A DNA stretch of 64,000 nucleotides from Squalus acanthias (Eukaryota). Location of the stretch: assembly GCA_030390025.1 (NCBI GenBank), contig CM059431.1, forward strand, positions 148,058,001-148,122,000, read 5' to 3'. A program made the position numbers and the translations under genes. Position 1 is the stretch's first letter; the number at the start of each line of letters is the position of its first letter. The notes under the pieces were generated by a model. It had not been told where the DNA came from, did not search any database, and was given only the letters and a program-made list of their open reading frames with translations. This document shows positions 1 through 64,000 of the stretch, piece by piece.

Positions 1-340
1 TGGCGGAATCGGAATTAGAGCCGTTATATCGCAAGGACTCAGGGGATGGTAATGGATTTAACAATAACTTTGGGGAAAAGAGTACCGAGATCATTGAAGA
101 CAATTGTGTTGGTTATGGGGTTACAGGGGACCATTTCAGAACACCACGGCGCCTGATAAATGATGCAGACATTGCTTTTAATACCGGAACCTCCCTCGTT
201 AATAGCCTTGATTTGGCTCATTTTGATCAATCCGTAAAGGCAGTTAGAAATCGTTTAAGGGAAATTTTGAATAAAATTAATGGTCTGTAACAGGAGGAAT
301 TAAAGGAGGACCAAATTACGACCATTTATCGACAGGACAT
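1..340 (+). pseudogene. Decayed viral envelope fragment (env-B, copy 1), paramyxovirus-F-like
   Basis: Frame 3 reads AESELEPLYRKDSG...RTPRRLINDADIAFNTGTSLVNSLDLAHFDQSVKAVRNRLREILNKINGL*QEELKEDQITTI. It is a close reverse-complement match to ~43525-43865 and is homologous to env-A (TAYSTGSSVINSLD, ELHEDQ). Confidence 0.7.
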
Positions 341-583
341 TGTGTGGGATGGTAATGGGGTCAGCCCTCGCCTTCTGACTCAGTGAGCGGTTCGACTCGC
401 TCCCACGCCCCTGTTTCCTAGACTTTGGACTTATTTAGGGGTTGTGAACGAAAATGCACGAGACAACAGGTTCTGCTGCAAGAATTTTGACTCTATTAAA
501 AGAAAAAGGTAACAAACTTAAAACACACTTAATACTTAAACACAGATTGGGGACCACACGGTACAGGCGAGGGCCAACAACAA

Positions 584-3500
584 CATAAGAACATAAGAAC
601 ATAAGAAATAGGAGCAGGAGTAGGCCAATCGGCCCCTCGAGCCTGCTCCGCCATTCAATAAGATCATGGCTGATCTGATCCTAACCGCCAATCTACTATC
701 TATCACAGAACCATCTCCTGCATCTAACAGAATTGCACACACGAAATATGAGCAGAATCAGGCTACACGGTCCCTGGGCACGCTCCACTACCCACAGGGC
801 CATGACCGATCCGAACCTAGACTCATGTCCAAATTCCTGCCCGCTCCCCGTAACCCTTAATGCCCTTTACTTCTAGGAAACTGTCTATTTCTGTTTTAAA
901 TTTATTTAATAATGTAGCTTCTACAGCTTTTTGTGGCAGCATATTCCATGGACTTACCACCCTCTGAGTGAAGTAGTTCCTCCTCATCTCAGTTTTGAAA
1001 GAGCAGCCCCTTATTCTAAGACTATGTCCCCTAGTTCTAGTCTCACCCGTCATCGGGAACATCCTCCCCGCATCCACCCGATCCAACCCCTTCACAATCT
1101 TATATGTTTCAATAAGATCGCCTCTCATTCTTCTGAACTCCAATGAGTAGAGTCCCAATCTACCCAACCTCTCCTCATATGACCACCCCCTCATCCCCGG
1201 GATAAACCGAGTGAACCTTTTTTGCACTGCCTCGAGAGCAAGGATGTCTTTCCTTAAGTAAGGACACCAAAACTGTATGCAGTATTCCAGGTGCGGTCTC
1301 ACCAATACCTTGTACAACTGAAGCAATACCTCCCTATTTTTATATTCTATCCCCTTAGCAATGAAAGGCAACATTCCATTTGCCTTCTTAATCACTTGCT
1401 GCACCTGCATACTAACCTTTTGAGTTTCGTGCACCAGGACCCCCAGATCCCTTTGCACTTCAGTACTCTCCAGTTTCTTGCCATTAAGATAATAAATTGC
1501 TCTAGGATTTTTCCTGCCAAAGTGCATCACCTCACACTTTCCAGTGTTGTGTTACATCTGCCAAATCTCTGCCCACTTACTTAGCCTGTCTATGTCCCCT
1601 TGCAGGTTTTTTATGTCCTCCTCACTCACTACTTTCCCTCCCATCTTTGTATCATCTGCAAATTTTGATATGTTACACTTGGTCCCTTCCTCCAAATCGT
1701 TAATATAGATTGTGAAGAGTTGGGGAGCCAGCACTGACCCATGTGGAACACCACTAGTTACTGATTGCCAGTCTGAGAATGAACCATTTATCCCAACTCT
1801 TTGCTTTCTGTTAGATAGCCAATCCTCTATCCATGCCAGAATATTACCCCCAATCCCGTGATTTTTTACCTTAAGCAATAATCTTTTGTGTGGCACCTTG
1901 TCAAATGCCTTTTGGAAGTCTAAATACACTACATCCACTGGTTCCCCTTTATCCACTCTATATGTTACTTCCTCAAAGAACTCCAGCAAATTTGTCAAAC
2001 ATGACTTCCCCTTCGTAAAACCATGCTGACTTTGTCCTATTAAATTATGATTATCCAAATGTCCTGTTACTGTTTCCTTAATAATGGACTCCAAAATTTT
2101 ACCTACCACAGATGTTAGGCTAACTGGTCTATAGTTACCAGCCTTCTGTCTACTGCCCTTTCTTTAATAAGGGTGTTACATTAGCAGTTTTCCAGTCTGC
2201 CGGGACCTTAGCGGAATCCAGGGAGTTTTGAAAAATTATTACCAATGCATCTACAATCCCTACCGCCACTTCCTTCAAGACTCTAGAATGTAAGCCATCA
2301 GGTCCAGGTGATTTATCCGCCTTGAGTCCCATTATTTTACTGAGTACCACTTCCTAGGTGATTTTGATCGTGTTTAGCTCCTCTCCCCCTATAGCCCCCT
2401 GTTTGTCCAGTGTTGGGATATTCTTAGTGTCCTCTACTGTAAAGACTGATACAAAATATTAATTCAGTGTTTTTGCCATCTCCATATTTCCCACCATTAA
2501 TTTCCCGGTCTCATCCTCTAAGGGACCAACATTTACTTTAGCCACCCTTTTTCATTTTATATAACTATAAAAACTCTTACTATCTGTTTTTATATTTTTT
2601 GCTAATTTACTTTCATAATCTATCTTCCCTTTCTTAATCAATCTTTTTGTTCTTTTTTGCTGCCTTTTAAAGTTTTCCCAATCCTCTGTCCTCCCACTAG
2701 ATTTCGCTACCTTATATGCCCTTGTTTTTAGTCGAATACTATCCTTAATTTCTTTACTTAGCCACGGATGACTGTCCCTTCTTTTACACCCTTTTCTTTT
2801 CAGTGGAATATATTTTTTTTGGAATTTGTAAAATAACTCCTTGAATGTACACCACTGATCATGTGTCGTCTTACCCTTTAATCTATTTTCCCAATCCACT
2901 CTACTCAATTCCGCTCGCATACCTTCATAGTCTCCTTTATTCAAGCTTAGCACGCTTGTTTGAGATCCAACCTTCTCACCCTCTAATTGAATATGGAATT
3001 CAACCATGTTATGGTCACTCATTCCAAGGGGATCCTTTACTAGGACATTTTTAATTAATCCTGTCTCGTTACACAGGACCAGATCTAAGGTTGCTTGCCC
3101 CCTGGTCGGTTCAGTTACATACTGCTCAAGAAACCCATCCCTAATACACTCAATGAACTCATCCTCATGGCAGCCCTGCCCCATTTGATTTGTCCAATTA
3201 ATATGATAGTTACAATCCACCATAATTATAGATGTTCCCTTATTACATGCCTCAACTATTTCCTGATTGATACTCCGTCCAACAGAGTTGCAACTGTTCG
3301 GAGGCCTATAGACTACGCCCACTAGTGTTTTTTTCCCCTTATTATTCCTTATCTCCACCCAAACTGTTTCATTATCATGATTTTTTGACCCAATATCATT
3401 ACTCTGTATTACAGTGATTCCTTCCTTTATCAACATAGCCACCCCACCTCCCCTTCCTTCCTGCCTGTCCTTCCTGATCGTTAAATAACCTGTTATGTTT

Positions 3501-5060
3501 AATTCCCAGGCATTGTCACCCTGCAGCCATGTTTCTGTAATGGCCACAATATCATAACCATATGTAGTTATTTGTGCCATTAACTCGTCTATTTTGTTAC
3601 GAATGCTACGTGCATTCAGATAGAGAACTTTCAAATATGCTTTGTGGCACTTAGTTCCTGCTTTTTCACTTTTTACCACTTTACCTTTTACTCCACACAC
3701 TCTGTCCCTTCCTGCCACGCTCTGATTTGTGATTCCCCTACTGCTACCTATGTCTATGACCCTCTCTGTTATCATTTTTATTTTTTGCTCTCTTGAAACC
3801 TCCCCCCCACTAATTAGTTTAAAGCCCTCTCCACAGCCCTAGTTATTCGATTCGCCAGGACACTAGTCCCAGCACTGGCCAAGTGAAGTCCGTCCCAACG
3901 GAACAGCTCTCTCCTGCCCCAGTACTCGTGCCAGTGTCCCAAGAAGCAAAACCCATTTTTCCCACACCAGTCTTTGAGCCACGCATTCAACTCCCTGATT
4001 TTATTTACCCTAGCCAAATTTGCTCGTGGCTCAGGTAGTAATCCAGAGATTATTACCCTCGAGGTTCTGCTTTTTAATTTGGCCCCTAGCTGCTCAAACT
4101 CCCTCAGCAGAACCTCTTTGCTTGTCCTATCTATGACATTGGTACCAACATGGACCACGACAACTGGATCCTCCCCCTCCCACTCCAAGTTTCTCTCCAG
4201 CCCAGAGGAGATGTCCTTAACCCTGGCACCGGGCAGGCAACACAGCCTTCGGGATGCTCGCTCTTGGCTGCAATTAACCCTATCTATCCCCCTAATGATA
4301 CTATCCCCTACCACTACAACATTTCTTTTTACTCCTCCCACTTGAATGGCCCCCCTTACCACGGTGCTGTGGCCAGGTTGCTCATCCTCCCTGCAGTCCC
4401 CGCTCCTATCCACACAGGGAGTAAGAGCCTCGAACCTGTTGAACAAGAGCAAGGGCTGCGGCTCCTCCAACACTACCTCCTGGATCCCTGTACCTGCCTC
4501 ACTCGTAGTCACACCTTCCTGTCCCTGACCACGGGCTACTTCTGAATTAGTTACTCTAATTGGTGTGACTACCTCCTGAAACACGGAGTCCAGGTAACTC
4601 TCCCCCTCCCTGATGTGTCGCAGTGTTTGAAGCTCGGACTCCAGCTCATCAACACGGAACCGGAGTTCCTCGAGCAGCCAACACTTACTGCAAATGTGTT
4701 CACCGTGAACATCAATGGTGTCCACCAGCTCCCACATATTGCAGCAGTAACACATCACCTGCTCTCCCATTCTATGTAATTAATTAAAAATTTATTATTT
4801 ACCCTTCAGTTAATTTATGCCAGCAGTCTCCGCTACACCACAGATACCCGAGAAACTATAAACTATTGAATTGAAGTTTTGTATAAAAAAAAGAGAAATA
4901 CTCACCAACCAATCACTTACCTGCTTTCTGGTGACGTCACACTTCGATTATTTTTTACCTCTCCACTGCTCTCGGCTTGGTGAAAGCCTACCTGGTCGCT
5001 GCCGCCCTTTACCGCCGCCGCCTCGCCGCTGTTGCTCCACCCAGGTCCGCCGCCAAATAT
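584..5060 (-). mobile_element. Full-length CR1 LINE (5' UTR, intact ORF1, disrupted ORF2, (TTCTTATG)n tail)
   Basis: ORF1 is at 4770-3814. ORF2 is in pieces from 3775 to 823, with APE (YLNARS, ITETW), RT ([17 protein letters not shown]) and a CR1 C-terminus. An octamer tail lies at ~584-607. Confidence 0.95.
3814..4770 (-). CDS. CR1 ORF1p (CxxC zinc finger, leucine zipper, SGNH esterase-like domain), 318 aa
   Basis: CYCCNMW...CSKC, LRFRVDELESELQTL, VVGDS, HVGTN and DGLHL motifs; the frame is uninterrupted. Confidence 0.9.
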   Translation of the reverse strand: MGEQVMCYCCNMWELVDTIDVHGEHICSKCWLLEELRFRVDELESELQTLRHIREGESYLDSVFQEVVTPIRVTNSEVARGQGQEGVTTSEAGTGIQEVVLEEPQPLLLFNRFEALTPCVDRSGDCREDEQPGHSTVVRGAIQVGGVKRNVVVVGDSIIRGIDRVNCSQERASRRLCCLPGARVKDISSGLERNLEWEGEDPVVVVHVGTNVIDRTSKEVLLREFEQLGAKLKSRTSRVIISGLLPEPRANLARVNKIRELNAWLKDWCGKNGFCFLGHWHEYWGRRELFRWDGLHLASAGTSVLANRITRAVERALN

Positions 5061-6199
5061 ACCAAACAGAAATCTTATCCCTCCCAAAGATCCCACTATC
5101 TAGCTAGGTTTTTGGTTTCAGGAGATCCGGGATAATGCTCACCAACGATTCCTTGACAGGATTTTAGAGTCTTTTGATTGAAAGATTTCGTAAGGCCCTT
5201 GTTGCTGCGAGGTGTCCGATGATCACTGAGGCAGTCGCTCTGGTTTCTTCTTGTTTGATGGTCTGTTTGCTGGCCTTCCTCCTCGTGGCTTGCAGTGGTT
5301 TTGCTGGAGCAGGGAGAGAGCTGTGCCAGCGTTGTCAGCGAGTCCAAAAGAGAAAGAGTCTTGGGACAGGCTTCTATTATATTGTCTTTTTCCCGCCCAA
5401 AACCCCTTCTAAAACGGTTTCGTTTAGATTGCAAATGAGCCCTGTCAAGTCCATTGTCTAGTTTTGGGGGGCTTGCCAGTTCCGATGGCTTTAAGCTCAG
5501 TGTTAAACATGTCCTGATCGTTTTCCGATTTAACACAGCCTTATCTACGCGCCAAATCTCAACCCTATTGTCCTAGGTCTATTGGTGGGCCTTTAAATCT
5601 GTCCTGTGGATACCTGGTTGATTGGTTTTTGCTGCAGCCCTAAATGTTTTATTGATTTCAAAAGAGGTCTTGGATTATTCATTTCGATGTGTTGTGAGGC
5701 TTTGGGGTTTTGTCTTTTCCTCCTTGATAGGAAGGCAGTGCAAATACACTGCAGACAGCTTACTACACTGCCTGGCCACGCCCCTCTGCAGCCTGTGTGT
5801 CTTTGAAAGGTGTCTTTCCCAACAGTAAGATTCGAAAAGTCATTTTCCTCAGGGTTTTCTTCTTGTGATCTTTAAAAATGTCCAGAATTAAGGGTTTTAC
5901 TCAAATCACTTCACTTAGGATTCTGTTCGAGTTTCTCGGGGATTTTGCGAAGCCTATATCCCCCACTTTGATACTAAAGCTGAATTAGTGTAATTAACAG
6001 GTGACCAAAATTTCTGATCCCCGAAAACCAACCTTCCCCTGTATTACCTAAACTAAAAACCCAAACATACATTCCCCTTTTAAAAGTGATGTTTCAGGTA
6101 CATACAGGTAAGAATCAATCTTTATTTCACATCCAAGCACGGAGAGGGTCCGACACCCCTGCACAGCTTGGAAAACACATCATACACATCATAAAAATG

Positions 6200-7648
6200 A
6201 CACAACACACATAATTTTTTTTTTATTAAAGTACAAATTTCAAGGTTCGTTCCATCCCTGGCCATAGCCTTCATTTTGATGCTCTTCCCAACTCCCTTCA
6301 TGTCTGGAACGGAGCTCCCGGTCCCTTCCCCTGCACTTTGTACCCAGCAGGTAGAGAACTATCCCGAGCTGGCAGACCACCAAAAGATGGGAAGCCATCC
6401 TGATCCATCAAGGCAATTCTATATTCTCGAAAATATCCCACCAGGGTGGAACTATTTTATCCAAAATCTCTGCCCCAATTTCAACTGTTTTCTGTTCCAG
6501 GGTGTAGAAATGTTTTTGTGAAATCTCGACAGCTTTAAGTAGGATGGTAAGATGTTCGAGTAGAGGGGGAATTTTATATCCAAAGTAAATCACATACTTT
6601 TGCAGGTTGGTGATGTTTTCTGTTACAGTGAGGTGAACAGTGGAGGGTCAGGAATGGGGACAATCCGTTCTTGGGCCAATTAAACTTCTGCCTCTGGTTT
6701 AAAGCAGAAACTTCTGTCACTAACCGGACACCAGAAGTGTCCATGCTGGTAGTGGGACGCACCTGTGGTGACACAATATATCCCACCCCCGATATATGCT
6801 ACCTGTGAGGAAACATGGCCATGTGCCATCACCTCCATCGTACAGTTTATAGGTCGTGTGCAAGCAGCTTTGAAACCGCACTGTGGTTTGGAATAGGCGT
6901 TCAAGTGCTGGGGACACTGTATTATGTGTGAACCCCGGCTCTGGCACCCGGAGAGGTCAATACCTGTCATGGCGTGCTCCCACTTTATGACATAAGGTGG
7001 GACCGCTTTAAAACGGATGTGTGCACCCCCTTGAATGACTCCAATGTTCTCCACACTGTATACCGGTACGGGTCGGGCTGTCCCACTCATGACCGGCATT
7101 CTCACTACTATCCCCATGATAGTGTGATTGGAACGCCCACAATCTATTGGGATAGTGTAGGCTTCAGAGGCTAGACGAAAGTGGCATGGGCTCAGCGAAT
7201 TACTAAACGGGTGAAGGGCTGCGAGGTGCTTGTTGCTGATCCAGGAGGAGACTAAACCTTGCTTTAAATCCTCCAGGTTGCTACGGCCCTAGCCCAACAA
7301 TCATGCCCCGTACAGCACACACACCTCATTCTGTGCAGCCTGATCCGATGCATTCCTATCGTCCCGTATGAGTGCATTTACTGTTTTGGCATGCCTTTCC
7401 AATTCTGCAATAATTTCCTTTAAATGAACCGTCATAGCTTGGTCCTCATGTAGCTCTGAGACTACCACTGTGTTCCCATCCTTCAGGATCTTTCTTAACT
7501 GGGTTTTTAAACCATTTATCTGTGTCTGTAATTCCATGTCATCCAGGCTATTTATTACAGAGGACCCTGTACTATAGGCAGTGGAAACATAATTCCAGGC
7601 ACCCCTTCTTTGTCTACCCGTGCCCATAGGGTTCTCAGGGTTTATTAT
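6200..7648 (-). pseudogene. Decayed viral envelope gene (env-A), class I fusion protein resembling paramyxovirus F
   Basis: Furin site RQRR (7615-7604), then a fusion-peptide-like GAWNYVSTAYSTGSSVINSL, a heptad helix, a Cys-rich domain (VPPYV...IDLSGC...CPQ...C...C), a second helix and a TM-like segment (WIRMASHLLVVCQLGIVLYLLG). It carries several stops and a frameshift. Confidence 0.75.
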
Positions 7649-7711
7649 TTTACAGGAACAGAGCAACGCCACCCTGTTAGGAATGGTATAGTATTAACCC
7701 ATTCTGCCCGA
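7649..7711 (+). pseudogene. Continuation of env-B copy 1 (LQEQSNATLLGMV*Y*PILP)
   Basis: Matches the reverse complement of ~43192-43255, including the same junction into a CR1 fragment. Confidence 0.65.
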
Positions 7712-8395
7712 TACTGATGATATAAAACTAGGTGAGACAGTAATCTGTGAGGAGAACATTAAGAGTCTGTAAAGGGATATAGATAGACAAAGTGGGTGTG
7801 CAGTAAGTTGGCAGATGGAGTATAATGTAGGGAAATGTGAGGTTATTCACTTTGGTAGGAAGAATAGAAAAACAGAATTTATTTTAAATGGTGAGAAACT
7901 TTCAAATGTTGGTGTTCAGAGAGATTTGGGTTTCCTCGTGCAAGAAACACAGAAATCCAGCATGCAGGTACAGCAAGCAATAAGGAAGGCAAATGACATG
8001 TTGTCCTTTATTGCAAGGGGGTTGCAGTATCAGTGTAAGGAAGTCTTGCTACAATTGTACAGGGCCTTGGTGAGACCACACCTGGAGTACTGTGCACAGT
8101 TCTGGTCTCCTTATCTAAGGAAGAATATACTTGCCTTGGAGGCGGTACAACGAAGGTTCACTAGATTGATTCCTGGGATGAGAGGGCTGTCCTATGATGA
8201 GAGATTGTGTAGAATGTGCCCATACTTTCTGGAGTTTAGAAGAATGAGAGGTGATCTCATTGAAACATACAAGATTCTGAAGGGAATTGACAGGTTAAAT
8301 GCTGAGAGGTTGTTTCCCCTGGCTGGAGTGTCTAGAACGAGGGGGCATATCTCCGGATATGGGGTAGGCCATTTAAGACTGAGATGAGGAGGAAT
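7712..8395 (+). mobile_element. 5'-truncated CR1 ORF2 3' fragment
   Basis: DD.KLG...MEYNVGKCEVIHFG...RPHLEYC. Paralogous to 42270-43190. Confidence 0.9.
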
Positions 8396-8397
8396 TG

Positions 8398-9715
8398 ATA
8401 TGCCCCACACCCCTCACTGTAACACTCTGATATACCCAACACCCCTCAATCTAACACGCTGATATACCACACACCCCTCACTGTAACACTCTGATATACC
8501 CCACACCCCTCACTGTAACACACTGATCCATGCCACACTCTGGACTGTTACTACCTAAAACCATTCACTATAATACTGATATATCTCGCACCACTCACTG
8601 TAACACACTCTGATATACTCCACACCCCTCACTGAATCGCACTCTGATATTCTCCACACCCTTCAATGTAACACTGTGATATACCCCACACTCCTCACTG
8701 TAACACCCTGATATACCCCACACCTCTCACTTTAACTCTCTTATATACCGCAAACCCCTCACTGTAACACTCTGATATAAAGGCCACACCCCTCACTGTA
8801 ACACTCTGATATACACCACACACCTCACTGTAACACTCTGATATACACCACACCCCTCACTGTAACACTCTGATATACAACACACCCCTCACTTTAACCC
8901 TCCTATATACCGCAAACCCCGCACTGTAGCACACTGATATAAAGGCCACACCCCTCACTTCAACCATCTGATATAAGTCACACCCCTCACTGTAATACTC
9001 TGATTTACACCACGCACCTCACTGAAACACACTGATATACCGCACACCTCTCACTGTAACAATCTGATATACCCCACACCCCTTACTGTAACAGTCGGAT
9101 ATACCCCACACCCCTCACTATAACACTCGGATATAAGTCACAACTCTCACTATAACCCTGTGATATACCCTGCACCTTTCACTCTAACTCTCTTATATAC
9201 CCCAGATCCCTCACTATAACAATATGATATACCCCACATTCCTCACTTTAACAATCTGATATACCCCACATTTCTCGCTGTAAAACACTGATAAACTGCA
9301 CAGCCCTCACTCTAACACTGATATACCCCATAACCCTCACTGTAGTCCTCTGATATACTCCAAACCTCTCACTCTAACTCTCTGATATAGCCCCCACCGC
9401 TCAACTTAACACTCTGATACATGCCATACTCTGGACTGTTACTGTCCACACCAGTCACTGTAATACTGATATACCCCACATCCCTCACTGTGACATCTGA
9501 TACATGCCATGCTCTGGACTGTTACTCTCCACACCACAAACTGTTATACTGATATACCCCACACCCCTCACTCTAACACTCTGATATACCCCACACTCCT
9601 CACTGTAGCACTCTGATACATGCCACACTCTGGACTGTTACTCTCCACACCACTCACTGTAATACTGATATATCTCACATCCCTCACTGTAATATACTGA
9701 TATACCTCGCACTTT
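8398..9715. repeat. 32-bp minisatellite (CCCCACACCCCTCACTGTAACACTCTGATATA)
   Basis: About 40 diverged tandem copies. A short run of the same repeat occurs at ~44855-44990. Confidence 0.92.
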
Positions 9716-10159
9716 TGCAATTGCCACTTTAATCCCATGGGATTCAACTTTGGTGTTATATGGTACTTTGTCAAGCACCTTTTGATAGGATAGGGAAATT
9801 GAGAAAGTGTGCGCAGTATCATTCATAAAACCATAGAAAAGGTGAGACAAGTTGTGTTGACAATTTGTTTGGCGGACCATGACGACCCGCTCTGATCACA
9901 GGCCTCGCCTGGTTTCAATCAGTGAATTTCAAAATCAGTGATTTTAATCCCATTTTATTATTTATATTTATTTGTTCTCAGGATATGGGTGACGCTGTCA
10001 AGACCGGAATTACATTCCCATCCCTAGTCACCCATGAGCAAATGCTGGGCCTTCATCTTGAGCCGCTGAAGTCCGTGTGGTGAAGGTGTTACTGTTACGG
10101 AAGGAATGTCATGCTTTTGACACAGTCCCGATGAAGGAGCAGCGATATATTTGAAAGCT

Positions 10160-10565
10160 ACAGTAGCATAGTGGTTATGTTGCTGAACAAGTAAATAAGA
10201 TGCCGGGACGAATAATCCTGAGTTGAAATCCCATCAGCTGGGGAATTTAAATACAATTCAGAAAACAAATCTGGAAAAAAGATTGCGTCAGTATTGGTAA
10301 CCATGAAACTACCGGATTGTCGTAAAAACACATGTGGTTCACGATTGTCCTTTACGGAAGGAAATCTGCCGTCCTTATATATTGTGTACGAAATGTGACT
10401 CCAGACTCACAGCAATGTCGTTGTCTCTTCGCTGCCCTCTGAAATGTCCGTACAAGCCATTCAGTTGTATAAGGTGGCTCACCACCACCTTCTCCAGGAC
10501 AATTATGGATGGACAATAAATGGTGGCCTTGCCAGCGACATCTACATCCCATGAATGAATAAAAA
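10160..10565 (+). mobile_element. tRNA-derived SINE, probably Meta-domain type, with an L2-like 3' tail
   Basis: A-box-like tagcatagtgg and B-box-like gttgaaatccc, a central ggattgtcgtaaaaac...ggaaggaaatctgccgtcc, and a tail (ctcaccaccaccttctc...atgaatgaataaaaa) shared with the LINE at 10620. Confidence 0.65.
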
Positions 10566-10619
10566 CTGATTCATTAATGGTCATAATGCTATATAAAATG
10601 TTATAATGTATTATTTTAT

Positions 10620-11525
10620 TTCATTCGTTTATGAAATATGGGTGTCGCTGGCAAGACCAGCATTTGTTGCACATCCCTAAATGCCCTTGAGAAGGTGGTG
10701 GTGAGTCGCCTTCTTAAATTGCTGCAGTCCCTTGTGGTGAAGTTACTCTCACAGTGCTATGAGAGAGGGAGTTCCACGGATTTGACCAAGCGATTATGAA
10801 GGATCATTGAAAAACTTCTAAGTCAGGATGGTGTGTGACTTGGAGGGGAACTTGGAGGTGGTGGTATTCCCAATGCGCCTGCTGCCCTTGTCCTTCTAGG
10901 TGGAAGAGGTTGCGGGTGGGAGGCGCTGCCGAAGAAGCCTTGGCGAGTTGCTGCAGTGCATCTTGTAGATGGTACACACTGCAGCCACGGTGCGCCGGTG
11001 GTGGAGGGAGTGAATGTTTAAGGTGTTAGGTGGGATGTCAATCAAGCGGGATGCTTTGTCCTGGATGGTGTCACAGTATTCAAATGCCTGGGCCAGATAC
11101 GTTTCTGGTCAATGGGGACCCCCAGAATGTTGATGGTGGGGGATTCGGCGATGGTAATTGCATTGAATGTCAAGGGGAGGTGGTTAGATTCTCGGTTGTT
11201 GGAGATAGTCATTGCCTGGCAATTGTGTGGCGCAAATGTTAACTGCCACTTATCACCCAAGCCTGAACGTCGTCCAGGTCCCGTTGCATGGGGGCATGGA
11301 CTGCTTCATTATCTGAGGAGTTGTGAATAGCACTGAATACTGTGCAGTCATCAGCGAACATCTCCATTTCTGACCTTATGTTGGAGGGAAGGTCATTGAT
11401 GAAGCAGCTGAAGATGATTTAGTCTAGGACACTGCCCTGAGGAACTCCTACAGCGATATCCTGGGGTTGTGATGATTGACCTTCAACCACCACAACCATC
11501 TTCCTTTGTGCAAGGTATGACGAAG
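10620..11525 (-). mobile_element. CR1/L2-group LINE 3' fragment
   Basis: The - strand reads QGSVL...FINDLP...MFADDCTVF. The 3' tail matches the SINE tail. A shorter relic is at ~9970-10150. Confidence 0.7.
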
Positions 11526-11534
11526 GGGTATAAT

Positions 11535-14500
11535 AATATAAGTACATAAGAAATAGGAGCAGGAATAGGCCACTTGGCCCCTCGAGCCTGCTCCGACATT
11601 CAATAAGAGCATGGCTGATCTAGGGCTCAAAGCCACTTCCCAGCCCGCTCACCATAACTCTTCACTCCCTTATCTTGCAAAATAGTTTCTATCTCCACTT
11701 TATATGCGTTTAATGACCCAGCCTCCACAGCTCTCTGGGGCAGAGAATTCCACAGATTTACGACCCTCTGAGAGAAGAAGTTCCTCCTCATCTCAGTTCT
11801 AAAAGTGCGACCCTTTATTCTGAGACTGTGCCCCCGAATTCTAGATTTTCCCATGAGGGGAAACATCCTCTCTGAATCTACCCTGTCGAGCCCCCTCAGA
11901 ATCTCAACTGTTTCGATAAGATAACCTCTCATTCCTCTAAATTCCAATGAGTATAGGCCCAGCCTGCTCAACCTTTCCTCATAATTCAAACCCCTCATCC
12001 ATGGAATTAACCTAATGAATCGTCCCTGAACTGCCTCCAATGCAACTATATCCCTCCTTAAATAAGGAGACCAAAACTGTACGCAGTTCTCAAGATGTGG
12101 TCTCACCAATACCATGTACAGTTGTAGCAGGACTTCCCTGCTTGTATACACCAACCCCCTTGAAATAAAGGCCAACATTCATTTTGATTACTTGCTGTAC
12201 CTGCAAACTAACTTTTTGTGGTAAATGCACAAGGAGCCCCAAGTCTTTCTTAACTGTAGCATTTTGTAATCTCCTCTCCTTTAAAATAATAGTTTGCTTT
12301 TTTATTTTTCCTGCCAAAGTGGATAACCTCGCACTTTCCCACCTTAAACTCCATCTGCCAAATGTTTGCCCACTCACCTAGCCTGTTTAAATCAATTTGC
12401 AGATTCTTTGAGTCCTCTGCACAACTTGCTTTCCCACCCAGCTTTGTATCATCTGCAAATTTGGCTACATTACTCTCGATCCCTTCATCAAAGTCATTAA
12501 TGTAGATGTAAATAGTTGGGGCCGCAGCACCCATCCTTTTGGCACCCCATTAGTTCCCGTTTGCCAAACAGAAAATGACCCATTTATCCCCACTCTCTGC
12601 TTTCTGTTTGTTAGCCAATTCTCTATCCATGCTAATATATTACCCCCAACTCCGTGTCCTCTTATCTTATGCAGTAATCTTTTATATGACACCTTATCGA
12701 ATGCCTTCTCGAGATCCAAATACACCACATCCACTGGCTCATCCTTGTCCACCCTGCTTGTTGCATCCTCAAAGAACTCCAGCAAATTTGTTAAACTTGA
12801 TTTACTTTTCCTAAAACCATGCTGACTCTGTTTGACTGCACTATGTTTTGCTAATTGCCCTGCTACTGCTTCCTTATTGAAGGACTCCAGCATTTTCCCA
12901 TCGACAGATGTTAGGCTAACTGATCTATAGTTTCCTGCTTTCTGTCTCCCTCCTTTCTTAAATAGGGGTGTTACATTAGCGGTTTTCCAATCCGCTGGGA
13001 CCTCTCCAGAGTCCAAGGACTTTTGGTATATTCCAACCAATGCATCCAGTATCTCTGCAACCACTTATTTTTAAGACCGTGGGATGCAGGCCATCTGGTC
13101 CAGGGGACTTGTCGTCTTTTAGTCCCATTATTTTACTGAGTGGGATAGTGATTTTCTTCAGTTTCCCACTCGCTGTGGCCCCTTGATTATCCATTATTGG
13201 GAGGTTGTTGGTGTATTCTACAGTGAAGACAGATACAAAATATTTGTTCAGAGTCTCTGCCATTTCACCGTTCCCCATTATTAATTCCCCAGTCTCATCC
13301 TCTAAGGGACCAACATTTACTTTAGCTACTCTCTTCCTTTTTATATACCTGTAGAAGCTCTTACTAACCGGTTAAATGATTCTTGCCAGCTTACTCTCAT
13401 AATTCATCTTGTATTTCTTTATTATATTTGATGTCATCCTTTGCTGGTTTTTAAAAATGTCCCAATCCTCTGGTCTCCCACCAATCTTGGCAACATTGTA
13501 TGCTTTCATTTTCAATTTGATCCCATCCTTTACTTCCTTAGTTAGCCACTGATGGTGGTCCCTTCTGTTAAAATCTTTCTTTCTCCCTGGAATATATTTT
13601 TCTTGAGAGTTATGAAATATCTCCTTAAATGTCCGCCACTGCACAACAACTTTCTTACCCTGTAAATAGTTTTTCTAGTCTACTTTAGCCAGTTCTGCCC
13701 TCATGCCATTATAATTGCCTTTGTTTAAGATCAGGACATTGGTTTGGGATACAACTTTCTCACCCTCCAACTGAATTTGAGATTCAACCATGCTGTGATC
13801 ACTCTTTCCTAGATGATCGTCTACTATGAGAGCATTTATAAATTCTCTCTCATTACATAGTACCAGATCTAAGATAGCCTGCTCCCTGGTTGGTTCCATT
13901 ATATACTGTTCTAGGAAAACATCCCGGATGCACTCTATTAACTCCTCCTCCAGGCTACCATGGCCAATTTGATGTGTCCAATCAATATGGAGATTAAAAT
14001 CACCCATGATTATTTCCGTACCACTTTTTTACAGGCCTCCATTATTTGTTGATTGATACTCTATCCAACAACATTGCTACTGTTCGGGGGCCTGTAGACT
14101 ACGCCCCCCGCCACCGCCAGAGACTTTTTCCCCTTATTATTTTTTACCTATACCCAAACCGATTCTGCATCTTGATCTTCTGAGCCAATAGCACTTCTCA
14201 CCACTGCACTGATCCCATCTTTTACAAACAAAACCACCCCACCTCCCTTTCCTTTCTTTCTATGTTTCCGAATTATCATATACCCTGGAATATTCAGTTC
14301 CCAGCCCTGGTGGCCTTGCAACCACGTCAATGTAATGGTGATCAGATCATACCCATTTGTATGTATTTGTGCCGTCAACTCATTTATCTTGTTACGAATG
14401 CTGCGTGCACACAGATATAGAGCTTTCAACTTTGTCTTTTTAACAGTTTTCCTTGTTCTGGCCTTTTTTTCTGTTACACTCTTATTTTTAATCAGTCAGT

Positions 14501-14895
14501 CCCTTCCTGTCATACTCTGGTTATTAATTCACCCGTCTCCAGCCTGCTCTATTGCTTTCTCATTTCTCATTTATGTTAATTTTCCTGCTCATCTAGATCC
14601 CCCCCCCTCCCCCACAAATCGAAACCCATTTCTCCCACACCAGTCTTTGAGCCACTCGTTCATTTGTCTGATCTTATTTACCCGATGCAAATTCGCTCGT
14701 GGCTCAGGTAGTAATCCAGAGTTTATTACCTTTGTGGTTCTGCTTTTTAATTTAACCCCTCGCTGGTCATACACTCTCAGCTGAACCTCTTTCTTTGTCC
14801 AACCTATGTCATTGGTACCTCCGTGGACCATGACAACTGGATCTTCCCCTTCCCACTCCAAGTTTCTCTCCAACCCAGTGGAGATGTCATAAACT
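11535..14895 (-). mobile_element. Degenerate CR1 LINE (partial ORF1 plus ORF2)
   Basis: ORF1 esterase fragment at 14873-14589, APE and RT fragments from 14429 to 11627, and a CR1 3' UTR. Confidence 0.92.
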
Positions 14896-14897
14896 TG

Positions 14898-15110
14898 GTT
14901 ATGATGTTTTATGAATGGTCATAATGATTTATAAAGGGTTATGATGTTTTATGAATGATCATAATGGTTTATAAAGGGTTGTAATGATTTATTAGTGGTC
15001 ATTATGAGTTAGAAAGGTTTAAAATGTTTTCTTGATGGTCTTAATGATTTACAAAGGTTATGATGTTTAGTTAATAGCCATAATGATTCATAAAGGATTA
15101 TGATGTTTTG
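14898..15110. repeat. ~40-bp AT-rich tandem repeat
   Basis: atgatgttttatgaatggtcataatgatttataaagggtt, about 5 copies. A related unit at ~10575 suggests the array was split by the LINE insertions. Confidence 0.75.
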
Positions 15111-15124
15111 TTAATTGTCATTAA

Positions 15125-15535
15125 TGCTCGCCCTCGCCGCCCGCCCGTTCTCAGGGTAACCAGGCCTCCCGCTACTGCCGCCCTCCGGACTCTGGCCTTC
15201 CGCAACCGCTCCGCGGCCTCGCTTCTGGGAAAGGGGAAACCTCAATTTCGGCAATCGACCCAGGGGGAAGCCCCCGACAGAGAGAGAGAGAGAGAGAGAG
15301 AGCGACAGACGCCATCTTTGTGCGGGGCGCCATTGCCGCCATCTTTGAATGCGGCCGGTTCCGCTTTTTTGCTCATTGAGCGGCGCCGCCATCTTTGCCG
15401 AGGGCAGGGCTGCCGCCAGCTGAGTACGGGCGGGAATTGCGCTGCGTTAGGAGGCGCGTTTGGGGTCGGCCATCTTTGTCTAGGGCACTGCTGCCTTTCC
15501 AGAGGGGCCTGACAGATGGCCGCGCCCCTCACAGG
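15125..15535. promoter_or_regulatory. CpG-rich island with clustered YY1-type GCCATCTT motifs
   Basis: GCCATCTTT at 15311, 15338, 15388 and 15469, plus an inverted CAGATGGCCGC at 15513. CpG density is high compared with the flanks. Confidence 0.45.
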
Positions 15536-16749
15536 GAGCCCAGTGGAGACAGTGTGTGAGTGAGCGTGTTAATGTCCCCAGATCACTGGCGGCTCACTCA
15601 AAATATCAGGCCCAGGGAACTCTCAGGCTGCAAAGTCTCCGCTTCTTCTCATCCTTTAATGAATTTTACAATCAGATTAAAGGGATATATCCCCACATTC
15701 TTCAACTGCTCTCTGAACTTAGTCTGGGTCACGGCATAAATCCCAGTGTTTGTGCAGCAACTCAGCAGCTGCAGCATCAGTGCTATTTTCTGTACATAAA
15801 GAGGTAGAGATACAGAATGATACTCCGAATACCACAACCGGTTCTAGATATAAATCACCATAAACATTGCCCATAACAGGATGAAATTGCCGGAGATAAC
15901 AAGCAGTAAAATGATGGATTTCCTGCGGCTCTCCATCTCTGGGTCTCTGGGACTCTCCCCACTGCTGGGACCCCGGAGTCTCCTGCGGGCTCTGCTGGCC
16001 ACTAAAATGTGTCTGACGGTGACAGCATTGAGCAGCAGAATCACAAAAAATGGGACGCCCGGGGTGAGAAGATAATGAACGAGCTCGATTGCACCCCAGA
16101 CCCGTGAAATCATCACAGTGTATGTTACCTCACAAAACCACGGGGTGTTCTGAAGCCGATACCGATCTTTCAACGAAAAATACCAAAAGATATTCTTTAA
16201 ACAGCTCAGTACAGTCACTTTTCCCAGAACCACAGCCGCCGTTTTCTCGTTGCAATATTTAGTTTTCAGCTTCTGGAGACAAATGGCCACAAATCGATCA
16301 AAGGTGAAAGTGACGGTGAACCAGACAGAACAGTCTGTGGCTGCATAAAGCAGGACCGCGTGGATATTACACACGCGGATGGAACGCAGGAAAATAAACT
16401 GTCTCCAATAAGCAATCGGAATCTGCCTCAATATCAGGTCGAAGACAACGATCAGTAGATCCGCCGCTGCCATGGCCACCAGGTAGGGAGTGACACATTT
16501 GGATAGACCGCACTTTCCGCGAGACAGGATCACAATCGTCACTAAGTTCACTGTGAGGAAGGGAAATAAACACGGAAATTATACATCAGGCTGGGAGCAA
16601 GAGCAGCAGATTGAAGGAATTCGGGGAGAAATATGCGAATCAATAGCGACATTAAATGATACAATCTAATTCTATTACCCGTGGAGCTGAATACAGGGTT
16701 TATTGTAAGAATAATCGGGAATAAATTGTTGAATCAATAAATGAATTGT

Positions 16750-19700
16750 TGATACATGCAACAGGATTCTGAGAGGGTTGTGGATAACACATTTAGTGAG
16801 TTGGTCACACCGCAGGTTAAGGCCAGCGTAGATAGTACATGGGTGACCAAAAGGCAGAGCAAGGGCAGGAAGGTAGTGCAGAAATCCCCTGGGGTTGTCT
16901 CCCTTAGCAACAGGTTCACCGCCTTAGGTGCTGTTGTCGGGGGGGATGACTCATCGGGGGAAGGCACCAGCAGCCAGGCTCATGGCACCATGACTGGCTC
17001 GGTTGCAAAGAAGGGAGGGAAAAAGAGTGGCAGGGCTATAGTAATAGGGGATTCGATTGTAAGGGGAATAGATAGGGGTTTCTGTGGTCGCGACCGAGAC
17101 TCCAGGATGGTATGTTGCCTCCCTGGTGCAAGGGTCAAGGATGTCTCGGCGCGGGTGCAGAACATTCTGGAGGGGGAGGGGGAACAGCCAGTTGTCGTGA
17201 TACATGTTGGTACCAACGACGTAGCTAAAAAAGGGGAAGAGGTCCTACAAGTAGAATTTAGGGAGTTAGGAGCCAAGCTAAAAAGTAGGACCTCGAAGGT
17301 AGTAATCTCTGGATTACTACCAGTGCCACGTGCTAGTAAGAGTACAGAGAACAGGATAGTTAGGCTAAATACGTGGCTTGAGCAGTGGTGTAAGAGGGAG
17401 GGTTTTAAATTTTTGAGGCATTGGAACCAGTTTTGTGGTAGGTGTGACCTATACAAAAGGGACGGTCTACACCTGTGCAAAGATGGAACTGATGTTCTCG
17501 GGGTAATTTTTGATAAAGCAGTTCGGGAGCATTTAAACTAGTATGGCAGGGGGCTAGAAACCTATGTAGTGAAATAGAGGAAAGTGAAAGGCAGACAGAA
17601 ATAAATGGTAAAAGGGTGAGGAACAAAAAACAAAGGGCCAAACTAATTCATAAAAAATGTGAGCATAAAAAAAGCCTGAGGGTTTTATACCTTAATGCGA
17701 GAAGCATCAGGAACAAGGTAGATGAATTAGCTGTGGAAATAGAGGTTAATAATTATGATCTAATTGGGATTACGGAAACATGGTTGCAGGGTGAGCAGGG
17801 CTGGGAGCTTAACATACAGGGGTATTCAGTACTTAGGAAGGATCGACAAAAAAGAAAGGGAGGAGGGGTAGCATTGCTGGTAAAAGAAGGGATAAATGCA
17901 ATTGAAAGGAAGGATATTAACTCAGTTAATACAGAATCTATATGGGTGGAGCTAAGAAATAGCGAGGGGCGAAAAACATTAATAGGAGTGGTATATAGGC
18001 CTCCAAATAGTAAAATAGAGGTTGGGGAGGGCATCACGAGGGAAATTAGAGAAGCGTGCAATAAGAGCACAGCTGTCATCATAGGTGACTTTAACTTACA
18101 TATAGATTGGAATAGCCTAATCAGTAAAAATAATGAGGAGGAGGAATTCCTTGAGTGTTTAAGGGATGGTTATCTGGATCAATATGTCGAGGAACCAACT
18201 CGGGAACAGGCTATATTGGACTGGGTACTGTGCAATGAGAAGGGACTAATTAGTAATCTTGTTGTACGGGGACCCTTGGGTCAGAGCGATCATAACATGA
18301 TCGATTTCTCACTCGAAATGGAGAGCGAAGAAATTGACTCAGATACTAAGGTCCTGAATTTAAACAAGGGGAATTATGATGCCATTAGACGGGAACTGAG
18401 TAGGTCTGATTGGACAACGTTCCTGGGAGGACTGGAGGTAGATAAACAATGGCAAGCATTTAAAGATAGAATGACAAAATTGCAAAAATTGTTTATACCA
18501 ATCTGGCATAAAAGGAAATCTAAAAAGGTGACTCAACCGTGGATAACAGGGGAAATTAGAGACAGCATAAAATCCAAAGATAGGGCGTATAAAATAGCCA
18601 AAAAAAGCGCCAGAGCGGAAGATTGGGAACAGTTTAAGATAGAGCAAAGGAGGACAAAGGGCTTAATCAAGAGGGGCAAAATAGCTTACGAAAGCAAGCT
18701 GGCGGAAAATATAAAAACTAACTCCAAAAGCTTTTATAAGTATATCAAGAGGAAAAGACTGGTGAAAACCAAAGTTGGCCCATTGCAGTCAGATACGGGG
18801 GAATATATAACGGGAAATAAGGAAATGGCAGACCAACTAAATGCATACTTTGGGTCAGTCTTTACGAAGGAAGACACAAAAAACCTCCCTGGGATATCGG
18901 GAAAAATAGGGACATTTGCAAAGGAGGAACTGACGCAAGTCAATATCTCTAAGGATATGGTGTTAAGGAAGCTAAAGGGATTGAAGGCGGACAAATCCCC
19001 AGGGCCTGATAACATGCATCCTAGGGTGCTGAAGGAGGTGGCCCTAGAGATAGCGGATGCACTAAGTATGATTTTTCAGAATTCATTAGACTCGGGAACA
19101 GTGCCCATGGATTGGAGGGTAGCTAACGTTACCCCACTATTCAAAAAGGGGGGTAGGGAAAAAGCAGGTAATTACAGACCTGTAAGCCTTACATCAGTTG
19201 TGGGCAAAATGCTGGAGTCCATCATTAAGGATGAAATAGCGGAGCACTTAGCAAATGGGGACAGGATAGGACAGAGTCAACATGGATTTACAAAGGGTAA
19301 ATCGTGCTTGACTAATCTATTGGAATTTTTTGAGGGAGTAACTGGTAAAATAGATGGGGGAGAGCCAGTAGATGTGGTGTACCTGGACTTCCAAAAGGCC
19401 TTCGATAAGGTCCCACATAAAAGATTAGCAGGGAAAATTGAAGCTCATGGGATAAAGGGGAAAGTATTGACGTGGATAGAGAACTGGCTGTCAGATAGAA
19501 AACAGAGAGTTGGAATAAACGGCTCATTTTCTGAATGGCAGGCAGTAACAAGTGGGGTACCACAGGGATCTGTCCTGGGTCCCCAGCTGTTCACAATTTA
19601 CATTAATGACCTGGATCAGGGAGTCGGATGCAGCATTTCCAAATTTGCAGACGACACTAAACTAGGAGGGGGGGGTGGGCTCAGAGGAGGAGACCAGGAA

Positions 19701-20583
19701 GCTCCAGAGCGATTTGGACAGACTGGGTGATTGGGCGGATAAATGGCAGATGCACTATAATGTGGACAAGTGCGAAGTTATCCACCTTGGGTGCAGGAAC
19801 GGGAGGGCAAATTATTATTTAAATGGCAATAAATTGGGAGAGGGGGAAGTACAGAGAGACCTGGGTGTTCTTGTACACCAGTCACTGAAGGCGAGCATGC
19901 AGGTGCAACAGGCGGTCAAGAAGGCAAACGGTATGCTGGCCTTCATAGCAAAAGGGTTGGAATACAGGAACAGGGATACCTTGCTGCAGCTGTACAGGGC
20001 ACTGGTGAGACCACACCTCGAGTACTGTGTACAGTTTTGGTCGCCTCATCTGAGGAAAGATGTTCTTGCCATGGAGGGGGTGCAGCGGCGATTCACCAGG
20101 CTGATACCAGGAATGGCGGGATTGACCTATGAGGAGAGACTATGTAGTTTAGGGATGTACACACTGGAGTTTAGAAGATTGAGAGGGGACCTCATAGAAG
20201 TGTATAAAATTCTGACAGGTCTAGACAGACTAGATGCAGAAGGAATGTTTCCCTTGGCGGGTGAGAACAGAACTAGAGGACATAATTTAAGGATAAGGGC
20301 TAAACCATTCAGGACAGAAATGAGGTGGAATTTCTTCACTCAGAGGGTGGTGAACCTATGGAACTCATTGCCACAGAGGGCAGTGTACGCCAGCTCATTA
20401 AATATATTTAAGAGGGAATTAGATATATTTCTACAGGCAAAAGGGGTTAAGGGTTACGGAGAGAAGGCGGGGACGGGATACTGAATTGGAGGATCAGCCA
20501 TGATCTCATTAAATGGCGGAGCAGGCTCGAAGGGCCGGATGGCCGACTCCTGCTCCTATCTTCTATGTATCTATGTATCTATG
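16750..20583 (+). mobile_element. Young CR1 LINE in the GPCR intron (5'-truncated ORF1, near-intact ORF2)
   Basis: ORF1 is at 16756-17541. ORF2 (17616-20484) is broken only by one extra G in a G8 run at ~19668-19675. Tail is (CTATGTAT)n. Confidence 0.95.
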
Positions 20584-21669
20584 AAAGTAACAGATGTTTG
20601 ATCAATGGTAGACCTGCCTTGAACCCAGCAGACAAAAGCACCGCCCGAGGTACCAGGAACTCAAAGGACCAGAACCTCTCAGGAAGCCTTCGTGTCCCGG
20701 GATCAGTCAGCATTTGGAGAGCTGCAATACGCTTCAGTGTCCCTTGTGTTCGGGAGGAGGAAATACCGCTTGGACTCATGCTACTGGTTAGAATATCCTT
20801 TATATTTGAGAACTGAAAATGAAAAGAACAGCAAAATACAGAAACTGCAATCATGTCGTTCAATAATTACAGGCAATTGTATTTAAAATGTACGTCTGTA
20901 ATATGCAAATGCTAAGATAATAAATACAAGTGCACTGCAGTTATCAAGATAACCGGGCTGCAAGAAATCTTTTGAAGATTGAAGTTTCTACATTTATGCT
21001 GAAATACACAAATTCTAGCTCATTGAAAGGAAAATTTTCCAAATAACATAAATAGTGGGAACTGAATTAAAATAAATAGTTATCATGGACCAAGTAATAT
21101 CCGACTCAATGCATTTATTAGCATCATAATCAGGCGAATTATCCAACAGGCAAAGTGATGCCGAGTGTATTTGTAAAGTATCTGAACACAAATGGAATAG
21201 ATTTATCCTTGTACTTTTTTACCTGTTGAATTCCAACTTGTGCAGAGAATATTAGTCGAGAAAATATGAAATGATTTTCTTACCCTCAGTACTTCAGTTA
21301 CAATCAGCTGGGATTGTTTATTCTGCAGTACAGCAGAAGGCAATAGAGAATCACTCTGGGTCTCACTGAGAGATCCACTGAACTGTGACAGACGGGCATG
21401 GGATCCAATTGTAAATTCAAAACAAAGATTGGAAATAAACGCATTGAAATATGTCTGAGTGAATGTTTTTGAGAATGTAAATTATCCTTGTAATCATTTT
21501 CTAACCAACAGAAGCAGTTCCACTAATGCAGAGCATGAGATGGTGGGAAAAGAGACATTGACTGGAACTGAATGAGTCGCGGATATTTAAGATATTTAAA
21601 GATGTGGGTGTGATCTGCCAGGATTTGTTCCTGTGACTCTGTGTCAGTAACCACAACGAGCATTCAGTG

Positions 21670-21805
21670 AAAACAAAAGCAAATTACTGCGAATGTTGGA
21701 AATCTGAAATAAGCACAGAAAATGTTTTCAATACTCAGCAGGTCAGGCAGCATCTATGTAGAGAGAGAGAGTTAACGTTTCAGGTCGATGATCTTTCGTC
21801 ATTTG
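21670..21805 (-). mobile_element. Penelope-like terminal fragment with a degenerate hammerhead core
   Basis: Homologous to ~49783-49910. The - strand reads atgacgaaagatcatcgacctgaaacgttaac. Confidence 0.7.
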
Positions 21806-22542
21806 GTGAAAAGTCTCCTAAACCAAGACAACATTCTTCTGATCTGTTACAAATGTTCAGTGCAGAGAACAGAATGGAATTCGTTAGATAAAGTGTATCG
21901 TCTAAAATAGTTTCTTGTGTTGAATATAGAACAATTGAATCTTGGTTATACTGTATCACCTTCAGAATCAATAGCCGAGAGCAGCGCGGATGGGATGGAG
22001 AATGAGAAGGAGAGAAATACAGTAAAACATGATTTATAGAATGAATAGCTGGAAACAGGCACTTACCAGGGACACCAACAGTAGCGAAGCGCGGGGCAAT
22101 CAGTGACAAGAACAGTAATACAGTGAAACATGATTTACAGAATTAATAGTTGGATACAGAGACTTGCAAGGTACATCAATAGCAGCGAGAATGCGACTGT
22201 CTTTTTGAACAACTCTTGCTTTAACAAAGATGCAACAACTTGAAAGACAGAATACAATTAATAACTGAATTGCCACGGTAAACAGCAACAATAATATTAC
22301 AGTGTAACATGGTTTATAGAATTAATAACTGGACATAGGTTCTTACTAGGAACACCAACAGCAGCGAGGAGCGGATAGAAAATCTGTTGTATATCATTAA
22401 CTATTCCCATCATCCGCATCAGTTCATGATAACTTTCTAAAGCGCTGCTGGAACCCATGCCTTCCCTCTGTCAGAGGCTGGTGGTCTTTGTGCCGGAGGC
22501 AGCGCGCTGATTGTGTGAGGTCACACAGCGAAGGGATCTACT

Positions 22543-22607
22543 TATTTATAGCAGAGAAAAATACCCGAGTGACATAATTAGGCCGAACTGTAACTGACAT
22601 TAATTAC
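22543..22607 (-). promoter_or_regulatory. Core promoter of GPCR 1 (TATA box plus homeodomain-type TAATTA sites)
   Basis: TATAAATA at 22550-22543, about 85 bp upstream of the ATG. CTAATTATG at 22581-22573 and GTAATTAATG at 22607-22598. Confidence 0.6.
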
Positions 22608-22739
22608 AGTCACTGAACAAACAGACACATTGAACCATTGTCACCACAACAATTCACTGCCACACAATCTGAAGTAGCTGAGTTTTCATCTTCTCTGAAC
22701 AGAATTTTATACATTGCTAGAAATAGATTTCATTCCATT

Positions 22740-23675
22740 CGGGCTCAGTTTGAGTATCCAGTGAATAGCTGAGCCACACGGAGCAGGAAAGGCGCAGGCT
22801 CCATCCCCGGCCTGTGCCGAATGATTCAGATCTCACCTGGTGTGGTGCTGAGCCGCACAAACACAAAGCATTGAAGGCCCAGGTTACAACCTCGGCCTGT
22901 GCTGAGTTAGCCTGATCTCACACACGGTGTGGTACTGAGCCCACACACAAACACACACAAAGCATGGAAGGTCCAGGCTACAACGTCGGCCTGTGCTAAG
23001 TGAATCTAATCTGACACCCGGTGTGATACTGAGCCCCAGACACATAGAGCAAGAAAGGCCCAGGCTCCATCCTCGCGCTGTGGTGAATGAGCTGATCTCA
23101 CACCCGGTGTGGTACTGAGCTCCACACACACAGAGCAGGAAAGGCCCAGTCTCCATCCCCGGCCTGTGCTCAGTGACTCTAATCCCACACACGCTGTGGT
23201 CCTGAGCCCCACACACACAGACAGAGCAGGAAAGGCCCAGGCTCCAGCCCCGGCACTTGGTAAGTGAATCTAATCCCGCACCCGGTGTGGTACTGAGCCC
23301 CACACACACAGACAGAGCAGGAAAGGCCCAGGCTCCATCTCCGGTCTGTGGTAAGTGAATCTAATCCCGCACCCGGTGTGGACTTGAGCCCCACATACAC
23401 AGACAGAGCAGGAAAGGAAAGGCTCCATCCCCGGTCTCTGCTGAGTGAGCTCATCTCACACCCGGTGTGGTAACGAGCCCCACCCGCAGAGCAGGAAATG
23501 CCCAGGCTCCATTCCCGGCCTGAGCTGTGTTAGCCTGATGTCATCCAGTGTGGTACTGAGCCCCCCACACACATTGCAGGAAAGGCCTAGGCTCCATCCA
23601 TGGCCTGTGCTGAGTTAGCCTGATCCCCCACCCAGTGTGGTACTGAGCCCCACATTCACACACAGTGCAGGAAGT
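22740..23675 (+). repeat. ~85-bp tandem array, apparently derived from a tRNA-SINE head
   Basis: The unit is gtgtggtactgagcccca(ca)n gagcaggaaaggcccaggctccatccccggcctgtgctgagt...gatctcacacccg, about 11 copies. caggctccatcccc resembles a decayed B-box (GGTTCGATCCC). Confidence 0.75.
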
Positions 23676-24434
23676 TCCAAAGCCAGAGTTGGACAGCAAA
23701 ATCGTCTAGCATTCTTATTCTGCTGTTAGAATCTAGGGGTGCCTAAAATACTTATGGTTATTCGAATGAAGCTGTGACAGGATAATACTGTGTTTAAATG
23801 CTGTATTTTTTTTACTGCAGCCACGTAAGGGTTTAATGTGTAGGTTGTGTCTTACTGGAACTGTGCAAGTTTCGATTTCCTCACAAACTTGTATTAGAGT
23901 TTGAGACAGCGTTTTTAGTTAGTCAGATTAGATGATGCACAATATCCCACAAAAAAGACACACAGCATGACCTTGCCTCCCAGGATTAGCTGTCTGTTGT
24001 TTGTAAATTAGGATTTTGACACCACAGCCCAATTCCACTCCACCCCTCCCACTGCACCTCCATTCCACTGCTCCCCACCCATACCCCACACTCGGCACAC
24101 CCTACACCCCACCCAATGCACCCCTACCCCCACCCACTACACCCCAACATCAAACCACCGCACCCCACCCCACCCTTGACAAGCCCTGATCTTCCGGTTG
24201 TGTCCATTTATTTCTTCCTATCTTGCTCCGCATTTTCATCTTTCAGCTTCAGCGGGAGCTCCTTTCACGGGAAGTGCTCTTTCGGCATGTCTCGTACCTG
24301 GGAACGGAAGCAAATCACCCGGTGAGGAGTCAGGTACGCTACAGAGAGATCTCAGTTACACTGCACCTTAGCTGGGAGTCTAAGGAACCATTTCCAAGCC
24401 CCTAACATAAAGGGAATCCCATCCCCTTAACACA

Positions 24435-24725
24435 GGCCTCTTTATCTAAGGAAAGACATACTTGCCTTCGAGGGAGTTCAGCGAAGGTTCACTAGATTGT
24501 TTCCTAGGATGGGGGGATTGTCCTTTGAGGAGAGATTGAGTCGACTCGGCCTATATTCCCTAGAATTTTGAAGAATGAGCGGAGATCTCACTGAAACTTT
24601 TCAAATTCTTACAGGGCTTGACAGAGTAGATACTCAGAAGATATCAGAATCAAAGAATGATACAGTACAGAAGGAGGCCATTCGGCCCATCGAACCTGTG
24701 CCGGCTCTTTGAAAGAGCTATCAGT
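24435..24725. mobile_element. Short CR1 fragments (+ strand ORF2 piece, - strand 3' tail)
   Basis: ctaaggaaagacatacttgcc...cgaaggttcactagattg, followed by agaaggaggccattcggcccatc. Confidence 0.7.
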
Positions 24726-25304
24726 TGACATGTGCTCCTCGATTAATTCAGCTTCCGAAAGTTGTTCATGTTTAGTTCATTCAATATGGGGACAAGTTTT
24801 TGACATCATTGGAGAAAGATAGCGAGAGAGAGAGAGATACAAAATCCACTTAGCAACAGCCAGTGTTGAAGATTGCAGTCGGGTCTTGGGATGGTTTATA
24901 GTATTGCCAGACTGGAAACATCCCACCACACACCATTGCAATTTTTGCGAGAGGATGTTCAAGTACAAGCCGATTGAAGGACGGTACATTGAATGTAAAC
25001 TCCGAATGTTGATGTATGAGAAATGTAAACTTGTGTGCATCGGCTGAAGGACGGTGCTTTTGACCGGAGACTACCCGATAAAGCAAGGCTGCTTCTAGTT
25101 TGATAAAGAGAATAATGTATCAATAGAAGCTGTTTCCTTTGTTCAAGCAGCTTGAGAAGGGACGCAGGCCTCCATTCCAGTGCTCTATCTGTGAATATAC
25201 TCCAGTTGTAAATTGCTTTTTATGCTGAATTAAAGAATAAAATGATATAACCAGAAGACTGAATTCCGTACTGCTCAAGTGGACAACAGAAGGTTGTTTA
25301 AAAC

Positions 25305-27377
25305 AACACAGGGGAGACAGCACCAGAGACAGAGCGGGAGCGGGAGAAGGACGGGGGGAGAGACGGTTGGAGACAGACCGGGAGAGATAGAGAGCGAGAC
25401 AGATGCTGGATGTGGAGACAGAGAGAGAGAGTGACAGACCGGTGGTGGGGAGTGGGGTGCAGGAGGAACGGCGGAGAGACAGACGCTGGATGACATATAG
25501 ACACCCTCAAAGCCTCCTTGAAAAAGTGCAACATTCCCACTGACACCTGGGAATCCCTGGCCCAAGACCACACAAAGTGGATGAGAAGCATCCGGGATGG
25601 AGCCGAACACCTTGATTCTCTTCGCCGGGAGCAAGCAGAAGCCAAGCGTAGGCAGTGCAAGGAGCGCACGTCAACCCAAGCACCCCACCCCACCCGCCCC
25701 CTTCAAACACCTTCTGCCCCACCTGTGACAGAGACTGTAGGTCCCGCAGAGGACTCATCAGTCACCTGAGAACTCATTTTTAACTTGGAAGCAAGTCAAC
25801 CTCGGTTTGGAGGGACTGCCTAAGAAGAAAAGAAGACATATAGAAAGACCGACAGGAGTTGGAAAGAGAGAGAGAGACAGACGGAGGGAACAGACGGTGG
25901 GGGAGAAAGAAGGAGAAAACAAGTGAGTCAGATGGAGAGACAACCGGGGAAGGGAGACAGTGAGAGAGAGAGGGAGAGAGAGAGAGAGACAGACGTGGAA
26001 ACAGACGGGCAGACTGATGCGGAGTCAGAGCGAGAGAGACAATTTGTGTTGAGAAAGACGGAATGAGACAAAGAGAGCGAGATGGAAGGTGGTGGGGGAT
26101 ACAGACGGGGGTGAGATACGGGGGATACAGATGTAGGGAGACACATAGAGCGACAGACGGGGTGAAGACAGAGATTGAGACATACGGAAGGGAGAGTGAG
26201 AGGAGAGACATTAGGGGAGAAGGAAAGAGATCAGACGGGTTTGATACAGCAATGATAGTCAGGCGGAAAGAGAGACGAGGGAGACAGACGGGGAGAGAGA
26301 TGGGGGAGACAGACCAGCGGGGGAGACTGATGGGTGGAGTCCGACGCAAGAGAGGCAGAGAGAGCGGGAGACAGAACCCGGGGCTGGATAAGGATGGGGA
26401 GAGAGATTGATGGAGATAAAGGGAGTACACAGAATGGGGGAGACAGAGAGAGACAGCTGGGGGAGAGACAGACTGTCAAGACAGAGGAAAAGTGACAGAA
26501 TGTGGGGACAGAGAGAGAGAGAGAGAGACAGACTGTGGAGATAGAGATAGAGACCAGGGGAAACTGATGGGGTGGAGACAGACGAGGAGGACTGGTGAGG
26601 GAGTCAGAGAGTAAGAGATAGACTGGGGGAGAGAGATGGGGAGGAGACAGATTGTGGGTGACACAGAGAGAGACAGATGGTGGAGACAGAGAGGAGGAGG
26701 CAGAATGGAAGACAGACGGAAGGGAGACAAAGCGTGAGGGAGATGAGGGACAGACGGGGAGAAAGAAAGAGATCAGATGGGGTTGAGACCGATAGAGATA
26801 GACAGACGGGGATACAGACGGTGGGGGAAGAGAAGGAAAGACAGACCAGCAGGGTAGACTGATGGGGGGAGACAGACGTGGTGAGACAGAGAGAGAGAGA
26901 CAGATAGGGCAGACAGATGGCAGAGAGACAGATAGAGAACAGACGGGGTGATGACACAAAGGGAATGACAGACGTGGTGAGACAGACGCGGGGGAGAGAG
27001 AAAGAGCGAGAGACAGACCCGGGTGGTTCAAGGACGGGGGGAGAGACATTGATGAAGATAGATGGGGTTACACAAACGGGGCAGACAGAGATCGAGACAG
27101 ACGGGGAGAAGGGGAGACAGGCGGGGAAGACGGAGATAGAGAAAGAGACAAACACGAGAGACTGATAAAAAGACAGACTGGGTGATTCAGACGGGGAGAG
27201 AGATGGGTAGACACAGAGAATGATAGACAGATGGGGCGACAAAGAGAGAGACAGACTGACAGGGAGACAGACAGCTCGGCGTCGGATGGGGAGAGAGACG
27301 GGGATAAAGGTGAGGGAGACAGGCGGGGTAGACAGCGAGAGAGAGAAACAAAAGCAGCAGACACAGAAAGAGACAGA
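25305..27377. repeat. GA-rich low-complexity tract
   Basis: Degenerate gagacaga/gacgggg repeats with strong purine strand bias. Confidence 0.85.
25500..25832 (+). mobile_element. RTE-clade LINE 3' fragment
   Basis: TLKASLKKCNIPTDTWESLAQDHTKW, a C-terminal CPTCDRDCRSRRGLISHLRTH zinc finger after a frameshift, and an (AAG)n-like tail. Confidence 0.8.
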
Positions 27378-28340
27378 CTAGGGAGTCACCGTCTCAGAAT
27401 AAGGGATCGGCCATTTCGGACTGAGATGAGGAGAAATTTCTTCACACAGAGGGTGGTGAATCTTTGGAATTATCTATCTAAGTTGGCTGTGGAGGCTCAG
27501 TCGTTGAGTATATTCAAGACAGAGATCGATATATTTTTGAATATTAGGGGTATCAAGGGATATGGGGATAGTGCAGGAAAGTGGAGAGGAGGTAGAAGAT
27601 CAGCCGTGATGTTATTGAATGGCGGAGCAGGCTCGAAGGGCGAAATGACCAACTCCTGCTCCTATTTCTTATGTTCTTATGTTCTTATGAACAAGGGAGA
27701 CAGGTGTGATAAATAATTTGAAATGCGAATGAAATATACTCCTTCACCTCAAGGGGACTGGAATACAAAGGGTTGGCAGTTACCGTACAGTTCTTTGCTC
27801 TCTGGTTACTCCCCATCTGGAGCATTGCGTTCAATTCTAGACACTTCACCTCAGCAAGAATATATTGGTCTCGGAGCGGGTGCAGCGTAGATTTGGCAGA
27901 ATGATACCACGGCTTAGAGGGTTAAATGATGTGGACAGATTGCACGGACTAGGCTTGTATTACCTTGAATATAGAAGTGGAATAAAGGGTGAACTAACGG
28001 AGGATTTGAAGATAATTAAAGGAGTTGATATGTTAGATAGAGAAAGTATCTCCTCTGGTGAGGGAGTCCAGAACAAGGGAACATAAAGTTCAATGTAGAG
28101 CTAGGCAATTCAGGGGTAATGCGGGGCAGCATTTCTTCACACAAAGGTTAGTGGAAATTTGCAACTGAATCTCCCTAAAAAGTTGTTGAAGCTGGAGCTC
28201 AATTGAAAAAGTCAAAACTTAGATTGATAGATTTATGTTCGGCAGGTTATTAAGGGATATAGAGTTAAGATACAGATCAGTCATGATGTAATTGAATTGG
28301 GTACTGGCTGGAGGGGCTGAATGGCCTCCTCCTGTTTCTG
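27378..28340 (+). mobile_element. Two CR1 3' fragments (27378-27690 and an older one at 27740-28340)
   Basis: RPFRTEMRRNFFTQRVVNLWN with a (TTCTTATG) tail, then a degenerate ERVQRRF...FFTQR. Confidence 0.8.
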
Positions 28341-29351
28341 TAAATGTAGACAACTACTTAACATCAGAGGAGGAAGGCAAACAATCCCATCACTGCGCAT
28401 CACCCACACACCCTCTTCTCTGGGTCGTAACCACATGGAAACCTCTTATTATATTCAAGCACATCAAGTGATTGCAACCTCAGTGAAGCCCAAGGGTTTT
28501 GCCAAACACTGTTTCATCAAAGTGAGGCCCCTTTAAGGGAACGGGTCAAACAGTGAGTTCACAGAGCAAGCCTCACCCTCACACTGCGCATCACAGTGAG
28601 ATCAGACATCACAATCAGGTTGTAAACTGGGCAGTTTGAGGCAGGAGGCTGCACAACCAGTTTAAGTGAAGGGAAGGGAACGGCACTGACTGTGACTAAC
28701 TGGCTGATCGATCTAGGAGTGATTGTGATCAGTTGAATATCGAAACCGGTTTACTTTGTGAAGGGAGTGTTAGCAATGGAAATATCGCTCGCCAGCTGAC
28801 ACTCAGAAGGTTGTTGCTGTAGGACGTTTGTTTAGACCTGTACTTCCAGCGACATCATTCCCTGTGGAGGATCAGAGTGATTAACTTAAAATCCGCTGCA
28901 GTGACCGTGCAGATAAAATGGCATAAGACCTGGAAACTTAACTGACGAAGGTCAGAGCATGTGTAGGCAGGGTGTGGGAGAGTGGGAGAAGCTGAGTGTG
29001 GGAAAAAAGTGGTTGGGGCTGGGTGGGGGAGAGTGGTAGGGGCGGGGAGTTTAGGAGGTGCTTGATGGGGTTTGAGTGGAAGTTGCAGGGTGGTGTTAAG
29101 TGGGAGGGTCTGGGTGAGGGACAGTGGGAGAGCCTGGGTGGGGAGAGTGGGAGGGTTGGGGTAGGGTTAGACTGGGGGGGCTGGGTGGAGGCAGAGTGGG
29201 ATGGGTTAGGTGTGGGGAGAGTGTGACGGGCGGGGTGGGTTAGAGTGGGAGGGACTGTGTGGGGAAGAGTGGGAGGGTTTGTGTGTGGTGGGAGGGCCTG
29301 GTTTGGGGAATATTGGGAGGGGCTGTGTGGGGAAGAGTGGGAGGGGCTGGG

Positions 29352-32300
29352 TGTCGTAAGAATGAGCCTTATGCGTGGTGAACTTAAAGTAAGCTTTAAT
29401 CAACTAAAAAGGTGCTACATACAAAAGAGGTCTTACTCTATGCCTCTCCAGGATCCAACTGCTCAGTCCAGTATTTATCCTGGACTAATCACAGGAAGTG
29501 ATGCAATAAAGTTTGAGTCACAGGAAGCTGTATTGTGTTACCACATTCTCCCCCCCCAAAAGATTAGGAGGCCGGGATGCTCCCTCCATTTCGTAGCCGC
29601 CGGACGAGGGAGAGCCGCACCCGTTTGGGTTCTCGTAGCCCGTTTACCCGCCGCGGGCCGTGGACCAGAGTCCGAGTGATCCAGCCCGCTCTGTGAGGGG
29701 TCAGGACGATCCTGACTGTGTACTGGTGCCCGAACGGGTGTCGGGCAGGGCTGTGGCAGATCCGTTTCCGAGCGTATGGTACGGGGTGGATCGTGGCTGC
29801 GCGTGCGAGCCCCGACGGGCTCATAGTCAGTCTGCCCCAGGTCGGCACGCTGGAGTGAGGTATCAGCCGGCGTCAGATCCAGATCGTGATTAGAGGCACC
29901 TGGCGAGCCCAGAGATGTGCCTGGTACAATATCATCCCCTGGTGTCCCTCTATGTTTCGGCGGGCAGGGAGCCAGATCCCGCAATGACACGGTAGATTCC
30001 CGACCGTCAGGATACCGAATATAGGCGTAGGTAGGGTTGACGTCAGTGAGCTCAACCTCATCTACCAGGGGGTCATTCTTAGACGCCCGGACATATCTTC
30101 GGAGTAGCACTGGTCCCGGTGCAGTCAGCCACGACGGGAGAGATATCCCATAGGATGAGCGACGCTGAAATCGGAAGAACCGTTCATGAGGCGTCGTATT
30201 TGTGGCGGTCGAAAGGAGGGACCGTGTGGAGTGTAATGCGTCTGGAAGTACTGCTTCCCATTGCTGGTTGGGTAGGCCCCGAGATCTCAAAGCCAGACGT
30301 ACCGCATTCCAGATGATAGCGTTAAAACGCTCGACTTGCCCATTCCCGACCGGATGATAAGGCGTCGTTCTGCTGGCAGCAATACCCCGTTCCGAGAGAT
30401 AGGCCTTGAGTTCTCCTGACATAAAAGAAGGGCCCCGATCCGAATGAACATAGGATGCCATGCCACAGAAAGCAAATACCTGCTCAAGGCAGCTGATAAC
30501 CGTGGTCGTCAGCATATTGGGGCAGGGAAAGGCAAACGGAAAACGGGAATACTCATCGACCATGGTCAATAGATAAGTGTTGCGAGTTGAAGAGGGCAAC
30601 GGCCCCTTAAAATCGATGCTAAGCCGTTGCATTGGCTGGGTCGCATGTATGAGTATACCACCCGAGGGGCGGAAAAACTGAGGTTTCAATTCCGCACAGA
30701 CTCTGCAGTCCGAGCACATCTTCTTTACATGCCCGGTAGAGAATGGGAGATTTCGGGACCGCACGAAGTGCAGCATGCGAGTAACGCCCGGATGACACAA
30801 CCCATCATGGATGTCTACGAGCGTAGAGGGTGCCATGGCGGAGAAGAATGCTCGTGTGAGGGTATCCGGAGCCACATTCTCCTTGCCAGGTCGATAGTGG
30901 ATGGTGTAACCAAAAGAGGTCAATTCCAGCCGCCAAAGCTGGATTTTATTATTTTTAATTTTGGTCCGTTTTCGATTATCGAGCATGAAGGTGACCGATC
31001 GCTGGTCCGTGATTAAGGTAAAGTGCTGGCGAGCTAGGAGATGAGTCCACTTCCGTACTGCCTCTATGATGGCTGTAGCTTCTTTCTCGACTGGAGGATA
31101 ATGTAGCTCAGCCCCTTGAAAAGTCCTGGACAAAAATGCCACCGGACGACCTTCCTGATTCAGAGTGGCCGAGATCGCCACCTCCGAGGCATCACACTCA
31201 ACAACAAAAGGAAGACTCTCATCGATGGAGTGAAGAGCCGCTTTCTCCAACTGTTTTTTCAGGAGGTTAAAGGCTGCAACAGCCGCTGTGTCTAGTGGGA
31301 ATGTGCTGGCCTTCAGTAGAGGTTGGATTCGGTCCGAGAAGTTAGGAATCCATTTAGCATAGTATGCAAACAGGCCGAGGGCCCGGCGCAAGGAGGCCGG
31401 ATTCTTAGGTGGCGGGAGCTCTTGGAGTGGGCGAAGCCTTTCAGGGTCAGGTTTAATGATGCCATTGCCCACACAATAGCCAAGGATGTTGATGGTTGGT
31501 TGTGACTCAATGGATTTAGCCGCATTTAATGTCAAATTACGGTGCTGGAGTGCATCCCAAAATCGTTGGAGATTGGCGTCATGTTCCCGCTGATTGCGAC
31601 CTGCGACAGTAATATTGTCCAGATAAGGAAACGTATCCTTCAAGTCTTCCTGTTTGACCAGGTCATCCATTGCTCGCTGGAAGACAGCCACTCCATTAGT
31701 GACCCCAAAGGGGAGGCGACGAAATTGATACAGCCGTCCATTGGCTTCAAAGGCCGTATACTGCTTGTCTGAGACCTTCAAGGGTACCTGATGATAGGCA
31801 CTTTTCAGATCATATGTTGAGAACACCGTGTACTCAGCCAGTTTATTAACCATATCATCGATGCGCGGCAATGGGTATGCATCCAAGTCCGTATATTGAT
31901 TGATGGTCTGTGAATAGTCAATGCACAGCCGTTTCTTGTGAGGTTGTAGAGGGTTCTTAACAATAACGACCTGGGCGCGCCATGGCGACGAACAAGGCTC
32001 GATGATATCCTCTGCTAAAAGCCGAGAAATCTCAGCCGCAATAAAAGACTGGTCTTCCTGACTGAAACGTCGTGACTTTGTTATAATCGGTTTGCATCGA
32101 GGAGGGATACTGGTAAACAGTGAGGGTTCATCCAGTGAAGCTGCTGACAATGCACAGAACGGTAATCGAGGTCGTATATTAGAAATAGTGAGTTCAGGTT
32201 TGGATCCGCCGAACTCAATGGTGAGCTTCTTATGCTGCTTTTGAAAATCCAGCCCTAAGATAAGATCACTACATAAGTCCTTGAGCACCGAAAGCCGGGT

Positions 32301-33775
32301 GGAGGGATACCTGTGACCATTAAGTGTTATTTCAACCATACAAAAGCCAGAAATTCTGGTATTAAGTGATGACTGAGCCATCGCAATTGCCTGGTCCGAT
32401 GGGAAAACATGTAGCTTTAACTCTGCAACAATCTGTTCCCTAATGAAACTATCAGTGCTACCTGAGTCAATTAAGGCATCTAAAGTATGTCCATTAATTG
32501 ATGCTTTTGTAGCTGCATGGAATAGGTTCTGAGGACAAGCAGCTGTAATTGGTGTTGTTGCACAAAGAGTGGCTGAAACTCTAGGTGTGTTTCTTCGAGA
32601 GAAAACCCGAGAGGAAGCACGATAGATTTTAGCCGGAACATCTTGATAGGCCCTTACCGGGGCAGTTCGGTAGGACTTAGCTTGATAAGCCCTCGTAGAG
32701 GCTCTTGATAGGCAAACCTTTGCAAAATGACCCTTTTTGTTGCAATGACTGCAAAACGCATTGCGAGCAGGGCAGAATTTCCGAGGGTGAAACTCATCAC
32801 CACAAAAGAAGCATTTCTTAGATTGCCAAGAGGCTGCCACAGTGGGGTCATCATCCTCTTCATCAGTGAAGTCATCAGATTGATCGTCAGGGATAAAGTC
32901 CTCCCTAATAGAGTTCACCTGTGGCCTCTTAAATTGCCTGACTGTAGTTAAGGCAGCAGACCGAGGTCTGGGCACTGTATAAAGGTCTGCATTCCTTTTT
33001 GCCAGATCTAGAGAGCAAGCCATGTCATAAGCTCTCTGAAGCGCAAGTGTCTTACTTTCCAGTAGACGCTGGCGTATAAATGGGGAGGCAAGCCCGCAGA
33101 TGAAAGCATCACGGATCATTTCTTCACGGTACAGCTCAGCTGAGGCCGCCTGAAAGTTACAGTCCATACTAAGTCTGCGAAGCTCTTGGAGGAATTTATC
33201 AATGGATTCCTCCGGCCCTTGTTGGGCTGTAGCTAGTAGATGTCTGGCATAGACCTCATTCGGTGTCTTAGTATATAGTCTTTTAAGCGTCCGAATTGCC
33301 TCCTCGTAACTGCCCCATTCCTCAACATACTGAAATACATTCGGAGTGACACAGTTGATGAGTATCCGCAACTTTGTGTCATCATCAGCCTTGCAATATT
33401 CGAGAAAATTGTCAAACGTGCGATACCAGTGTTTCCACACCTTACCGGCTGCTGGGGTGTTTGGGTCCAAGTCAAGACGCGATGGTTTAAGGATGTTTTC
33501 CATGATGGGTGATTCCCTGGATCCTTAGTTCCGAGTTCGTCCAAAAAGTTTGAGTGCGAAGTTTTTCAAAGTTGATTAAATTGTCGTAAGAATGAGCCTT
33601 ACGCGTGGTGAACTTAAAGTAAGCTTTAATCAACTAAAAAGGTGCTACATACAAAAGAGGTCTTACTCTATGCCTCTCCAGGATCCAACTGCTCAGTCCA
33701 GTATTTATCCTGGACTAATCACAGGAAGTGATGCAATAAAGTTTGAGTCACAGGAAGCTGTATTGTGTTACCACA
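29352..33775 (-). mobile_element. Complete, young Ty3/Gypsy LTR retrotransposon
   Basis: 194-bp LTRs (29352-29545 and 33582-33775) with TG...CA ends and 1 mismatch. 5-bp TSD CTGGG (29347-29351 and 33776-33780). PPT at ~29557-29546. Single long ORF. Confidence 0.97.
29538..33503 (-). CDS. Gag-Pol polyprotein (Gag, 2 CCHC knuckles, protease, RT, RNase H, integrase), 1321 aa
   Basis: CFFCGDEFHPRKFC and CSHCNKKGHFAKVC; LIDSGS; DLKSAYHQ, LPFG, YLDN; CDAS, EKEA, TDQ; H-x4-H...CRVC; IDFKG, HSDRG, QVER. Confidence 0.95.
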   Translation of the reverse strand: MENILKPSRLDLDPNTPAAGKVWKHWYRTFDNFLEYCKADDDTKLRILINCVTPNVFQYVEEWGSYEEAIRTLKRLYTKTPNEVYARHLLATAQQGPEESIDKFLQELRRLSMDCNFQAASAELYREEMIRDAFICGLASPFIRQRLLESKTLALQRAYDMACSLDLAKRNADLYTVPRPRSAALTTVRQFKRPQVNSIREDFIPDDQSDDFTDEEDDDPTVAASWQSKKCFFCGDEFHPRKFCPARNAFCSHCNKKGHFAKVCLSRASTRAYQAKSYRTAPVRAYQDVPAKIYRASSRVFSRRNTPRVSATLCATTPITAACPQNLFHAATKASINGHTLDALIDSGSTDSFIREQIVAELKLHVFPSDQAIAMAQSSLNTRISGFCMVEITLNGHRYPSTRLSVLKDLCSDLILGLDFQKQHKKLTIEFGGSKPELTISNIRPRLPFCALSAASLDEPSLFTSIPPRCKPIITKSRRFSQEDQSFIAAEISRLLAEDIIEPCSSPWRAQVVIVKNPLQPHKKRLCIDYSQTINQYTDLDAYPLPRIDDMVNKLAEYTVFSTYDLKSAYHQVPLKVSDKQYTAFEANGRLYQFRRLPFGVTNGVAVFQRAMDDLVKQEDLKDTFPYLDNITVAGRNQREHDANLQRFWDALQHRNLTLNAAKSIESQPTINILGYCVGNGIIKPDPERLRPLQELPPPKNPASLRRALGLFAYYAKWIPNFSDRIQPLLKASTFPLDTAAVAAFNLLKKQLEKAALHSIDESLPFVVECDASEVAISATLNQEGRPVAFLSRTFQGAELHYPPVEKEATAIIEAVRKWTHLLARQHFTLITDQRSVTFMLDNRKRTKIKNNKIQLWRLELTSFGYTIHYRPGKENVAPDTLTRAFFSAMAPSTLVDIHDGLCHPGVTRMLHFVRSRNLPFSTGHVKKMCSDCRVCAELKPQFFRPSGGILIHATQPMQRLSIDFKGPLPSSTRNTYLLTMVDEYSRFPFAFPCPNMLTTTVISCLEQVFAFCGMASYVHSDRGPSFMSGELKAYLSERGIAASRTTPYHPVGNGQVERFNAIIWNAVRLALRSRGLPNQQWEAVLPDALHSTRSLLSTATNTTPHERFFRFQRRSSYGISLPSWLTAPGPVLLRRYVRASKNDPLVDEVELTDVNPTYAYIRYPDGRESTVSLRDLAPCPPKHRGTPGDDIVPGTSLGSPGASNHDLDLTPADTSLQRADLGQTDYEPVGARTRSHDPPRTIRSETDLPQPCPTPVRAPVHSQDRPDPSQSGLDHSDSGPRPAAGKRATRTQTGAALPRPAATKWREHPGLLIFWGGRMW

Positions 33776-35993
33776 CTGGGTGTTGGAAGAGTGAGAGCGC
33801 CTAGGTGGTGTTAGAGTGGAATTTGATCGGTGGGGTAGAATGGGAGGTGCTGTGTGGGAGGAGTGTGTTGTTGGATGGGTGGGGGCAGAGTTGGAGGGGC
33901 TGGGTAAGTTCAGAATGGGAGGGGCTGGGTGGTGTTAGAGTGGTATAGGATGAGTGGGGGAGAGTGGGAGGTGCTGGGTGGGGGAGAGTGTGATGGGATG
34001 GGTAGGGGAGAGTGGAAGGGTCTGGGTCAGGGTACAGTGGGAGTGGCTGGGTGGGGTAGAGTGTGAGGGGCTGGGTGCGGGGAGTGTACGAAGTGCTGGG
34101 TGGGGTTGAATGGGAGGGGCTGGGTTTGGTTATAATAGGAGGGGCTGGGTGGGATTAGAGTGGGAGGGGCAGCGTATGGTTAGAGAGGGAGGTGCTGGGT
34201 GGGCTAGGAGTGGGAGGGCCTGGGTGGAATTAGAGTGGGAGGGACAACGTGTGTTTAGAGTGGTAGGCTCTGTGCGGGTTTGGTGCGAGAGAGGCTGTTT
34301 GGTGTTGCAGTGGGTGGGGCTGGGTGAGGTTGGAGTTTGAGTGGCAGGGTAGGAAAGGTGGGGGCGCTGGGTTGGGTAGAGTGTTAGGGACTGGGTGAGG
34401 TAGGAGTACATGGGGCTGTGTGGGGTTGGAGTGGGTGGGTATTGTTGGGGTTAGAGTAGAAGGGTTTTTGGTGATGTTGGAGTAGGAGGGGATGGTTGAG
34501 AAAGAGTGGGAGGGGCTGGGTAGGGTTAGATTGGCAGGGTCTGTGCGGGGTTGGAGTGGGAGAGGCTGGGTGGTGTTAGAGAGGCAGGGGTTGGGTGTAG
34601 AAGAGTGGGTAGGACAGGATGTGTGAGGCTGGGAGTGGTTGCGTGTGTTTGGAGTGGGAGTGAATGGTTGAGAAAGAGTGGGAGGTGCTGGGTGGGGTTA
34701 TATTGGCAGGGTCTGTGTGGGGTTGGAGTGGCAGGGGCTGGGTGGTCTTAGAGTGGCAGTGGCTGTGTGTAGGAGAGTGGGTAGGACAGGATGTGTGAGG
34801 CTGGGAGGGGTTGGTTGGGGTTGCAGTAGGCGGGACTGGGTGACGTTAGAGTGGCAGGTGTAAGGTGGGGGCGAGTGGGAGGCGCTGGTCGTGTTAGAAT
34901 GGGAGGGGCTGGTAGATTTAGACTGCAAGAGGCTTGGTGGGGAGAGTGGGAGAGGTTTGCTAGGGAAGAATGGAAGGGTTGGGTGGGGGAGAGTGGGGGG
35001 ACTGGGTGGGGTTAGAGTGGCATGTGCTGTGTGGTAGATAGTGTGTGGGACAGGACGGGGAGGTTGGGAGGGTTGGGTGGGTTTGGATTGGGCGTGGCTT
35101 GGTGGGGGAGAGTGGGAGCGGTTGGCTGGGGGAAGTGAGGGAGTGTCTGGATGGGGGAAATTGGGAGGGGCAGAGTGGAGGAGAGTGGGAGAAGCTGGGG
35201 TGAGATTGGAAGGGGCTGGGTGGGGTTGGAGTAGGAGGGGCTGGGTGGTGTTAGATTGGATGGGGTTGGGTGGGAAAGACTGGGTGGGTTTGGATAAGTA
35301 GAGTGGGTTGGGCTGGGTGGGGTTGGAATGGGAGGGGCTGATTGGTGTTAGAGTGGGAAGGGCTGGGTGTAGGAGATTGTGAGGGGCTGCATTGTGTTGG
35401 AGTGGGAGGGGCTATGAGCGGGAAAGAGTGAGGGGCTAGGTGGGGGAGAATGGTAGGGGCTGGCTGGGGGAACAATGGGAGGGGTTGGGTGTGAGGAGAG
35501 TGGGAGGGGCTTGGTGGGGGAAGAGTTGGAGGGGCTGGTTGAAAGGAGAGTGGGAGGGCTTTTGTGGGGGAGAGGGGAGGGGCTGTGAGGGGCTGAGCGG
35601 GAGGGGCTGGGTGGGTTTAGAGTGGCAGAGGCTGGATGGGGGAGAGTGGGAGTGATTGGATGGGGCAGAGTGGGAGGGACAGGGTGGGGGACAGTGGGAG
35701 TTGCTGGGTGGGGGAGAGTGGGAGGGTCTAGCTGGGGGAAGAGTGGGTGGGGCTGGGTCGGGTTGGAGTGGGATGGGCTGGTTGGGATTATAGTGGGTGG
35801 TGCTGGGCGGAGAAGTGTGGGAGAGCCTGGGTGAAGGAGAGTGGCAGGGGTTGGCTAGGAGCTGGTGAGTGTGGAGGGCAGGGTGGTGGAGGGTGGGCGT
35901 GGCAGGGAGGGAGGAGATTGCGAGGATTTGGATGGGGAGAGTGGGAGGGGCAGGGTGAGGGACTGGGATGGGGCTAGAATGGGAGGGGTTGCA

Positions 35994-38900
35994 GTGGTGA
36001 CTAATCTGAGTCACAAACAGTATAAATACAGGGGCCTGTGAGTGCAGCCAACACTGAGTGCAGCAGCACAGAGTGAACAACTGCGAGTTTGGAAAGTGTG
36101 GGAGTTTTAAGGGTGATTCTCTTTTAAAATCTAATGTTAATTGCTACTAGCTGTTGAGTAAGATAAACTGTCTAAGTTAAAATTTAAACTTTATTTTTTA
36201 AGTTTCTTCAGGCTTAAGCAGAGATAAAAAAGCAAGATCTCCTGCTGGAGAGCTGCTGTAGTCAGTTAATTAATGGGACTAAAAGTCAATAAATCCCAAG
36301 GACCGGACAACCTGCATCCTTGGGTTTTGAAAGAGGTGGCCATTGGAATGGTGGACGCATTGATTGTCATCATCCAGAATTCTATAGATTCTGCAACTAT
36401 TCCTGCAGATTGGAGGATAGCAAATGTAACCCCCCTATTTAAGAAAGGAGGGAGAGAGAAAACGGGGATCTACAGAACTGTTAGCCTCACATCAGTAGTT
36501 GCGAAAATGCTGGAATCTATTAGAAAGGATGCAATAACTGGGCACTTAGAAACTAATAGTAAGATTGGCAGAGCCAACACGGATTTATGAAAGGGAAATC
36601 CTGTTTGACAAACCTATTGGAGTTCTTTGACGATGTCACTAGTGGAGTAGACAAAGGGGAACCGGTAGATGTGGTGTCTCTGGATTTTCAGAAGGCCTTC
36701 GATAAGGTCCCACAGAAAAGGTTGGTGAACAAAATTAGGGCACATGGATTTGGGGGTAATATACTAGCATGGATTGAGAATTGGATAACAGACAGAAAAC
36801 AAAGAGTAGGGTTAAATCGATCTTTTTCATGATGGCAGGCTGTGACTAGTGAGGTACCGCCAGGATCGGTGCTTGTGTCCCAGCTATTCACAATCTATAT
36901 CAATGATTTGGATGAGGGGACGAAATGTAACATTTCCAAATTTGCTGATGATACAACGTGAGGTGGCAGTGTCAGATGCGAAGAGGATGTGAAGAGGCTT
37001 CAAGGGGATCTCGACAGGCTCAGTGAGAGGACGAGAACATGGCAGATGGAATATAATGTGGATAAATGTGAAGTTATCCACTTTGGTAGAAAAAACAGAA
37101 AGGCAGAGTATTTCCTAAATGGTGAAAGATTAGGGAATGCAGATGCTCAAAGGAGCTTGGGTGCACTTGTACATTAATCACTGAAAGTGAATGTGCAGGT
37201 GCAGCAAGCCATTAGGAAGGCAAATGGTATGCTGGCCTTCATTACAAGAGGATTTGAGTACAAGTGTAAAGAAGTCTTACTTCAATTATATAGGGCCTTG
37301 GTGGGAACACACCTGGAGTACTTGTACAATTTTGTTCTCCTTACCTAACGAAGGATATACTTGCCATAGATGGAGTTCAACGAAGGTTAACGAGGTTGAT
37401 TCCTGGGATGGTGGGACTGTCGTAAGAGAAGAAATTCTGTAAACTAGGCCTGTATTTCCTTGAATTCCGAAGAATGAGAGGGGATCTCATTGAAGCATAC
37501 AAAATTATTATAGGGCTTGAAAGCATGGATGCTGGGAGAATGTTTCCCTTAACTGGGGAGCCTAGAACCAGGGGCCACAGCATCAAGATTAAAGATAGGC
37601 CATTCAGGTCTGAGATAAAAAGAAATTTCTTCCCACACAGGATGGTGAATCTTTGGAATTCTCTTCCCAAGAGGGCTGTGGAGGCTAATTTATTGGGTAT
37701 ATTCAAAACAGAAGTCGATAGATTTCTGACTAGTAAGGGCATCAAGGGATATGGCGATAGGGCCAGTCAATGGAGATGGGACTGAATATCAGTCATGATC
37801 TCATTGAATGGCGGAGCAGGCTCGAAGTGCCGAATGGCCGACTCCTGCTCCTGTTTCTTATGTTCTTATGTTAATTAGCTAACTGGATTAAACTGGTTCC
37901 TGAAACAGTAGCAGAGCAGTGGTGACTCATCTGAGTCACAAACAGTGTAAATATAGGGGCCTGTGAGTGCAGCTAGCACTGAGTGCAGCAGCACAGAGTG
38001 AGCAACTGCGAATTTGGTAAGTGGGGGAGTTTTAAGGGTTCGTCTCTTTTAAAATCTAATGTTGATAGCTAATAGCTTTAAAGTAAGATCAACTGTCTGA
38101 GTTAAAATTTAAGCTTTAACTTTTTTAAGTTTCTTCAGGCTTAAGCAGAGACAAACAAGCAAGATCTCCTGCTGGAGAGCTGCTGTAGTTAGTTAATTAG
38201 CTAACTGGATTAAATTGGTTCCTGAAGCAGTAGCAGAGCTGTGGTGACTCATCTGAGTCACAAACAGTATAAATACAGGGGCCTGTGAGTGCAGCCAGCC
38301 CTGAGTGAACAACTGGGAGTTTGGTAAGTGTGGGAGTTCGGTGAAGTGGGGGAAGGAGGAGCATGCTTTTCTCAACTTCTCCTGCAGAGCGGTGGCGGAC
38401 CTGAGAAGGAGCACACCGAGGCCCAAGTGCGGGGATATAAGCAGCAACAGACCTGCATCAACAAGAGAAAATGGCAGTGTGACGTTACAGGTAAGGCAGG
38501 TAAGCGATTGGTCGTGTTTGTGGGCTAAGTTTTAAGTTAACATAGAACATATAACAAAATTATAAAAACTAAACATAATTTAATTAATTTCATAAACTAC
38601 ACGTGGTTATTAATTTGATTAATATTTAACTAATTAATTGAACAAATAAAATAACGGGAGAACAGGAGATGTGTTGCTGCTGCAATATGTGGGAGCTTGT
38701 GGACATTTTTTTCAAGGGCGACTACATCTGCGGTAAGTGTCTGCGGTTCGAGGAACTTCGGCTTCGAGTTGAGGAGCTGGAGTCCGAACTGTAGACACTG
38801 GGAGACATCAGGGAGTTAGAAAGTTAACTGAAGCTTTTGCTCCAGGAGGCAGCCACACCCCTTAGATTACATACTTTAGAATTGACACGTGGCCAGGACA

Positions 38901-40850
38901 GGAGGGTGTGAATGTGAGTGAGGCAGGTACGGGGATCCAGGAGGTAGTATTGCAGGAGCCTCAGTCCCTACCCTTGTCCAATAGATTCGAGGTTCTTGCA
39001 ACCCTTGTGGAGCAGTGTGGCGACTGCGGGGATGACAAGCAAACTGATCACGGCACCGTGGTACAGGAAGACGTTCAAGTGGGGGGAGGAAAAAGGAAGG
39101 GGGTTGTAGGAGGTGACAAAATATTTAGGGGGAAGACACGGTTCTCTGCAGCCAGAAGCGTGAGTCCCGACGGCTGTGTTGCCTACCCGGTGCCACGGTA
39201 AAGGACATCTCCTCTGGGCTGGAGAAGAACTTGGAATGGGAGGGATAGGATCCAGTTGTCGTGGTCCACGTAGGTACCAACGACATAGGTAGGACAAACA
39301 AAGTGGTTCTGCTGAGAGACTTTGAGCAGCTAGAGCTAAATTAAAAAGCAGAACCAGAAAGGGCATAATCTCTGGATTATTACTGGAGCCACGCGCAAAT
39401 TGGCATAAGGTCAATCAGATCAGGGAGATGAATGCGTGGCTCAAAGATTGGTGTGGGAGAAGTGGCTTTCGATTTGTGGGGCACTGGCACCAGTACTGGG
39501 GAAAGAAAGAGCTGTTCCATTGGGACGGACTACAGCTGAACCATGCTGGGGCCAGAGATCTAGCGAATCTAATAACTAGGGAGGTAGATTGGGCTTTAAA
39601 CTAAATAAGCGGGGCGGGGGGGGGGGGGGGGGGCACGGTCCCGGTGGAGAGAAATCTAGAATGCTAAAGAGAAAAGACAAGGAAGCAGTGCAGGAAAGTG
39701 ATTAACGTAAGGGTATCCATGTTGTGTCAGGAAGGGACAGAGCGTACAAATAAAGGAGAGCACTAACAAATAGGGTCCGGGTAAGAAAAAATGGCATTAA
39801 GACAAATAGGGCCATAGTACAAAAAAATGTTAAGATGTCTAAAAATGTTAAAAAGACAAATCTAAAGGCACTGTATCTGAATGCACGAAGCATTCGTAAA
39901 AAGGTAAACGAATTAACAGCGCAAATAGATTTTAACAGACACAATATAATTGTGATTATGGAGACATGGCTGCAGGGTGACCAAGGCTGGGAGCTGAATA
40001 TCCAAGGATATTCGATATTTAGGAAGGACAGGCAAAAAGGAAAATGAGGTGGGATGGCCTTGTTAGTAAAGGATGAAATCAGATTAATAGTGAGAAAGGA
40101 TATTGGCTCAGAAAATGAAGATGTAGAATCAGTCGGGCTGGAGGATAGAACACCAAGGGGCAGAAAACGTTGGTGGGAGATATCTATAGGACTCCAAACA
40201 GTACTGGTAATGTAGGGGATGGCAACAAACAGGAAATTAGAGATGCATGTAACAAGGGTAACTTTAATCTACATATTCACTGGCCAAACCAAATTAGCAA
40301 TAATATTGTGGAGGATTAATTCCTAGAGTGGGTACGAGATTTTTTTAGACCAGCACGTTGAGGAGCCAACTAGAGAGCAGGCTATCCTAGATTGGGTATT
40401 GTGCAATAAGAATGGGTTAATTAATAATCTTGTTGTGCGGTGTCCTTTAGGGAAGAGTGACCATAATATGATAGAATTCTTCATTAAAATGGAAAGTGAA
40501 GAAGTCCAATCCGAAACTTGGTTCCTAACTCTAAACAAAGGAAACTACGAAGGTATGAGGAGTGAGTTGGATATGATAGATTCGGGAGCTTCATTAAAAG
40601 GCATGATGGTTTCTAGCCAATGGCTAACATTTAAGGAACAAATGCATGAATTGCAACAGTTATACATTCCTTTCTGGCACAAAAACACAAAAGGAAAATC
40701 GGCCCAACAATGGCAAACAAAATAAATTAAGGATAGTATTTGATCAAAAGAGGATTCATATAAAGTTGTGAGAAAAGTAGCAAGCCTAAGAATTGGGAGC
40801 AGTTTTGAGCTCCGCAAAAAAAGGTCCAAGAGATTGATTAAGAGGGGAAA
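35994..40850 (+). mobile_element. CR1 LINE 5' half with tandem 322-bp 5' repeats; degenerate ORF1 (~38655-39600) and APE region
   Basis: Repeat units start at 35996, 37921 and 38243. ORF1 is similar to 3814-4770. YLNARS/METW occur at 39870-39970. The element is truncated at the 29-bp satellite. Confidence 0.85.
36272..37870 (+). mobile_element. 5'-truncated CR1 inserted into the first 5' repeat unit
   Basis: RT and C-terminal fragments and a (TTCTTATG) tail. It is flanked on both sides by TTAATTA (TSD), and the empty site is visible in the next unit (agttaattagctaac, ~38191). Confidence 0.9.
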
Positions 40851-42262
40851 CTAGGATCGGATCCCAGTGGATTACATTCATGAGGTTGGATCCCAAAGGA
40901 TTAAAGGAATGGGATCCGATCCCAGTGAGCTAAAGGAATAGGATCTGATCCAAGCGAATTTAAAGGAATAGGATGAGGTCCGAGTGAATTAAAGGAATTG
41001 GATAATATCCCAGTGCATTAAAGGAATTGAATCGGATCCCAGTGATTCAAAGGAATGTGGTCGGATCCCAGTGAATTCAAGAATTGAATCGAATAACAGC
41101 GAAATAAAAGAATGGGTTCAGAACCCAGAGGATTAAAGGACTGGAGTCGGACCAAAGGGATTAAAGGAATGGCTTCGGATTCCAATGAATTAAAGGAATG
41201 GGATCGGATCCTGTAGAATTACAGGAATATGGTCGGATCCCAGTGAGTTAAAGGAATGGGATCGATCTCAGTGAATTAAAGGAATGGTCTCAGATCCCAG
41301 TGAATTAAAGGAATGGAATCAGATCCCAGTGAATTGAAGGAATGCGAATCGATCCCAGTGAATTAAATGAATGGAATCAGATTCCAGTGAATTAAAGGAA
41401 TGGAATCAGATCCCAGTGAATTGAAGGAAAGGAATCAGATCCCAGTGAAATGAAGAAATGGAATCAGATTCCAGTGAATTGAAGGAATGGAATCAGATCC
41501 CAGTGAATTGAAGGAATGGAATCAGATACCAGTGAATTGAAGGAATGGAATCAGATCCCAGTGAATTGAAGGAATGGAATCAGATCCCAGTGAATTGAAG
41601 GAATGCGAATCGATCCCAGTGGATTAAAGGAATGGAATAAGATCCCAGTGAATTGAAGGAATGGAATCAGATCCCAGTTAATTGAAGGAATGGAATCAGA
41701 TCCCAGTGAATTGAAGGAATGGAATCAGATCCCAGTGAATTGAAGGAATGGAATCAGATCCCAGTGAATTAAAGGAATGGAATCAGATCCCAGTGACTTA
41801 AAGGTGCGATGGGATCCCGGAGAATTAAAGGAATGGGATCAGTTCCAAGTGGATTAAAGGAATGGGATCGTATCCCAGAGAATTAAACGATTGTGATCGG
41901 ATCCTAGAGGATTAAAGGAATGCGATCGGAACCCATAGATTAAAGGAATGGAATCGGATCCCAATGGATTAAATTCATGGGGTTGGATCATAATGGATTG
42001 AAGGAATGGGATCGGATCGCAGTGAATTTAAAGGAATGGGATGAGGTCCCAGTGAATTAAAGGAATTGGATCGAATCACAGTGAATCAATGGAATGGGGT
42101 CGGATCACAGTGAATTAATGGAAAGGGGTCGGATCCCAGTGAATTAAAGGAATTGGATCGAATCATAGCGAATTAACGATAGGTGATCATCATTCAGTGA
42201 ATTAAAGGAATGGTGGGATCCCTGAGAATTTAGGAAATTGGGTCAGATCCCAGTGAATTAGA
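40851..42262. repeat. 29-bp satellite (GAATTGAAGGAATGGAATCAGATCCCAGT)
   Basis: About 48 copies, homogeneous in the centre (41300-41800) and diverged at the edges. Confidence 0.93.
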
Positions 42263-42264
42263 AG

Positions 42265-43191
42265 ATAAGATCATAAGAAATAAGAGCAGGAGTAGGCCTT
42301 ACGGCCCCTCGAGCCTGCTCCGCCGGTCAACAAGATCATGTCTGATCATCGACCTAAACTCGACTTTCCCGCCTGATCGCCATATCCCTTTATTCCCCTA
42401 GAGTCCAAAAATGTATCTACCTCAACCTTGAATAAACTGAAAGACTCAGCATTCACAGCCTTCTGGGGCAAAGAATTCCAAAGATTCAAAACCCTCTGAA
42501 TTAAGAAATTCCTCCTCATCTCAGTCTTAAATTGCCTACCATTTATACTGAGACTATGCCCCCTAGGTGTAGACACTCCAGCCAGGGGAAACAACTTCTC
42601 AACATCTACCCTGTCAATCCACTTCAGAATCTTGTACCTTTCAATGAGATCACCTCTCATTCTTCTAAACTCCAGAAATTATGGGACCATTCTACACAAT
42701 CTCTCATCTAAGGACAGCCCTCTCATCCCAGGAATCAATCTAGTGAACCTTCATTGCACTCCCTGCAAGGCAAGTATATCCTTGCTTAGATAAGGAGTCC
42801 AAAACTGTGCACAGTTCTCCAGGTGTGGTCTCACCAAGTCCCAGTACAATTGTAGCAAGACTTCCTTACTCTTATACTCCAACCCCTTTGCAATAAAGGC
42901 CAACAAGCCATTTTGCCTTCCTGATTGCTTGCTGTACCTTCATGCTAGCTTTCTGGGTTTCTTGCACGAGGACATCTAAATCTCTCTGAACACCAACAGT
43001 TGAAAATTTCTCACCATTTAAAATATATTCTGTTTTTCTATTCTTCCTACCAAAGTGAATAACCTCAAATTTCACTACATTATACTCCATCTGCCGCCTT
43101 ACTGCCCACTCACTTTCTCTATCTATAACCCTTTGCAGACGATTTGTGTTCTCCTCACAAATTACTGACTCACCTAGATTTGTATCATCAG
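42265..43191 (-). mobile_element. 5'-truncated CR1 3' fragment
   Basis: DDTNLG...MEYNV...MRGDLIE...FKTEMRRNF followed by the 3' UTR. Paralog of 7712-8395. Confidence 0.9.
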
Positions 43192-44800
43192 TATCGGGCA
43201 GAATGGGATAATACAATACCATTCCTGACAGGGTAACGTTGTTCTGTTCCTGTAAAAGGCAATCAAGTTTCACTGGGTACACCTGTACCAATCCCCTGAC
43301 TTTACACATAGTCATTGTAAATTGCTAAGTGGACATTGCTCTTAGATGCCGATCAGTCACCCACGAGGGTAGCTTCCCTTCAACAAGGCTCTGCAGGTTT
43401 ACACGGGCTTGATCCACTAACCAAGATCCATACATTACATCATTTCGCGCAGCCTCACTAGAGGCCTTGCGATCCTCCTTTAAAATTTGAGTTATATTTT
43501 TAGCATGGGATTCTAAATAGTTAACCACGTCCTGTAGAAGAATGGTCGTAATTTGGTCCTCCTTTAATTCCTCCTGTTACAGACCATTCATTTTATTCAA
43601 AGTTTCCCTTAAACGATTTCTAACTGCCTTTACGGATTGATCCAAATGAGCCAAATCAAGCCTATTAACGAGGGAGTTTCCGGTATTAAAAGCAATGGCT
43701 GCATCATTTTTCAGAACCTGTGGTGTTCTGACATGGTCTCCTGTAACCCCGTAACCAACTCAATTGTCTTCAATGATCTTGGTACTCTTTTCCCCAAAGT
43801 TATTGTTAGATCCATTAACTTCCCCTGAGTCCTTGCGATATAACGGCTCTAATTCCGATTCCGCCAGGGTTGTGTTGGCCCTTTCCCAAAATCCCTCTAT
43901 TAATTCCCGCATCGTTCTCCCATATCACAGCGCTGTTTCTGGTTTGCACCAGTTTGGGAGTCCCACCTCGGTCAGTTTTAACATTACAGGTATCACTTCA
44001 TGATGCAGAGCATGGTACAATATCATCCGAGTTGGGATTAGCTCTAACCTATTTGCCGGTCCCGGGGTGTGTTTGGGACAGACAACCCGGGTTTCCTTTT
44101 GTTCTTCCCGCGGTTGTGATCTATTCGTACGGGTGGGGTGGGGAGTTTAGGATGGATTTCAATTCCACCGTGTGTATTATTCCGTTTTTACATTCCTGCA
44201 TATGATAATGTGAGCAACCCTTCGAAACCCTACACGGCCTTCCCTCCCTGTCCACGAAGCATCGGTCGGGACCCCTGTCATCTGTTCCATTCGCTTGGAT
44301 GCTTTGATCCCCTATCCAGTGGACGGGAGCTCCACAAAGCGGCTCTGCGTCCCCGAAGGATTTATGCATCCATAGATTCCCTCATGCTCCTGCCACCTCT
44401 GTGGGCAACATAACAGAGTGTCTCCCGCTGCTCGGGATTGGGTCGAGCTTCGTACATTCCCCCGAGGGTTCCCTATCTGATAGTACCTTGAATGGTCACT
44501 TGGTTCTGCTTGTAAGAACCACACACTTGGCCCGGTGGGGCGCTCTTTGCATTTATGCACACCCTCCCTCCCTTGCGGGACCTCACAAGTGGTAACCCAT
44601 ACTGTCGCTGAACATGCGGTTTCACAATCACCCTTGACGTACTGGAGGGTAATGTTTCCAGTGGCGTCCCACGGTTGTGTCTCCAGGGCAAATGAAATCG
44701 ACCTGTTATAGGGAAAATAGTGCTCGTCCAATATGCCAAATAGGCAGATGTGGAATAGCAGAATCCCGATCATTGGGCAGAACAATTCCTTCATTTTATA
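43192..44800 (-). pseudogene. Decayed viral envelope gene (env-B, copy 2), N-terminal two thirds, paramyxovirus-F-like
   Basis: Signal-peptide-like MIGILLFHICLFG, then HHEVIPVMLKLTEVGLPNWCKPETAL*YGRTMRELIEGF, IAFNTGNSLVNRLDL, ITTILLQDVVNYLESHAK, GKLPSWVTDRHL and SGMVLYYPILP. Multiple stops and frameshifts. Confidence 0.7.
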
Positions 44801-44999
44801 TAGTTCAGACTCTCAATACTGATGTATTATTGGAACACAAAAAAGGGACTTCCTTCACTGTAACACTCTGATATAACCCACAACAATCACTGTAGCACTC
44901 TGATATCCCCTACACTTCTCAATGTAACACTCTGACATTTCCCACATCCAAAATGTAACACTCTGATATACCAGACACCCAAACTGTAACACGGATAAA

Positions 45000-46230
45000 A
45001 CCCATTCTCTCAATATCTCCTGCCACTTTCAGGCACCTATGCTCATTAACTCTCAGGTCCCTCTGTACCTGCACACTCATTAAAAATATGCCATTATGTG
45101 AATATTGCCTCTCCCGGTTCCCTCTGCCAAAATGCATCACCTCACACTTCACTGTATTAAACTCCATGTGCCACTTGTCTGCCCATTCTGCTAGCCTTTC
45201 TATGTCCTGTTGCAATCGTTTGGTAATATCCTAACTGTTTTGCCATGTTTGGTGTCATCAGCAAATTTATAAATTATACTCAGTATTCCAATATCCAAGT
45301 AACTTATATATATCAAAAAAGCAGTGGCCCCAGCACTGACCCTTGGGGGACACCGCTGTCTATCATCCTCCATTCTGAAAAACAGCCATTTACCACAACT
45401 CGCTGTTTTCTGTCATTAAGCCAATTCCTTATCCAATCTGCCACTGACCCACCTATTCCATGAGCCTCAATTTTGTTAACCAGCTTTCTATGTGGTACTT
45501 TGTCAAACGCCTTCCTAAAATCCATGTAGACAACATCCATTTTATTCCCTTCATCATTCCTCCCTGTTACTTCATCAAGAAATTCAATTGGTGTCGTCAA
45601 ACACGAACTGTCTTTTACAAATCCGTGTTGGCTCTCCTTAATTAGTTTAAACCTAGCCAACTGCCCGTTACTTTTTTCCTTGATTATTGTCTCTATAACA
45701 TTACCCACCACTGATGTTAAATTGACCGGCCTGTAGTTACTTGGATTGTCCTTATACCCTTTCTTGAACAATAGTGTCACATTTGCCACTTTTCAATGCT
45801 CAGGCACCTCCCCCGCATTTCGGGAAGATTGCAAAATTATGTCAAGCTCCTCCCCCCATTCCCTCAGTAACCTGGGATGCAAGCCATCTTAACCAGGCGA
45901 CTTATAAACTCTAAGCATACCAAGCAATTCTGGTACATCCTATCTATCAATTTGCAGCCTTTCCATTGCTTCAAACTTTTCCACATCTACCGATATTTTG
46001 TCAGCATCCACTTCATTAGTAAACACCGATACAATGTACTCATTGTGTATTCTAGCCTGGCCCTTCACCTCTAAGCATATATCACCTTCTTTGTCCTTAA
46101 AAAGGCCCCACCACGCCTCTTACTACCCGCTTACTGTTCACATGCCAGTAGAAGATTTTTGGCTTCCTTTTTATGTTAACCGCCAATCTACTCTCATATT
46201 CTCTCTTTGCCAATCTTATTTCCATCTTCA
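45000..46230 (-). mobile_element. CR1 RT fragment (different subfamily)
   Basis: [32 protein letters not shown]. Confidence 0.88.
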
Positions 46231-46236
46231 CTTATT

Positions 46237-47525
46237 GGCACAGAAATTTCGGTCTCCAAGGGTGTGTACGCTCTTTGTACACACCGGTAAGGCCGACGAA
46301 AGTGCCGGTTTTGTGCATGCACTGCGCATACGCAGGAAACCGGAACTTCCGTTCCCTTGAAGGAAGGGGTTCACAGTTCAAACACGTGCGCCGGAGAGGC
46401 AGCGCGCACGCATCGAACGTCATCTTTTTTTACAGGTTTCTCGTGAGGGTAAGTTTCTAGCAGCTGCGCGTGGAAAAAGCAGGCGCAAGGCCTGCTTTTA
46501 ACAAGGTAAGAGGTCCATTAAGTAAAATTGAAAATTTTTTCCACAGGTTTATCATTGTTAAATACTTTAAAGAAAGGTAAGTTTATTTTTAGCCCCGTTA
46601 CAAATTTTATTAAATTTTTTCAAAAATTAAATTTTTTGTTTAAAGTAGTTAATTTATTTAATTTATATTTATTTTAACAATGTGATTTTTTTTTAAATTT
46701 ATTTGAAGTTTTACTTATGTTTTGGGGCCGATCTCTATTCATAGATTTGACAGGTCTCCCTGTCAGGGCCCAAAAATTCGGCTGAATACGGGAGTGTACG
46801 AACTGTGTACTCTCGCGTATTCGGTCCCGAAGTGCCAGTTTCCTGCATGCACTGCGCATGCGCGGGAAACCGGCACTTCCGGTATGGCGATGGGGGCGGT
46901 TCCTAAGTGAACCGCGTGCGCGCTGCAGGCTGTGAGCACGCAGCACACTTCGATTTTTTTTCAGTTTTCAACGCGAAAGTAAGTATGGAATATTTTACAC
47001 ATGAAGAAAGGAGGCGTAAGACCCCCTTTTAACAAGGTAAGTAGTTAATGAAGTATTATTTTAAAAACATTTCAACAGGTTTATCTTTTTTAGAGACTTT
47101 AAAGAAAGGTAAGTTTATTTTTATTACATTTAAAAAGAATTTAAATTTTTCTAAAATTAAAATTTTTGATTAAAGTGGTTAATTTATTTAACTATAGTCA
47201 TTTTATTAACGTGAATCTTTTTAAATTTATTTGAGGTTTAGCTGTTCTTTTGGGGTCAATTTGTATTTATAGTTTTGACAGTTCTCCTGTCAAATCTATG
47301 AATGAAAGATGGTGTGCTGCCATTGGCTCTCCATGGCCCACGTGATCCCAGAGGTCGCATCGAACGAACTGCGCCTGTGGGACACGCACACACTGTGCGC
47401 CAGCACCAGGGAGAGGCCCAGGACCAGAAGTTCGTGTGTGCCCAAAACACAACGGCAAGCGCAGAGTGTGATATCGCGCAAGATCCTTACCCCCGCGGCA
47501 AGCCTCCGAGTCAAATTTCTGGACC
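46237..47525. mobile_element. Non-autonomous DNA transposon (MITE-like) composite with two ~530-bp related units
   Basis: Starts ggcacagaaattt (46237) and gggcccaaaaatt (46766); ends aaatttctggacc (47525). The two units share internal blocks. Confidence 0.55.
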
Positions 47526-47759
47526 TACCAGACCTTTTGGTATCCCGTGTATTTCTATCAGAAGCTCTGAGCGTGCTCTGCACTCCACTCACAGATTGTC
47601 ACATTTGTACGTAATGTCAGGCCCCAGGGAGATAATCAGATGGCTTTATTTTTATATTAATTACACTAATTGAAACAAACAGATTAGTGCAGCCGCTGCC
47701 AGAATCGTGTATAAACAGAAAATGCTGGAGATATTCAACAGGCCAGGCAGCATCGGTGA

Positions 47760-47815
47760 AGAGAGAAACAGAGTTAACGTTTCAGATCGATAACCTTTCG
47801 TCAGAACTGGAAAAA
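47760..47815 (-). ncRNA. Minimal hammerhead ribozyme motif (inverted copy)
   Basis: The - strand reads ctgacga-aaggttatcgatct-gaaac-gttaac. Confidence 0.6.
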
Positions 47816-49769
47816 AGCAGGAAATGGAACAGATTTTTCAGCAAGTGTGGAGGCTGGGAAAGGGGGTAGGGGATGAGGGAACAAAAGGGAAGGTCTGTGA
47901 TAGGATAGAAGGCAGAACAGGTTAAGAGACATTAAGAGATATTCAAGTAAAAAGGAGATGGTAATTGGACGGAACTTATCTCTTCCTATCTCGACTCTAT
48001 TTTTTCTCCCCTTGTCCAGTCTCTTCCCAATTACATCCACGACTGTTCCGACACCCTCCGCCACTTTAACCGTTTCCAGTTTCCTGACCCCAACCGCCTC
48101 CTTTTCACTATGGATGTACAATCCCTCCACATCTCCATCCCCCACCAGGATGGCCTGAGTGCCCTCCGCTTCTTCCTTGAACAGAGGTCCAGTCAGTCCC
48201 CATCCACCACCACCCTCCTCCACCTGGCTGAACTTGCTCTCACATTGAACAACTTCTCATTTGACTCCACTCACTTCCTCCAAATTAAAGGTGTTGCTAT
48301 GGGAACCCGCATGGGACAAGCTATGCCTGCCTTCTCGTGGGATATGTGGAATACTCTTTTTACCAGTTCTACTCGGGTCCCCTCCCGCACCTCTTTTTCC
48401 GGTACATTGATGACTGTATCAGTGCCGTCTCCTGCTCTCGCCTTGAACTAGATAATTTCATTCACTTTGCTTCCAATTTCCACTCTTCCCTCACCTTCAC
48501 ATGGTCCATCTCCGAATCTACCCTTTCCTTCTTCGACTTCTCCGTCTCCTTCTCTGGGGATAGGTTATTGACAAACATTCACCACAAGCCCACTGACTCC
48601 CACAGCTACCTGGACTACACTTCCTCCCACCCCGCCTCCTGTAAGGACTCTATTCCATTCTCCCAGTTTATCCGTCTCCGCCGCATCTGCTCCGATGATG
48701 CCACCTTCCCTAACAGTGCTTCTGACATGTCTTCCTTTTTCCTCAACCAAGGAGTCCCCTCTACATTGGTTGACACGGCCCTTGACCGTGTCCGTTCGAT
48801 CTGCCGCACTTCTGCCCTCAACCCTGCCCTTCCCTCCCGGAACCACGACAGAGTTCCACTTGTCCTCACCTTTCACCCCACCAGCCTCCAGATTCAACGG
48901 ATCATCCTCCGCCATTTCCGCCACCTCCAGCGTGATCCCACCACCAAACGCATCTTCCCCTCACCTCCACTTTCAGCATTCCGTAGGGACTGCTCCCTCC
49001 GTGATTCCCTAGTCCACTCCTCTACCACCCCCAGCACCCCTCCCCCTTCGCCCAGCACCTTCCCGTGCAAGCGCAGGAGATGCAACACATGCCCTTATAC
49101 CTCCCCACTTCCCACTGTCCAGGGCCCCAAACACCCCTTCCAGGTGAAACAGCGATTTACTTGTACTTTTTGCAATTTAGTATACTGTATTCGCTGCTCA
49201 CGATATGGACTCCTCTACATTGGGGAGACCAAATGCAGATTGGGTGACCGCTTTGCGGAACACCTCCATTCAGTCCGTAAGAGGGACCCCAAGCTTCTGC
49301 TCGCTTGTCCCTTTAATTCACCGCTCCACATTCACTCAGACCTCACCGTCCTCGGCCTCTTGCATTGGTCCACTGAAGCTCTGCGTAAGCTCGAGGAACA
49401 GCACCTCATCTTTCGATTAGGCACTCTGCAGCCGTCTGGACTCAATATAGTGTAAAACAATTTCAGATCATAACCTCGGCCCCTATCATATATATATATA
49501 TATTTTATCCACACTCTTTGTTTGTCTTTTTTTTCTTCTCTCCCACATGGCAGCTGTCTTTCACTCTGCCAGCGCAATTTACACTTCATCTAGAGCCATC
49601 CTTTGTTTCTTAACCTGTCCCATTACCATCTCCTTTTGCCTTGAATATCTCTTAATGTCTCTTCACCTCTTCTGCCTTCTATCCTATCACAGTCCTTCCC
49701 TTTTGTTCTTTCATCCCCTACCCCCTTTACCAGCCTCTACACTGGCAAAAAAATCTGTACCATTTCCTG

Positions 49770-49830
49770 CTTTTTTCCTGTTCTGACGAAAAGTCATCGA
49801 CCTGAAACGTTAACTCTGTTTCTCTCTTCA
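49770..49830 (+). ncRNA. Minimal hammerhead ribozyme motif
   Basis: CTGACGA (49783-49789), a short stem II aagtc-atc-gacct, GAAAC (49804-49808) and palindromic gttaac. Confidence 0.7.
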
Positions 49831-50324
49831 CAGATGCTGCCTGACCTGCTGAGTATCTCCAGCATTTTCTGCTTTTATTTCAGATTTCCAGCATCTGCAG
49901 TATTTTCTTTTTGTGCCAGAATGGTCTATATGTTTTGATGGAATGGAATGTCTTTGACTAACACGCAGCCGGCTCTGAAGTGAAATACCCAGAGATTATA
50001 GAATGATCCCTCTGAGTTTTCTTGAAAAAACATAATAAAACGCTGAATAAGTATTTGCTAAGGAGAAAGTTAGCACTGTACACGAGGAATTCAGGGGTTT
50101 AAAAACCTAAATGCTGAATTAAGAGGTCTCAGCACTACGTCAAACTGCCCAGAGAAACTCAGGTCCTGCAGCCGAAAAACGCGGCTAAGTTCTCGCTCCT
50201 GGTCATTATCCAGCTCCAGATCGGGTCAGCACGGGTCACGTGCAGCTGTCTCCAAATTCCTCTGGGAGTGTACACCCACTGTCTGTGCAAACATTGTGGA
50301 CAGCTTCATTTAAGCAATTTTATT

Positions 50325-51110
50325 TTCGGTGTGGACAAGTCCAGTTTAGCACAGTTACATTCAGTGCAGTTACATTCAGTGTGGACAGGTCCAGTTCAGC
50401 ACAGTTACATACAGTGTGGACAGGTCCAGTTCAGAACAGTTACATTCAGTGTGGACAGGTCCAGTTCAGCACAGTTACATTCAGTGTGGACAGGTCCTGT
50501 TCATTACAATTACATTCAGTGTGGAATGGTCCTGTTCAGGACAGTTACATTCAGTGTGGACAGGTCCAGTTCAGCACAGTTACATTCAGTGTGGACATTT
50601 GCAGCTCAGCACGGTTGCAATCAGTGTTGACAGTCCAGTTCAGCACAGTTACATTCAGTGTGGACAGGTCCAGTTCAGCACGGTTACATTCAGTGTAGAC
50701 AGGTCCAGTTCAGCACAGTTACATTCTGTGTGGACAGGACCAGTTCCACACGGTTACATTCTGTGTAGACAGGTCCTGTTCAGTACAGTTGCATTCAGTT
50801 TTGACAGTTCCATTTCAACACAATTACATTAATTGTGGACAGGTCCAGTTCAACACAGTTACATTCAGTGGGGACAGGTACAGTTCAACACAGTTACATT
50901 CAGTGTGGACAGGTCCTGTTCAACACAGTTACATTCAGTTTGGACAGGTCTAGTTCAGCGCAGTTACATTCAGTGTGGACTTGTCCAGTTCAACACAGTT
51001 ACATTCAGTGTGGACAGGTCTAGTTCTGCACAGTTACTTTCAGTATGGACAGGTCCAGTTCTGGAAGGTTACTTCGAGTGAGGACTGGTCTAATTGATCC
51101 CGGCTACTTT
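50325..51110. repeat. 35-bp minisatellite (CAGTTACATTCAGTGTGGACAGGTCCAGTTCAGCA)
   Basis: About 21 tandem copies. Confidence 0.92.
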
Positions 51111-51349
51111 CAGTACAATTCAGTTCAGCGCGATTAGTGGCTGTCTTAGTGAATCCCGGTGGTAGTAACGGCTGCGATAAAGCTAAAGTTGAAATTGACA
51201 AAGTTTAACCGGAAATTTGAACTGTCTGGAATGAACTCAAATCTGACCAGGCTGCTGGGCCTGACATGAGCAACAGAGGGTGTGGCTATAAAACGAGTAG
51301 AAATGTATCATTTATCTGTTGAGATAAAGAATGGACGTGCAGTGTTGTC

Positions 51350-52980
51350 ATAAAGGAAGTGCATCACAAACAGAGTGTAAACGTGGGAATTTGGTGAGAG
51401 TGGGAGTTCGGTGCAGAGGAGGAAGGAGGGGCTGTTTTTATCTCCAATACTTGTAGAGGTTCCGTGTAACCGGTGACTATTTAATTTAAATTACCTATAG
51501 CTTAAACTAGATCAAGTAATTGGTGAAAATACTATAAACTCTAAGTAAAGTTGATTAAATTCATAAACTTTAGTTAATTAAATAAATAAAACAAGGTTTG
51601 ATAGGGATGGCAGTGCAGGAGGTGTGCCACAACTGCAGCATGCGGGTGCTTGTGGGAGCATCGCGATCCCAGGCAACTGCATTTGCAGTAAATATCTGCA
51701 TCTCGAGGAACATCAGCTCAGAGTTGCTGAGCTGGACTCCGAGATGCATACATTTCGGGGAATCAGGGTAGGGCAGAGTTACCTGGACACTTTGTGCCTC
51801 CTGTTAGCGCCTGGAGGAGCGGTAATGTGACGCTGAGGGGTTAGCGACTGGGCGCGGCGAATTCAGCAACGCCCGAGAACTTCCCTGCTGGTTTAGAGCT
51901 GGCGCTAACACTTACCACCTTGCCCTGGAGCACCTCGAAGTTTGTGACAGCTTAATTGCGCAGCGCCCCGTTACCGCCCAGGATATGAAATTGCCTCCTG
52001 CCCCCTGCTGTATCGCTGGGCGTCAGCAACGGCAGGAAGAGGAGGCGTTGTTACCTCAACTGGCCGCTTGGCGAGCGCTAATTAAAGGCAGTGGTATTCT
52101 TTGCACCAGTCTGGTGCCTCCTGAAAGTTTTTGATGATTTATTGCTGCGAGATGTCCCAGCCCTCCGCTCTCTGAGAGTGTTTGGGGCTGTAATGGCAGT
52201 CGCGCAGGTCGCCTGGCAGAACAGAACTGAGCAGAAGTAAGCTGTGCATCATCATTAGCCTTACCCTTTAAGTGAGGGAAGCAGCCTCCGATGCCGGTAT
52301 CTTTGCACTCCACATTGTTCAGCGCTCTGCCGCTACCGCCCCATACTCGCACTTTTGCGCCCTAAGAGAAGTAGTTAGCGCTTGATTTAGCGCTCTACTT
52401 CCCTCTTGGAGCGCTAAGGCTCAATTTCCCGGGACCAGAAAATGATGATCGCCTGGCGATTCTTTTCCGAGATTTAAAAATGTATCATCCCAAACGGGGC
52501 GCTACGGAATTTCTAGCCCTTTGATCGAGGAGGTAGTCACACCCCTTAGGTGAGGCAGTGGTACAGGTCAGGTCATAGATAGGAGGTTGTGACTGCAACT
52601 CAGGCTGGTGAGGGGACCCCAGGTGCAGCGCTGGAGGAGGCGCGACCTTTGACCTTTCCAACAAGTGCGAGGCTCTTGTGGCAAATGTGGATGAAGGAAA
52701 ATATGCAGAGTGAATGAGCAAACTGTCCATGGCATCGTGGTACATGAGGGCATTCAAATGGGGGGAGTGGAAAAGTATGTGATATTGGTGAGAGACAGTA
52801 TAGTCAGGGGATAGATACAGTTCTCTGCAGCCGCGGTCGGGAGTTCCGAGGTTGTGTTGCCTGCCGAGTGACAGGGTTCAGGACTTCTCCACGTGGCTGG
52901 AGAAGCAATTGAAGCGGGAGAGGGAGGATCCAGTTGTCGTGTTACACGTAGGATCAAACGACATAGGTAGAACTAGGAAT
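51350..52980 (+). mobile_element. Degenerate CR1 5' UTR and ORF1, interrupted by a GC-rich MITE-like insert (~51795-52519)
   Basis: CICSK...LRVAELDSE...YLDTL | EEVVTPL...DPVVVLHVG. The insert ends gaatttctagccc, like the TIR at 63111. Confidence 0.7.
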
Positions 52981-55900
52981 TAGAATCATAGAATCATAGA
53001 AGATAGGAGCAGGAGTAGGCCATTCGGCCCCGCTAGCCTGCTCCGCCATTCAATGCGATCATGGCTGATCATCCAAATTCAGTACCCTGTCCCTGCTTTC
53101 TTCCGATATCCCTTGATCCCTTTAGCCTTAAGAAATATATCCAACACCTTCTTGAATCTATTTAATGAATTGGCCTCTACTGCCTTCTGTGGCAGAAATT
53201 TCCACAGGTTCACCACTCTCTGGGTGAAGAAATTCCTCCTCATTTCTGTCCTAAATGGCTTACCCCTTATCCTTAGACTGTGACCTCTGGTTCTGGACTC
53301 CCCGACCATCGGGAACATCCTTCCTGCATCAAGTTTGTCCTTCCTGTCAGAATTTTATAAGTTTCAATGAGATCCCCTCTCATTCTTCTAAACTCCAGCG
53401 AGTATAAGCCCAATCGACCCAATCTGTTTTCATACGTCATTCCTTCCATCCCAGGTATCAGCATTGTGAATCTTCGCTGAATTCCTTCCATGGCAAGAAC
53501 ATCTTTCCTCAGATGAGGCGAACAAAACTACACACAGTACTCAAGGTGTGGTCTCACCAAGGCCCTGTACAACTGCAGCAAGACATCCTTGTTCCTGTAC
53601 GCAAACCCTCTCGCTATGAAGGCCAACATACCATTTGCCTTCTTTACCGCCTGCTGCACCTGCATGCTTACCTTCAGCGACTGGTGCACAAGAACACCCA
53701 GATCTCGTTGCATTTCCCCTTCTCCCAATCTATTGCCATTCAGATAATAATCTGCCTTTCTGTTTTTGACACCAAAGTGGATAAGCTCGCATTTATCCAC
53801 GTTATATTGCATCTGCCACGCTTCTGCCCAATCACCCAACCTGTCCAAAACATCCTGGAGTTTCTCGGCATCCTCCTCGCAGCACACACGCCCACCCAGT
53901 TTTGTGTCATCTGCAAACTTGGAGATATCACATCTTGTTCCCTTGTCTACATCATTAATATATATTGTAAATAGCTGGGGTCCAAGGACCGATCCCTGTG
54001 GTACCCCACTAGTCACTGCCTGCCACTCGGAAAACGACCCGTTATTGCAACTCTTTGCTTTCTGTCAGCCAAACAGTTCTCTATCCAAGTCAATACCTTG
54101 CCCCCAATCCCATGTGCCTTATCTTTACACGCTAATCTCTTAAGCGGGACCTTATCAAAAGCCTTTTGGAAGTCCAAATACACCACATCCACTGGTTCTC
54201 CCTTATCTATTTTACCAGTTACATCCTCAAAAAATTCTAGTAGATTAGTCAAGCATGATTTACCTTTTGTAAATCCATGTTGACTTTGTCCGATCCTGTC
54301 ACTGTTTTTCAAGTGCTCAGCTATTACATCTTTTATAATGGACTCTAGCATTTTCCCCACTACCGATGTCTGGCTTACCGGTCTGTAATTCCCCGTTTTC
54401 TCTCTACTACCCTTTTGAATAGTGGGGTAACATGAGCTACCCTCCAATCCATGGGTACTGTTCCAGATTCCATCGAATGTTGGAAGATGATCAGCAATGC
54501 ATCTACTATTTCTAGGGCCTCTTCCTTAAATACGCTTGGATGTAGATTATCAGGCCCTGTGGATTTATCGGCCTTCAATCCCTTCAATTTCCCTAACACC
54601 ATTTCCCTACAAATACTGATTTCTTTCAGTTCCTCCCTTTCATCAGACCCTATGTTCCCCAACATCTCTGGGAGGTTATTTGTGTCCTCCTTTGTGAAGA
54701 CAGAACCAAAATATGTATTTAATTGGCCTCACATTTCTTTGTTCCCCATTATAAGTTACCCTGATTCTGACTGCAAGGGAACTATGGTTGATTTCACGAA
54801 TCTTTTTCGCTTCACATATCTATAAAAGCTTTTAGAGTCAGTTTTTATGTTCCCTGGAAGCTTACTCTCGTATTCTAGTTTCCCCTTCTTAATTAATCCC
54901 TTTGTCCTACTTTGTTGAATCTTAAACTGCTCCCAATACACAGGGTTACTGCTTTTTCTGGTCAATTTATAAGCCCTCTCCTTGGATCTTACGCTATCCC
55001 TAATTTCCCTTGTTAGCCACGGTTTAGTCACCCTTTTTGTTTTATTCTTATGACAAACTGGGATGAACAAATTCTGTAGTTCGCCCATGCGGTCTTTGAA
55101 TGTTTGCCATTGCCTATCCACCGTCATCCCTTTGAGTGACATTCCCCAATCAATCCTACCCAACTCGCACCTCATACCATCGTAGTTTCATTTATTTAAA
55201 TTCAGGACCCTAGTCTCTGAGTCAACTACTTCACTCTCCATCCTAATGAAGAATTCTATCATATTATCATCGCTCCGACCCAAGGGGCTTCGCACAACAA
55301 GATTGCTAATTAATCCTTTCACATTGCATAATATCCAGTCTAAGATGGCCTGATCTCTGTTTGGTTCCTCGACATATTGGTCCAGGAAAGCATGCCGTAA
55401 ATACTCCAGGAATTCCTCCTCCATAGTATTGTTACTAATTTGGTTAGCCCAATCTATATGTAGATTAAAGTCACCCATGATGACTGCTGTGCCCTTATTG
55501 CACGCTTCTCTAATTTCCCTTTGAATGCTATCCCCAACCTCCACATTACTGTTTCGTGGTCTATATATCACTCCCACTAACGTTTTCTGGCACTTGTTAT
55601 TTCTCAGTTCAAGCCATACAGATTCCAGATCATCAGAGCTAATATCCTTCCTCTCAATTGTGTTAATCCCCTCTTTAACCAGCAATGCTACCCCAACTCA
55701 CGTTCCTTTTTGCCTATATTTCCTGAATATTGAGTACACTTGGATGTTGAGTTCCCAGCCTTGGCCACCCTGGAGCCATGTTTCGGTAATCCCAATCAAA
55801 ACATATTCGTTTACCTCTATTTGCGTAGCCAATTCAACCACCTTGTTCCGAATGCTCCTTGCATTAAGACACAAAGCCTTCAGGCTTGTTTTTTTAACGC

Positions 55901-57250
55901 TCTTAGACCTATTAGAATTAGTATTTACTGTGGCCATGTTTGATTTAAACCGTTGTTTTCTCTGACTGCCACTTTTGTTTTTCTCCTTCCTATCTTTTGC
56001 TTTTAGCCTTGTTTCCCTTTCCTCTGTTTCCCTGCTAAGGTTCCCAACACCCTGCCATTTTAGTTTAAACCCTCCCCCAGAGCTCTAGCAAACACTCCCC
56101 CAAGGACATCGGTCCCGGCCCTGCCCAGGTGTAGACCATGCGGTTTGTACTGGCCCCACCTGCCCCAGAACCGGTTCCAATGCCCCAGGAATTTGAATCC
56201 CTCCCCCTTGCACCCTTCCTCTAGCCACGTATTCATTTGAAATATCCTTCTATTTCTACTCTGACTAGCACGTGGCACTGGTAGCAATCCTGAGATTACT
56301 ACCTTTGAGCTCCTATTTTTTAATTTACCTCCTAACTCCCTATATTCTGCTTTTAGGACCTCATCCCGTTTTCTACCTTTTTCGTTGATACCTATATGCA
56401 GCACGACAACTGGCTGTTCACCCTCCCCTTCCAAAATGCTCTGTAGCCGCTCTGAGACATCCTTGACCCTTGCATCAGGGAGGCAACATGCCATCCTGAA
56501 ATCTCGTTTGCGGCCGCAGAAACGCCTATCTATTCCGCTTACAATAGAATCCCCTATCACTATAGCTCTCCCATTCTTTTTCCTCCCATACTGTGCAGCA
56601 GAACCAGCTACGGTGCTAGGAAGTTGGCTGCTGCTGTCTTCCCCTGATAAGCCATCTCCCTCAACAATATCCAAAGCGGTATATCTGTGTGAGATGGGGA
56701 TGGCCACGGGGGACCCCTGCACTACGTGCCTGCGCCTATTACTCTGCCTGGTGGTCACCCATTCCCTTCCTGCCTGTACACCCTTTACCTGCGGTGTGAC
56801 CAACTCCCTAATCGTGCTATCCACGATGTCCTCAGCATCGCGATGCTCCAGTATTCATCCATCCACAGCTCCAGTGCCACAATGCGGTCTGTCAGTAGCT
56901 GCAGCTGGATACACCTCCTGCACACATGGGTTCAGGGACACAGGAAGTGTCCTTGATTTCCCACATAGTGCAGGAAGAGCCTGTCACAGCGCCGAGCTGT
57001 CCTGGCATGACTTACCCTTTAATTAATTAATTAATCAATTAATTAAAATTAAATTTAAATTAAATGGATCCCATCAATTACACTGGAATTAAGTGATATA
57101 CTCAAGGGCCCTTGCTTAACAGTATTTCCCGCTACACAAAGAGACCGCAGAAACCACAAAATTAAAGTTTACAAAAATTGAGAAAGAAAACACTCACCAA
57201 ACGATCACTTACCTGCTTTTTGGTGACGTCACACTACGAATACTTTTTAC
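52981..57250 (-). mobile_element. Near full-length degenerate CR1 LINE
   Basis: (TTCTATGA)n tail, ORF2 fragments from 55937 to 53079, ORF1 at ~57008-56060, and a 5' UTR motif shared with the CR1 at 4901-4945. Confidence 0.93.
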
Positions 57251-60130
57251 TCTAGTGTAAGTGCAGGTACCACTAGCAACAGAGGAGCTCGGTCACCTCT
57301 TGTGTAAGTGTAGGTACCACTAGTAACAGAGGAGCACGGTCATCTATAGTGTAAGTGTAGGTACCACTAGTGACAGAGAAGCACGGTCACCTGTAGTGTA
57401 AGAGTAGGTACCACTAGTAACAGAGGAGCACGGTCACCTCTAGTTTCCGTGTCGATAACACTAGTAACAGAAGAGCACGTACACCTCTAGTGTTAGTGTA
57501 GGTAGCACTAGTGACAGAGAAGCACGCTCACCTCTAGTGTAAGTGTAGGTAACACTAGTAACAGAGTTGCAGGGTCATCTCTAGTGTAAATGTAGGTAAC
57601 ACTAGTAACAGAGGAGCACGGTCACCTCTAGTGTAAGTGTAGGTACCACTAGTAAAAGAGGAGCACGCTCACCTCTAGTGTATGTGTAAGTAATACTAGT
57701 ACAGGAGGAGCACGGGCACCTCTAGTGTAAGTGTATGTAACACTAGTACAGGAGGAACACAGTCACCTCTAGTGTAAGTCTATGTAACTCTAGTACAGGA
57801 AGAGCACGGTCACCTCTAGTGTCAGTGTATGTAACACTAGTACAGGAAGAACACAGTCACCTCTAGTGTAAGTGTCTGTAAAACTACTACAGGAGGAGCA
57901 AGGTCCCCTCTAGTGTAAGTGTATGTAAAACTAGTACAGGAGGAGCACAGTCACCTCTAGTGTAAGTGTCTGTAAAACTACCACAGGAGGAGCAAGGTCC
58001 CCTCTAGTGTAAGTGTATGTAACAATAGTACAGCAGGAAAAGGGTCACCTCTAGGGTAAGTATATTTAACATTATTACAGGAGGAGCAGGGTCACCTCTA
58101 GTGTAAGTGCATGTAAAACAAGTACAGGAGGAGCACAGTCACCTCTGGTGTACGTGTAAGTAACTCTGGTACAGGAGAAGCCAGGTCACCTCTAGTGTAA
58201 GTGTATGTAACACTAGTACAGGAAGAGCACGGTCACCTCTAGTGTCAGTGTATGTAACACTAGTACAGGAGGAGCACGGTCACCTCTGGTGTAAGTGTAT
58301 GTAACTCTGTTACAGGAGGAGCATGGTAACCTTTAGTGTAAGTGTATGTAACACTAGTACAGGAAAACCACGGTCACCATGAGTGTAAGTGTATGTAACT
58401 CCGGTACAGGAGAAGCACGGTCACCTCTGCTGTAAGTGTATGTAACACTAGTCCAGGAGAAGCACGGCCACCTCTAGTGTAAGTGTATGTAACACTAGTT
58501 TAGGAGGAGCACGGTCACCTCTGGTGTAAGTGTATGTAACTCTGTTACAGGAGGAGCATGGTAACCTTTAGTGTAAGTGTATCTAACACTAGCACAGGAG
58601 GAGCACTGTCACCTCTATTGTAAATGTATGTAACACTAGTACAGGAGGAGCACGATCACCTCTAGTGTCAGTGTATGTAACACTAGTACAGGAAGAGCAC
58701 GATTAACTCTAGTGTAAGTGTATGTAGCACTTGTACAGGAGGAGCTCGGTCACGTCTAGTGTAAGTGTAGGTAACTCTAGTACCGGAGGAGCACGGTCAC
58801 CTCTAGTGTAAGTGTATGTAACTCTAGTACAGGAGAAGCACGGTCACCTCTAGTGTAAGTGCAGGTAACACTAGTAGAGGAGGAGCACGGTCTCCTCTAG
58901 TGTAAGTGCAGGTAACACTAGTACAGGAGGAGCACGGTCACCTCGAGTGTATGTGCAGGTAACACTAGTACAGGAGGAGCACGGTCACCTCGAGTGTAAG
59001 TGCAGGTAACACTAGTAGAGGAGGAGCACGGTCTCCTCTAGTTTAAGTGCAGGTAACACTAGTACAGGAGGAGCACGGTCACCTCGAGTGTAAGTGTAGG
59101 TAACACTAGTACAGCAGGAAAAGGGTCACCTCTAGTGTCAGTGTATGTAACTCTAGTACAGCAGGAAAAGGGTCACCTCTAGTGTAAGTGTATTTAACCC
59201 TGGTACAGGCGGAGCACGGTCACCTCTGGTGTAAGTGTATGTAACACTAGTACAGGAAGAGCACGGTGCCCTCCAGTGTAAGTGTATGTAACTCTGTTAC
59301 AGGAGGAACACGGTCACCTCTAGTGCAAGTGTATGTAAGTCTATTACAGGAGGAGCATGCTAACCTCTCGTGTAAGTGTAGGAAACACTAGTACAGAAGG
59401 AGCACGGTCACCTCTAGAGTCAGTGTATGTAATAATAGTACAGGAGGGGCACGGTCACCTCTAGTGTCAGTGTATGTAAAACTAGTACAGGAAGAACTAG
59501 GTCAACTCTGGTATAAGTGTATGTAACACTAGTATAGGAGGAGCACGGTCACCTGTAGTGTAAGGGTATGTAACACTATTACAGAAGGAGCACTGTAACC
59601 TCTAGTGTAAGTGTATGTAACACTAGTAGAGGAGGAGCACGGTCACCACTAGATTAATTGTATGTAACACTAGTACAGGAGGAGCACGGTCACTTCTAGT
59701 GTCAGAGTATGTAACACTAGTGCAGGAGGAGCACGATCACCTCTAGTGTAAGTGTATGTAACACTAGTACAGGAGGAGCACGATCACCTCTAGTGTAAGT
59801 GTATGTAACACTAGTACAGGAGGAGCACGATCACCTCTATTGTAAGTGTATGTAACACTAGTACAGGAGGAGCACGATCACCTCTAGTGTAAGTGTATGT
59901 AACACTAGTACAGGAGGAGCACGATCACCTCTATTGTAAGTGTATGTAACACTACTGGAGGAAGAGCACGGTCACCTCTAGAGTAAGTGAAGGTCACTCT
60001 AGTACAGGAAGAGCACGGTCACCTCTAGTGCAAGTGTATTTAACACTAGTACACGAGGGGCACGATCACCTCTAGTGTTAGTGTATGTAACTCTAGTACA
60101 GGAGGAGCACGGACACCTCTTGTGTAAGTT
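57250..60130. repeat. 47-bp satellite (CACGGTCACCTCTAGTGTAAGTGTATGTAACACTAGTACAGGAGGAG)
   Basis: About 60 head-to-tail copies with an internal inverted repeat CTAGTGT...ACACTAG. Confidence 0.95.
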
Positions 60131-60449
60131 TACTGGAAAAGTACTCTCTTATCTAGCATAAATGTAGCGTTACCACTAGAACGGAGAATACGGTCGCCTG
60201 TAATGCAACCGGACTAGTGTAATCACAAATATTGCAAGATTGGTTTCACTGTCTGGAGTATTTGTTGCACTTGAATTGAGGGAAGTGAAGGGTCCTGAGG
60301 TTGGCCCTCTTCACCAATTATAGGAATAGGGTCAGCACCAGTACTGGGAAATTTCACTTTCCACTTGTAAACAATGTTTTAATCTTGTTTTTGACACTGA
60401 CCAGTAACAATGTCAACGTGTTCTTTTTATGTGACGTGTCAGATACAAA

Positions 60450-60547
60450 ATCTAATTACCTGATTCTATTTGTTAAACGACTGTAACTAATGCTAATTAT
60501 GATTTAATTGATTGACTCCCTGAAGGATTGATGTGTGGATAAATATA
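60450..60547 (+). promoter_or_regulatory. Putative core promoter of GPCR 2
   Basis: CTAATTAC at 60452, CTAATTATG at 60493-60501, TAATTG at 60505, and TATA-like GATAAATATA at 60538-60547, about 75 bp upstream of the ATG. Confidence 0.5.
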
Positions 60548-60622
60548 GGTTCCCTTCCATTGCATCAGCCGTGCGCCAGTCAGATTTTCAACTCCGACAG
60601 AATTCTTCTATTCTCACAGAAA

Positions 60623-62049
60623 ATGGGGCGACCAATTATTCTGCTGATCAAAGAGATTTACTACCCGATTCTCGCTGCCGTCGTTGTCCTCGGTGAGCCA
60701 ATGTAACCTGTTTGTTGTTAATCTGTCTTAACTGTCATCTTGTTCCTGCAGCCTGTTGGATAAGGTAACGTGTTTCCCGGATGTCAACATTACACAGTCG
60801 GTAGTTACCGGAACAAACTCGTGAACTGTGAGTCCGCACTTTCTGCTTTCCCTATAATGCGATAATTTTACTGATGTTACAATAATCTTTGAAGGTCCAA
60901 CACGGGATTTTAGCTGATTTCCGGACCGTCTTGTCACCCCGTGCAGAGTGGGCAGTGCAGCGGTTCATCAAAATGTGTGGGTGTGTTTCCCAGGTCATGG
61001 CTCCAATATTAATCCTGTTCTCACACTGCTCCATGTTGATAATCACACTGACTGGACTGAGATGCTCTCAACAGGTATTTCCATATCTATTTCAATCAGA
61101 CACTGGGACATTATTTCTCTCCTCTCTCTTTCTTACAGCGAACATGGTGACAATTGTGATTCTCTCCCGAGGAAACTGCGGCCTTTCCAAGTGTATCTCG
61201 GTCTACATGGTGGCCATGGCAACAGCGGATCTACTGGTCATGATCATTAATGTAATGGTGTATCGTATTTTCAGTTTTCACTTTCCACTTTCATTCCTGT
61301 CCCACACTCCCGTGTGTAGGCTAATTATATACATGGCTACTGTCACCTTCGATTTGTCTGTTTGGTTCACCGTCTCCTTCACGTTTGATCGATTTGTAGC
61401 TCTCTGCTACCAGAAGTTTAAAACGAGGTATTGGACCGAGAGATCTGCGACTGCGATTATAGCAACCTTCTCTGTTTTGAGTGGTTTTAAGGATATTCCA
61501 TTTTTGTTTGCATATGAACCTCAGCAAATAATCAACAATCAACATTGGGGCTGCGGATCAAGTCTGGCTTTCTTTCACTCCCCTCTAGGTGTGGGGTACG
61601 TCTGGTTTCACAGCGCCTGGTTGGTTTGGCTTCCCTTTACTTTAATTCTCCTCTTTAATTCATTAACGGTCCGCCGTATTTTAGTGGCCAATAGAGCCCG
61701 CAGAGGACTGCGGGGTCACAGGACTGAGAATCACAGCGATCCAGAGATGGAGAGCCGGAGGAAATCCATCATTTTACTGTTCACTATATCGGGCAGTTTT
61801 ATACTGTTGTGGTTGACAGCTGCCGTGAGTTTTGTAACTACCAGACTGACAAACACCAATTATTACCGAGGCGATCACACAGCCACTGGATATATCGCCA
61901 CGGAAGCCGGAACATTGCTGAAGTTTTTGAGCTGCTTTCAAAACCCGTGTATTTATGCAGCGACCCAGAGGAAATTCAGAGCAGAGCTGAAGAATGTGGT
62001 GAAATCTCCCTGGACACTGATTCTGAGATTAGTTAGAAATAGCGGATAA
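60623..62049 (+). CDS. GPR139/GPR142-like class A GPCR, two exons (60623-60692 and 61139-62049), intact, 326 aa
   Basis: Exon 1 encodes MGRPIILLIKEIYYPILAAVVVL and ends at G|GTGAGC. The acceptor is tttcttacag|CG, a phase-1 intron at the same position as in GPCR 1. Motifs YMVAMATADL, FTFDRFVALC, DPEMESRRKS and NPCIY are present, with seven hydrophobic segments. Confidence 0.9.
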
Positions 62050-62191
62050 GTAGAATCAATCAAACAAAAACTTCTTTTTAACGCCAGCTCAATTTCAACT
62101 ATGTTTCAATGGTGGACCATCCTCTGTTCTGGTAATGTGAACAATGGTTGAGTTCTCGTGTGAACATTCCTTCCATTCCCAGCACACGCAA

Positions 62192-63111
62192 GGCCCAGAA
62201 ATTCATCTCGGGCGTTGGCGCTAAACGGGCGATACCGGATCGTGCCGCCTGATATTCAGTTTCATTGGGGTAAAAATTGAGTCGCGCCCCATTTGGGGCG
62301 CTAACCTCGCCGGGGCGCGACTTTTAGCGCCCCGAAAAAATTAGCGGCCCCGCGCCGGAACTTCAGTGGTTGCGCCCCAAGAGGGAAGCGGGGCGCAACT
62401 GGAAGCAGCCCGCATCCCTCTTGGGGCGCTGCGAGTGAATATCCTGGCGCTACGTGCCGCAGCGCCACGCGCTGCGGCACGTCGCGCCGCGGTATTGCAG
62501 GCCTTCCTCCCCTTCTTAAAGGGGAGGGACCCTGCGCAGCGCGAACCGGGGCCCAGCTGGGCCCCCAGGGATCGGGAGTGCCGGCAAAAGAGCCCGGCAC
62601 TCAAGAGAAGTGCCGGGCTCTTGGAGCGCAGCCGGCACTTCACGGTGGGGGGGCTTCACGGGGGCCGGGGGCAGGTGCTGGCAGGCGGCCAGCAACAAAA
62701 ATGGCCGCCTGCCACCTCCGCTTTAAATATCGCCGCCCCGGCCGCACGTACGCCTCCCTGAACCCGTCGGACATAGCGTCTGGCGGTAAATCAGGGGGCG
62801 CGACTGAAGATCACGGCCGGGGCGCGAGCGGGGTGCTGCGCACGGCGATGACGTCATCGCCGGCGGCGCAGCGCCACAGGGCGCTACCGGCTGCCGCCGC
62901 CGCTAACCTCCCACTAAATTTTTCGGGATGCGTGGGCGGCGCTGCGCCCGGGCGTTAGCTGCTTTACGCCCCATTAGCGCCCTCTTAAGGCGCTAACGGG
63001 AGGCGCAAGCAGCTGAATTTTTCCCCCATTGACTTCTAATCGCTTCCTATAACCGGCGAACGATCTGATACCGCCCGTTTTGCGCCACCGCTCGAGACGA
63101 ATTTCTAGGCC
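62192..63111. mobile_element. MITE with ~50-bp TIRs and 3-bp TSD (CAA), Harbinger-like
   Basis: Left end ggcccagaaattcatctcgggcgttggcgctaaacgggcgataccggatcg versus the reverse complement of the right end ggcctagaaattcgtctcgagcggtggcgcaaaacgggcggtatcagatcg. Confidence 0.8.
62267..63027. mobile_element. Second GC-rich MITE nested in the first, 3-bp TSD (ATT)
   Basis: att|ggggtaaaaatt ... aatttttccccc|att. Confidence 0.75.
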
Positions 63112-64000
63112 CAATGGCTGCATTACTTTCCTTTTTCACACTTCTTGTACTGGGTAAACATAATCTATCCCTGCAAATTCAGCACATTTCATGTTTAGGG
63201 ATCAAATTTAACAAGGATGAGGTTCAGTAGTAGAGCCGGCCGAATGGGCAACAGAGCAATCCGCCTTACACTACAGATGCTGGGATTGGGCGCGCCAGTT
63301 TAAAATTATCATTAAAGTTTCAAAACATGATTAAAGTTTAAATTGGTGCCGAAACAATTAAAGGACTTGTGATCGCCTATCTGTCCTGAAAGTTTGGTGT
63401 GAATATTGCAGGCGCGGGTCTCTCTATTGGACATCATTCCTCATTCACAAATATATCGGGGCTCTTGTCATGTGCTAAGTGTTAGAATGAAGGAGCCAGA
63501 ACTTGGCTCATCGATGTGACCTTTCACCTCTTTTGTCCCAGATACTTACTTAAAATCTGGATTGTCCGCTGACTGGTGTCTCCCACTCAGCAAAATGCTG
63601 GAGTCTGCCTTGTTTTGTGCGTTCGATAGAAGAATCATGAATAATAATAATGCTGTTCTGACTCAACCAGTATCCCAAACAAATTAGTGAAGGAATATCA
63701 AAATTAATGTTTTGTCATAAAGTTACTAACTGTTACAATTGTTGCATGTTATCTGTAAATAACACTGCCTGGAATCAAGAAAAAATCGAACTGATATTAA
63801 ATATTCTGTGTTTGGCGGAACATTTGCAGACGGTCAGAAAGAATCTTTGGTATATCATCCTCTCAACTTATTGTATTTGATATGGTTCTTCCTTGAACAC
63901 TTCGCCTGAAATGCATCATAAACCCTCTTTTGTTGTTTCATCATCTTCTCTATCTCCGTCGTCATCCAAGGAGCCCTTGTTTTGGTTCCCTTACCCTTCC

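Follow-up and report, generated by a model that had tools for sequence, protein, structure and literature searches.

A dead 3' fragment of a multi-copy elasmobranch endogenous retrovirus family, likely in or beside the SnRV branch, with an envelope predicted to be of paramyxovirus F type

On the minus strand of the 64-kb stretch of DNA analysed here (hereafter the window) lies the 3' remnant of an endogenous retrovirus (ERV). Its features are listed below in window coordinates, with the basis of each call in brackets where one applies.

7646-341, minus strand: ERV 3' remnant overall (env part, polypurine tract and LINE-split 3' LTR)
6240..7646, minus strand: 3'-terminal 60% of env, starting ~15 codons ahead of the furin site and reaching the natural stop (against the unbroken copy L027)
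7604..7615, minus strand: RQRR furin-type cleavage site (sole RxK/RR site in the unbroken copy)
7259..7603, minus strand: stretch following the cleavage site (putative fusion peptide, of low hydrophobicity), together with the long first heptad helices (helices 111-222 of the model, projected onto the window; hydropathy)
6660..7162, minus strand: cysteine-rich beta domains aligning with paramyxovirus F1 (predicted model)
6459..6563, minus strand: second heptad helix (predicted model and comparison with the unbroken copy)
6345..6407, minus strand: transmembrane segment (comparison with the unbroken copy)
5959..5969, minus strand: polypurine tract adjoining the 3' LTR (full-length copies have this tract ahead of their 3' LTR)
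5056..5958, minus strand: 3' LTR, first part (82-89% identical to the 5' as well as the 3' LTRs of full-length elements)
341..587, minus strand: 3' LTR, last part, ending ...CACA (88-89% identity to the LTR ends of copy L005/L006)
588..5055, minus strand: CR1-like LINE of 4.5 kb (GDSL-esterase ORF1, endonuclease-RT ORF2), inserted in the LTR and foreign to the retrovirus
7648..8394, plus strand: 3' fragment of a CR1-like LINE, directly adjoining the 5' break of env

The minus-strand frame from 7648 reads ...GRQRR, then directly GAWNYVSTAYSTGSSVINSLD..., then MGIVVRMPVMSG...VYSVENIG...VPPYVIKWEHAMTGIDLSGCQ...CPQ...GGIYC, so that every peptide quoted in an initial annotation of this DNA is present in that frame. 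Near 6648 the sequence lacks one base that an unbroken natural copy has, and the second helix and transmembrane (TM) segment, which that annotation had placed after the cysteine-rich part, were found in the frame that follows; this frame meets a stop at 6410 and reaches its natural end at 6242. This single frameshift and four stops (7303, 7291, 6682 and 6410) are the lesions of the env piece, whose DNA matches an unbroken env at 95% identity across 1405 nt. The purine tract and LTR-like stretch of the initial annotation correspond to a tract at 5969-5959 and an LTR running from 5958, although the range it assigned to the element (5959..7648) left the LTR out. No gag, pol or 5' env was found upstream of the env break or elsewhere in the 64-kb window. 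Three further loci have this truncation too, with matching flanks (98% identity along 10 kb; 89% along 3-5 kb), from which it follows that the remnant was duplicated together with host DNA. The window copy is a dead 3' fragment of an endogenous retrovirus, and its history would have run from loss of the 5' part, through insertion of a LINE into the LTR, to duplication with the host flanks.

Searching the 3.7-Gb genome with the 202-aa open env piece, all 150 scored matches were 87-100% identical, indicating at least 150 close copies (the 7558 first-look candidates for this piece are not a copy number), and these matches, together with the 95% DNA identity to unbroken env, argue that the env feature did not arise by chance. 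The RT piece likewise gave 150 of 150 scored genome matches at 91-100% identity. Among copies, which were sampled by similarity and not randomly, ten chosen for long env frames comprised three complete elements (LTR-gag-pol-env-LTR, 11.6-12.9 kb) and seven without most of pol, while a further 39 env-chosen loci comprised 22 with gag and no RT, 10 with full pol, 2 with partial pol and 5 with neither within 9 kb. Loci chosen by RT (n = 20) kept at least 90% of env in 12 cases, kept it partly in 5 and had almost none in 3. The pol deletions fall into two classes with breakpoints common within each, implying that pol-less derivatives were amplified after pol had been lost.

Element anatomy carries the traits of canonical Retroviridae (LTR-gag-pol-env-LTR with primer-binding site, polypurine tract and target-site duplication), and the reading of an LTR retroelement in the initial annotation held, with both LTRs and pol present in full-length copies. 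The LTRs run TGTA..TACA over 0.8-1.8 kb, and of 8 elements with located ends, 7 have a target duplication of 4 bp. In 20 of 30 elements at least 16 of the 18 primer-site bases agree with the 3' end of host tRNA-Arg(TCG), and in seven all of them do. Pol (1282 aa) is ordered protease, RT, tether, RNase H and integrase, with a dual RNase H, and its best PDB sequence matches were gammaretroviral and foamy RT-RH; Gag carries a CCHC knuckle (zf-CCHC). In all three copies checked, gag and pol share one frame across TGA-CTG; UGA-CUR is a leaky stop, and Gag-Pol would presumably be made by stop read-through. Seventeen LTR pairs among the 30 elements gave a median K2P divergence of 0.023 (range 0.004-0.198), which corresponds to ~5 million years if a mammalian rate is applied and to 53 million under the shark rate that the accessible text of PMC4422223 assumes.

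The unbroken Env is ~784 aa long and possesses a signal peptide, a ~200-residue Ig-like stretch, RQRR at position 327, two heptad regions, one TM segment and a short tail (~35 aa). As the initial annotation had noted of the broken copy, it has neither a CX6CC motif nor an ISD-type QNR motif, and no match to TLV_coat (gamma-type class Ia Env) was found for the family Env. The fusion peptide is only putative because hydrophobicity is slight across the 20 residues that follow RQRR (mean hydropathy 0.25; 1.96 in lokiretroviruses and -0.52 in SnRV). For the N-terminal ~200 residues we obtained weak Ig matches (Pfam Ig_3, E 0.003-0.1; nearest atlas neighbours being Ig proteins, at <0.9), and a single-sequence fold of the first 205 aa was unsuccessful (pLDDT 33.5); we take a predicted N-terminal Ig domain in Env to be likely.

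The initial annotation had compared this envelope with paramyxovirus F, a likeness that emerged in predicted structure and not in sequence searches. Pfam returned no PF00523 match for the window env piece (with X at stops), three unbroken Envs or 25 Env relatives, one of the latter giving a weak Baculo_F match (E 0.001), and neither a single Env nor a 33-sequence profile found anything below E 0.1 among PDB sequences; identity to mononegaviral F is 9-15%. We then considered a model of the Env core (residues 223-784 of a natural copy, from a 33-sequence alignment; mean pLDDT 69.6, pTM 0.50), for which all PDB matches listed were F proteins of hPIV3, NDV, RSV and henipavirus. The best Foldseek match was at E 3e-11 with modest TM scores (0.40/0.51), and a second structure comparison gave Z 13.2 with an rmsd of 7.5 over 376 aligned residues; foamy Env chains were absent among the PDB matches listed, which is no evidence of a difference. 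Against predicted viral structures, the core model matched mononegaviral, baculoviral and chuviral glycoproteins, as well as the Envs of WEHV-1 and WDSV (E 1e-8 and 2e-6). The top ESM atlas cluster for Env was PF00523 (0.93), with further matches including Baculo_F and Gypsy clusters, and the nested three-domain F core, a trait of class Ib fusogens such as F, foamy Env and spike S2, is present in the predicted model when set against PDB structures. Fusogens of this class are trimers whose membrane fusion is primed by cleavage. The family Env is thereby predicted to be a paramyxovirus-F-type (class Ib) fusogen.

A profile of the family Env reached beyond the family. Its best single match was to loki-type Env (E 3e-14 to 7e-13, 98%), followed by SnRV Env (hhalign 75-78%, E ~2e-5, 328-344 colinear columns; shuffled controls for this alignment E 0.23-0.25, and 0.03-0.93 across the profile comparisons) and six foamy Envs (E 5e-7 to 0.036), against E 0.007-0.57 over at most 50 columns for nine gamma-type, beta and delta Envs. 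Loki and SnRV Envs compared directly gave E 0.52, and pairwise BLASTP of the family Env with that of SnRV gave E 0.015 (19% over 420 columns). By profile score (7e-13 vs 1.8e-5) and gag-pol stop context, the family is nearer to lokiretroviruses than to SnRV. Ten of 47 database matches to Env were looked up, and they belonged to Rhinoraja, Pristiophorus, Mustelus, Chiloscyllium, Heterodontus and Scyliorhinus, with Pelodytes, Mantella and Xenopus among frogs as more distant sources. The cartilaginous-fish setting guessed at initially agrees with the closest named relatives, which are from skate and shark genomes, and the host is most likely an elasmobranch. Chiloscyllium punctatum, which encodes a relative of the family Env, is one of six chondrichthyans left unmarked for lokiretroviruses in the accessible supplement of PMC7947760. 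One frog Pol relative runs into an Ig-Env N-terminus that is 48% identical to a frog-type Env relative, and in sharks, skates and frogs alike the Ig-F Env goes with this one Pol lineage.

To place the family by RT, we retained 32 rows (LG+G4) and 24 rows (C20 mixture) of 89. References comprised 47 retroviral contigs, gypsy-type proteins labelled by domain content, SnRV (L041, 10,688 nt as in the accessible text of PMC12193657, its RT matching the SnRV row of the PMC7947760 supplement) and three loki-type contigs (L045-L047), recognised by the RT motif of the same supplement and carrying Envs that match PF00523, as published. Foamy references were of mammalian type only, and SnRV alone represented its clade. 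The family lies inside canonical retroviruses with loki sister to all others (100/98 under LG+G4, 98/97 under C20), its RT is separated from gypsy at 100/100, and the foamy RT clade (100/100) excludes it. RT identity is 43-51% to frog and coelacanth proteins, 43% to SnRV and 35% to loki, with loki, foamy and gamma spanning 31-35%. The nearest relatives are thus frog and coelacanth elements without names, grouped with the family at SH-aLRT 86 in a quick 56-row tree (a side check only) and left open in the 32- and 24-row trees. A clade of this lineage with SnRV was not rejected (p 0.35), and in the RT trees the family sits in a basal polytomy, with no supported grouping with SnRV. We interpret the family as a basal canonical retrovirus, probably SnRV-like. 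Taken together, we are fairly confident that the window holds a dead 3' fragment of a multi-copy elasmobranch ERV family, canonical by RT and likely in or beside the SnRV ('Huo') branch, with an Env predicted to be F-type (class Ib) and likely to bear an N-terminal Ig domain.

The initial annotation had put first a lokiretrovirus-like element, which would extend that lineage to cartilaginous fish, and it had cited lokiretroviruses as the vertebrate LTR lineage described with a Mononegavirales-F-like Env. An Env of this type does not discriminate, as foamy Env is also F-like (accessible text of PMC11468914) and SnRV Env aligns colinearly with that of the family. Loki membership could draw on the Env profile, on the dual RNase H and the in-frame TGA-CTR gag-pol junction that both possess, and on the AU test of a clade joining the wider lineage to loki, which was rejected under LG+G4 (p 0.005) and not under C20 (p 0.123). 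Yet a clade of the family itself with loki was rejected under both models (p 0.016 and 0.022), the family RT reads LPQGFHNSP where loki reads CPFGYxNSPAEFN, Gag has a CCHC knuckle, and Pol has 1282 aa against 1745; the six unmarked chondrichthyan genomes point the same way. The loki motif had no exact match in this genome and none in the viral contig set, while PFGY occurs 92 times in the accessible loki supplement (PMC7947760). We therefore regard loki membership as highly improbable, and it was the looser wording of the same annotation, an otherwise F-enveloped element, that fits what was found: an F-like Env on a non-loki retrovirus. A cartilaginous-fish foamy-like ERV would share the F fold of foamy Env (PMC11468914, accessible text), its detection by our profile and long LTRs (0.8-1.8 kb), and spuma-type shark ERVs are reported in the accessible text of PMC10699275. 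The exclusion of the family from the foamy RT clade (on mammalian-type references only), the in-frame gag-pol, the CCHC knuckle, the tRNA-Arg primer and an Env of 784 aa whose signal peptide is of the ordinary kind make this very unlikely.

More weight attaches to a recombinant origin, in which a canonical pol was joined to an env captured from a lokiretrovirus or a mononegavirus and F-type Env is not ancestral in the branch. The closer profile score of the family Env to loki than to SnRV would agree with it, and Env swaps are common in anamniote retroviruses according to the accessible texts of 10.1101/2021.11.23.469661 and PMC12690878. Because SnRV and foamy Envs, and by predicted structure those of WEHV-1 and WDSV, also match, several captures would be needed; moreover the Ig-F Env travels with one Pol lineage in sharks, skates and frogs, and identity to mononegaviral F is no more than 9-15%. 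On balance we consider capture unlikely. F-type env genes are widespread in invertebrate gypsy elements (10.1101/2023.10.26.564294, accessible text) and the atlas matches included Baculo_F and Gypsy clusters. An errantivirus-like Ty3/gypsy element equipped with env, or paramyxovirus F inserted on its own, was also weighed. The tether and true RNase H, the gammaretroviral and foamy RT-RH matches of Pol, the 100/100 separation of RT from gypsy and the location of env inside LTR-gag-pol copies leave this with almost no probability, and it was rejected on the RT tree and anatomy.

Returning to a canonical, SnRV-like family, we assessed how it may have spread. Env variants shared by two or more copies had an omega of 0.16-0.26, against 0.54-0.81 for singletons; in the 16 RT-chosen copies, which carry no env ascertainment, shared variants gave 0.24. 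The Ig region gave 0.26, and the two pol-less classes 0.18 and 0.19. Low omega in shared, replication-era variants indicates that env was under purifying selection while the family spread, which in turn points to reinfection via particles. We thus propose that the family spread by particles dependent on Env, since amino-acid changes are under-represented among the env variants that copies share. Pol-less gag+env derivatives would likely have been copied in trans with Pol from complete elements, with which their low omega is consistent. Low omega in the pol-less classes may also partly reflect recombination-borne variants inherited from complete ancestors. In the predicted mode of entry, the 784-aa Env would be cleaved at RQRR and then refold, F-like, into a six-helix bundle, and the Ig-like domain may serve as a receptor-binding module replacing a separate H/HN/G protein; the accessible text of PMC11468914 portrays F as a scaffold to which binding modules are added, either at the N-terminus or by insertion.

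These observations bear on where retroviral env came from, an open question for which the accessible text of PMC7947760 lists four scenarios, for which that of PMC9040795 prefers independent env gains in loki and canonical retroviruses, and which one Env tree could now test. The accessible text of PMC11468914 places orthoretroviral Env in class Ia and, of retroviral Envs, puts that of foamy viruses alone in class Ib. The independent-gain model is weakened by an abundant canonical family whose predicted F-type Env yields a profile that picks up loki, foamy and SnRV Envs, and the fact that this profile does not link to gamma, beta and delta Envs favours the F type as the ancestral state. We therefore tentatively put forward, as a reading that may well prove wrong, that an F-type (class Ib) Env was ancestral to lokiretroviruses and all Retroviridae, was kept in loki, foamy, SnRV, walleye epsilonretroviruses and the shark-skate-frog-coelacanth lineage, and was later replaced by class Ia Env in gamma and beta viruses, with the Env of this lineage a sequence-level bridge bearing a captured Ig attachment module. 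F-enveloped elements of this kind would escape any screen for Env that starts from gamma or beta TM. It is usually env-less ERVs that spread most, and the many pol-less, env-retaining copies seen here run counter to that pattern. In the accessible literature we found no description of the family, of its Ig-F Env or of F-likeness in SnRV-clade or walleye Envs, part of which Calcraft et al. 2024 (foamy cryoEM) and Wang, Chen and Cui 2023 (cartilaginous-fish foamy ERV, PMC9972966) may cover.

Among named viruses, SnRV and its 'Huo' clade come closest, with the highest RT identity (43%) and a common pattern of LDISNGFWSI / QYTW..LPQGFH.SP.IFHQ / QYVDD. SnRV also has a tRNA-Arg primer (its site matches tRNA-Arg(ACG) 18/18), an in-frame gag-pol, a CCHC Gag, a colinear predicted F-type Env core over the 328-344 columns aligned, and a weakly hydrophobic segment after the cleavage site, unlike loki. 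It differs in using Arg(ACG) where the family uses Arg(TCG), in its stop context (TAG-G vs TGA-CTG), and in an Env of ~1130 aa with a long tail, against 784 aa with a short one. Complex splicing and accessory ORFs are further traits of the SnRV clade. SnRV-related shark ERVs are known as lineage I of the elephant-shark CmiERVs (PMC4422223) and as clade Huo (PMC6001957), Env not being described as F-like in the accessible texts of either; short-word searches of the CmiERV lineage I supplement found no primer-site match. The frog and coelacanth ERV proteins, annotated as 'NYNRIN-like' or 'uncharacterized', provide the nearest Pol (P0005, P0006, P0008, P0009 and P0011; 43-51% RT identity) and the nearest Env (P0056, P0078 and P0069; 20-23%, with an Ig-like N-terminus as in the family) outside elasmobranchs, although their monophyly with the family is only moderately supported.

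Lokiretroviruses share the LTR-gag-pol-env layout, a dual RNase H, an F-like Env with RXKR, coiled coil and TM, and an in-frame TGA-CTR junction (TGA-CTA in loki, TGA-CTG in the family, TAG-G in SnRV). A dual RNase H is common to all retroviruses and so is not diagnostic of loki. Further marks of lokiretroviruses are an integrase related to CGIN1 and an RNase H that groups with that of foamy viruses. The differences lie in RT clade and motif, in Pol length (1745 vs 1282 aa), in a loki-type Gag without a Pfam match as opposed to one with a CCHC knuckle, in a hydrophobic post-cleavage peptide that is weak in the family, and in the extra N-terminal Ig-like domain likely present in the family. In the accessible text of PMC7947760, lokiretroviruses are reported from five vertebrate classes, cartilaginous fish not among them. 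Paramyxo- and pneumovirus F (PF00523) would share, by prediction, an F2-like strand and helix, the furin site, HR1, cysteine-rich beta domains, HR2 and TM, and differ in sequence (9-15% identity and no Pfam match), in lacking the ~200 extra N-terminal residues of the family Env, and in the post-cleavage peptide, which is weakly hydrophobic in the family. Foamy viruses have a spliced pol apart from Gag, a Gag without a Cys-His box or knuckle, and a tRNA-Lys primer. They share with the family a predicted F-type Env core (class Ib in foamy, PMC11468914, accessible text), a sequence-detectable Env similarity and long LTRs, and differ from it in RT clade, gag-pol arrangement and primer, in Env frames of ~990-1030 aa against 784 aa with an ordinary signal peptide, and in an extra Env module that is inserted in foamy and N-terminal in the family. 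Loki-type, foamy and other F-type enveloped retroviruses are an already known kind, and the present family works alike but, on the comparisons made here, is neither a lokiretrovirus nor a foamy virus.

In the host genome, we found tRNA-Arg(TCG) in long tandem arrays with a 1623-bp period (G000:C26:39.0-42.2 Mb), with tRNA-Ser also present in the array unit that we checked. Genome-wide pattern matches numbered 422 for tRNA-Arg(TCG) versus 2 for tRNA-Arg(ACG), and it is this amplified isoacceptor that the retrovirus family uses as its primer.

Within the family, L001/L002, L009/L010 and L019/L020 belonged to a second subfamily, which differed in its LTR (0.8-0.9 kb), leader, signal peptide and tail but had an Env core nearly identical to that of the rest of the family. 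Every sampled member of this subfamily lacked pol except L132.

Among database relatives of Env, those from the frog Mantella aurantiaca formed a 16-member cluster (P0085-P0098; most 677 aa), a young family in this frog whose Env is of the same type. Three shark gene models (P0002, P0003, P0073) joined family-Env pieces to zinc finger, Niban and fbxo15 genes of the host, fusions that may represent either annotation artefacts or exonisation. The lokiretrovirus-type references (L045-L047) were near-complete elements from a metagenome collection, with host-fish DNA as their probable source.

Beyond the family, the window contained:

15844-16578, - strand: rhodopsin-family GPCR frame (7tm_1, E 8e-17)
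about 57100-60200: tandem array, 47-bp period, ~60 copies
588-5055, 11600-14900, 16750-20500 and elsewhere: numerous CR1-like LINEs

These LINEs accounted for a large share of the window, and some of them carried an ORF1 encoding a GDSL/SGNH esterase. The segment around the GPCR frame also occurred at other loci, which suggests a duplicated GPCR cluster.

Searching predicted viral structures (BFVD) with the F-type model of the family Env, we recovered the putative glycoprotein of a fish filovirus (A0A2P1GML9, E 3e-12), although the GP of filoviruses ordinarily belongs to class Ia. The predicted WEHV-1 and WDSV envelope polyproteins (Q9WHI8, A4GTG3) also matched, although epsilonretroviral SU resisted modelling in 10.1101/2021.11.05.467493.

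Follow-up and report, generated by a model that had tools for sequence, protein, structure and literature searches.

In the self-primed retrotransposon Tf1, the RNA's first 11 bases pair with its primer-binding site (PBS), and a cut by RNase H falls between bases 11 and 12 (PMC7175516). The same priming was proposed for Tj1 of S. japonicus (PMC4600332), and the self-primer is located in R (PMC5341516). A chromodomain is present in all seven of the fission-yeast elements treated in PMC10085805, for which a three-duplex structure is described. Self-priming was also predicted, from complementarity between the long terminal repeat (LTR) and the PBS, for the TAR/Houba/Osr-1 lineage of plant Ty1/copia elements (PMC6317226); since this lineage is unrelated to Tf1, a repeated origin of self-priming has precedent. 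Skipper and the fungal GalEa have neither a tRNA site nor LTR complementarity (PMC5006619, PMC5445492), the self-primers named in the available text of PMC6934838 are fungal only, and a TGG next to the LTR is the signature of tRNA-primed elements (PMC5006619). Within the literature covered, self-priming is so far tied to the Tf1/sushi chromoviruses and one plant copia lineage.

The element described here lies on the minus strand of a 64,000-nucleotide stretch of Squalus acanthias DNA (contig CM059431.1, positions 148,058,001 to 148,122,000), the whole of which is called the window below. Like Tf1/Tf2 of Schizosaccharomyces pombe, Tj1 and Tosmo/Tcry, it has no tRNA site (PMC7175516, PMC4600332, PMC10085805), and as in those elements a segment of the LTR, 11 bases there and 11-16 here, is complementary to a PBS adjoining the LTR. 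A single ORF is shared with Tf1, and a U5-end stem beside the PBS is predicted as well. Unlike the fission-yeast elements, it carries no chromodomain, has two CCHC-type Gag motifs and, together with most relatives, a YxDN reverse transcriptase (RT) motif. Predicted self-priming, in animal genomes as well, is shared with the Tf1/sushi group of vertebrates and fungi and with the plant Tcn1 (PMC10085805, PMC6317226), but those are chromoviruses, whereas the window lineage lacks a chromodomain and counts corals, crustaceans, a nematode and a tunicate among the sources of its homologues. The element is therefore kept out of Tf1/sushi, despite its Tf1-like sequence signature. From TAR/Houba/Osr-1, which has the copia domain order and plant hosts, it differs by the order PR-RT-RH-IN.

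Structure of the element

The element (Table 1) is a young Ty3/Gypsy retrotransposon. It has TG...CA LTRs, a target duplication, a polypurine tract, the Gypsy domain order (Pfam) and an RT of the Ty3 type, and the two LTRs are identical at 193 of 194 positions, the single mismatch being 29372 versus 33602. The ORF encodes Gag with two CCHC-type motifs, protease, RT (YLDN), RNase H and integrase, and the closest solved structure is Ty3 Gag-Pol (E 6.8e-59). With a Pfam threshold of E=1, neither the last 271 aa nor any of three full-length homologues matched a chromodomain, and the chromodomain accession was absent among the 120 homologues listed. The insertion site is a 24-25-bp minisatellite; the target duplication lies inside this tandem repeat and is therefore less diagnostic than usual.

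Table 1. Positions of the features of the element in the window.
Feature	Position	Strand	Remark
Ty3/Gypsy LTR retrotransposon, full-length	33775-29352	minus	4424 bp
Target-site duplication CCCAG, 5 bp	upstream copy 33776-33780, downstream copy 29351-29347	minus	
5' LTR	33775-33582	minus	194 bp, TG...CA
TATA-like GATAAATA	33709-33702	minus	loop of a perfect 7-bp inverted repeat (33695-33716), in U3
Initiator-like TTAGTT, predicted transcription start	33637-33632	minus	overlaps first A of the arm (33635)
LTR arm AGTTGATTAAA, predicted self-primer, 11 nt	33635-33625	minus	last six bases are ATTAAA
Short hairpin (predicted)	33612-33624	minus	directly 3' of the arm
U5-end stem (predicted)	33585-33603	minus	adjoins the PBS
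One-base spacer, A	33581	minus	between LTR-terminal CA and PBS
Primer-binding position TTTAATCAACT	33580-33570	minus	exact complement of the LTR arm
Single ORF, 1321 aa	33503-29538	minus	stop codon inside the 3' LTR
Polypurine tract, 12 purines	29546-29557	minus	directly before the 3' LTR
3' LTR	29545-29352	minus	194 bp
3' LTR copy of arm and hexamer	29405-29395	minus	no PBS downstream; predicted working poly(A) signal

Several further observations concern the element and its surroundings. The minisatellite, degenerate and G-rich, flanks the element at 28966-29353 and 33776-35962. The ORF reads through the polypurine tract and is about 100 aa longer than those of typical relatives (1200-1220 aa), and an indel near 29635 (29538-29700 region) separates public contigs of the same family from the window. 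The RT catalytic motif is YxDN, not YxDD, in the window and in 89 of the 120 homologues listed, the remainder being YxDD in 27 and without a match to the regular expression in 4; many copies nevertheless carry near-identical LTRs and must therefore have been active recently. Elsewhere in the window, LINE copies with a GDSL-esterase ORF1 and an endonuclease/RT ORF2 are located at 2552-4779 (minus), 16753-20484 (plus) and 53076-56854 (minus), the third being identified by an inverted-repeat match and its ORF1 hit. An uninterrupted frame of 387 aa at 60886-62049 (plus) contains a rhodopsin-family 7TM receptor domain (E 3.5e-22), and a 47-bp tandem array starting near 57109 neighbours this frame.

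Complementarity between the LTR and the primer-binding position

As originally noted, no TGG stands next to the 5' LTR, and the 11 bases behind the spacer pair with the LTR arm over 11 bp with no mismatch. For the 86-nt region, folding gives z = -2.9. Whichever of the eight RNA starts tried is used, nine of the 11 pairs keep a probability of 0.87-1.0; the pairs at the two ends are less probable (0.66-0.86 and 0.42-0.43). The proposed extension of the helix can be traced in the letters, with T5 (33640-33636) and A5 (33566-33562) set off from the helix by TTG, but it is weak, contributing three pairs to the minimum-energy fold and none to the centroid. The sole difference between the LTRs disrupts the predicted U5-end stem in the 3' copy only. 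A minority of public contigs from the window's own family carry an extra base at 33634/33635, by which the duplex grows to 12 bp.

Conservation of the duplex in related elements

Relatives were collected from metagenomes (65 loci, from the best 80 of 605 confirmed stretches) and from genome contigs (10 loci, plus 2 new ones), while scans of viral contigs found none. Among the 75 loci and the window, a Gag start was present in 35 and enough upstream DNA in 30. The PBS was located by an anchor made up of CA, one base and a T-rich start, a rule that does not use complementarity and was written after the data had been seen; it placed the PBS in 29 of these 30 loci, window included, L061 staying unanchored. 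In the window and 12 relatives, the LTR end was fixed independently of the anchor by paired LTRs. Repeats in L001, L012, L026, L066, L067 and L068 were rejected as paired LTRs because they are circular-assembly overlaps, and the repeat pairs of L071 and L072 were also rejected as LTR pairs and left uncounted.

The best upstream 11-base match to the PBS in the 29 anchored loci (window included) was 11/11 in 21, 10/11 in 7 and 9/11 in 1. Four loci examined separately pair as well (L077 over 17 bp, L013 over 14 bp, L019 over 12 bp, L061 at 10/11), L061 with unrelated letters. Loss of the complementarity in related elements would have spoken against the original prediction; all 32 assessable relatives retain the duplex in the same register, L021, L068 and L073 being unassessable without usable upstream DNA and L076 being a duplicate of L071. 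The duplex is usually 13-16 bp long in the relatives, with extremes of 10 and 18 bp, and its letters differ between them. TGG was found at the PBS start in 0 of the 29 anchored loci and in none of the four further loci.

The named homologues come from the corals, crustaceans, nematode and tunicate mentioned above, and RT-RNase H identity to the window is 52-76% for properly extracted rows and 47% for L068. A quick tree without outgroup, in which L033 and L044 are mis-extracted long branches, shows the spread of the sequences only. The loci L066-L077 are eukaryotic retrotransposon contigs within bacterial MAGs, likely host contamination. The RT-RNase H of L013 is nearly identical to P0119, which is labelled an unverified contaminant in Armadillidium vulgare.

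Covariation across families

The 29 anchored loci were grouped into 20 families at 70% identity, and the first member of each was taken, pairing not being a criterion. With the arm register picked by best match, 213 of 220 cells are paired at positions 1-11, as compared with 160.5 +/- 4.9 after exchange of the arms among families, a level of pairing reached in 0 of 20000 permutations; since the families are related, the permutation counts are descriptive and not true probabilities. When the register is left free, the best 13-mer scores 12.4/13 against the family's own LTR and 9.2 against the LTRs of other families (380 cross pairs), and perfect 13-mers occur in 12 of 20 own LTRs and in 0 of 380 cross pairs. 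By position, 17-20 of the 20 families are paired through position 13 and 11-12 at positions 14-16, after which pairing falls to chance level from position 17; this sharp end fits a short primer. The spacer is 1 nt long in 20/20 families (A in 17, T in 2, G in 1), a length partly set by the anchor used. A stem begins at the first loop base 3' of the arm in 14 of the 20 family folds.

Compensatory changes across family members, the second consequence to be expected of the original prediction, were found when 17 rows, for the most part a single one from each family (L007, L026 and L036 omitted, L048 replacing L028), were aligned with MAFFT. RNAalifold predicts the same helix of 13 pairs from this alignment; its changes are two-sided in 33 cases and one-sided in 0, a result matched by 0 of 500 shuffles. 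Counted from the pair table, 21 of the 33 two-sided changes are transversions. Registers slid as controls were 22-49% paired, against 92.8% for the true register. The LTR/PBS duplex is a real, selected feature of these elements. With the duplex and its compensatory changes in 32/32 relatives and TGG in none, the proposal of self-priming appears well supported by this comparison.

Replacement of pairs within families

Only 1 of 260 cells in the duplex is a G-U pair, versus 26 of 178 in neighbouring predicted stems, a control taken from predicted folds, which favour G-U. The loci L006 and L009 are 98.8% identical over 4.2 kb, yet they differ in the duplex: both LTR arms and the PBS of L006 show a G-C to T-A double change, which would fit a primer site re-copied from the arm. 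In L004 both arms are changed and the PBS is unchanged, the expected intermediate if the arm changes first and the PBS second. In L036, the LTRs of which are older, a perfect arm is retained in the 3' LTR only. Taken at sequence level, the double changes and the L004 and L036 patterns would be the trace expected of a primer copied into plus-strand DNA; in Tf1, the cDNA 3' end carries the reverse-transcribed PBS (PMC11042837).

Position 14 of the PBS varies inside the L003/L004/L033 and L006/L009/L011/L055 families at 98-99% identity. Being just past the 13-bp duplex, this variable position may mark the 5' end of the primer, a reading made post hoc.

Predicted start of the RNA

If priming follows Tf1, the RNA should start at or close to the arm. 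The TATA-like GATAAATA, noted originally at about 65 nt above the arm, lies at a measured distance of 66 nt, for which reason a departure from the Tf1 geometry had been considered. Among the 29 arms there is no TATA-like motif at a common distance; GATAAATA is therefore not a feature of the clade, and a conserved TATA box was rejected. That concern is further weakened by the initiator-like motif with which the arm begins. TTAGTT fits the INR consensus TCAKTY, as quoted in PMC3601003, at 5 of 6 positions, 19 of 20 families have G at position 10 of the arm, and both the window and L061 have a duplex of exactly 11. The initiator-like A is position 11 of the arm, whereas covariation in the relatives reaches at least position 13, at which T is the commonest base; the motif and the boundary of covariation thus do not agree exactly as predictors of the start, and T would be an unusual start base.

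Self-priming may also work with another geometry, in which transcription begins far upstream of the arm, for instance some 30 nt past GATAAATA, or the 5' end is formed by splicing or trans-splicing at an acceptor above the arm. The primer would then be cut from an internal position, or be supplied by the arm copy in the 3' LTR or by another RNA packaged alongside. The position of GATAAATA, the variation of duplex length between 10 and 18 bp and the presence of the arm in both LTRs are in its favour. So are acceptor-like sites: the 29 arms contain 12 sites at which a pyrimidine tract with YAG ends at 19-30 nt above the 3' end of the arm, a clustering noticed post hoc; one such site, 33645, is in the window (p=0.053), and 6 of 26 best splice-acceptor scores pass p<0.05. 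Such a signal could reflect a longer or spliced 5' end. Against this, three arms have no site at all, and the signal is missing from most arms; a conserved splice donor between the zinc knuckles and the protease, that is after Gag, was not found, the motif occurring in 2 of the 17 families assessed. The TATA-like motif is not shared by the 29 arms, the complementarity ends sharply after 13-16 bases, and if the primer were long, its 3' tail would stay unpaired at the second strand transfer. We regard this geometry as unlikely, though it is the strongest of the alternatives to the Tf1-like one. Acceptor-like sites in U3 at 24-30 nt above the arm end were listed for the window (33645), L013, L029, L034, L060, L064, L067 and L070.

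The poly(A) signal within the arm

The ATTAAA of the arm (33630-33625) had been described as the only poly(A)-signal-like hexamer on the LTR sense strand. It is the sole canonical one in a scan for 13 hexamers, but the weak variants AATACA (33764) and GATAAA (33709) are also present. Retroviral poly(A) hairpins hide the 5' poly(A) signal, and a hexamer within a few bases of the cap is weak also through promoter proximity. For the window copy, the suggestion that the duplex suppresses polyadenylation in the 5' LTR only is plausible: the unpaired share of the hexamer is 5% when the PBS is included and 37% when it is left out. As it is only 37% unpaired without the PBS, the 3' LTR copy should be partly folded too.

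An explanation by which the duplex serves only to hide this signal, with something else as the primer, draws on the canonical hexamer that ends the arm in most families, on the 1-11% unpaired hexamer in 18 of 20 families with the PBS and on the rise of its exposure without the PBS in 20 of 20. Masking is not a general feature, however. Arms ending in GTTAAA, TTTAAA, GATAAA or GGTAAA still keep the duplex, the canonical hexamer lies in the loop, outside the helix, in 4 of the 20 families, and the L061 duplex is present without any hexamer in its arm. A structural helix should, moreover, gather G-U pairs and tolerate register shifts, neither of which was observed, and no alternative primer site is located next to the LTR. 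This explanation is accordingly held to be quite improbable. Since non-canonical arms, arms with loop hexamers and L061 all keep the duplex, masking is not its selected core; it is likely a side effect and, in the window copy, a likely side benefit.

Host RNAs and chance

A host RNA (a tRNA half, a tRNA fragment or another small RNA) might bind the PBS instead, the arm mimicking or guarding it. The D-arm region of some tRNAs presumably resembles the LTR arm, which would count for such a primer. Half-tRNA priming without TGG is, in addition, known in copia lineages (PMC6317226). Neither the window nor 40 loci yielded a tRNA gene with ARAGORN, and Rfam gave no match in 33400-33800 up to E=10, nor in 9 sources at gathering score. 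The 16 distinct PBS 11-mers of the 20 families, however, track their own LTR and not a fixed host RNA, and changes inside a family of 98-99% identity follow the element's own LTR. A host primer is given very little weight. Chance complementarity of A/T-rich sequence, which the nine A-U pairs among the 11 of the window would suggest, is refuted by the fixed register and the covariation in relatives and has next to no probability, only 3 of 5000 dinucleotide shuffles of the LTR giving a match of at least 11 bp that starts within 5 nt of the LTR end.

Discussion

The primer very probably derives from the element's own RNA. The reading that best accommodates the comparison is Tf1-like self-priming with the Tf1 geometry, outside the chromoviruses, to which we assign a probability of roughly 0.6. 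By this mechanism the transcript would begin with the arm or a few bases ahead of it (33635-33640), and its first 11-16 bases would pair back with the PBS. Cleavage by the RT/RNase H of the element would follow the final AAA of the arm (33625/33624), and from the 3' end so produced, minus-strand DNA would be extended over the one-base spacer and 43 bases of R-U5. The register of the duplex, fixed at one base after the LTR end, is where priming must begin. If polyadenylation occurs 10-30 bases past the hexamer of the 3' LTR, the RNA would keep the overlap that the first strand transfer requires. Plus-strand synthesis would then copy the primer into DNA, so that the PBS would be rewritten from the arm in each cycle.

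With regard to the 'pretzel' structure of the fission-yeast elements, the central duplex is present here and the U5 stem is predicted in the window. For the third duplex, between leader and LTR, a longest-match test, which is a crude one, gave 0 of 20 families. The window element further differs from the fission-yeast elements in that its arm overlaps a poly(A) hexamer and its RNA start is a predicted one.

In Cigr-1 of Ciona the LTRs are short and a single ORF spans about 1200 codons. These features resemble those of the relatives found here, among them a tunicate homologue (P0058), and the window lineage may correspond to the Cigr-1 clade, which is a lead only. This clade occurs in molluscs (PMC6238403), and the available text of PMC6238403 and PMC554778 gave no description of a Cigr-1 primer site. 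We found no literature report of self-priming in this lineage, although older papers on the clade, supplements or databases may describe it. The arm motif also occurs in the retrotransposon paper PMC8398367, where it lies in an unrelated sequence.

As a broader and more tentative proposal, which we consider somewhat less probable than not to hold in full, a Gypsy lineage outside the chromoviruses, from corals to vertebrates, may have its own tRNA-free priming, in which one LTR segment would serve as initiator, primer and poly(A) signal, the PBS would be rewritten in each cycle so that the pair drifts as a unit, and the duplex would switch off polyadenylation in the 5' LTR.

If self-priming operates in a widespread animal lineage without a chromodomain, it would be either recurrent or ancestral, which bears on whether hairpin priming came before tRNA priming, a question raised in PMC3601003. 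LTR finders that require a tRNA PBS would under-call such elements. The elements themselves would not need a host tRNA for priming, and they would lack the site that is targeted by tRNA fragments.
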